NCBI GenBank assembly: GCA_027307295.1
Contig: DAHUXF010000001.1
Span: 1 to 30,368 of the forward strand
Length of the DNA: 30,368 nucleotides
Direction: 5' to 3'
Origin: Acidobacteriaceae bacterium
Lineage (GTDB): Bacteria > Acidobacteriota > Terriglobia > Terriglobales > Acidobacteriaceae
The number at the start of each line of letters is the position of its first letter. The stretch's first letter is position 1. This document shows, in pieces, positions 1 to 30,368 of the stretch. The notes under the pieces were generated by a model. The model ran no database searches. It was not told where the DNA came from and saw only the letters and a list, made by a program, of their open reading frames with translations. A program made the translations under genes and the position numbers.

Positions 1-1
1 T

Positions 2-67
2 GAAACGCGGCTTGCCCTGCAATCGATCGTCGAAGAAGCGGCGCTGGCCCGGAGCTGGGTGAAATAG
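2..67 (+). CDS. 3' end of a CDS entering from the left edge (…ETRLALQSIVEEAALARSWVK*), product unknown
   Basis: Frame 2 is open from base 2 to TAG at 65-67, converging on the TPR gene; too short to assign a family. Confidence 0.45.
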   Translation, partial: ETRLALQSIVEEAALARSWVK

Positions 68-95
68 CCTGGGTGAAATAGCTGGGTGAAATAGC
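55..95 (+). repeat. Tandem triplication of the 13-mer CTGGGTGAAATAG
   Basis: Identical copies at 55-67, 69-81 and 82-94, with one extra C at 68. Confidence 0.95.
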
Positions 96-100
96 AAAGT

Positions 101-1660
101 TCAATTGCCTGCTGCCACAACTTTGGCATTCCGCAATTCCTCCCTGTCAGCACCGGGAGCGCAAGCCTGGCGCAGTTGCGCGTAGTACTTGGCCGCCTGT
201 CCCGTTTTACCCGCCAGTTCCAGGGCCCTGGCGGCTCCATAAACTGCATTAAAGCGGCCAGGAATCACTTTCAGTACGGACTCATATTCGTCGGCTGCTT
301 CCGCCGGCTTGTGCAGCTCCAGTAAAAGATCAGCCAGCATCTCCCGCGCAGGAACATGGAACCCGCCTGGATCACGTTTCTCCTGCATCTCAGCCGCGGC
401 GCGCATGTGCTGTAGGGCTTTGTCTTTCTTCCCTTTGGCATAATCGAGCCATGCTTCCGCTTCCTTGCGGCGATAATCCTCCAGCTTGCCGTCTCTGCCG
501 GAGCTCTTGAACGCTTTCTTCATCTGCCTGAAATTTTCTTCCGCCGTTTTGGCGTCTCCGGTTCGTGCAGCGGCAATGGTGTGAAGCGCGTAGATGACTT
601 GTTGGTAGTAGTGGTCGCCTTCCGGCGCAAGCATGAGCGCCTCATTCCAGCGATGCAGCTCCAGCAAGTTGCGGCTGGTCAGGTTGAGACGAACGTTTGT
701 GGTCTCTTTGGGCGTGCTTCCCGGAACTTTGTTGAGATCGGCCACCACTTGCCGGGCTTTGCTCTCCTCGCCTGTTTGCAGGTAGGAATAATCGAGAAAA
801 TCCAGGGCATGAAACTGGTAATGGGCCTCGCCCATTTGTTGCTTCGTGGCCTCGGCTGCGGCAGCCGCGGCAGCCAGGTTTGAATCAATGGATTCCTGCC
901 ACAATCCCAGGCGCACGAAGATGTGGGACGGCATGTGCAGGGCATGGGACGAATCCGGAGCCACCTTGGCATAGCGGCGGGCTGCTTCAAGACCTAATGG
1001 CGCAAGTTCAGAAGTATCAGCAGCATGAATCAGATAATGGACCGCGCCCGGATGTTCCGGCTGGGCTGCGGAAAGCCGCGTGAGAATCGCAATCGCCTCT
1101 TTGCGCGTTGCCGTGCCATTTTCTTTCCCTGGCAAGGCCAGCAATGACAAGGCATAAAAAGCCGCTGCCTCTCCGTCTTCAGGATATTTGCGGGAGAGCC
1201 CGGCCATAGCATTGCTATAACGCGCCAGACGGTCGTCAGCGCTACGGCCTTCTTCAAAGATGATGCTCAGCGCGCTGACATATTCACGTTCGCGCCCGGC
1301 GGCAGGAGCTGTATTGCTCGCCTTCTCCAGGAACGCGCGGCCTCTGGCCAGTCCCTTGTCATTCGCTCCTTCCCAGATAGGATGGTAGGTAGTCATGGCC
1401 ATGCCCCAATACGCCACGGCGCATGCAGGGTCCGTATGGGTGGCTTCAGCAAAGGACTTTTCCGCTGCCCCGTACTGGAAAGAATGGAGCAAAGCCATGC
1501 CGGTAAGAAATGCTGGCTGGGCCGCTTTGGCGCAAGAATTGGGGAAGGAGATGGTCCCCAGGGCAGGCTGCACTGCTGCCGTTGGCGGGACCTGCTGGGC
1601 CGGGCTGATAGTGGTTACAACGAAGAAAATGAGCACGAACCCAAGAAATGACTTCTTCAT
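101..1660 (-). CDS. Secreted TPR-repeat protein of an uncharacterised His-rich family
   Basis: Signal-peptide-like N-terminus MKKSFLGFVLIFFVVTTISPA, so the start is placed at 1660 rather than 1684. TPR-like helical repeats (DPACAVAYWG, PGRFNAVYGAARA) and motifs HPGAVHYLIHA and HALHMPSHIF. Confidence 0.85.
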   Translation of the reverse strand: MKKSFLGFVLIFFVVTTISPAQQVPPTAAVQPALGTISFPNSCAKAAQPAFLTGMALLHSFQYGAAEKSFAEATHTDPACAVAYWGMAMTTYHPIWEGANDKGLARGRAFLEKASNTAPAAGREREYVSALSIIFEEGRSADDRLARYSNAMAGLSRKYPEDGEAAAFYALSLLALPGKENGTATRKEAIAILTRLSAAQPEHPGAVHYLIHAADTSELAPLGLEAARRYAKVAPDSSHALHMPSHIFVRLGLWQESIDSNLAAAAAAAEATKQQMGEAHYQFHALDFLDYSYLQTGEESKARQVVADLNKVPGSTPKETTNVRLNLTSRNLLELHRWNEALMLAPEGDHYYQQVIYALHTIAAARTGDAKTAEENFRQMKKAFKSSGRDGKLEDYRRKEAEAWLDYAKGKKDKALQHMRAAAEMQEKRDPGGFHVPAREMLADLLLELHKPAEAADEYESVLKVIPGRFNAVYGAARALELAGKTGQAAKYYAQLRQACAPGADREELRNAKVVAAGN

Positions 1661-1700
1661 CTGCTTTTCCTTAGATAGAATCACAGTGATTTTAATCCTT

Positions 1701-1722
1701 TTGTCATATAAATAGCTGACAA
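1701..1722. promoter_or_regulatory. Inverted repeat TTGTCA-N10-TGACAA, possible operator
   Basis: Perfect 6-bp inverted repeat in the AT-rich divergent intergenic region. Confidence 0.3.
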
Positions 1723-1949
1723 TTCATCACTTATATCTTTTCAGTATAAGCGCCTCAGCATGGTGACTGGAGGGCAAGACCTTAAGGTATATGGCCTAGA
1801 GTGTTCATTGCCGGAAATAATGTGCAATGGACGGGTGTAATCAGCCAAATCTGGAGTCTGGATAAGGCTTTCCAGACGCGGGGATTACCCCTCGTCGAAT
1901 CAAAAACCCCGGAAGACTGTAAACCGGGGCCACGAGGAAAGGTTCCCTA

Positions 1950-2069
1950 ATGATCGACACTAAGGTTCTTCTTGCACTTGCTCTGCTGCTCGGATCAATT
2001 ACCATGGCCGGTAACAGCGCGCCGGCTGGAGGAATTCCAATTCCTCCACAAAGTTTCAATGCGCAATAA
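1950..2069 (+). CDS. Unannotated 39-aa secreted peptide precursor MIDTKVLLALALLLGSITMAGNSAPAGGIPIPPQSFNAQ
   Basis: Read by hand (below the track cutoff). SD-like GAGGAAAGG at 1934-1942, ATG at 1950, TAA at 2067-2069. Hydrophobic h-region VLLALALLL with a T-M-A cleavage-like site. The stop abuts the GAAGG SD of the next gene. Confidence 0.75.
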   Translation: MIDTKVLLALALLLGSITMAGNSAPAGGIPIPPQSFNAQ

Positions 2070-2078
2070 GAAGGTTGA

Positions 2079-2933
2079 TTGAAGCACCACTTGCTCACGT
2101 TTGATTATGTCTTCTGGTACGCCATCATTCTTTGTCAGTTGGTGGCATGCTGGGCCGTGCTCAAACGCAGAGAATTTTTCCAACACTGGAAAGTCTTCAG
2201 CTATTACCTGCTCTATATGGCGGGTTCCTCGATGGTGGGGCTCGCCATACAGAGATTTGGCAGTCCCGGGGCCTTTATCATCACTTACTCAGTGGTGGAC
2301 TTTATTGAAGCCATCCTGCTTAACCTGGTCTTGCTGGAAATCCTGGTAAAAGTTCTGGACCCCTTTGAATCTCTGCCAGGACGGACTGTGGCCCGCTTCT
2401 GTTTCTGGGCTGTGCTGGGCATCTCCACTGCCGTAGCACTCTCTGTGATGATGCCTGCCGGGCACCGGGAGAGTTACATCGAAGTCCCGCTCACAATCGA
2501 ACGCACCATCTTTCTGGCGGACGCTTCCTTGCTCTGGATTCTGCTGGTGCAGTCAAAATCCCTGGGGATCCCCTGGAAGTCATCGGTGGCGGAGATTGCC
2601 ATTGGCTTTGTGCTGTACCTGACGGTGCAAGCCACCACGCGGTTTGTGGTGAGCTTGTATCAAAATGCCGTGCTGCGCAGCCTGGCCAGTGAAGTTGGAC
2701 AATTTGCTTATCTGATTGCCGTATTGAGTTGGATCTGGACCATCACGCATAGTGATCCGGTGGCTCCGCCGTTATCGCAGGAAGACGCAGCCAGGATGCC
2801 TAAGCTTGATCCGGATGATAGCGTTGTCCCCAAAGAGCGCATCTTTGCGGCGGTGGGCATCAAAATCAACCGGCTGGAAGAAGAATCCGCTACCGGAGAA
2901 GAAGACCAACAGACTTCCGGCATTTCCGTCTAG
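2079..2933 (+). CDS. Hypothetical 7-transmembrane protein, receptor-like, with an acidic C-terminal tail
   Basis: Seven hydrophobic segments (about aa 7-28, 39-58, 66-92, 105-125, 137-157, 170-193, 203-222). TTG start with GAAGG SD at 2070-2074. No recognisable enzymatic or output domain. Confidence 0.8.
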   Translation: MKHHLLTFDYVFWYAIILCQLVACWAVLKRREFFQHWKVFSYYLLYMAGSSMVGLAIQRFGSPGAFIITYSVVDFIEAILLNLVLLEILVKVLDPFESLPGRTVARFCFWAVLGISTAVALSVMMPAGHRESYIEVPLTIERTIFLADASLLWILLVQSKSLGIPWKSSVAEIAIGFVLYLTVQATTRFVVSLYQNAVLRSLASEVGQFAYLIAVLSWIWTITHSDPVAPPLSQEDAARMPKLDPDDSVVPKERIFAAVGIKINRLEEESATGEEDQQTSGISV

Positions 2934-3123
2934 GCCGATTCATTCCTTGCCGGGCGCGTTGTTCGCATCCGACAAAGATCTTCCACAGTGCCTCACCGCA
3001 GTCCACGATCTGCGTTCGCTTGCACCCGGGACATTGATATTCGCGCATCTCGCGACCTGTGAATGTGGTCTTCTCGATCTCCTCCATTTCGATGCCACAG
3101 TCCGGGCACGTCGTTTCAATCAT
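2890..3123 (-). CDS. Small zinc-ribbon protein (CPDC…CPGC); C-terminus possibly frameshifted
   Basis: Two CxxC pairs; the start overlaps the hpnB stop (ATGATTGA). Removing one base at 2974-2976 would end the protein at 2940 and avoid the overlap with the convergent gene. Confidence 0.6.
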   Translation of the reverse strand: MIETTCPDCGIEMEEIEKTTFTGREMREYQCPGCKRTQIVDCGEALWKIFVGCEQRARQGMNRPRRKCRKSVGLLLR

Positions 3124-4285
3124 GACGCTCCAACCTTACCACTGATTTGGCCGCCGGGTCCTGGACCCTGCCTTTCCACTGCCCTCCGCGGCCAATCCAA
3201 TACTTCCACGCCGAATGGACTGTAGCGCCCAGATAGAAAACTGCAATTCCCGGTAAAGCCAGCGCCCAAAGAGGATTCAGCCGGTACAGCCGCAACACGG
3301 GCAGATAGCTGATGGTCATCAGCACCCAGGCCGTCCCTCCCAGCGCGGCGGGTGCCAGCCGGTGGCTAAAAAACACCAGGGCTGGCGGCAGCAGATAAGT
3401 GATTGCCATGCCAGCCACGGAGAGCATCAGCAGCAACGCTGAATGATGCAGTTGATTGAAGGCGCTGCGCGAAATCATGCTGCCAATCCCGGAAAACCCG
3501 CCGTAAGGACGAATGCTTTTCGTTGTCGTGGACGCGCCCAGCCACAGGCGTCCACCGCCGTGCTTGATACGTGCAGCCAGGGCGCAATCATCAATCACTG
3601 CGCTCCGGATAGCCTCAATGCCGCCTGCCCGGTCCAGCGCTGCGGGCCGCAGCAGGATGCATCCGCCTGCCGCTCCCGCCGTCTTATGGCGTGGATTCGC
3701 AATCCAGTCTGGCGGATACAGCTTGAAGAAAAAGAAGACAAACGCCGGGATGAGCATCTTTTCGGCAAAGCTCCGGCAATGCAACTTCACCATGAATGAT
3801 GCCATGTCCCGGTTGTCCGATTGCAAAATTGAGATCAGGGTTGAAACGCTGTCAGCGGCATGAACAATGTCAGCATCAGTAAAGAGAAAGAAATCAGGAT
3901 TGGTTAAGCGCGCCAGCGCAATCCCCTGTTGCATGGCCCATAATTTACCGGACCAGCCTGCAGGCAGTGCCCGGCCTTCAATCACAGCCAGCCGGGCCGC
4001 GCCACCCATTGCGGCTGCTGACGCGCGCGCCGCTTGCGCCGTTCCGTCAGTACTGCCGTCGTCCACAAGAAAGATTTGCAGCTCATGGCTGCCGGTCTGC
4101 TGCAAGAGTGACGCAACGGTCTGCCCGACCACATCCGCTTCATTACGCGCTGGAATAATGACTGCTACCCGCGCCGCTGTAACCGCCGGGCCTGTCTGTA
4201 TGTCGCGGATTCGCCAGAACTGTCCACGAAAAAACAAGAGCGAAATCCATAGCAACAGCGTGACCAGTCCGGCGGCAATGAGCAT
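3116..4285 (-). CDS. hpnB: Hopanoid-associated glycosyltransferase, GT2 family (HpnB-like)
   Basis: N-terminal TM with RGQFWR; GT-A motifs IIPARNEA, VDDGSTDGT, GWSGKLWA, FTDAD, AAGGCIL, IDDCALA; C-terminal TMs ending GRGGQWKGR. Confidence 0.8.
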   Translation of the reverse strand: MLIAAGLVTLLLWISLLFFRGQFWRIRDIQTGPAVTAARVAVIIPARNEADVVGQTVASLLQQTGSHELQIFLVDDGSTDGTAQAARASAAAMGGAARLAVIEGRALPAGWSGKLWAMQQGIALARLTNPDFFLFTDADIVHAADSVSTLISILQSDNRDMASFMVKLHCRSFAEKMLIPAFVFFFFKLYPPDWIANPRHKTAGAAGGCILLRPAALDRAGGIEAIRSAVIDDCALAARIKHGGGRLWLGASTTTKSIRPYGGFSGIGSMISRSAFNQLHHSALLLMLSVAGMAITYLLPPALVFFSHRLAPAALGGTAWVLMTISYLPVLRLYRLNPLWALALPGIAVFYLGATVHSAWKYWIGRGGQWKGRVQDPAAKSVVRLERHD

Positions 4286-4362
4286 GCCTTATTTTACCGG
4301 GGCATCCCCGCACCCCTGGAAACAACTCACATTGTCGAGCAGACCCGGAGCACAGTGCAGAG

Positions 4363-4794
4363 ATGGCAATGGAAAGAGAAACCATGAAGGAAGCGGGCGA
4401 TTCCGGGACGCCGCTGGAGCGATACGTTAACAGCTACGTCGGCAATTTTATTCATGTATTTCTCTCCGTGCTGGCGATTCTGGTGATGGTGGGAGCTTGT
4501 ATCGCGCTGTTCCAGATTGTCCATTATGGGTTCCCGCAACTGTGGCGCGTCCCGGACGAATACCAGACACTGCATCAACTCCTGCAGAAGATTTTGCTGC
4601 TGGCGATCGCGGGCGAATTAGGCTTGCTGCTGCTCTTTCACCGTACCAGCGCGGCAGTTGAGGTGGTGATGTTCGTTATCGCAAGAAGAATGGTCGCTAC
4701 GGACGTTACTGCCTTTGACCTGCTCATGGGCTCAGCAGCGCTGGCCGTATTATTGGTGGTACGGTTTTATTTTCTGCCCGGTAAGCCCAAGTAA
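4363..4794 (+). CDS. Phosphate-starvation-inducible PsiE-family membrane protein
   Basis: 143 aa with about 4 TMs and PsiE-like pattern LLLAIAGEL…VEVVMFVIARRMV. Confidence 0.65.
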   Translation: MAMERETMKEAGDSGTPLERYVNSYVGNFIHVFLSVLAILVMVGACIALFQIVHYGFPQLWRVPDEYQTLHQLLQKILLLAIAGELGLLLLFHRTSAAVEVVMFVIARRMVATDVTAFDLLMGSAALAVLLVVRFYFLPGKPK

Positions 4795-4892
4795 CCTGTC
4801 TTTTACACTGGATGCGCTTAGTGAGATTCGCCTTCTTTGCATCGGCTGGAGCGCAAAAATCGCAGCCTGCCTTTCCATGCCGTCACGCGCAC

Positions 4893-4922
4893 AAAAAACC
4901 GGGGCCTGAAAAACGGCCCCGG
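4893..4922 (-). terminator. Intrinsic terminator for the 4944-7028 gene
   Basis: Stem CCGGGGCC (4899-4906) / GGCCCCGG (4915-4922), with A6 at 4893-4898 giving a U-tract on the minus strand. Confidence 0.8.
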
Positions 4923-4943
4923 ACAGATGGTCTAAATCATTCG

Positions 4944-7028
4944 CTATTGAACATTCAAAGCAATGTCATCAATCACGAATGAGGTTTGCAGACTGGCGTC
5001 TTCAGTGCCAATGAACTGAATCTTCACTGTCTGGCCTTTGAACTGGATTACGCTGAACGAATGCTGAGCGTAACCGGCAGCAGCATTCAGGTTGGAGAAT
5101 GTACCCAGCGTGGCCAACACAGTGTTGGAGCTGTTGAGCACCTGGACCTTAAAGGTGTCAAACGCCGTGGTAGTGGTGGTTTCAGCTGTGTCGATATGCA
5201 GCCAGAACGTCAGGGTAGCCGTGGTGGCGGTGGAAGGAATGCTGACCGTCTGGGTTGCGGAGTCAGTATGATTTGTTCCGTAGCCATCCAGCCATGCGTC
5301 CCAGTTTCCCGTATGTGGAGGTTCAGCAGAGGAGTTGTTCAACACCGCAGGCGTCAGGGTCCAGGGAGTGGCAACACCGGTTTCAAACCCACCGTTCACA
5401 ATCAGGTTTTGCGCGTTCGCCGAGGAGGTGACCGTCAGGCTGATGGTGGTGGTGTGCGTGAGGCTTCCAGAGGTGCCGGTAACTGTGACCGTCGAGGTCC
5501 CCGTTGTTGCCGTCGCGCTGGCGGTAAAAGTCAGCACGCTGGTTGAGGTTGTCGGGTTCGTGCCGAATGCCGCTGTTACTCCTGAAGGCAAGCCGGAAGC
5601 CGATAAGGTCACGCTTCCCGTGAATCCGCCCGAGGGGCTCACGGTTATCGTGCTGTTTCCGCTGGTGCCTTGCTTTACGCTCAGGCTGGAGGGCGACGCC
5701 GAGAGCGAGAAGTTCGGCGTGGCCGTGGCATTCACCGTAAGTGTGACAGCCGTGGTGTGCGTCAGCGTTCCCGATGTTCCGGTTACCGTCACCGTTGCAG
5801 TCCCGGTGGTTGCGGCGGCGCTGGCAGTGAGCGTCAACGTGCTTGAGCCAGTGGTGCTGGCAGGATTGAAGCTGGCAGTCACGCCTGAAGGCAGGCCGGA
5901 CGCCGACAAGCTTACGCTTCCTGTGAATCCGCCCGAGGGGTTCACGGTTATCGTGCTGCTTCCGCTGGTTCCCTGGGTCACGGTCAGGCTGGCGGGCGAA
6001 GCCGACAGCGTAAAGTTCGCCCCGGCCGGAGCTGGTGGGGGTAAAACGCAATTACTTACTGCATTCGAAAATTCCAACTGGATAGTGTAGGTAGTGCCAT
6101 TCGCGACATACGAACCTTGTTGGCCATTGCAGATGTCGCCAATTTCTCCGTTCGTCTGGTCCATCCAGGCGAGTGGGGCGGCAAAGGTGGTTGCAATGCC
6201 CACATCCGCGTCTGTTATCGCTTCCGACAATTCGTGGCTGGTCACTGATGTGTAATTGCCGAACACTGAGGAGTTACCGCATCCCGAAGAGCAGCCGCTG
6301 CCCGCCTGCATGTCCGGATGCACGCCGTAAAGAACATTCACCGAGTTGAAGGTATTCGATGTGGTGCCGTGATAAGCGCAGAAACCGCCGCCCACGCAGC
6401 TTGAAGACCCACCTTGTGTAATCGTTTTTCCTGGCGGGAAGTAAATCATGTAAATGGTGTTTACGTTGCCCGCTGCGTCGAGGACAGGGGCCGGAAGATG
6501 TCCCGCCGAGATCTGAGCCAGAAGCTCTGCCTGAATATTTGAATCGTCAATGGTGGAGCCGTTGTTGGCTGCCGCAGGAACAATCTGAAACAGTCCGTCA
6601 AACGTACCATTGCCAATCGTTTGGTTGGTGCCGCCCGAAGCCGGCGTGCTGTACTGGGTCAGCAACGAAGTGTATCCGCTGTTGGGGCCGGTAATATCAC
6701 TAAAGAAGTTGCCCAGAGTAGGCGAGGTAGTTCCGGCAACATGTGGATCGTAAGAACCACTTCCGTACAACACCTCCACCACGTGAACGTTTGTAATCAC
6801 CGGACCGCCGAAGTATGTCAGGTGCGCACCGGCAGGCGCCGCGAACCCTACGGGACCGCTCGTGATGGGATCTCGCCACGGCACACTGTGATGGATGCCT
6901 TGCAGCGGCGCAACAGGCAGTACCTGGGCCGAATTACCGGATGGTGCAACCTGCGCCAGAGTGGGCAGGGCTACTGAAATCAAAATGAAAAACAACAACA
7001 ACGCTGGACCGCGCAACAATCGACACAT
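4944..7028 (-). CDS. Secreted protein: Phi-1/EXORDIUM-like domain, two Ig-like Ser/Thr-rich repeats and a C-terminal beta-sandwich
   Basis: AAGGAG SD supports the ATG at 7028, followed by a signal peptide. Motifs [33 protein letters not shown]-terminal [11 protein letters not shown]…FVIDDIAL domain. Confidence 0.75.
5430..6017 (-). repeat. Intragenic tandem repeat, two units with a 303-nt (101-aa) period, encoding Ig-like domains
   Basis: Units begin [11 protein letters not shown] (6017) and [11 protein letters not shown] (5714) and share [21 protein letters not shown] and [13 protein letters not shown]. Confidence 0.9.
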
Positions 7029-7523
7029 ACTTTGCTCCTTGTGCATTTTCAAATGAACGTTCTTTCCTTGCGATTTGGGGATAAGTTGAAGCCAAAAAAC
7101 AAAAGAGGACAGTCGTTCTATTCACAATGGCTAGAGCGTCAAGCGATGCACATGTGGCCACGAGCAAGGGCCAGTTGAACTTGGCGCCAAAGGACCTATA
7201 CGGCGCTCCACTGTCGAACTGCCGTAGATACTACTGAAACGGCAGAGACTCTGAAACTGGATTTTGCTGCAGGAACCAAAAAAATATCTAAATCTTCCCG
7301 ATTCGGGACATTGGAATCTGCCAACAATTAAAAGAACGCGAACCGCGCTCACTTGTAATTGAAGTGATTTGAATTCATGTGGAATCGTCCAAGGATCATT
7401 CGCTACGCATGGCTCTGGGTGGAAGACAAATTTCTTTCGTGATTTCTTTAACGATCACGATTACGCAGTGCTTTTAAATTTCATAAATGAAAACCGCGCG
7501 CAGCGGCCCAAACTGAAATTCCC

Positions 7524-7558
7524 AAAAAGCAAAACCTGCCAAGGCTGGCAGGCTTTGC
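7524..7558 (-). terminator. Intrinsic terminator downstream of the TonB-dependent receptor
   Basis: Stem CCTGCCA (7535-7541) / TGGCAGG (7546-7552), extended by GCAAA/TTTGC, with an A-run at 7524-7528. Confidence 0.7.
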
Positions 7559-7599
7559 AGTTGATAACAGTGTTCCGGACTTAATTTTTTAGAGCTTCG

Positions 7600-10476
7600 T
7601 CATTTTGTGCGTTCTCTTGTTGGCGTCCAGCGTAACCCAACAGAAACGGTGCGGCTATAGTATTCACGCTGCACTGGGAACTGTTCGCTGCCATTGTAAA
7701 ACCCAAACGTTTCATTGGTGAGGTTGAGCATGGAGACAATCGCCTGAACGCCGTGGACGCGAGGGACCCAGTAGCTGACCTGTGCGTCCACTTGCGTGTG
7801 AGGATAGAGATATTGGTCTCCGTTCGGACCTTTGACTCCGCCCGCAGCGCCATCCTGGAACTGGTAAGCGAAGATGTTAGCGTCATTATGCGTGAGTCCC
7901 ATGCGCGCCGACACACCTTTTTTGTCATAGGTGTAATCGAAGTTCCAGTTGTTCGGCGCCTGGCGCGGCAACGCAGCAGTGCCAGTTCTGCCGAATCCCA
8001 AAGGAAAACTGGCGCTGGATGAAGTGTAACTGTAGTTCGCTCTGATTCCCGAACCATTCAAAAATCCCGGAAGGAATGTAAGCCGTTGCTGCCAGGCCAT
8101 TTCGATTCCCGTAAGATGGGCATGAGGGCCATTGATGGGAGCAGACTGCAGTAATCCGGCGAACTGACCCGATGTGATGGGAGTTATCACGCCCTCATAA
8201 ATGGGATCGGTCAGATATTTATAGAATACGCCGCCCTGAATCATGCCCACGTTCTTGAGATAACGCTCCAGCAGAAGATCGAAATTCTGTGCATGGGTTG
8301 GTTGCAGGTTGGAGTTTCCGGCTGTGACCGCTGGCTGGCCGGCTGCAACGGTGGGATCAAACTTGACGAAGGGAGGCAGGTCGCCAAAGTTTGGCCGTGA
8401 GATGCCCATGCCGTAAGCCGCACGCAAAATCGTGTCAGAGCCAAAACGGTATTGGTACTGCACGCTGGGTAGAACATCAACGTAACTGTTTTCGCCGGGG
8501 ACTTGCACCTGCGATCCCGGCACAAAATTGCGTCCATTTACCTGGATCTGGTTCCCGACGAAGGAATCCTGCGTTCCTTCCACGCGCACCCCCGCCTGCA
8601 AACGGGACTGGCCAAAGTTGATGGTGTTCATCACATAACCGGCGGAGACGCGCTCATCCGTAATAAAGTCTGATGGGATCGTGCGGGCCAGGTCACTCAG
8701 CGCGTTTACGCCGGAATTAAACGCTCCGCGGTTTGCGTTGAACAAAGCAATGATCTTGTTGTAATCCGTGGTTGGGCCATACGTTCCGTATGCGCCGAAG
8801 TAATAGTTCGGATTGGTGAATGAACTCAGAACAGAGCTCATGAAGAAATCCTGGGTTGCACTGAACGTCTGCTGGACGTTCAGTTGTGACTTGTGTGCGT
8901 CGCGCACCTTGGCTCCAAGCTCGATCGTGCTGAAATGCGAGCCGGCAAAGTAAGTCCGGGCAACGGAGATGGCCCCTGTAACGTCCCGCTCGAAAGTATG
9001 GTCATCGCCGGTGGACAAGCGGCTGATAGTGTATAGGTTTGGGTCAAAGATGTTGGCGTTTAGGGCTGTGAGCCGGGGAACGAATGGATTGGTGTTATTG
9101 AGTGCAAATTGAACGGTGCCGTCCCTGAGCGCGTTAGGAACCGCAGGATCACTGGGTGCAGGACTAAAACTGGTCGAGGGAAAAAAGCCGGTAAAACGCG
9201 CCTGGCCCAGGGAAAGTTCATAATTGACGAGCGTTGATCCCTTGTCATATCTTCCCCCGGCAGTCGTGCTGAACAAACGCTGCGACGGCTTGCGGGTAAC
9301 GTGCGCGAAGCTTGAACTTCCGTCCGGATTCGTCAGCGTGGCAGTGGCGAATGAACCAACGGAGGGCGAATAAATCCAGTCCTGGCCACCGTCTTTGAAC
9401 TGTGAAAAGAGACCATGCAGATAGAGGCTGGCGGCTGCACTGAGCCGGTAGTCCATGGCGCCGCCAAAACCGTAACGTGTGCGGTCATACCAGTACTGCC
9501 GTTGGTCATAACCATTCGGCCCTAAAAAAGTTGCGCCACTGTTGAGCGTGTTCACGCCCTGGCTGGGCTCCACGTCATCAATGCCGCGGCCATTCCAGTC
9601 ATAACTGCCGCCCACCAGTATGCCAAAACGATGGTCTGCGCCAAACCGCTGGCCCATGGTTGCGCTGAATTGATCGGCCGTGCGTCCACTGGCAATAGGT
9701 GTGTAGCCTCCCATCCCGAGAACGGTCAGATAAGGCTGGTCCGCGGGGCTCTTGGTGACCAGATTCACGGATCCGCCGATGGCATCGCCTTCCTGATTCG
9801 CGGAAAGGGTCTTACTGATCTCAACCGATTCCACCAGATCGGCGGGAATGGCATCCAGTTTCACATTGCGGACACTCTCTGGAGACGGCAAGTGCATGCC
9901 ATTCACAGTCACATTGCTCAAGCGCGGCTCAGTTCCGCGAATCTGCACATATTTGCCTTCGCCCTCGTCCCGCTCCAGGGAGACGCTGGGCAACCGGCCC
10001 ACGGCGTCGGCGATATTGGTGTTGGGCAAGCTGACAATCACGTCATAAGGCAGCACCTGCAGAACATTGTCGGCTGTGCGCTCCCGGTTGAGCGCCTCTT
10101 CCTCTCCGCGTTGCCGGTCCGCTCTTACTACCACTTCTTCTCTCACTGTTTCGATCTGCAACATAGCGTCCATCTGCGTGACCTCTCCGGCATTCACCGT
10201 GACCTCTGTCGAGTACGGCGCAAATCCGAAGTACGACACGGTAATGGTGTACTTGCCCGGCGTGAGTCCGTAGAAAGTGAATTGGCCTTGCGCGTCAGTA
10301 GATGTGACCTGCTCCCTGGGCTGCACCCGCACGCGTGCCCCCTGGAGAATGCCGCGGTTCTTGTCAGTAACATGACCGATGATGGTTGCTTTGCGTTCCT
10401 GCGCGCGTGATGAAACGATCAATGTAGTGACGGCGAGAATTGCTAAGACAATTGACCTGCAAAAATTGGGTCGCAT
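7600..10476 (-). CDS. TonB-dependent receptor with an N-terminal carboxypeptidase-regulatory-like domain
   Basis: Signal peptide; plug motifs NIADAVGRLPSVSL, YVQIRGTEPRLSNVTVNG, DAIGGSVNLVTK; barrel motifs RPNFGDL, GNSNLQP. GGAGG SD. Confidence 0.92.
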   Translation of the reverse strand: MRPNFCRSIVLAILAVTTLIVSSRAQERKATIIGHVTDKNRGILQGARVRVQPREQVTSTDAQGQFTFYGLTPGKYTITVSYFGFAPYSTEVTVNAGEVTQMDAMLQIETVREEVVVRADRQRGEEEALNRERTADNVLQVLPYDVIVSLPNTNIADAVGRLPSVSLERDEGEGKYVQIRGTEPRLSNVTVNGMHLPSPESVRNVKLDAIPADLVESVEISKTLSANQEGDAIGGSVNLVTKSPADQPYLTVLGMGGYTPIASGRTADQFSATMGQRFGADHRFGILVGGSYDWNGRGIDDVEPSQGVNTLNSGATFLGPNGYDQRQYWYDRTRYGFGGAMDYRLSAAASLYLHGLFSQFKDGGQDWIYSPSVGSFATATLTNPDGSSSFAHVTRKPSQRLFSTTAGGRYDKGSTLVNYELSLGQARFTGFFPSTSFSPAPSDPAVPNALRDGTVQFALNNTNPFVPRLTALNANIFDPNLYTISRLSTGDDHTFERDVTGAISVARTYFAGSHFSTIELGAKVRDAHKSQLNVQQTFSATQDFFMSSVLSSFTNPNYYFGAYGTYGPTTDYNKIIALFNANRGAFNSGVNALSDLARTIPSDFITDERVSAGYVMNTINFGQSRLQAGVRVEGTQDSFVGNQIQVNGRNFVPGSQVQVPGENSYVDVLPSVQYQYRFGSDTILRAAYGMGISRPNFGDLPPFVKFDPTVAAGQPAVTAGNSNLQPTHAQNFDLLLERYLKNVGMIQGGVFYKYLTDPIYEGVITPITSGQFAGLLQSAPINGPHAHLTGIEMAWQQRLTFLPGFLNGSGIRANYSYTSSSASFPLGFGRTGTAALPRQAPNNWNFDYTYDKKGVSARMGLTHNDANIFAYQFQDGAAGGVKGPNGDQYLYPHTQVDAQVSYWVPRVHGVQAIVSMLNLTNETFGFYNGSEQFPVQREYYSRTVSVGLRWTPTRERTK

Positions 10477-10505
10477 GGAACCCTCCGAAAATTTACGAAC
10501 CGGGA

Positions 10506-10559
10506 ATCGTAGTGGGGGCTTGTGAAGAAATTGTGGCTGTCTGGTTAACGCGAGATTAA
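10506..10559 (-). promoter_or_regulatory. Pho-box-like (OmpR-family) activated promoter of the TonB receptor
   Basis: On the minus strand, TTAAT, TTAAC, GCCAC and TTCAC occur at an exact 11-bp period (10559, 10548, 10537, 10526), followed after 10 nt by the -10-like TACGAT (10511-10506). Confidence 0.65.
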
Positions 10560-10704
10560 AATCGTTGGCGCGTCCAGCACTTTCTGGCAGCCATTAGGAG
10601 CGGCGCGGAATTGGTTGTAATGACGAGCTTCTGCTCAATTCCATCCCCTGATTTTCACAAGCCTGCTACAGAGCAGAGGCACTTCGCAGAGCCATAAGTT
10701 AAAC

Positions 10705-10740
10705 AGGGGCGGCGGGAGGTCGGACGCCGCGCCCCTTTTT
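10705..10740 (+). terminator. Intrinsic terminator-like hairpin within the divergent intergenic region
   Basis: AGGGGC-GGCG / CGCC-(gc)-GCCCCT stem followed by a T-run. Confidence 0.55.
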
Positions 10741-10946
10741 CGCGTGGCCACGTTCTCTACCACGGAAAACCCCAGCTTTTTACGAAAATTCCAGGCTTTT
10801 TTTGACTAAATCCCCTCGACAAAGGCCACAGTGAAGTCTAAGCTGGCTGCCGTAAAATTCCGGTCAATGGGGTGTGAATCTTGCGTAAATTCAGGATTGC
10901 GCCGCTGCCGCTCAAAAATCCTTGTCCGCAAGCTTGCAATGAATAT

Positions 10947-10991
10947 TTTTCATTGAATATTCACCTGTTATTCACACGGTTGCTGTGTAAT
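10947..10991 (+). promoter_or_regulatory. Pho-box-like (OmpR-family) activated promoter of the phosphoesterase
   Basis: TTTTCAT (10947), TATTCAC (10958) and TATTCAC (10969) at an 11-bp period, followed after 10 nt by TGTAAT (10986-10991). Confidence 0.7.
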
Positions 10992-11048
10992 GCAGCGGCA
11001 GATATTTCAAGACTTTCTGTGGTTTGAAAGAAAATTAAGGAGAGACAT

Positions 11049-12692
11049 ATGCAATTTCGTGGCGCCCGCCCAGGGCTGGTACTGGTGTTTTTTGCGGTCA
11101 TCGCGTTGCTGGCTGCAAATACAGCCAGGGCCGAAGGCAATCCTCACAGGGCCAAACACATCATCGTCATCATGCAGGAGAACCATTCTTTCGATAACTA
11201 TTTTGGCGCGTTAGCGTATGCGCCGGGCAGTCCGTATCACACACCGCGGCGTGGAGACGGCGACGACCGTGACGACCGCACCGGCGGCTGCCGCCAGAAT
11301 GACCACTCCTGTGTCGACGGCCTGACCTGCCGCGTGGACCACGCCGGCAATTTCACCTGCCTCAACTCCAACCGTGATGACAATGGCAGCACAGTTTTTG
11401 CTTTCCACGATTCCCGGCGTTGCGTGATTCCGGATCTGGACCATGGCTGGGCCAGCACCCATCGTGAAGCCAACTTCAACCATCCGAATGACACGCTTTT
11501 TCAGGGGTTCATGGATGGCTTTGTTCGAATCAATGACCAAACCGAGCAACTCGACATGGGCGTTGAGAACGCGACCGACGACCAGACCATGGCGTTCTAC
11601 AACCAGAATGAAATTCCTTTCTACTATGATCTGGCGCAGAAGTTTGCCATGAATGACCGCTACTTCTCGTCGGTCCTAGGGCCAACGTTCCCCAATCGCT
11701 CTTACCTGATGGCCGCCACATCCTTTGGCCACCTGACCACCAGTGACAGTTTTCCGCCTCCGGGAAGCGGCGGCTACAAGCCCATCACCGGCACCATTTT
11801 TGACCTGATGGAAAAACATGGCGTCACCTGGGCTGACTATTTCCAGGATGTTCCGCAGGGGGGCAGCTTCCGTTCCTTCCCATCGCCTCTTGATCCGCAT
11901 TTCTTGCCGCTTCCCGTCTTCCTGGGACAGCTGGCCGGCAACCCGGCATTACCGCCGTTGCCGCAAGTTTCATTCGTTGACCCCAACCTGGGCGTGCTGG
12001 GCATTACGAAAGAAAACGATGAGCATCCGCCGACCGACATTCAGCGCGGCCAGGCATTCGTCTCGTTGGTGTTGAACTCAATCCGCAACAGCCCATTCTG
12101 GAAAGACAGCATCGTTATCTTTACCTACGACGAGCACGGCGGCTTTTATGATCACGTTCTTCCGCCCCGCGCACGCCAGGGCCACGCTCCTAATCCTGAC
12201 GGCATTAACCCCGGACAGTGCGCTGATCTTTCCAATCCGCCGCTGAGCCTGCAACCCGGCAAAGGCGCGGAATGCTCCACTAACCTGCTGAGCAAGACGG
12301 ACACCACTACGGCGGACGCAGCCGACCTGTGCCCGGAGTTTGCGCTCAATCCCACCGGGCCTTTCCCGGCGGCGTGCGCCAACTTTGATCAATACGGCAT
12401 CCGCGTTCCGTTCATCGTGATCTCGCCCTTCGCCAAGCAAAGCTATGTCTCTCACACTGTAGGCGACCACACTTCCATCCTGGCGCTGATTGAGAAAATC
12501 TTCATGACCACCAGTTCCGGCGACCGCGATGGCGACGATGAAGACGACAGGACTGCGCGTCCTCACCTGACCAAACGCGATCAGCCTGCCAGCACGCTGG
12601 AAGACATGTTTGATTTCGATGGTGCGCCATCACTCAATACCAAACTGGGTGTGGCCCTGCCTCCCGCGCAGGATTGCACACCATCCAAGTAG
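11049..12692 (+). CDS. Secreted phospholipase C / acid phosphatase (phosphoesterase family)
   Basis: Signal peptide; motifs KHIIVIMQENHSFDNYFG, DLDH, GPTFPNR, DEHPP, TYDEHGGFYDHV, GIRVPFIVISPF, DHTSIL. AAGGAG SD. Confidence 0.92.
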   Translation: MQFRGARPGLVLVFFAVIALLAANTARAEGNPHRAKHIIVIMQENHSFDNYFGALAYAPGSPYHTPRRGDGDDRDDRTGGCRQNDHSCVDGLTCRVDHAGNFTCLNSNRDDNGSTVFAFHDSRRCVIPDLDHGWASTHREANFNHPNDTLFQGFMDGFVRINDQTEQLDMGVENATDDQTMAFYNQNEIPFYYDLAQKFAMNDRYFSSVLGPTFPNRSYLMAATSFGHLTTSDSFPPPGSGGYKPITGTIFDLMEKHGVTWADYFQDVPQGGSFRSFPSPLDPHFLPLPVFLGQLAGNPALPPLPQVSFVDPNLGVLGITKENDEHPPTDIQRGQAFVSLVLNSIRNSPFWKDSIVIFTYDEHGGFYDHVLPPRARQGHAPNPDGINPGQCADLSNPPLSLQPGKGAECSTNLLSKTDTTTADAADLCPEFALNPTGPFPAACANFDQYGIRVPFIVISPFAKQSYVSHTVGDHTSILALIEKIFMTTSSGDRDGDDEDDRTARPHLTKRDQPASTLEDMFDFDGAPSLNTKLGVALPPAQDCTPSK

Positions 12693-12763
12693 TTGGAACT
12701 ATTTCAACCAGGCTCGACAAAAAATTTGGCCTGCTGCGAAACACCAGTAGAGAAAGTAATGTG

Positions 12764-12793
12764 AAGATGCCCTCGCGGAAGCGAGGGCATCTT
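12764..12793. terminator. Bidirectional terminator between convergent genes
   Basis: Perfect 13-bp stem AAGATGCCCTCGC / GCGAGGGCATCTT with a GGAA loop. Confidence 0.8.
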
Positions 12794-12852
12794 TGATATG
12801 GCGTATATCCGCCCATGGAATCAGAAAATCTTGACTGTTCTTGTGCTGAGAT

Positions 12853-13215
12853 TCAGAGTTCAAATACTGCGCCGCGGGCAGTCTCTTTCCAGAAGTTGTA
12901 TCCCACAAGCTCCTCTGCCGTGACGGCGGAGTATGTAACAAAAAGCGGCTCGCGCTCTACGAAAGCTGACAGGCGCAGGGGCAGGTGGCCCATCCCGAAG
13001 CCGTCTTCGTCTTTGATGGTCCCCAATGTGAGCGCGCCCGGATCAATGGAGCGCGGACGCTGCTGGAAATGCTGCTTATAGATCCGCACATGGATGATCT
13101 CCCCATCAAGCTTCAGCACTTTGGCGATACTGAAAACGTCGCCATCAATGACAGAGTAGTATCCGCCTTCAAAAAGCTCTGATTGAGCATCGCGACTGGA
13201 AACGGAACCGGGCAT
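12853..13215 (-). CDS. Hypothetical protein, about 120 aa
   Basis: Globular-looking sequence (GGYYS…IAKVLK…IHVRIY…GMGHLPL…ELVGYNFWK). Start uncertain; codons upstream of 13215 lie in a hairpin. Confidence 0.65.
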   Translation of the reverse strand: MPGSVSSRDAQSELFEGGYYSVIDGDVFSIAKVLKLDGEIIHVRIYKQHFQQRPRSIDPGALTLGTIKDEDGFGMGHLPLRLSAFVEREPLFVTYSAVTAEELVGYNFWKETARGAVFEL

Positions 13216-13249
13216 AAAAAGGATGGATGCAGGAAATTCCTGCATCCAT
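13216..13249 (-). terminator. Intrinsic terminator of the rpsP-rplS operon
   Basis: Inverted repeat ATGGATGCAGGAA / TTCCTGCATCCAT (13223-13249), followed on the minus strand by CCUUUUU. Confidence 0.65.
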
Positions 13250-13343
13250 TATGCCTTAAAGACAAATTGCAACCGCAACGAAAGATGCGAAACCAGCCTC
13301 CCTTGCGGAGCTAAAAGATCGTAGCCGGATTACACAAGGACCA

Positions 13344-13730
13344 TTAGCCCTGCGCAGTAGTGGAAGCAGCCGCTTCTGCGCGATGATCAACTTCACGCAG
13401 GCGTGCGGCCTTGCCTTTCAATCCGCGCAGGTAAAAGAGCTTGGCGCGGCGGACCTGGTTGGAGCGCACCACTTCAACTTTGTCGATCACCTTGGAGTTG
13501 AACGGGAAGATGCGCTCTACGCCCTGGCCAAAGCTGACTTTGCGGACGGTGAAACTGCCCTGTGCGCCATTGCGCATGGAGACCACGGTGCCTTCAAACG
13601 CCTGAATGCGTTCTTTGTCCCCTTCTTTGATCTTGACCTGGACGCGGACGCTGTCGCCCGGATTGATGGCAGGGATGTCCTTGCGCTGCAGCTTGGCAGC
13701 GAGTTTTTCCATGATAGGGTGCTGTGACAT
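13344..13730 (-). CDS. rplS: 50S ribosomal protein L19
   Basis: [40 protein letters not shown]. Confidence 0.99.
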
Positions 13731-13747
13731 TTTCTTTTCCTCTTCAA

Positions 13748-13763
13748 GGACGTTGCAACGTCC
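13748..13763 (-). promoter_or_regulatory. Perfect palindrome / hairpin immediately 5' of the rplS SD
   Basis: GGACGTTGCAACGTCC, a 16-bp perfect palindrome. Confidence 0.4.
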
Positions 13764-13836
13764 GGAAATCCAACATTTTTTCTGTGGCCGCGCACCGCGC
13801 GCATCAACATGATTCTAACTGTTCTGAACGGCTGAT

Positions 13837-14682
13837 TCATGTTTTCCGCGTTGCTTCGCGGCCCATCTTCTCTTTGGCAATCTTGTCTTCAACGATCTCG
13901 GCCAAAAACTTTTTGTCCTCTGCGCTGAGCGGCTGGCGCTCCAGCAGGTCCGGGCGGTTGCGCGCGGTCTTCTCCAGCGCCTTGCGTCGCCGCCAGCGCC
14001 TTATCTCATCGTGGTTCCCGTTCACCAGCACTTCGGGAACCGGCATCCCGCGAAACTCCGCGGGCCGTGTGTAATGCGGATAATCCAGCAATCCGCCTGA
14101 GGCGCATGTGCTGTCCGGCCCGTCTATGCCGGCTTTTACCTGAGCACTGAAGCTTTCCTGCCGCGCTGAAGCCTCATTGCCCAGCGCGCCCGGCATCAGC
14201 CGGGTAATGGTGTCAACCATTACGGCTGCGCCCAGCTCACCACCGCTCAGCACGTAGTCGCCAATGGAAATCTCGCGGTCCGCCAGCGCTTCCGCTACCC
14301 GCTCATCCACGCCTTCATAGCGGCCGCAGATCAATACAATCCGTTCCAGTGCCGCCAGCTCTTCGGCCATGCCTTGTGTAAACAGCGCGCCTTGCGGTGA
14401 AAGCAGGACCACCGTTTCTTTCGCTTCGCCGGACAGCCGTTGCTCCCGCGGCGCCAGCGCCAGTGATTCAGCGCATGCAAACAGCGGTTCCGGCTTGAGC
14501 ACCATGCCTTCACCACCGCCAAACGGACGGTCATCCACCGTCTTGTGGCGGTCCGTGGTAAAGGCCCGCAGATCGTGCAACAGGATTTCAATGATCCCGG
14601 CTTCGCGCGCCCGGCGCACAATGCCATAGTCCAGCGGCCCGCGAAAGAAGTCCGGAAAAATAGTTACGATCTCGAACTTCAT
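13837..14682 (-). CDS. trmD: tRNA (guanine-N1)-methyltransferase
   Basis: VDDRPFGGGEGM, LLSPQG, ICGRYEGVDERV, SIGDYVLSGGE, LLDYPHYTRP. ATG at 14682 is the likely start. Confidence 0.99.
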   Translation of the reverse strand: MKFEIVTIFPDFFRGPLDYGIVRRAREAGIIEILLHDLRAFTTDRHKTVDDRPFGGGEGMVLKPEPLFACAESLALAPREQRLSGEAKETVVLLSPQGALFTQGMAEELAALERIVLICGRYEGVDERVAEALADREISIGDYVLSGGELGAAVMVDTITRLMPGALGNEASARQESFSAQVKAGIDGPDSTCASGGLLDYPHYTRPAEFRGMPVPEVLVNGNHDEIRRWRRRKALEKTARNRPDLLERQPLSAEDKKFLAEIVEDKIAKEKMGREATRKT

Positions 14683-14689
14683 GGGCACA

Positions 14690-15307
14690 TCAACCAGACT
14701 TCTGTTGCTGCCGCTGTTTTTCTTCCTGGTTCAGCGGCGCATCCAATTCCAGCAGTCCTCTGGGAAGCACCATCTCCACGCGCTTCTGCTCCAGCGCAAT
14801 CTTCTGAATAAAAGCGGAGGCAAAGGGCACCAGTTGCTCCTTTTCTCCCTGCACTACCAGCAGCGGCGCTTCTCCACTGCCGAACTGCACATCTTTGATC
14901 TGGCCAATATTGCGTCCGGCATCCGTCACGGTGCAACCCACCAGATCACTTACATAAAACTCGCCACTGGCCAGTTCCGCGCGTTCCGTTTGCGGGATCT
15001 GGATTTCGCAGCCCACCAACGCCTGGGCGTCATCCATGGAATCCACGCCAGCGAACTTCAGCACCACCATGCCTTTGTGGAACCAGTGTTCTTCCACCGG
15101 CAACTCGCGCCGCAACTCCGGCACTGCACCGCCGCGTGCACCAGAAGCGGCTGTACGCACGGCAAACAACTTTCTGCGTGTGGCAAACCGCTCAGGAAAA
15201 TCAGTGAGCAATGTTGCCGCCACTTCGCCTTTGCGGCCTTGCGTCTTGGCCACTCGCGCGATGGTCACGAACGCGGCTTCACCGGCGCTTTCAGATGACG
15301 ACTTCAT
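14690..15307 (-). CDS. rimM: Ribosome maturation factor RimM
   Basis: IARVAKTQGRKGEV, LKFAGVDSMDDA, GEFYVSDLVGC, LVPF; canonical position in the operon. Confidence 0.97.
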   Translation of the reverse strand: MKSSSESAGEAAFVTIARVAKTQGRKGEVAATLLTDFPERFATRRKLFAVRTAASGARGGAVPELRRELPVEEHWFHKGMVVLKFAGVDSMDDAQALVGCEIQIPQTERAELASGEFYVSDLVGCTVTDAGRNIGQIKDVQFGSGEAPLLVVQGEKEQLVPFASAFIQKIALEQKRVEMVLPRGLLELDAPLNQEEKQRQQQKSG

Positions 15308-15319
15308 TGCAGGGAACCG

Positions 15320-15595
15320 CTATCCGGCAACAGGGCCTTCTTCTTCCTCAATAATCTCCAGCATAAAACGCTTTTTGAACTTCATGCTGGCCGCGCCCAG
15401 TATGGTGCGAATGGATTTGGCAGTTCGCCCCTGCCGTCCAATGACCTTACACAGGTCGGTAGCGGCCACGCGCAGCTCCAAAATCGTGGCGTCGCCATCG
15501 TCAACCGAAGTTACCTGAACTTGTTCTGGAGCGTCCACCAGAGCCTGAGCTATTTGCTCCACGAGCAAACGCATGTCGCCGCCCGCTTCCGTCAT
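15320..15595 (-). CDS. khpA: KH-domain RNA-binding protein (KhpA/YlqC)
   Basis: ALVDAPEQV…[17 protein letters not shown], lying between rpsP and rimM. AAGGA SD supports the ATG at 15595. Confidence 0.92.
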
Positions 15596-15673
15596 AGGGG
15601 AGTCCTTCAAAGTTTGCTTTTGGGCCTGGTCTTGCAACTAGCTTGTTCCCGGAAGAACTGAACTTTCCTGGTC

Positions 15674-15928
15674 TTAGGCCGCCGGTGCAGCGGCAGCTGG
15701 AGACTTGGCGAGCAACCGGCTCACGGTGTCAGAAAGCTGTGCGCCCTTGGAGACCCAGTAATCAATACGGTCACGCTTCAGGTTGATCGTAGTGGGATTG
15801 GTGCGCGGGTTGTAAAGGCCCACCACCTCAACAGAACGGCCATTGCGGGCGCGTTCCTTGTCAATCACCACCACACGGTAATAAGGCTGCTTGCGCGCAC
15901 CAATGCGCGCCAATCGTATCATTAGCAC
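15674..15928 (-). CDS. rpsP: 30S ribosomal protein S16
   Basis: MIRLARIGARKQPYYRVVV…GLYNP…GAQLSDTV. The sequence shows the minus strand (GTG at 15928, TAA at 15676-15674), although the track says '+'. Confidence 0.99.
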   Translation of the reverse strand: MLMIRLARIGARKQPYYRVVVIDKERARNGRSVEVVGLYNPRTNPTTINLKRDRIDYWVSKGAQLSDTVSRLLAKSPAAAAPAA

Positions 15929-15981
15929 TGTTGCACTAAATCCTTTCCTGATTAGGACCCGGCAATACCGGGCAAGTTGTT

Positions 15982-16010
15982 ATTATCTCGTAAGTTGCGG
16001 GGATTAGCAA
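15982..16010 (-). promoter_or_regulatory. Sigma70-type promoter of the rpsP operon
   Basis: TTGCTA-N17-GATAAT on the minus strand. Confidence 0.55.
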
Positions 16011-16223
16011 GATGGGTACACTCCGGCCCCGCCAGCAATGCACGGAAATTCCCGCTCGGCGAAATGCCGTAGTACTCCCATAGGCCACCCATAGCAGTCT
16101 CCATTGGCACCAGAAACTCCCCTCGCCGCCATCCGTATTCCCATCCCAGCTTACTCACTGCTGTCAACATCAACTGAAAAGGGGAACATTACTATTGTGG
16201 TATGAGAACGCCATTTCCTTGTC

Positions 16224-16252
16224 TTGACTTTCAAATTCAGCAGCGTTATTCT
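16224..16252 (+). promoter_or_regulatory. Near-consensus sigma70 promoter
   Basis: TTGACT (16224-16229), 17-nt spacer, TATTCT (16247-16252). Confidence 0.7.
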
Positions 16253-16258
16253 GCGCTT

Positions 16259-16450
16259 ACACGGGAAAGGAGGGCGATCCAATAAATATGAAAAGTTCTG
16301 ATAGTAGTCATAAACGTGAGGTGGCTGAGGCTTAAGGCGTGAGTCTTTAAGTCCTAGCGAAGTTGTGGTTCGCACAAGGCCTCCGCGCCTTCAGCCAATC
16401 CCAACAGCTTACCGAATAACCCCACACTGATGTGTGGGGTTATTTGTTTT
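16259..16450 (+). ncRNA. Candidate small RNA of about 190 nt (or dual-function RNA with a 15-aa ORF at 16288-16335)
   Basis: Bounded by a consensus promoter and a perfect terminator, with internal stems and no ORF longer than 15 aa. Not recognised as a known family. Confidence 0.55.
16415..16450 (+). terminator. Intrinsic terminator
   Basis: Perfect 13-bp stem AATAACCCCACAC / GTGTGGGGTTATT, TGAT loop, then TGTTTT. Confidence 0.85.
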
Positions 16451-16509
16451 ATGCAGCGACGGTGACGTGGTTCCTGGAAAGCGGGTACTTAAGTCACAAA
16501 AAAGCAGAG

Positions 16510-16539
16510 TTGAAGTTTCGCTCCTGCAATCGTTACTAT
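16510..16539 (+). promoter_or_regulatory. Possible sigma70 promoter of the MEDS-PAS gene
   Basis: TTGAAG-N18-TACTAT. Confidence 0.35.
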
Positions 16540-16611
16540 GCATCCAACTTCTGTATCCAAAGTTTAGGGGGAATCCATGATAAGTCAGGATGCCCAGGAA
16601 AGTTGGCCGTC

Positions 16612-17724
16612 ATGTCTGCTGGTAGGATGAAGGTTGCAGGAACTCACCCGCTGACAACCGCTCCTCACTCCGCTCACGCGGTCCAATTTTATGAGGACGA
16701 TGCGGCTTTGGTCGAAATTGTCGGGCGTCGCTTAGCTACAGCGCTGGCCGCTGGAGACATGCAGGTGGTGGTCGCCACCAAAGTGCATTGTGAAGGATTA
16801 ACGGAAGAGCTGAGGCTGCGCAACATCAATGCTTCTGCCGCTATCAAAGCAGGGCGCCTTATTGTATTGGACGCCGCTGAGACCCTGGCCAAATTTATGG
16901 TGGGTGGAGGCCCGGATAAAGAGAAATTCCAGAACACCATAGGCGCTTTGGTCAGCCGCGCCGCTGCCAGGACAGCACCAGGGCATCGTCTTGTGGTTTA
17001 TGGCGAAATGGTCGCCCTTCTGTGGGCTGAAGGCAAGCGTGATGCAACCGTTCGTCTGGAAGAATTGTGGAACGACCTGGCCGAGCAGCATAATTTTGAT
17101 CTGCTGTGTGGATATCCGATTGGCGCTTTTGACAAGCTGGAACATCGGCAGCTGTTCTTCAACATTTGCGGGGAACATACTCATATCAATCCCACAGAAA
17201 GCTATCCGGCGCAGGGGAGCGAGACCCAGCGTCGGCGCAGCATGGCGCAACTTCAGCAGAAGGCCACGGCCCTGGAAAACGAGGTCCGGCTCAGCCGGCA
17301 ACGTCTCGTATTGCTCCAAAAGGCCACCCGGGCCGGCACCTGGGAACTGGATATTGTGAATGATACTTTTTCCTTTTCATCGGCTGCGGCAAAGCTGCTG
17401 GGACTGCCATTCGCCAGCCGCGTCCGCCTGGCCCAGTTGATGGATCTGATGTATTACTCAGGAGACCGGGAGACGGTGTTTTCACATTTGCAGACGGCAC
17501 AACGCCACAGCAGGGACTTTGCCACCACCTTCCGCGTAAGGCAAGGCGAGGGAACGCGCATTATCGCAATTCAAGGGAAGACCTTTTATAACGGGGGAAG
17601 CCCGATCATGCTGGGGGTACTGTCTGATGTTACTCCTGCCGAAGCAAGCGGAGTGGTTGCTTCGAAGGCAAAGCCTTCCCGGAAGCCAGCCAGGCTAAAG
17701 TCAGTATCGGAAAAACTTGCGTGA
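16612..17724 (+). CDS. MEDS (DcmR-like sensory) domain plus PAS domain protein, with no output domain
   Basis: MEDS motifs HAVQFYEDD, VVVAT, VYGEMVALLW, LEELWN, LLCGY. PAS3-like GTWELDI…DRE…FRV…IQG…GVLSDVT. The start is placed at ATG 16612 because the track's GTG at 16432 lies in the terminator stem. Confidence 0.8.
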   Translation: MSAGRMKVAGTHPLTTAPHSAHAVQFYEDDAALVEIVGRRLATALAAGDMQVVVATKVHCEGLTEELRLRNINASAAIKAGRLIVLDAAETLAKFMVGGGPDKEKFQNTIGALVSRAAARTAPGHRLVVYGEMVALLWAEGKRDATVRLEELWNDLAEQHNFDLLCGYPIGAFDKLEHRQLFFNICGEHTHINPTESYPAQGSETQRRRSMAQLQQKATALENEVRLSRQRLVLLQKATRAGTWELDIVNDTFSFSSAAAKLLGLPFASRVRLAQLMDLMYYSGDRETVFSHLQTAQRHSRDFATTFRVRQGEGTRIIAIQGKTFYNGGSPIMLGVLSDVTPAEASGVVASKAKPSRKPARLKSVSEKLA

Positions 17725-17743
17725 GAGATCGTTTGCTTTTGCC

Positions 17744-17915
17744 AAACGATTCACGCAGACGTGAACGCAGATCAGGTTGAGATTGGCCGCGAATCAACGC
17801 GAAAAGCGAATTTGGCCGCGCAGGCATAACAGTCCAGCCAAGATCGCCTCGGCCAAGAACTTTTCTAAAAACCACTCTCTCTCCGTGCCTCTGGGGCGCG
17901 GTGGCAGAAGTTTTT
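17744..17915 (+). repeat. Composite intergenic repeat, copy 1
   Basis: CGCAGATCAGG…TTGGCCGCGAATCAACGCGAAA…GCGAAT, plus a downstream CTCCGTGCCTCT…GAAGTTT module; shared with the copies at 23.5 kb and 29.8 kb. Confidence 0.7.
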
Positions 17916-17925
17916 GGGATCTACC

Positions 17926-18075
17926 TTACCGTCCCCGAGAAGCTTTTCTGGCTGTGCGTGGCGCAGAGGTTGGAGCCTGCCGCGTAGGTTTACCTGCTTT
18001 TTGCTGCGGACCGCCTTGCTCTGCCGCCTTCTTGGCCCACATCTTTTCGAGTTCACGCATGTTCTTGGTTTTCAT
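17926..18075 (-). CDS. Unannotated 49-aa highly basic protein MKTKNMRELEKMWAKKAAEQGGPQQKAGKPTRQAPTSAPRTARKASRGR
   Basis: Read by hand: ATG at 18075, TAA at 17928-17926; 14 K/R versus 3 E. It fills otherwise empty space. Confidence 0.55.
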   Translation of the reverse strand: MKTKNMRELEKMWAKKAAEQGGPQQKAGKPTRQAPTSAPRTARKASRGR

Positions 18076-18227
18076 GCATTAAGCATGACATATTCTCCCT
18101 CTCCTGCGCGAGAGCGGAATGCCGCTTGAGCAGCGTATAGCGTTGATTGCCTGGATACCCGCCCGGCTGGACCAGAGCGCCCTCGTTTTTGCTTGACAGG
18201 CTTGGCGTCGAGTGCGTTTCGACTCGG

Positions 18228-18470
18228 ATTTACCGCGAGGTGGTGGAGCCGGAACGACCGGCTTTCACCAACAATGCGCTGGACCCGCAGGGCACTCTGT
18301 TGCTGGATGGATTCACGACGGTCATTTTTGCTGAACAAAATGGCAAGACAAAACTTACACTGGAAACCATGGGGATTGGCCGCGTTTCATATGACGCGCA
18401 GATGCTGGCCGAATGGAAGCGGATGGACCCAGCCCTGGACCGTCTGGTTGCTTTGTTGGCCAACTCCTGA
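18228..18470 (+). pseudogene. 5'-truncated, degenerate SRPBCC/AHSA1-family gene remnant
   Basis: IYREVVEPER-FTNNALD…TTVIFAEQNGKTKLTL resembles the C-terminal half of the family. Three single-base deletions convert the expected GMEAGWTQSLDRL into EWKRMDPALDRL. No start or SD. Confidence 0.7.
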
Positions 18471-18598
18471 GTTGCACGTATACACTGACCGTCCAGTAAG
18501 CAGGACTGGCGTTCGCCCAAAGCCGGGACCGCCGCCGTGTGATTCAGCGCCTGTGCGGCAATCCGGCTCCAGGGCATGAACTCTCAAAAGGAGAAATG

Positions 18599-18961
18599 AT
18601 GTCAAAAGGAAAAACAATTGCGTTGTGGACCGTGAGCGGGCTGCTGGGGGCAATGTTTCTTTTTTCCGGCGGCGTGAAGCTGGTGCATCTTGACGCTGTC
18701 AAACCCATGTTTGTGCAGTACGGATACGCTGCGTGGTTCGCAACCTTTATCGGAGTATGTGAAGCGCTGGGCGGTCTGGGCGTGCTGGTGCCGCGTGTGG
18801 CCGGCCTGGCGGCTGCGTGTCTCGGCATCATTATGGTGGGGGCGGTTTATACACATGTCAGCCACCATGAATTCACGCATGCTCTAACTCCCCTGGTGCT
18901 GCTCCTGTTGCTGGCATGGGTAAGCTATGTGCGGTTTCAGGGAAGCCACCAGCAGGTTTGA
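18599..18961 (+). CDS. DoxX-family membrane protein
   Basis: MFLFSGGVKL…IGVCEALGGLGVLVPR…IMVGAVYTH. AAGGAG SD 5 nt before the ATG at 18599. Confidence 0.88.
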   Translation: MSKGKTIALWTVSGLLGAMFLFSGGVKLVHLDAVKPMFVQYGYAAWFATFIGVCEALGGLGVLVPRVAGLAAACLGIIMVGAVYTHVSHHEFTHALTPLVLLLLLAWVSYVRFQGSHQQV

Positions 18962-18965
18962 AGAC

Positions 18966-18993
18966 AAAAAAGGGAGCCGCTTCCGGCTCCCTT
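18966..18993 (-). terminator. Intrinsic terminator, probably bidirectional
   Basis: Stem AAGGGAGCCG / CGGCTCCCTT with a 4-nt loop and an A6 run, between convergent genes. Confidence 0.85.
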
Positions 18994-19016
18994 AAGTCAA
19001 AGTCGCGCTGTTGAGG

Positions 19017-22000
19017 CTAGAACTTGATCTTCGCAACCAGCCCAATCGTGCGGGCGTTGCTGGGGAAGCTCGTCTTGGCATTGAGGAAGGAACTCGATGC
19101 CGGGTTAAGGAAATTGAGCGCCCCGCTGGTGGTGTTGCCGGCTGCGCGAACGTCATTGAGTGTGCCGGCAACGTATTGGGGATGGTTGAGAAAGTTCTGC
19201 ATCTGCGCCCCAAAATCGAAGCCCAACCGCTCGTTGAAGGTGAAATGTTTTGTCAGGGACAGATCTACGTTGTTGATCGCGGGCAGCTTGACGGTATTGC
19301 GGCCTGCTGTGGCAAAAGCTCCCGCTCCGGCAACAATGTATTGCGCGTTCGGATTCTTGGCCAGGTAGCCAACCAGGAACGGCGCTGAGGCCGATGAGCC
19401 GCAAGTAGTCGTAGCTGGCAGAGTGCTCTTGCACAGTGGCGTAACGTCACTGCCTACGCCGGGCGTGCCGGTGGCGTTGAAGATTGCCCGGTCGCCGGCT
19501 GCATCACCGTTCAGGTTACTGTCAGTCACGCTCTGGACGTCGCCCCACTCTCCGGTTTCGTAAGAGTAAACAGGGGTAACCTGGAAGTTGCCCACCAGGT
19601 TCTTCAAGAACCAGTTGGAGTGTTTGAACCAGGGAGTATCGTAAACCACTGCAAGTGTGAAGCGATTACGGTGGTCCAGGGCCGAGTCTGACCGGTCCGC
19701 AGCCAGGTTCTGGAAGTCCTGCGGACGCCGGGGTGTAACGACGGTGGAGAAGAAATCCGCCGTGCTGTTATCGATGGTCTTGCTGAAGGTGTAAGCGCCC
19801 TGCAGCAGCAAACCGTTTGTTAAGCGCCGGTTCAACTGCACTGCCAGCCCGTGATAGATGGAGCTTCCCAGCGGGCTGAATTGCACGATGGGGTTGGTAA
19901 ATCCTGCGGCAAAGTAAGCAGGAAGAGTGCTTCCGGCCAGACCGTTACTGCCGCGGATTGAGCCCAACGTAATAGCTGAGGCATCAAGCTGCGCCTGCGT
20001 GGGGGCCGTCAGGAAGGTCGGCAGATTCTGGCTGGCCGTGACCAGGGAGAATTTGTTGATGCGATCCTGCACGTTCAGGTGATAGGCGTGGGTTCCTACG
20101 TAGCGAACTTCCAGGCTGTATGCAGTCCCGAAGTTGCGCTGCACCCCCAGGGTCCACTGGATGCTCGTGGGCAGCTTGGTGTCTTCCACGACGTGGTTTG
20201 AGGTTGCCGCCCTTGCTGCAGCCACACTCGTAAATGTCGTGATTCCCGTGCCGCCGGGCAGAATCCCGCCGTTGCCGAGGAAATTCGGAGTGTTGATAGT
20301 CAGACTTGGAACGTCCACGGTAGAGCCAAACTGCGGAGGGAGCGACAAGATGCCGATGTTGTCATACAGCACATCGTAGCCCATGCTGACGCCGCCGCGA
20401 ATGGATGTTTTGCCGCTGCTCCCCGGCGCATATGCGAAACCCACGCGAGGCGCGAAGGCGTTCTTTGGATAGTGTGGCTCATTGAAGGTGAGCAGGCCGG
20501 GAGCGTTGGCAATCTGGTTCAGGGTTTGCAGCCGCTCAGTGAAGGGAACAGTTGTGTATTCATAGCGCACACCCAGGTTCAGGCTGAGGTTGCGCCGGAT
20601 ACTCCAGTTGTCATTCACGTACCAGTAGAAGCCGGTCTGGTCGCCATAGTAGTTGCTGTTCCCGGTGCTGCGTTCACCCAGCACGTCCGGGCTTTGATCC
20701 AGCATATACAGCGCAAGCGATTTGTAGTCATAGTCGCCGCGGGAACGCTGGGTGAACTGCTGCGGCGAGATGTACTTGCGGAACTCCCCGCCGAATTTGA
20801 AGCCGTGCGTCCCTTTGGTCCAGGACAGGTTCTCAATAGCCTGGTAGGTGTTGTTGATGGTGAACTGCGGACCGTTCGGGTCAGGCCCGACCTGAAGGTT
20901 CAGACTCGTGATTACAATGTTCGGAAACTGGTCGAGACCAGGGAACGAGAAATTTCCAGTAGTAGTAAAACTGGTGTTCCGGTGGAAGCCCAGGCGGAAC
21001 TCATTGAGGAGAGACGGCGAAAAGGTGTGGATCTCACCGATACTGGCAAAATGATCGACGATCGGCTGGTTTGTGTAAAAGACGCCCAGCTCGGGCGCGG
21101 TATCAGTCCCGCTGCGCTGGCGATAGATATCACGGACCACAAGCCGGTCAACGGAGGTGATGTCATAATCGCCTGATACCACCAGTTTCTTTGTATTGAT
21201 GTAGCTTGCAGGAGATAAAGGAAGCACGCCAACCGCAACATTCACACCGTTTACGACAACCGGCGGAGTCGAACCGGCTTGTGGTGCGGCCGGAACAAAC
21301 TGTTTGAATACTCCCAGGTTGGTTGCTGAGACACCTGGGATGGTGGCCAGCGTGGCGTACCCCGCCGCGGTGGGTGTTTTGACTGCGGCGCCGGGCGAAA
21401 GAGCTTGCCCAATGGCGCTGTACTCGTAGTTCGCAAAGAAGAACGCCTTGTTCTTGAGAATGGGTCCGCCGATCTGGCCGCCGAAGCGGTTGTTGTCAAA
21501 CCGCGTGTTATGGGGCGTAAATCCGGCTGCTCTTTGAGGAATCGCCACCGAGGTATCGATCGCGTCCAGATTGCGGTTCTGCAGGTACTCGTAGACCAGC
21601 CCATGAAAGCTGTTGGTTCCGGTCTTGATGACCTGATTGAACTGCCCGCCGTTGGAATGACCAAATTCCGGACTGAACTGGTTTTGCAGGACGGTGAGCT
21701 CCTGTACCGCATCATTGGGAACAATAAGAGCTGGGCCGGTGACGGTTTTATCGTTGTTGTCTACGCCGTCAATGGTGAAGTTGTTGTTGCGCGGCCTCTG
21801 GCCTCCAATGGAGGGTCCGGCCCCGGCTCCGATGCCGCCGCTGCTGCCGACGCCGGCCTGTAGCAGAGACAGGTTGAGCACGCCTGAAGGGCCTGTTCCG
21901 ACCGAGGGAATTTCCTGCATCTTAATGTCATAGGTAGTGCCCAGCTGCGCCGTGGTGGTATCAATCATTGGGGCGGCGCTGATTACTTCCACGGCTACGC

Positions 22001-22358
22001 TCACTTCTCCGACTTCCATCTGGATATGGGCCGTAGTCGTTTTGTTGAGCTCCACGGGAAAATCTTTCAAAACGGCAGCCTTGAACCCCTGGGCCGTGGC
22101 TTTGATGCTGTAGTTGCCGATAGGCAGATTGATGAAACGAAACTCACCATTATTGTTCGTGGTTGTTGTGAAGGTTTGATTTGTATCCACGCGTGTGGCA
22201 ACCACATTGGCGCTGGCTATCACGCGCCCCGTTGGGTCGACCACGCTTCCTGAAATATCTCCGTTGATTGCCTGAGAAAACGCCATCGCTGAAAGCAGAA
22301 CCACGCCGGTTACCAACAAAACGGTTTTCTTCAAGGCGGTCGCTGTATACCTTTTCAT
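19017..22358 (-). CDS. Oar-like TonB-dependent transporter with a carboxypeptidase-regulatory-like domain
   Basis: Signal peptide; SIGGQRPRNNNFTIDGVDNND, EFGHSNGG…IKTGTNSFHG…NRFGGQIGGPI, FAPRVGFAY; ends in AKIKF. Confidence 0.93.
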   Translation of the reverse strand: MKRYTATALKKTVLLVTGVVLLSAMAFSQAINGDISGSVVDPTGRVIASANVVATRVDTNQTFTTTTNNNGEFRFINLPIGNYSIKATAQGFKAAVLKDFPVELNKTTTAHIQMEVGEVSVAVEVISAAPMIDTTTAQLGTTYDIKMQEIPSVGTGPSGVLNLSLLQAGVGSSGGIGAGAGPSIGGQRPRNNNFTIDGVDNNDKTVTGPALIVPNDAVQELTVLQNQFSPEFGHSNGGQFNQVIKTGTNSFHGLVYEYLQNRNLDAIDTSVAIPQRAAGFTPHNTRFDNNRFGGQIGGPILKNKAFFFANYEYSAIGQALSPGAAVKTPTAAGYATLATIPGVSATNLGVFKQFVPAAPQAGSTPPVVVNGVNVAVGVLPLSPASYINTKKLVVSGDYDITSVDRLVVRDIYRQRSGTDTAPELGVFYTNQPIVDHFASIGEIHTFSPSLLNEFRLGFHRNTSFTTTGNFSFPGLDQFPNIVITSLNLQVGPDPNGPQFTINNTYQAIENLSWTKGTHGFKFGGEFRKYISPQQFTQRSRGDYDYKSLALYMLDQSPDVLGERSTGNSNYYGDQTGFYWYVNDNWSIRRNLSLNLGVRYEYTTVPFTERLQTLNQIANAPGLLTFNEPHYPKNAFAPRVGFAYAPGSSGKTSIRGGVSMGYDVLYDNIGILSLPPQFGSTVDVPSLTINTPNFLGNGGILPGGTGITTFTSVAAARAATSNHVVEDTKLPTSIQWTLGVQRNFGTAYSLEVRYVGTHAYHLNVQDRINKFSLVTASQNLPTFLTAPTQAQLDASAITLGSIRGSNGLAGSTLPAYFAAGFTNPIVQFSPLGSSIYHGLAVQLNRRLTNGLLLQGAYTFSKTIDNSTADFFSTVVTPRRPQDFQNLAADRSDSALDHRNRFTLAVVYDTPWFKHSNWFLKNLVGNFQVTPVYSYETGEWGDVQSVTDSNLNGDAAGDRAIFNATGTPGVGSDVTPLCKSTLPATTTCGSSASAPFLVGYLAKNPNAQYIVAGAGAFATAGRNTVKLPAINNVDLSLTKHFTFNERLGFDFGAQMQNFLNHPQYVAGTLNDVRAAGNTTSGALNFLNPASSSFLNAKTSFPSNARTIGLVAKIKF

Positions 22359-22728
22359 CTTCTTTCTCTCCTCAAAAAAATGTACAGACGGGACCCTTTG
22401 CGAAACTGGGGACGATTGGAACGCCGTATCAAGGGCAGGAATTATTGCATGATTTATGGATAGGGGACCGCCAAAACTACTTGCTCTTTAAAATTATGGG
22501 GTTGGATAAGCTTAAATACATATTTCGGGATGTGTGGCGGACATTTCAGCAATGGTTTTCATGGCTGGCTATTTTTTGATGCACGATAAAGTTTGTCGTT
22601 GTTCGTTGCAGGTATGGGTCAGCTAGGCGTGGTTTTCCAGGGAGGCCGCCGGCAGATTTAAAATATTATGGAGGAGCGCCGGTGAGATTTGTTGGCGCAG
22701 CCCCACTTTCAGGGGAGGAAAGATTCCC

Positions 22729-22998
22729 ATGTGCAGGAACATCAAAAACCTTTTTAATTTTGAGCCGCCGGTCACGGAAGACGAGGTCCGGGCCTCTTCG
22801 CTCCAGTACGTGCGGAAGATCAGCGGGTTCAACAAACCTTCCAAGGCGAATGAAGCAGCATTCGAGGCCGCCGTGGAAGAGATTGCATCCATCTCCTCTC
22901 GTCTGCTCCGCTCGTTGGAGACCAATGCACCGCCGAAGCACCGCGAAGAAGAAGCCGCAAAAGCCCGTGCCCGCGCCGCAGAGAGATTCGGCGACTAA
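22729..22998 (+). CDS. DUF2277 family protein
   Basis: MCRNIKNLFNFEPPVTEDEVRASSLQYVRKISGF…REEEAAKARAR; GGAGG SD. Confidence 0.9.
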   Translation: MCRNIKNLFNFEPPVTEDEVRASSLQYVRKISGFNKPSKANEAAFEAAVEEIASISSRLLRSLETNAPPKHREEEAAKARARAAERFGD

Positions 22999-23067
22999 AT
23001 TAGCTTTCTTGCACACAAAAGCAAATTGCGCTTCCTGGCCAGCAAAGCAAGCAATACAGGCTTGAGC

Positions 23068-23415
23068 TTAAATCCGTTTCGCTGTCTGCGCACGGTCGGG
23101 AGGCAGAATCTCCGGTTCAGCCGAGCGTGCTTCTGTTTGCGTGACAAACAATACAGCGGCAGTCCAGGTAGGGAAGAGATCGAGTGCGGGAACGAGTTCC
23201 GCAACGAATGTGGGCAGGAAAGCCCAGTGCCAGCCCAGGATTTTAATCAGGAGGGCCGCAGTAATGAGATCCAGTGCGGAATCCGCGGGTGAAATGCCGC
23301 CGGCGGCAAACACCGGCAATCCGGCGATCTGGATGGCGTCAGCAAGAATGGCGACGATCCAGGCTTTGCGGTGCGCAGGCGATCTCACGGTCTTGAGAAA
23401 ATCAAATTTCAGCAT
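23068..23415 (-). CDS. Hypothetical membrane protein
   Basis: 115 aa, hydrophobic; ADAIQI…LGWHWAFLPTFVAELVPALDLFPTWTAAV. Confidence 0.75.
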   Translation of the reverse strand: MLKFDFLKTVRSPAHRKAWIVAILADAIQIAGLPVFAAGGISPADSALDLITAALLIKILGWHWAFLPTFVAELVPALDLFPTWTAAVLFVTQTEARSAEPEILPPDRAQTAKRI

Positions 23416-23496
23416 GGCCCAATCTTGAATATGGCTAATTCTGGCTAAGATACATCAGTTAGATGCGCGGCGGGAATAGAAAATTTCACTATTCGT

Positions 23497-23760
23497 TGCA
23501 GATTTACGGGAGACGGGCGGAGATCAGGAAAGAGATTGGCTGCGAGTCAACGCGAAATGCCGCGAACTGCAAAATAATCAGTGGTGGAAGTTTTTCAAAA
23601 GCCTTTTACCATTGCTTGTCACTGATGGACACTGATTTCAAGATATGCGCCGAATCGCCAGTTTCAGTGAAACCCATGGGTTCCCACGATTAAGTGTTAC
23701 ACAAGCTGAACTTGTTTCTCCGTGCCCTCTGTTGCCTCAGTAGCGGAAGTTTGTTTTTTG
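23497..23760 (+). repeat. Composite intergenic repeat, copy 2
   Basis: GGAGATCAGGAAAGAGATTGGCTGCGAGTCAACGCGAAA…GCGAAC, CACTGAT twice at a 10-nt period (23620, 23630), and a CTCCGTGCCCTCT…GAAGTTT module. Confidence 0.7.
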
Positions 23761-23773
23761 CTTTCGCTATGAA

Positions 23774-24538
23774 TTATTTGTTCTTGCGTTCATCGCTGGC
23801 GACCACACCGTCTTTGATGTGGACCACGCGGTAGGCATGTTCGGCAATATCAGCTTCATGCGTGACCAGAACAATGGTATTGCCTTTGTTGTGCAGATCT
23901 TCCATCAGTTTCATAATTTCATTGCCGGTCTGGGAGTCAAGGTTGCCGGTGGGCTCATCCGCAAGAATGATGGAAGGATTGTTCACCAGGGCGCGGGCAA
24001 TGGCAACGCGCTGGCGCTGTCCGCCGGAGAGTTCATTAGGTTTGTGGTTCATGCGCTCACCCAGGTCCACGGCTTGCAACGCAGCTTTGGCGCGGGCAAT
24101 GCGTTCGTCAGAGGGAGTGCCGCTATAGATCAACGGCAGTTCCACGTTATGGAGCGCTGTAGCGCGGGCAAGAAGATTGAACGTCTGAAAAACGAACCCG
24201 ATTTCCTTGTTGCGGATGCGGGCCAGTTCATCGTCATCCAGTTCACTGACCAGATTGCTGTTCAGCCAGTAACGGCCTTTGCTGGGAGTGTCCAGGCAGC
24301 CGATGAGGTTCATGAGCGTGGACTTTCCCGAGCCTGAGGGCCCCATAATGGCCACATATTCGCCGCGATCAATGCGCAGGTTCACACCCCGCAGCGCGTG
24401 TACCTGTTCGGTTCCCATCTGGTAGGTCTTCCAGAGCTCTTCCGTGCAGATGATGCAATTCTGCGGAGGCGCAGCGATGATGCGGTCAGAAATATCGGCC
24501 ACTGGAGTTGCCATTCTTTTCTCCTGGTCACTTGCCAA
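23774..24538 (-). CDS. ABC transporter ATP-binding protein, MacB/LolD-like
   Basis: Walker A GPSGSGKS, signature LSGGQ, Walker [13 protein letters not shown]-loop VTHE. Confidence 0.97.
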
Positions 24539-24576
24539 GCACGAACCTGTTTGCTTTCTATCTTTGAGCTTCTATC

Positions 24577-24603
24577 TTAGACGGACGAAAGACGTTGAAG
24601 TTT
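24577..24603 (-). promoter_or_regulatory. ECF (sigmaE-like) promoter candidate upstream of the ABC ATPase
   Basis: AAACTT-N16-TCTAA on the minus strand. Confidence 0.4.
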
Positions 24604-25978
24604 AAGATTCTGTTTTATTTACTAAAGAATTATCTACCTTCACGCCTGTGCCGTTGCGGATCGTTTTCAATACCTTGTAACTGCCGGTAATGATCTCGTC
24701 GCCCGGCTGCAGGCCGCTCTTGATCTGGATTTCAGTGGTTCCGGTAAGGCCTGTTTCCACCGGATGGAACTCCGCTTTTTTGTTTTTGATAACAAAGACG
24801 CCCTGCACGTCAGTATTTTCCTTCTTGGCCGCGGCGGCTACAGGCGCGGACTTATCCACGGGTTTGCCTTTCGCGGCCTGGGCCTCAAGGTCTTTCTTGT
24901 CACGCATGGTGAGCGCCTGGATGGGTATCGCCACCGCATCATGCTCCACGCCGGTAGTGATCTTGGCTGTAGCGGAAAGTCCCGGACGCAGGTTGGCGGG
25001 AGGATCAATCAAGGTAATGACCACTTTGAAATCTTTTGCTTCCTGGCTGCCGCTGGTGCTCTGCGAGGTAGAAACGCCGGTAGAGCGGATAATCGCGTTA
25101 TCGCCAATCTCACTCACTTTGCCTTTGAAGGTCTGGTTGGGAATGGCATCAATGGTGACCTCCGCCGGCTGGTCAATCTTGACGTTGACAATGTCCGTTT
25201 CATCCACCTGCACTTCCGCGGTGATTACGGACATATTGGCGACCGTCATCAGCGTGCTGCCGGGTGAATTCTGGATTCCCATCACCACCGTTTCGCCTTC
25301 ATGCACAGGCAGGTTGGTGACGGTGCCGTCAAAAGGCGCGCTATAAGTGGTCTTGCTCAGAATGTCATTCACGCGAGTGAGCTGGGCGCGCGCCTGCCCT
25401 ACGCGGCTCTGGGCAGAATCCACCTGCGCTTTGCTCTGCGCGACGCGGGCGATGTCCTGGGCATGAACGGCATCCGCCACTTCATAGGCAGCCTTTTTGG
25501 TATCAAAGTCGGCTTTGGAAATGAGCTGGTCCTTGAACAGGCCTTGCGCACGCTCATATTCCAGCCGGGTGCGGGCCAAATCAGCCGTGCTGCTTTTAAG
25601 CTGGGCCAGCGCGGTGTTGTAGGCAGCTTCCGCAGCCAATGCGTCCGTCTGTGCGCTGGCAACTGCGGAGCGGTTCATTTCCACGTCTGCTGCTGACTGA
25701 ACATTTTCCAGCTGCGCCAGCACCTGGCCTTTTTTCACCTGTTCGCCTTCTTTCACAAATAGGTGAACGATCCGGCCCATGGCATTTGCGCCCACATTCA
25801 CAATTGTTTTCGGCTTGATCTGGCCGGATGCGGTGACTTGGGAAGAAATATCCTGCTTTACCACCTTCCCGCTCTGAACGGTTATTACGTTCTTCTGGCT
25901 TTGGTTGACGGTGAACCCGACAATCGCGCCCAGGAGCACAATAATTCCCAGGATGAGGGCAATCTTTTTTGCATTCAT
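24602..25978 (-). CDS. Efflux periplasmic adaptor subunit (MacA-like membrane fusion protein)
   Basis: N-terminal TM, VTASGQIKP, GRIVHLFVKEGEQVKKGQVLA, helical hairpin, APFDGTVT, VDETDI, LRPGLSA, GLQPGDEII. Confidence 0.95.
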   Translation of the reverse strand: MNAKKIALILGIIVLLGAIVGFTVNQSQKNVITVQSGKVVKQDISSQVTASGQIKPKTIVNVGANAMGRIVHLFVKEGEQVKKGQVLAQLENVQSAADVEMNRSAVASAQTDALAAEAAYNTALAQLKSSTADLARTRLEYERAQGLFKDQLISKADFDTKKAAYEVADAVHAQDIARVAQSKAQVDSAQSRVGQARAQLTRVNDILSKTTYSAPFDGTVTNLPVHEGETVVMGIQNSPGSTLMTVANMSVITAEVQVDETDIVNVKIDQPAEVTIDAIPNQTFKGKVSEIGDNAIIRSTGVSTSQSTSGSQEAKDFKVVITLIDPPANLRPGLSATAKITTGVEHDAVAIPIQALTMRDKKDLEAQAAKGKPVDKSAPVAAAAKKENTDVQGVFVIKNKKAEFHPVETGLTGTTEIQIKSGLQPGDEIITGSYKVLKTIRNGTGVKVDNSLVNKTES

Positions 25979-26025
25979 GAATCAGCTAACCTTCCGCAGC
26001 ATTACAGGTGGTTGTACACACTCTA

Positions 26026-26053
26026 TATACGCCTCTGGTTGGGGGAAAGTTCC
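26026..26053 (-). promoter_or_regulatory. ECF (sigmaE-like) promoter candidate upstream of the adaptor gene
   Basis: GGAACTT-N16-GTATA (equivalently GGAAC-N17-CGTA) on the minus strand. Confidence 0.45.
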
Positions 26054-26250
26054 AGAATGGCAAGGTATACAACATGTGCTGTTTTTAGGATGACGGATCA
26101 ACGTAACCAAATATTAATCAATTATATCGGCAAGCGGTTTCAGGGTGCTACTGTATTTGCAGCCTTCCAGTGCAGGAGCAGAGACCATGGAAAGTGGTGC
26201 AAAATAAGCTTTTAACCCAGAATAAAAGCTTCAGGCCTGCCCTAATCTCC

Positions 26251-26280
26251 TTGCTTCTGTGGCCATGAACGGCATAAAAT
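26251..26280 (+). promoter_or_regulatory. Sigma70-type promoter candidate for the GWxTD operon
   Basis: TTGCTT-N18-TAAAAT, 34 nt upstream of the start codon. Confidence 0.4.
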
Positions 26281-26313
26281 TCAGATACCTGTACTCCTGA
26301 AGGAGGTACTCTG

Positions 26314-28047
26314 GTGATGTACCGTTATTCCCGTTTTTATTACTCTTTTCTTCTAGTTTTTTTTATGGGCTTAGGGTGTTTTGCAGCTCAGGCTCAGGAT
26401 TCCAATGCTTCGGGACAGGACCAGAAGTCCCCCGCAGCAACACCCTCTGGACAGTCCCAACCGGATACGCAGACTGATCCATTGAAGCGCGCGCGGCGTA
26501 AAGATGATAAAGCAGCGCAAATCGAAAAATTAGGTGGTGTCTACAAGAAGTGGCTGGATGAAGATGTCCGCTGGATCATCACTGACGAAGAGCTTTCTGC
26601 GTTCAAGAAGCTGACGACCAACGCAGAACGGGACGTATTCATCGAAGGATTTTGGCAACGGCGTGATCCTACGCCCGACACGGCGGAAAACGAATATAAG
26701 GAAGAGCACTACCGCCGCATTGCCTACGCCAATGAGCATTATGCCGCGGGCATGCCGGGCTGGAGAACGGACCGGGGAAGAATCTATATCATGTATGGCC
26801 CGCCAACTTCAATTGATTCCCACCCCATGGGCGGCCCCTATCAGCGTTCGGCGGAAGAAGGCGGAGGCCAGACCTCGACTTTCCCGTTTGAAGTATGGCG
26901 CTACCGTTACCTGGAAGGCATCGGGCAGGAAATTGAAATCGAATTTGTTGACGATTGCGGCTGCGGCGCCTATGAAATGACGCTGGACCGCTCCAAAAAA
27001 GACGCTCTTCTGCACGTGCCCAACGCTGGTCTTACCACCATGGAAGAAATGGGTATGGCCAACAAGGCTGACCGTTTCCGGGGCGGGCTGGAAAGCCTTG
27101 GTTCAGGACCGTTCAACCAGAACAACCAGACGAAACAGTTTGACCGGATGGAGACTTTTGCCAAGCTGAACCGCGCTCCGGACATCAAATTTAAAGACCT
27201 GCAGAACGAACTGGTCACGCACAAAATCCGCACGAACCTGCTGCCGTTTGACGTGCAGGTTGATTTCGTCAAGCTGACCTCAGACACGGTGCTGGTTCCC
27301 ATCACTCTCCAGGTCCCTTTGCGCGGCCTGACTTTCGCCAATAAAGACGGCGTACAACGCGCTGTGGTCAACGTCTATGGCCAGCTGACCAAGCTGTCCG
27401 GACAAATCGTGCAGACGTTTGAAGAGACGCTGCGCAAAGACATTCCCGCGGAGTTGCTGGAAAAAGAGCTCGACAACGTGTCCTTATATTGGAAGGCGCT
27501 GCCGATGCGGCCGGGCCTCTATCGCCTGGATGTGGTGATGAAAGACGTGAATGGCGACAAGACGGGCATCTTCAGCCGCAGCTATACCGTTCCGGACTAT
27601 GGCGATGAAAAGCTCTCCTCGTCCACGCTGATTCTTGCTGACCAGCTTGAACCAGTACCGGCGCGCGAGATTGGCACGGGTAACTTTGTGATTGGCACCA
27701 ACAAGGTCCGCCCCAAGGTGCAGCCTTCCAGCGGCCAGCCACGCAGCTTTACCCGCAAAGAAAAGGTCAATTTCTGGCTGCAGGTCTATAATCTGGTCCT
27801 CGACCAGAAAACCAACAAACCCTCCGCCACGGTGCAGTACCAGGTAGTAAATACCGCGACGAACAAATCCGTGTTAGACTTCACGGAATCAACGGCCCAA
27901 ATGGGGAATATTGGCGAGCAGGTGACCCTGGGCAAGAGCCTGCCACTGAGCCAACTGGAGCCGGGCACGTACCAGGTAACCATCAAGGTGAATGACCAGA
28001 TTTCCAAGCAGATGATTGCTCCCACGGCCAAGTTTGTTGTCCAGTAA
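26314..28047 (+). CDS. GWxTD-domain protein, secreted
   Basis: Signal peptide; FWQRRDPTPDT…RRIAYAN…GWRTDRGRIYIMYGPP; beta-rich C-terminal domains. AAGGAGG SD at 26300-26306. Confidence 0.92.
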   Translation: MMYRYSRFYYSFLLVFFMGLGCFAAQAQDSNASGQDQKSPAATPSGQSQPDTQTDPLKRARRKDDKAAQIEKLGGVYKKWLDEDVRWIITDEELSAFKKLTTNAERDVFIEGFWQRRDPTPDTAENEYKEEHYRRIAYANEHYAAGMPGWRTDRGRIYIMYGPPTSIDSHPMGGPYQRSAEEGGGQTSTFPFEVWRYRYLEGIGQEIEIEFVDDCGCGAYEMTLDRSKKDALLHVPNAGLTTMEEMGMANKADRFRGGLESLGSGPFNQNNQTKQFDRMETFAKLNRAPDIKFKDLQNELVTHKIRTNLLPFDVQVDFVKLTSDTVLVPITLQVPLRGLTFANKDGVQRAVVNVYGQLTKLSGQIVQTFEETLRKDIPAELLEKELDNVSLYWKALPMRPGLYRLDVVMKDVNGDKTGIFSRSYTVPDYGDEKLSSSTLILADQLEPVPAREIGTGNFVIGTNKVRPKVQPSSGQPRSFTRKEKVNFWLQVYNLVLDQKTNKPSATVQYQVVNTATNKSVLDFTESTAQMGNIGEQVTLGKSLPLSQLEPGTYQVTIKVNDQISKQMIAPTAKFVVQ

Positions 28048-28087
28048 GCCAGGGACAGGGGCTCCACTTTGAAGTAAGGGGGTCGAT

Positions 28088-29809
28088 ATGACCCGTAAAC
28101 TCGGATGTTTCTTGGTGGTCTTGCTTGCGTGGGCTCCGCTCCACGCCGCCAATGTCGGCGCGATTGCAGGATATGTCAAAGATGCTTCGGGTGCGCCTCA
28201 AATGGGCGCTGTGGTTGAGGTCTTTATCTCTGCCGCTAAAATAAGCGCCACGGTTTTCACTGATTCACGCGGTTACTATCAGGCCCTTAATCTTCCTCCG
28301 GGCCTCTATCAGGTGAAGGTAACGGCCTCCTCTTATCTGCCAGCCCTGCGGGACAACATTGACTTGCATTCCGGCGCACGGCTCCTTATCAACCTCACTG
28401 TAAACTCGCTGGCCAATGTGCTGCAGCTGGCTCCGGAGCGGCGCTCAGACCGCGATGATCCCGATGACTGGCATTGGGCTTTGCGTTCCGCCGCCAACCG
28501 TCCCATCCTGCGCGCTCTTGACCCCGGCAGGAGCAAAACCGACAGCAGCTCCCTGGATGCAGCTTCCCGCACCAACCCGGAACGGCGTGACGATCGCGGC
28601 GTAAAAGGTAGTGTGGCCTTTATCGCAGGTTCTGAAGCCGGCGGCTTTGGCAGTGCAGGCGACGTAACCACGGCCTTTGCGCTGGAAAAATCTCTCTTCA
28701 GCTCGGGCATGCTCTCTTTCAACGGCAACATCGGGGCATCCTCCGGAGATCCAACCGGGGTGCTGCGCGCTTCCTACGCACAGGATTTCGGCAACTCGTC
28801 CCGGCCCAGGTTTACCGTGACTTACCGGCATTTTGCGGTACCGGGAGTAGCAGTCCAGAACTCGCCTTATGCCGCCATTGAAATGAGCAGCTCTGACAGC
28901 ATGACCGTAGCCAACTTTATTGACCTGAGCTACGGCGCGGATCTGCAGTCCGTGGAGTTTGCGCATCGTGTCACGGTGCTGCGTCCACATGGCGCTGTTG
29001 GCGTGCACGTCTCACCGGACATGGTAGTTGAATACCGTTATGCCACTGCTGAACCAGATACCCGCGCGGCCAAAGGTTTTGATACTGCTCCGGCAGACCT
29101 GAGCGAGTCCGGTCCGCATATGGGATTGACCAGCGGCCAGCCGGAGGTTGAACGCGCATCGCACCATGAGCTGTCGGTTTCGCGCCGCATGGGCAATACC
29201 AGCTTGCAGGTTGCAGCCTTTATGGACCATGTCCGTAATGCCGTGCTGACCGGAGCGGGCGACCCTTCCAGCTTTTCAGATAATGTTTTGCCGGACGTTT
29301 ATTCCGGCACCTTCTCATATGCGTTTGCTCAGGGCGTAAGCAGCGCCGGCGGGCGCATTGTGGTGGAACAAAAAATATCTGAAGACCTCACAGCCACACT
29401 GGACTATTCCTCCGGCCAGGTGATCTCGGCGGAAGCCCCTACCACCTTGCAGGCCCTGGCGCGGGGACTCTCCACTTCGCGTCAGCATTCCATCGGCGCC
29501 AGGATGTATGGCCACATTCCTATGTCCGGGACGCGCTGGATTGCCTCCTATAAATGGACCAGCGGCAGTGCCCTTTCACCGGTGGATGCTTTCAACTCCT
29601 CACCCGGCCAGATGGACCCCTATCTCAGCCTCTTTATCCGCCAGCCCTTGCCGGGCACTTCCTTCATTCCAGGAAAAATGGATGCGTTGCGCGATCTTCG
29701 CAACCTGATGGCCCAGGGCTACATGCCTCTCATGAGCCAGGATGGACGGACCATGTACATGGTCCAGGCGGCGCGATCCCTGCGTGGCGGACTGGCATTC
29801 ACGTTCTGA
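28088..29809 (+). CDS. Predicted outer-membrane beta-barrel protein with an N-terminal carboxypeptidase-regulatory-like domain
   Basis: Signal peptide, IAGYVKDASGAPQMGAVV…GLYQVKV domain, amphipathic beta strands, and terminal GGLAFTF resembling a beta-signal. Confidence 0.75.
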   Translation: MTRKLGCFLVVLLAWAPLHAANVGAIAGYVKDASGAPQMGAVVEVFISAAKISATVFTDSRGYYQALNLPPGLYQVKVTASSYLPALRDNIDLHSGARLLINLTVNSLANVLQLAPERRSDRDDPDDWHWALRSAANRPILRALDPGRSKTDSSSLDAASRTNPERRDDRGVKGSVAFIAGSEAGGFGSAGDVTTAFALEKSLFSSGMLSFNGNIGASSGDPTGVLRASYAQDFGNSSRPRFTVTYRHFAVPGVAVQNSPYAAIEMSSSDSMTVANFIDLSYGADLQSVEFAHRVTVLRPHGAVGVHVSPDMVVEYRYATAEPDTRAAKGFDTAPADLSESGPHMGLTSGQPEVERASHHELSVSRRMGNTSLQVAAFMDHVRNAVLTGAGDPSSFSDNVLPDVYSGTFSYAFAQGVSSAGGRIVVEQKISEDLTATLDYSSGQVISAEAPTTLQALARGLSTSRQHSIGARMYGHIPMSGTRWIASYKWTSGSALSPVDAFNSSPGQMDPYLSLFIRQPLPGTSFIPGKMDALRDLRNLMAQGYMPLMSQDGRTMYMVQAARSLRGGLAFTF

Positions 29810-29824
29810 TCAAAATCTCTTCGC

Positions 29825-29977
29825 TGTAGATTTGCGCCGATGAATTGCAGATCAGGAAAGAATCGGCCCGCGAATCAACGCGAAAAAAAGTGCGAATCTA
29901 TAACGTTCAGCCAGAATTTTGTCTCGTAAAGCACATTCTTCACCGCCTCCGCGTCTCCTTGGTAGAAATTGTTTTAC
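29825..29977 (+). repeat. Composite intergenic repeat, copy 3
   Basis: TGCAGATCAGGAAAGAATCGGCCCGCGAATCAACGCGAAA…GCGAAT, plus a CTCCGCGTCTCCTTGGTAGAAATT module. Confidence 0.7.
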
Positions 29978-29995
29978 GCTTCACACGCAAGGGCC

Positions 29996-30325
29996 CTACC
30001 ACTTTTTGAAAATGAAGAACGCCGCCACCACGATGAAAAAAAATCCCACCGCGTAATTCCATTTGATCTCCTGCTTCAAATACCAGATGGAGAAAAATGA
30101 AAACACAATCAGGGTGATGATCTCCTGGATGGTCTTGAGTTGCGCGGCATTAAAGATGTGGCTTCCGTACCGGTTGGCGGGCACCTGAAAGCAGTATTCA
30201 AAAAAAGCAATGCCCCAGCTCACCAGCGTCACCTTCCACAGCGGCACGTTCTGGTACCTGAGATGTCCGTACCACGCAAAGGTCATAAAGATGTTGGAAC
30301 AAAGCAGCAGAACGATAGTCAGCAT
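29996..30325 (-). CDS. DMT superfamily small membrane protein (DUF486-like)
   Basis: SNIFMTFAWYGHL…SWGIAFFEYCFQVPANRYG…QLKTIQEIITL. Confidence 0.92.
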   Translation of the reverse strand: MLTIVLLLCSNIFMTFAWYGHLRYQNVPLWKVTLVSWGIAFFEYCFQVPANRYGSHIFNAAQLKTIQEIITLIVFSFFSIWYLKQEIKWNYAVGFFFIVVAAFFIFKKW

Positions 30326-30368
30326 GATGTCTTTTTATCCCATTCCCAGATCAGCGGAAGATTCAAGC

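Follow-up and report, generated by a model that had tools for sequence, protein, structure and literature searches.

Two divergent promoters in an Acidobacteriaceae genome appear to be Pho-box promoters dependent on PhoB, and the genes behind them, for a TonB-dependent receptor (TBDR) and a secreted phosphoesterase, would be co-induced as members of the Pho regulon. We assign this reading a probability of roughly 0.88. The 11-bp-period repeats in front of both genes are most likely lineage-specific Pho boxes, which phosphorylated PhoB (PhoB~P) would bind; PhoB binding, activation, start sites, phosphate dependence and substrates are what we infer from the DNA sequence. The candidate PhoB motif put forward in an earlier, sequence-only reading of this DNA was upheld: the pattern of repeats plus spacing precedes phosphorus genes in the genome, with 14 matches where about 1.3 were expected.

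Two divergent promoters share one geometry

The window, by which we mean the whole 30,368-nt stretch of DNA analysed, corresponds to contig C111 in the fragmented MAG of an uncultured Terriglobia bacterium (852 contigs, 81% complete, 55% G+C, 3.7 Mb). The 958-aa TBDR is encoded on the minus strand (7600..10476) and the 547-aa phosphoesterase-family protein on the plus strand (11049..12692), with 572 bp between the divergent genes (10477-11048). Direct reading confirmed the coordinates of the repeats that had been described earlier. On the minus strand, four units including a degenerate GCCAC form the array TTAAT-N6-TTAAC-N6-GCCAC-N6-TTCAC (10522..10559; TTAAT 10559-10555, TTAAC 10548-10544, GCCAC 10537-10533, TTCAC 10526-10522), which would correspond to two tandem Pho boxes. 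Three units make up the plus-strand array, TTCAT-N6-TTCAC-N6-TTCAC (10949..10975; TTCAT 10949-10953, TTCAC 10960-10964, TTCAC 10971-10975). The last unit had been placed exactly 10 nt before a -10 hexamer in both promoters, and it is found there on direct reading, before TACGAT (10506..10511, minus strand) and TGTAAT (10986..10991, plus strand); the 10-nt spacing is also kept in orthologs. No sigma-70 consensus promoter with a -35 element was found in the divergent intergenic region, as expected for activator-dependent promoters. Both genes have leaders with a Shine-Dalgarno sequence, GGAGGG followed by ATG for the TBDR (10486-10481, minus strand) and AGGAG for the phosphoesterase (11038-11042, plus strand).

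The TBDR combines the Pfam domains CarboxypepD_reg, Plug and beta-barrel (TonB_dep_Rec), and it belongs to the TonB-Xanth-Caul subfamily (NCBIfam TIGR01782, 419 bits against a cut-off of 310), of which Plug and 22-strand barrel domains are expected. A strong intrinsic terminator with a 13-bp stem and a T-run lies 3' of the gene (7529..7558, minus strand), which is therefore monocistronic. The next downstream ORF (4944-7052, minus strand; 702 aa) has no Pfam match and a weak match to the NTTRR-F1 domain, and about 550 bp with several terminator-like hairpins separate it from the TBDR.

The phosphoesterase has a Sec-type signal peptide and matches PF04185 (Pfam, 239 bits). It does not reach the cut-off of the phosphocholine-specific phospholipase C model TIGR03396 (150.5 bits against 580) or of the Burkholderia-type acid phosphatase model TIGR03397 (102.7 bits against 363), and, judged by these family models, only general PF04185 membership holds. 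The closest solved structures are phospholipases C and Francisella AcpA (2d1g).

Between the two promoters, the central ~380 bp (10560-10940) hold no repeats found elsewhere in the genome and show no similarity in relatives, and an Rfam scan of the intergenic region at E<=1 returned no match. A G+C-rich hairpin followed by TTTTT lies mid-intergenic (10706-10740, plus strand); it resembles a plus-strand intrinsic terminator with no gene in front, and its fold z-score is only -1.6. It may have been left over from an upstream gene since lost, or mark where a small RNA ends; such an RNA could start near a TGTAAT at about 10616.

Register and spacing are conserved among orthologs

Nine TBDR orthologs were found, with 63-100% identity, and in the promoters of all nine, four slots repeat every 11 bp and a hexamer follows after exactly 10 nt (TACGAT, TAATAT, TAAGAT, TAGGAT or TAACCT). 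The degenerate slot is always the third, as it is in the window. The highest four-unit score of the whole assembly belongs to the TBDR promoter (18/20); next come an array on contig C210, one at C209:3412 before a second PF04185 paralog, and one at a phoU-like gene. A GTT trinucleotide 6-8 nt downstream of the -10 is conserved in eight of these nine promoters, for example TACGATtcccgGTT (window 10498-10505, minus strand, and ortholog loci L081-L088); it may represent start-site or discriminator context.

For the phosphoesterase, orthologs came from 15 same-genus genomes (68-86% identity), and 14 of their loci included the gene start. With a slightly relaxed unit pattern, exactly one two-unit site lies within 200 nt upstream in each of these 14 loci and in the window. 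Aligned on this site, the 14 orthologs and the window give the consensus aaTTTTCAY-N6-TTCACC, a third slot, and then cTccTGTnTAAT. Units 1 and 2 of the window correspond to the pair that is strongly conserved in all 14 aligned orthologs. The third slot matches the unit perfectly in the window (TTCAC), and most relatives have a degenerate form there (TTCGC, TTCTC, TTAGC or no unit). The TnTAAT block cTccTGTnTAAT follows the third slot at exactly 10 nt in 22 of 47 distinct ortholog promoters, and with one additional base in 5 more.

The pattern marks pst and pho genes

We scanned the 3.7-Mb genome for the full geometry, in which two strict units are followed by 0-2 further slots, N10 and a -10-like hexamer, and obtained the 14 matches, against 1-2 in each of six Markov-3 simulated genomes. 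Most of them are at phosphorus genes. Three fall in the divergent intergenic region of the window; others precede pstS directly after phoB-phoR (C192:4397), pstC (C164:3935, minus strand), a phoB paralog (C12:4235) and a phoU-like gene (C12:5127). On C210, two overlapping matches lie before a 517-aa protein without known family, and single matches lie before a glyoxalase-family gene (C45:6345, plus strand), before an amino-acid permease gene (C365) and, on C24, in intergenic DNA that has no called gene downstream. Two of the 14 are inside coding sequence. A two-unit PWM built from the phosphoesterase promoters alone was rejected as too loose, with many of its top matches intragenic or before unrelated genes (GAF-SpoIIE, OPT, another TBDR); the scan gained its specificity because the N10 spacer and the -10 hexamer were added to the two-unit model.

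The sequence-only reading had proposed that the motif should also be found at pstS and at pho promoters, and it recurs at pstS, pstC, the phoB paralog and the phoU-like gene. On C192, phoB (1726-2502) and phoR (2499-4211; HAMP-PAS-HisKA-HATPase) are followed by a terminator, the repeats and pstS; here the promoter reads TTAAC-N6-TTAAC, 10 nt, TACGGT, immediately before the pstS start. The rest of pstSCAB-phoU is on C164, which ends inside pstS. A pstS paralog on C46 was left uncounted, its upstream GTAAC/GTTAC repeats being out of register. Across the genus, repeats ending 10 nt before a TAnnnT hexamer were found at pstS in all 26 usable genomes, in two styles, TTTAACA-N4-TTTAACA and a four-unit TTCAT/TTCAC/TTAAT/GTAAC array. 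In two relatives with 100% estimated completeness, the pattern matches pstS, pstC, the phoB paralog, two phoU-like genes and a PhoA alkaline phosphatase, and further a glyoxalase-family gene as on C45, a Metallophos phosphoesterase and an OlsB-like GNAT acyltransferase. Taken together, these targets have the composition of a Pho regulon.

Several arrangements came to light alongside these matches. The promoter between pstS and pstC is conserved (C164:3935, minus strand; G061:C79:103501; G026:C1:707622), and with a Pho box at this place pstCAB-phoU can be transcribed separately from pstS. On C12 (4235-6719), two PhoU-like genes come after an orphan PhoB paralog (4276-5052), with Pho boxes at the paralog and at the first PhoU-like gene; the same cluster occurs at G061:C14:142740-144469 with a Pho box at all three genes, and the paralog has its own Pho box at G026:C2:1284614 as well. 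This cluster is predicted to be a second, autoregulated phosphate-signalling module beside the canonical phoBR-pstSCAB-phoU. At the phoB paralog, pstC, glyoxalase, Metallophos and GNAT genes (C12:4235, C164:3935; L276, L279, L281, L288, L290), the start codon comes only 6-9 nt after the -10, which implies leaderless mRNAs, unlike the two window genes with their Shine-Dalgarno leaders.

The glyoxalase/bleomycin-resistance/dioxygenase-family gene encodes two domains and has a Pho box in two genomes (C45:6345, plus strand; G061:C80:77807). On C210 (9122-11008, minus strand), the three-unit array with the second-best four-slot score lies ~270 nt upstream of the 517-aa protein, which has no match in Pfam or NCBIfam and whose language-model features resemble five-bladed beta-propeller glycosidase-like proteins. 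For two PF04185 paralogs on C841, the 500 bp in front of the gene gave no convincing array. Ornithine lipids, the products of OlsB-type enzymes, take the place of phospholipids in some bacteria under phosphate starvation. The OlsB-like GNAT gene (PF13444, FeeM-like) at G026:C2:2143281 (L281:1539-2423) stands directly behind a Pho box, and to judge by this position the genus may make ornithine or amino-acid lipids, which are free of phosphorus, under the control of phosphate.

Transporters of this clade recur beside phosphoesterases

Conservation of the gene pair had been named as a further check, and here the outcome was negative. We surveyed 15 loci from the genus, 80 on genome contigs and 80 from metagenomes, and none had a TBDR within 1.5-4.5 kb of the phosphoesterase ortholog. 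Since the adjacency is not conserved and the orthologs often occur alone, each gene is best described as a portable, self-contained Pho module.

The relatives of the TBDR nevertheless keep similar company. In genome G061, the TBDR ortholog is flanked on one side by a PF04185 paralog and on the other by a PhoA gene with its own Pho box, and in G004 and G033 a Metallophos gene directly follows the ortholog, the two Metallophos genes being 66% identical. At five loci of a paralog clade with 44-52% identity (G010, G017, G026 twice, G036), the upstream divergent ORF is of one family, identified as a Metallophos phosphoesterase in G010. At the four loci where both promoters were examined (G017, the two of G026, and G036), a Pho box precedes the TBDR paralog and another the divergent gene; these four share the twin divergent Pho-box architecture of the window with a different enzyme. 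Nearly all TBDR orthologs and 44-52% paralogs have multi-unit Pho arrays, and their enzyme neighbours come from three unrelated families, PF04185, PhoA (PF00245) and Metallophos (PF00149). This habit of adjoining phosphoesterases supports a role of the transporter in phosphorus acquisition. We tentatively propose that the window TBDR is one of a Terriglobia clade whose TonB-dependent transporters are dedicated to acquiring phosphorus, and we give this slightly less than even odds on the neighbourhoods and promoters described here.

In light of these neighbourhoods, the view of the two genes as a co-regulated organophosphate-scavenging unit stands in part. The functional class is borne out by the recurrence of clade TBDRs beside phosphoesterases; the term 'unit' is not, because the pair is unconserved and each gene forms a monocistronic Pho module. 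Similarly, the hint that the sequence-only reading drew for the substrate of the transporter gained a link to phosphorus, and as a pointer to what is transported it would still be a weak one.

Alternative explanations

Periodic TTMAY pentamers could in principle arise by chance, all the more in an intergenic region whose A+T content exceeds that of the genome (49% against 55% G+C). The counts do not agree with such an origin. TTMAY-N6-TTMAY occurs three times in the whole 30-kb window, counting both strands, compared to 0.72 expected, and all three matches sit in the divergent intergenic region, each toward its gene. The three-unit pattern occurs once in the window and in none of 100 dinucleotide-preserving shuffles, and strict two-unit sites reach 3.9-6.8 per kb in the promoters of the orthologs, compared to 0.01-0.14 per kb outside the promoters of these loci. 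With register and spacing conserved among orthologs and a genome-wide enrichment of about 10-fold in the geometry scan, the chance reading is effectively refuted. A different doubt concerns the layout: the sites may be real, but the two genes may have been brought together by a chimeric assembly or by a recent rearrangement that means nothing for their function, which would make the twin arrangement incidental. The absence of the pair from all surveyed loci fits this explanation, as do the flanking genes, which have synteny with no relative, the central 380 bp of the intergenic region, which match nothing elsewhere, and the loose co-occurrence of the orthologs (5 genomes with both genes, 10 with the phosphoesterase ortholog only). 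Yet both window promoters are intact and correctly oriented, and other TBDRs of the clade also stand beside phosphoesterases, with PF04185 and PhoA neighbours in G061, a Metallophos gene in G004 and G033, and a divergent Metallophos gene at the five paralog loci, where the four examined have their own Pho boxes. Such pairings therefore appear to be favoured, and we regard a meaningless adjacency as unlikely, with perhaps one chance in four.

The identity of the binder needs separate consideration, since the repeats might be read by an OmpR-family regulator other than the canonical PhoB encoded beside phoR and pstS. The most plausible candidate would be the orphan PhoB paralog on C12 that precedes the two phoU-like genes. 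This paralog and the PhoB of C192 are 64% identical with near-identical recognition helices, they score equally on TIGR02154 (239 bits each, both below the cut-off), and the paralog carries its own Pho box. Against a different regulator stands the occurrence of the motif at pstS, immediately downstream of phoB-phoR, and an unrelated OmpR-family protein would leave the pstS, pstC, phoU and PhoA targets unexplained. We consider this explanation improbable, at less than one chance in ten. Within the PhoB reading, the C192 PhoB, the C12 paralog or both may bind at the window promoters; the two would probably read the same sequence, which would make the physiological signal, phosphate, the same either way.

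Discussion

Under the PhoB reading, we propose that phosphate limitation leads PhoR to phosphorylate PhoB, and that PhoB~P dimers bind head-to-tail on pairs of 11-bp units with the core TT[C/A]A[C/T]. The promoter-proximal protomer would occupy the place of the -35, on a unit ending 10 nt before the -10, and recruit a sigma-70-type RNA polymerase. With a transcription start about 7 nt after the -10, the 5' bases of the units would lie at -60, -49, -38 and -27 in the TBDR promoter and at -49, -38 and -27 in the phosphoesterase promoter. The two promoters, ~400 bp apart, would act independently, one of them driving the monocistronic TonB-dependent outer-membrane transporter and the other the secreted phosphoesterase of the PLC/AcpA family.

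This scheme follows that of E. coli, where 10 bp separate the proximal repeat from the -10 downstream of it, strong promoters have several boxes, and phoB is autoregulated. The pstS and phoA promoters of E. coli likewise have tandem direct repeats with an 11-bp period, in an array that overlaps the -35 or stands in its place. PhoB binds tandem direct repeats over the -35 and contacts RNA polymerase there (PMC3348028). The differences lie in the phylum, Acidobacteriota, in the sequence of the box, and in the 3-4-unit arrays with their systematically weak slot. The E. coli consensus CTGTCAT-N4-CTGTCAT is not matched by the window motif, whose core is TTMAY, that is TT(C/A)A(C/T) in place of CTGTCAT; only the T-CA-Y part resembles GTCAT, which argues for a lineage-specific variant. 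We found no Pho box for Acidobacteriota in the published literature that we searched.

The genes behind the two promoters also have counterparts in known Pho regulons. PF04185, the family of the window phosphoesterase, includes Pseudomonas PlcH/PlcN, which are induced by phosphate starvation, and Francisella AcpA. The window protein, Sec-exported and 547 aa long, differs from these in scoring far below the PC-PLC and acid phosphatase cut-offs. In Caulobacter crescentus, the PhoB regulon comprises PstSCAB, several TonB-dependent receptors and secreted phosphatases or phosphodiesterases (PMC11208175). The window TBDR falls in the TonB-Xanth-Caul subfamily TIGR01782; phylum and box sequence differ, and the likeness of the individual TBDRs is put at the level of the subfamily. 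In Flavobacterium, phosphate depletion induces TonB-dependent transporters of the outer membrane along with phosphatases (PMC8115612); unlike these PusCD-like systems, the window TBDR has no SusD-like partner gene next to it.

The mechanism proposed here is canonical and of the textbook kind; what the locus adds is a usable Pho-box motif for Acidobacteria of the soil that are uncultured. Acidobacteriota rank with the most abundant bacteria in soil, and almost nothing is known of their gene regulation. The rule that emerges asks for TT[C/A]A[C/T] units repeating every 11 bp and for a spacer of 10 nt between the last of them and a TAnnnT-type -10. It selects phosphorus genes at a low level of noise, and it could be used for annotating the Pho regulon in Terriglobia MAGs and for reading soil metatranscriptomes for phosphorus stress. 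It also flags one TBDR clade and several unannotated genes as candidates for phosphorus acquisition. If the proposed role of this clade is true, its transporters would constitute an undescribed outer-membrane uptake route in abundant soil Acidobacteria, for organophosphate or for a phosphatase cofactor.

What the first reader, a model, noticed from the sequence alone, without database searches (positions are those of the whole stretch)
16224..16450. Self-contained RNA of about 190 nt with extended complementarity to the 16S rRNA 3' end, a 15-aa ORF and a three-way junction
Seen in sequence: promoter TTGACT-N17-TATTCT and a perfect 13-bp terminator (16415-16450) bound the unit. Near its 5' end, GAAAGGAGG-GC-GATCCA (16265-16281) matches the complement of the conserved 16S 3' end (GAAAGGAGG-T-GATCCA) over about 15 nt, far longer than a usual SD. 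ORF MKSSDSSHKREVAEA* follows (16288-16335) with long SD spacing (14 nt). Three stems can form: P1 16322-16330/16388-16397, P2 16331-16337/16345-16351, P3 16357-16361/16369-16373. The downstream MEDS gene has its own possible promoter. Inference: a standalone sRNA or dual-function RNA, possibly binding 30S subunits through the anti-SD, divergent from the rpsP operon. An attenuator leader is the alternative.
Basis: partly seen in the sequence, partly recalled or inferred. Interest (0 to 1): 0.7.

Follow-up and report, generated by a model that had tools for sequence, protein, structure and literature searches.

The report
Double-SD ribosome-docking mini-mRNA, Acidobacteria
This is a real, free-standing gene for a roughly 190-base RNA of soil Acidobacteria that can grip the ribosome's mRNA-docking tail twice, once before a tiny reading frame and again just before its stop codon; it is a variant of the poorly understood 'rre' small mRNAs, so far published only for Alphaproteobacteria.

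Summary
The promoter, extended Shine-Dalgarno (SD), 15-codon ORF, folded 3' domain and terminator form a single-copy unit in 74 of 79 genomes of the genus. It is not linked to rpsP or to any downstream gene, so it is not an attenuator. Rfam has no match. Among 217 distinct homologs the frame is kept in 216. The peptide's conserved end looks imposed by the RNA. The 5' SD is stronger than that of any of 3,295 long ORFs in the genome. A second SD-like hexamer, GAGGUG, lies exactly 15 nt before the stop in 26 of 26 members from 10 Acidobacteriota families. A similar element recurs in planctomycete (three reading frames) and alphaproteobacterial look-alikes. The 3' domain has two near-equal folds rather than one junction. 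The closest known kind is rreB/rreR (Hahn et al., PMC5711450). This locus fails their strict hallmark (perfect 16-17 nt match running into GTG), while distant members meet it. The scan found this family before on other DNA (e1-3029820, e1-5204215). Ribosome binding and function were not tested.

The parts
16224..16252 (+). sigma-70-type promoter (-35 TTGACT, 17 nt, -10 TATTCT)
   Evidence: -35 box kept in 208/217 homologs; BLAST matches in relatives often begin at 16224
16259..16264 (+). nearly invariant 5' end ACACGG; start site inferred at about 16259
   Evidence: alignment A1; start inferred from -10 spacing, not mapped
16265..16281 (+). extended SD, complementary to the 16S 3' tail, 9 + 6 nt with a one-base insertion (uninterrupted in distant members)
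16288..16335 (+). 15-codon ORF MKSSDSSHKREVAEA*, AU-rich and Ser/Cys-rich front half
   Evidence: frame kept in 216/217 homologs, mostly 11-23 aa; Ser 28% and Cys 11% against 17% and 8% in shuffles
16318..16323 (+). second SD-like hexamer GAGGUG, 15 nt before the stop codon
   Evidence: 115/115 full-length metagenome hits chosen on the 5' motif alone; at -15 in 26/26 phylum-wide members
16323..16396 (+). fold A: P1 16323-16331/16387-16396, P2 16332-16338/16343-16350 (holds the stop codon), P3 16357-16361/16369-16373
   Evidence: cognate beats non-cognate pairing for P1 18/25 and P2 53/71
16336..16389 (+). fold B helix 16336-16343/16381-16389, exclusive of P2 and of part of P1
   Evidence: cognate beats non-cognate in 70/75
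16396..16414 (+). conserved C/A-rich tail CAAUCCCAACAG...ACCG; can pair weakly with either SD-like element
   Evidence: no cognate-specific covariation with the 5' SD
16413..16452 (+). intrinsic terminator
   Evidence: a variable-sequence terminator-like hairpin follows the tail in the homologs inspected

Best explanation
An rre-type mini-mRNA whose point is to be held and read by a ribosome, not to deliver a specific peptide. Shown from sequence: its own promoter and terminator, an extreme 5' SD, a frame-conserved 11-23-codon ORF, a second SD-like element at a fixed distance from the stop, and a two-state 3' domain that buries the ORF end and stop codon. Inferred: (1) 30S docks tightly on the 5' SD and initiates slowly; (2) the ribosome reads the short unstructured front half, then melts P1/P2; (3) with the stop in the A site, GAGGUG lies 6 nt 5' of the P-site codon, the geometry of an initiation SD, so it re-pairs with the 16S tail and holds the terminating or post-termination ribosome; (4) while held, the 3' domain refolds and frees the conserved tail. 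The RNA's state (fold, stability, ribosome occupancy) would then report translation or termination capacity. What reads that state is not identified.
For: Stand-alone and single-copy: 74/79 genus genomes, at loci other than rpsP; neighbours vary (peptidase M49, VanZ, ThiG, RuvC, DinB, MFS, ABC; many convergent). Frame kept in 216/217, while spacer and 3' domain lengths vary in all phases. C-terminal codons change non-synonymously with fixed wobble bases (CGT/AGT, ACT/GCT, GAG/GGG), so the constraint is on RNA. GAGGUG at -15 in 26/26 members of 10 families with different last codons. The same zone is SD-like in 16/21 planctomycete and 8/10 alphaproteobacterial look-alikes against 12% and 9% of ordinary stops in the same loci, in three frames in planctomycetes. 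Two folds differ by 0.1 kcal/mol on average, 49/77 within 3. Ten distant members have the rre start geometry. rreB binds 30S, is weakly translated and decays start-codon-dependently (PMC5711450). SD-to-P-site spacers over 6 nt slow translocation 5-10-fold (10.1101/2020.04.16.045807). Soil RNA contigs from four studies lie only on 16243-16429 (weak hint).
Against: No ribosome-binding, translation or end-mapping data for this family. GAGGUG also pairs inside the RNA, so its conservation may be structural, and its fixed place within Acidobacteriota may be descent. Kin are not independent, so the p-values overstate. Gemmatimonadota look-alikes lack the element at this distance (1/5). Internal SD-like motifs do not cause general pauses in E. 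coli (PMC6377232). Twenty-fold rreB overexpression did not slow growth (PMC5711450). SD:tail pairing shows no covariation.
Confidence: 0.55

Rival explanations
1. A true small-protein gene: the Ser/Cys/His-rich peptide is the product (for example a metal ligand), and SD and structure only set a low, regulated output.
For: Frame conservation; Ser/Cys excess through both AGY and TCN codons; CxxC-like cores in many members; RreB and RreR are conserved within their clades (PMC5711450).
Against: Length 11-23 aa, free substitution, no Cys in this genome; the only invariant residues are encoded by invariant RNA; planctomycete look-alikes keep the RNA motif in other frames; no modifying enzymes stay adjacent; RreB/RreR peptides are unstructured (PMC5711450).
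Confidence: 0.2
2. A translation-gated base-pairing sRNA: ribosome passage, perhaps tuned by Ser/Cys tRNA supply, exposes the C-rich tail, which pairs with target mRNAs in trans.
For: 12-nt tail conserved across several families and largely unpaired in both folds; Ser/Cys codon excess; attenuator-like layout (Leu_leader 32.6 bits, below cut-off 50).
Against: No target in this genome beats shuffled seeds (best -24.9 against -22.7 to -27.0); the tail is replaced in more distant members that keep both SD elements.
Confidence: 0.13
3. A ribosome sink or storage RNA that parks 30S/70S in slow-growing soil cells.
For: Two anti-SD anchors; held by many soil metatranscriptomes.
Against: rreB is far scarcer than ribosomes and overexpression was harmless (PMC5711450); RNA level per ribosome not measured here.
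Confidence: 0.1
4. A cis attenuator leader of the MEDS gene, or a regulator of the divergent rpsP operon.
For: Leader-peptide-like layout; weak Leu_leader hit.
Against: No conserved downstream gene, commonly convergent; rpsP and the element lie apart in relatives; the terminator forms in every computed state.
Confidence: 0.02

Closest known systems
rreB (Bradyrhizobiaceae) and rreR (Rhodobacterales) small mRNAs; Hahn et al., RNA Biol 14:1353, PMC5711450
   Same: Stand-alone RNA of about 165-190 nt with RpoD-type promoter and terminator, extended complementarity to the free 16S 3' tail, clade-conserved 14-18-codon ORF, function elusive.
   Different: Here the match is interrupted (9 + 6 nt) and the start is ATG 12-14 nt downstream, not an overlapping GTG; no detectable sequence homology; a second SD at -15 from the stop and a two-state 3' domain are not described in that paper; different phylum.
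Rfam RF01867 CC2171 (alphaproteobacterial sRNA; Northern-validated, 10.1101/2022.01.24.477521)
   Same: An rreR-like locus (L159) scores 36 bits with this model, which ties it loosely to the same kind.
   Different: The model gives no hit at this locus.
Leader-peptide attenuators (Rfam RF00512 Leu_leader)
   Same: Short ORF, alternative helices, terminator (32.6 bits).
   Different: Below cut-off; no regulated downstream gene; terminator constitutive in computed folds.
Programmed internal-SD signals (prfB +1, dnaX -1 frameshift sites; from established knowledge)
   Same: An SD-like element at a fixed distance from a ribosome's P site, near a stop or a hairpin.
   Different: No conserved downstream frame to shift or read into; three stop codons are all used.

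Membership tests
rre small mRNAs (rreB/rreR) | At least 16-17 nt uninterrupted complementarity to the 16S 3' end | tested here: not met
   9 + 6 nt with one inserted base and a C.A mismatch; distant members have an uninterrupted match, often with one G.U
rre small mRNAs (rreB/rreR) | Complementary region ends in the first G of a GTG start | tested here: not met
   ATG, 14-nt spacer here; GTG at the rre position in 10 of 26 distant members
rre small mRNAs (rreB/rreR) | Clade-conserved sORF of about 14-18 codons | tested here: met
rre small mRNAs (rreB/rreR) | Stand-alone small transcript with own promoter and terminator | tested here: met
   by sequence and synteny; RNA contigs are a weak hint only
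rre small mRNAs (rreB/rreR) | Most of the SD paired in a conserved hairpin, 5' bases free | tested here: inconclusive
   SD core unpaired probability 0.42 on average, no covariation
rre small mRNAs (rreB/rreR) | Co-sediments with 30S; weak translation; start-codon-dependent decay | not testable with these tools
   needs gradients, reporters and half-lives
Rfam RF01867 CC2171 | Covariance-model score at or above 75 bits | tested here: not met
   no hit at the locus
Leader-peptide attenuator | Conserved co-oriented downstream operon | tested here: not met
6S RNA (RF00013) | Model match; is the genome's 6S gene | tested here: not met
   relatives have 6S at another locus
tmRNA (RF00023) | tRNA-like domain, SD-less resume frame | tested here: not met
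   full tmRNA lies elsewhere in relatives

The most novel reading that the evidence does not exclude
rre-type genes of several phyla form one widespread class of two-anchor mini-mRNAs that clamp a ribosome at initiation and again at termination, and use the held ribosome to flip a structured 3' domain: a dedicated sensor of termination or recycling that has gone unannotated.
Probability: 0.25. Interest if true: 0.85.

Novelty: new variant of a known kind. Interest (0 to 1): 0.56.

Why it matters
The function of rre small mRNAs has been open since 2016. This family is a conserved single-copy gene in a dominant soil phylum, with a cultured carrier (Occallatibacter savannae, L126). It supplies specific mutable features: a bulged 5' SD, a second SD at a fixed distance from the stop, and two folds. 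These turn 'function elusive' into direct toeprint, Ribo-seq and probing tests, and separate the peptide model from the ribosome-sensing model.

Tried and rejected
Rfam at gathering score: none; weak Leu_leader and rnk hits come from layout and terminator. 6S, tmRNA and tRNA rejected. rpsP linkage and attenuation rejected. No copies in phage or plasmid records; one of two viral-contig hits is a member, probably host or prophage-flanking DNA. No further striking complementarity to 16S/23S. No trans target above shuffles. Sec/Pyl recoding rejected: all three stops used. SD:tail and 5'-end:ACCG pairings lack covariation. One search used a mis-registered P2 and is not relied on; a single alignment cannot hold the lineage-shifted helices, so per-sequence tests were used. 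Not found in the sister family f2 (0/28 by exact pattern; 0/4 by a looser one) or in most other families sampled; these searches are insensitive, so this is not absence. Three literature searches for an Acidobacteria description or an rreB follow-up returned nothing relevant. PMC3338875 was not held.

Full report
Observation. The unit lies between the divergent rpsP-khpA-rimM-trmD-rplS operon and a MEDS-domain gene. Rfam gives nothing at gathering score.

It is a gene of its own. A search with rpsP plus the intergenic stretch gave two separate matches in most relatives: rpsP at one place, and window 16224-16450 (or its core to 16414) at 75-94% identity at another. The element is in 74 of 79 genus genomes and 48 of 49 good-quality ones, nearly always once. 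Named homologs are in Ca. Angelobacter, Terracidiphilus, Granulicella, Occallatibacter and Korobacteraceae; the window itself is probably Ca. Angelobacter (inference from near-identical copies). Flanking genes vary and are often convergent, which rules out attenuation. 6S RNA and tmRNA exist elsewhere in relatives. Nineteen soil or rhizosphere RNA runs hold part of the stretch. In four runs from four studies, contigs of related organisms cover only 16243-16429, and one 160-nt contig lies wholly inside the element. Contigs cannot give strand, ends or level, so this is a weak hint.

The 5' SD. Relatives' 16S tails are canonical. The element's SD region pairs at -20.9 kcal/mol, stronger than any of 3,295 long ORFs of the genome. 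Most Terriglobales members carry one extra base after AGGAGG, and many extend the match further 3'. Distant members are uninterrupted, so the bulge is lineage-specific.

The ORF. In 217 distinct homologs the first ATG after the SD is in frame with the conserved end in 216; the frame was not part of the selection. Lengths run mostly from 11 to 23 codons, whereas spacer and 3' domain change in any phase. Translation is therefore selected. The conserved end R-E-V-(T/A)-E-A uses fixed codons and varies by first- or second-position changes, which points to RNA rather than protein constraint. The front half is AU-rich and enriched in Ser and Cys beyond codon-position shuffles (related sequences, so overstated).

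A second SD. GAGGUG in the ORF is itself complementary to the anti-SD (about -10 kcal/mol). It was present in all 115 full-length metagenome hits chosen on the 5' motif only. A phylum-wide pattern that required GAGGT anywhere 8-60 nt downstream returned 30 loci. Twenty-six of them, from 10 families, have a short ORF, and in all 26 the hexamer is exactly 15 nt before the stop, with endings as different as SEVAET, REVPVT, KEVASS and REVADF. In ordinary genes of this genome that happens at 2 of 3,385 stops. With the stop in the A site the hexamer ends 6 nt before the P-site codon. Look-alike genes found by the 5' SD alone in Planctomycetota show an SD-like stretch in the same zone in 16 of 21 cases, read in three frames; alphaproteobacterial ones in 8 of 10; matched backgrounds are 12% and 9%; Gemmatimonadota do not (1 of 5). 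Caveats: the hexamer also pairs within the RNA, kin are not independent, and internal SDs do not generally pause E. coli ribosomes (PMC6377232).

The 3' domain. Fold A (P1, P2 holding the stop, P3, plus extra stems in longer members) and fold B (P2 loop and 3' arm paired with the strand before P1's 3' arm) exclude each other. Here they lie at -67.8 and -66.0 kcal/mol. Across 77 members the mean difference is 0.1 and 49 are within 3 kcal/mol. Cognate strands pair better than non-cognate ones in 70/75 for the fold B helix, 53/71 for P2 and 18/25 for P1. Core length varies from about 90 to 275 nt through insertions in the inner stems. A 12-nt tail before the terminator is conserved; no trans target or rRNA partner was found.

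Mechanism. Best reading (0.55): a mini-mRNA that docks 30S tightly, is translated slowly, holds the ribosome again at the stop through the second SD, and refolds its 3' domain as a result. The anatomy is shown; docking, pausing, refolding and the downstream output are inferred. Long SD spacers slowing translocation has in vitro support (10.1101/2020.04.16.045807). Rivals: functional peptide (0.2), translation-gated trans sRNA (0.13), ribosome sink (0.1), attenuator (0.02).

Comparison. The lead to rreB/rreR came from earlier scan notes, and I read the paper (PMC5711450). rreB is a 165-nt mRNA with a perfect 17-nt SD running into GTG and a 14-aa ORF; it binds 30S, is weakly translated, decays start-codon-dependently, and its function is elusive; only Alphaproteobacteria are reported. 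This locus fails the perfect-match and GTG hallmarks and does not hit RF01867, so it is not filed as rreB/rreR. Ten distant Acidobacteriota members do have the rre start geometry, so it very likely works like them. The scan reported this same family before (e1-3029820; e1-5204215, whose thiG neighbour matches a flank cluster here). The first of these noted two GAGGTGG copies; the fixed distance to the stop and its cross-phylum recurrence are what I tested here. I found no paper describing the Acidobacteria family.

Verdict. Real, conserved, unannotated; a new variant of a known but unexplained kind. Interest 0.56.

Noticed in passing
L121:5050-5090 (minus strand; Chloracidobacterium MAG): Terminator-like hairpin whose loop reads GGAUCACCCUCCUUUC, an anti-SD mimic complementary to the bulged SD motif, at the end of an ORF-poor stretch; a possible anti-SD sRNA or chance.
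   Followed up: no
L372-L380: Alphaproteobacterial rre-type loci with 21-26-aa ORFs starting VSHCH, Glu (GAG) five codons before the stop in 6 of 9, and a conserved GACAAUGGAAG before the terminator that can pair with the ORF start.
   Followed up: partly
L394-L418: Planctomycetota rre-type sORFs of 9-25 aa keep GGAGGUGG/GAGGUGG before the stop in three different frames.
   Followed up: partly
L387-L390: Gemmatimonadota rre-type sORFs (19-22 aa); three of four have GAGG about 9 nt before the stop instead of 15.
   Followed up: partly
L344, L345: Members with two in-frame GAGGTG copies, at -36 and -15 from the stop.
   Followed up: no
L200 and L212 (G109): 5' half and 3' domain of the gene lie on different contigs; an insertion or assembly break inside the ORF end.
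   Followed up: no
L076, L106, L111, L146, L179: Members whose inner stems are expanded by 120-180 nt while the core is intact.
   Followed up: no
L182 (IMG/VR contig, 42 kb): An intact member on a viral contig, perhaps host DNA beside a prophage.
   Followed up: no
L073, L173: Members in MAGs labelled Ktedonobacteraceae and Verrucomicrobiia; probably mis-binned Acidobacteria contigs.
   Followed up: no
window:15929-16012: About 85 nt upstream of rpsP, with a promoter-like site at 16010-15982, are conserved in the genus with rpsP; a possible leader.
   Followed up: no
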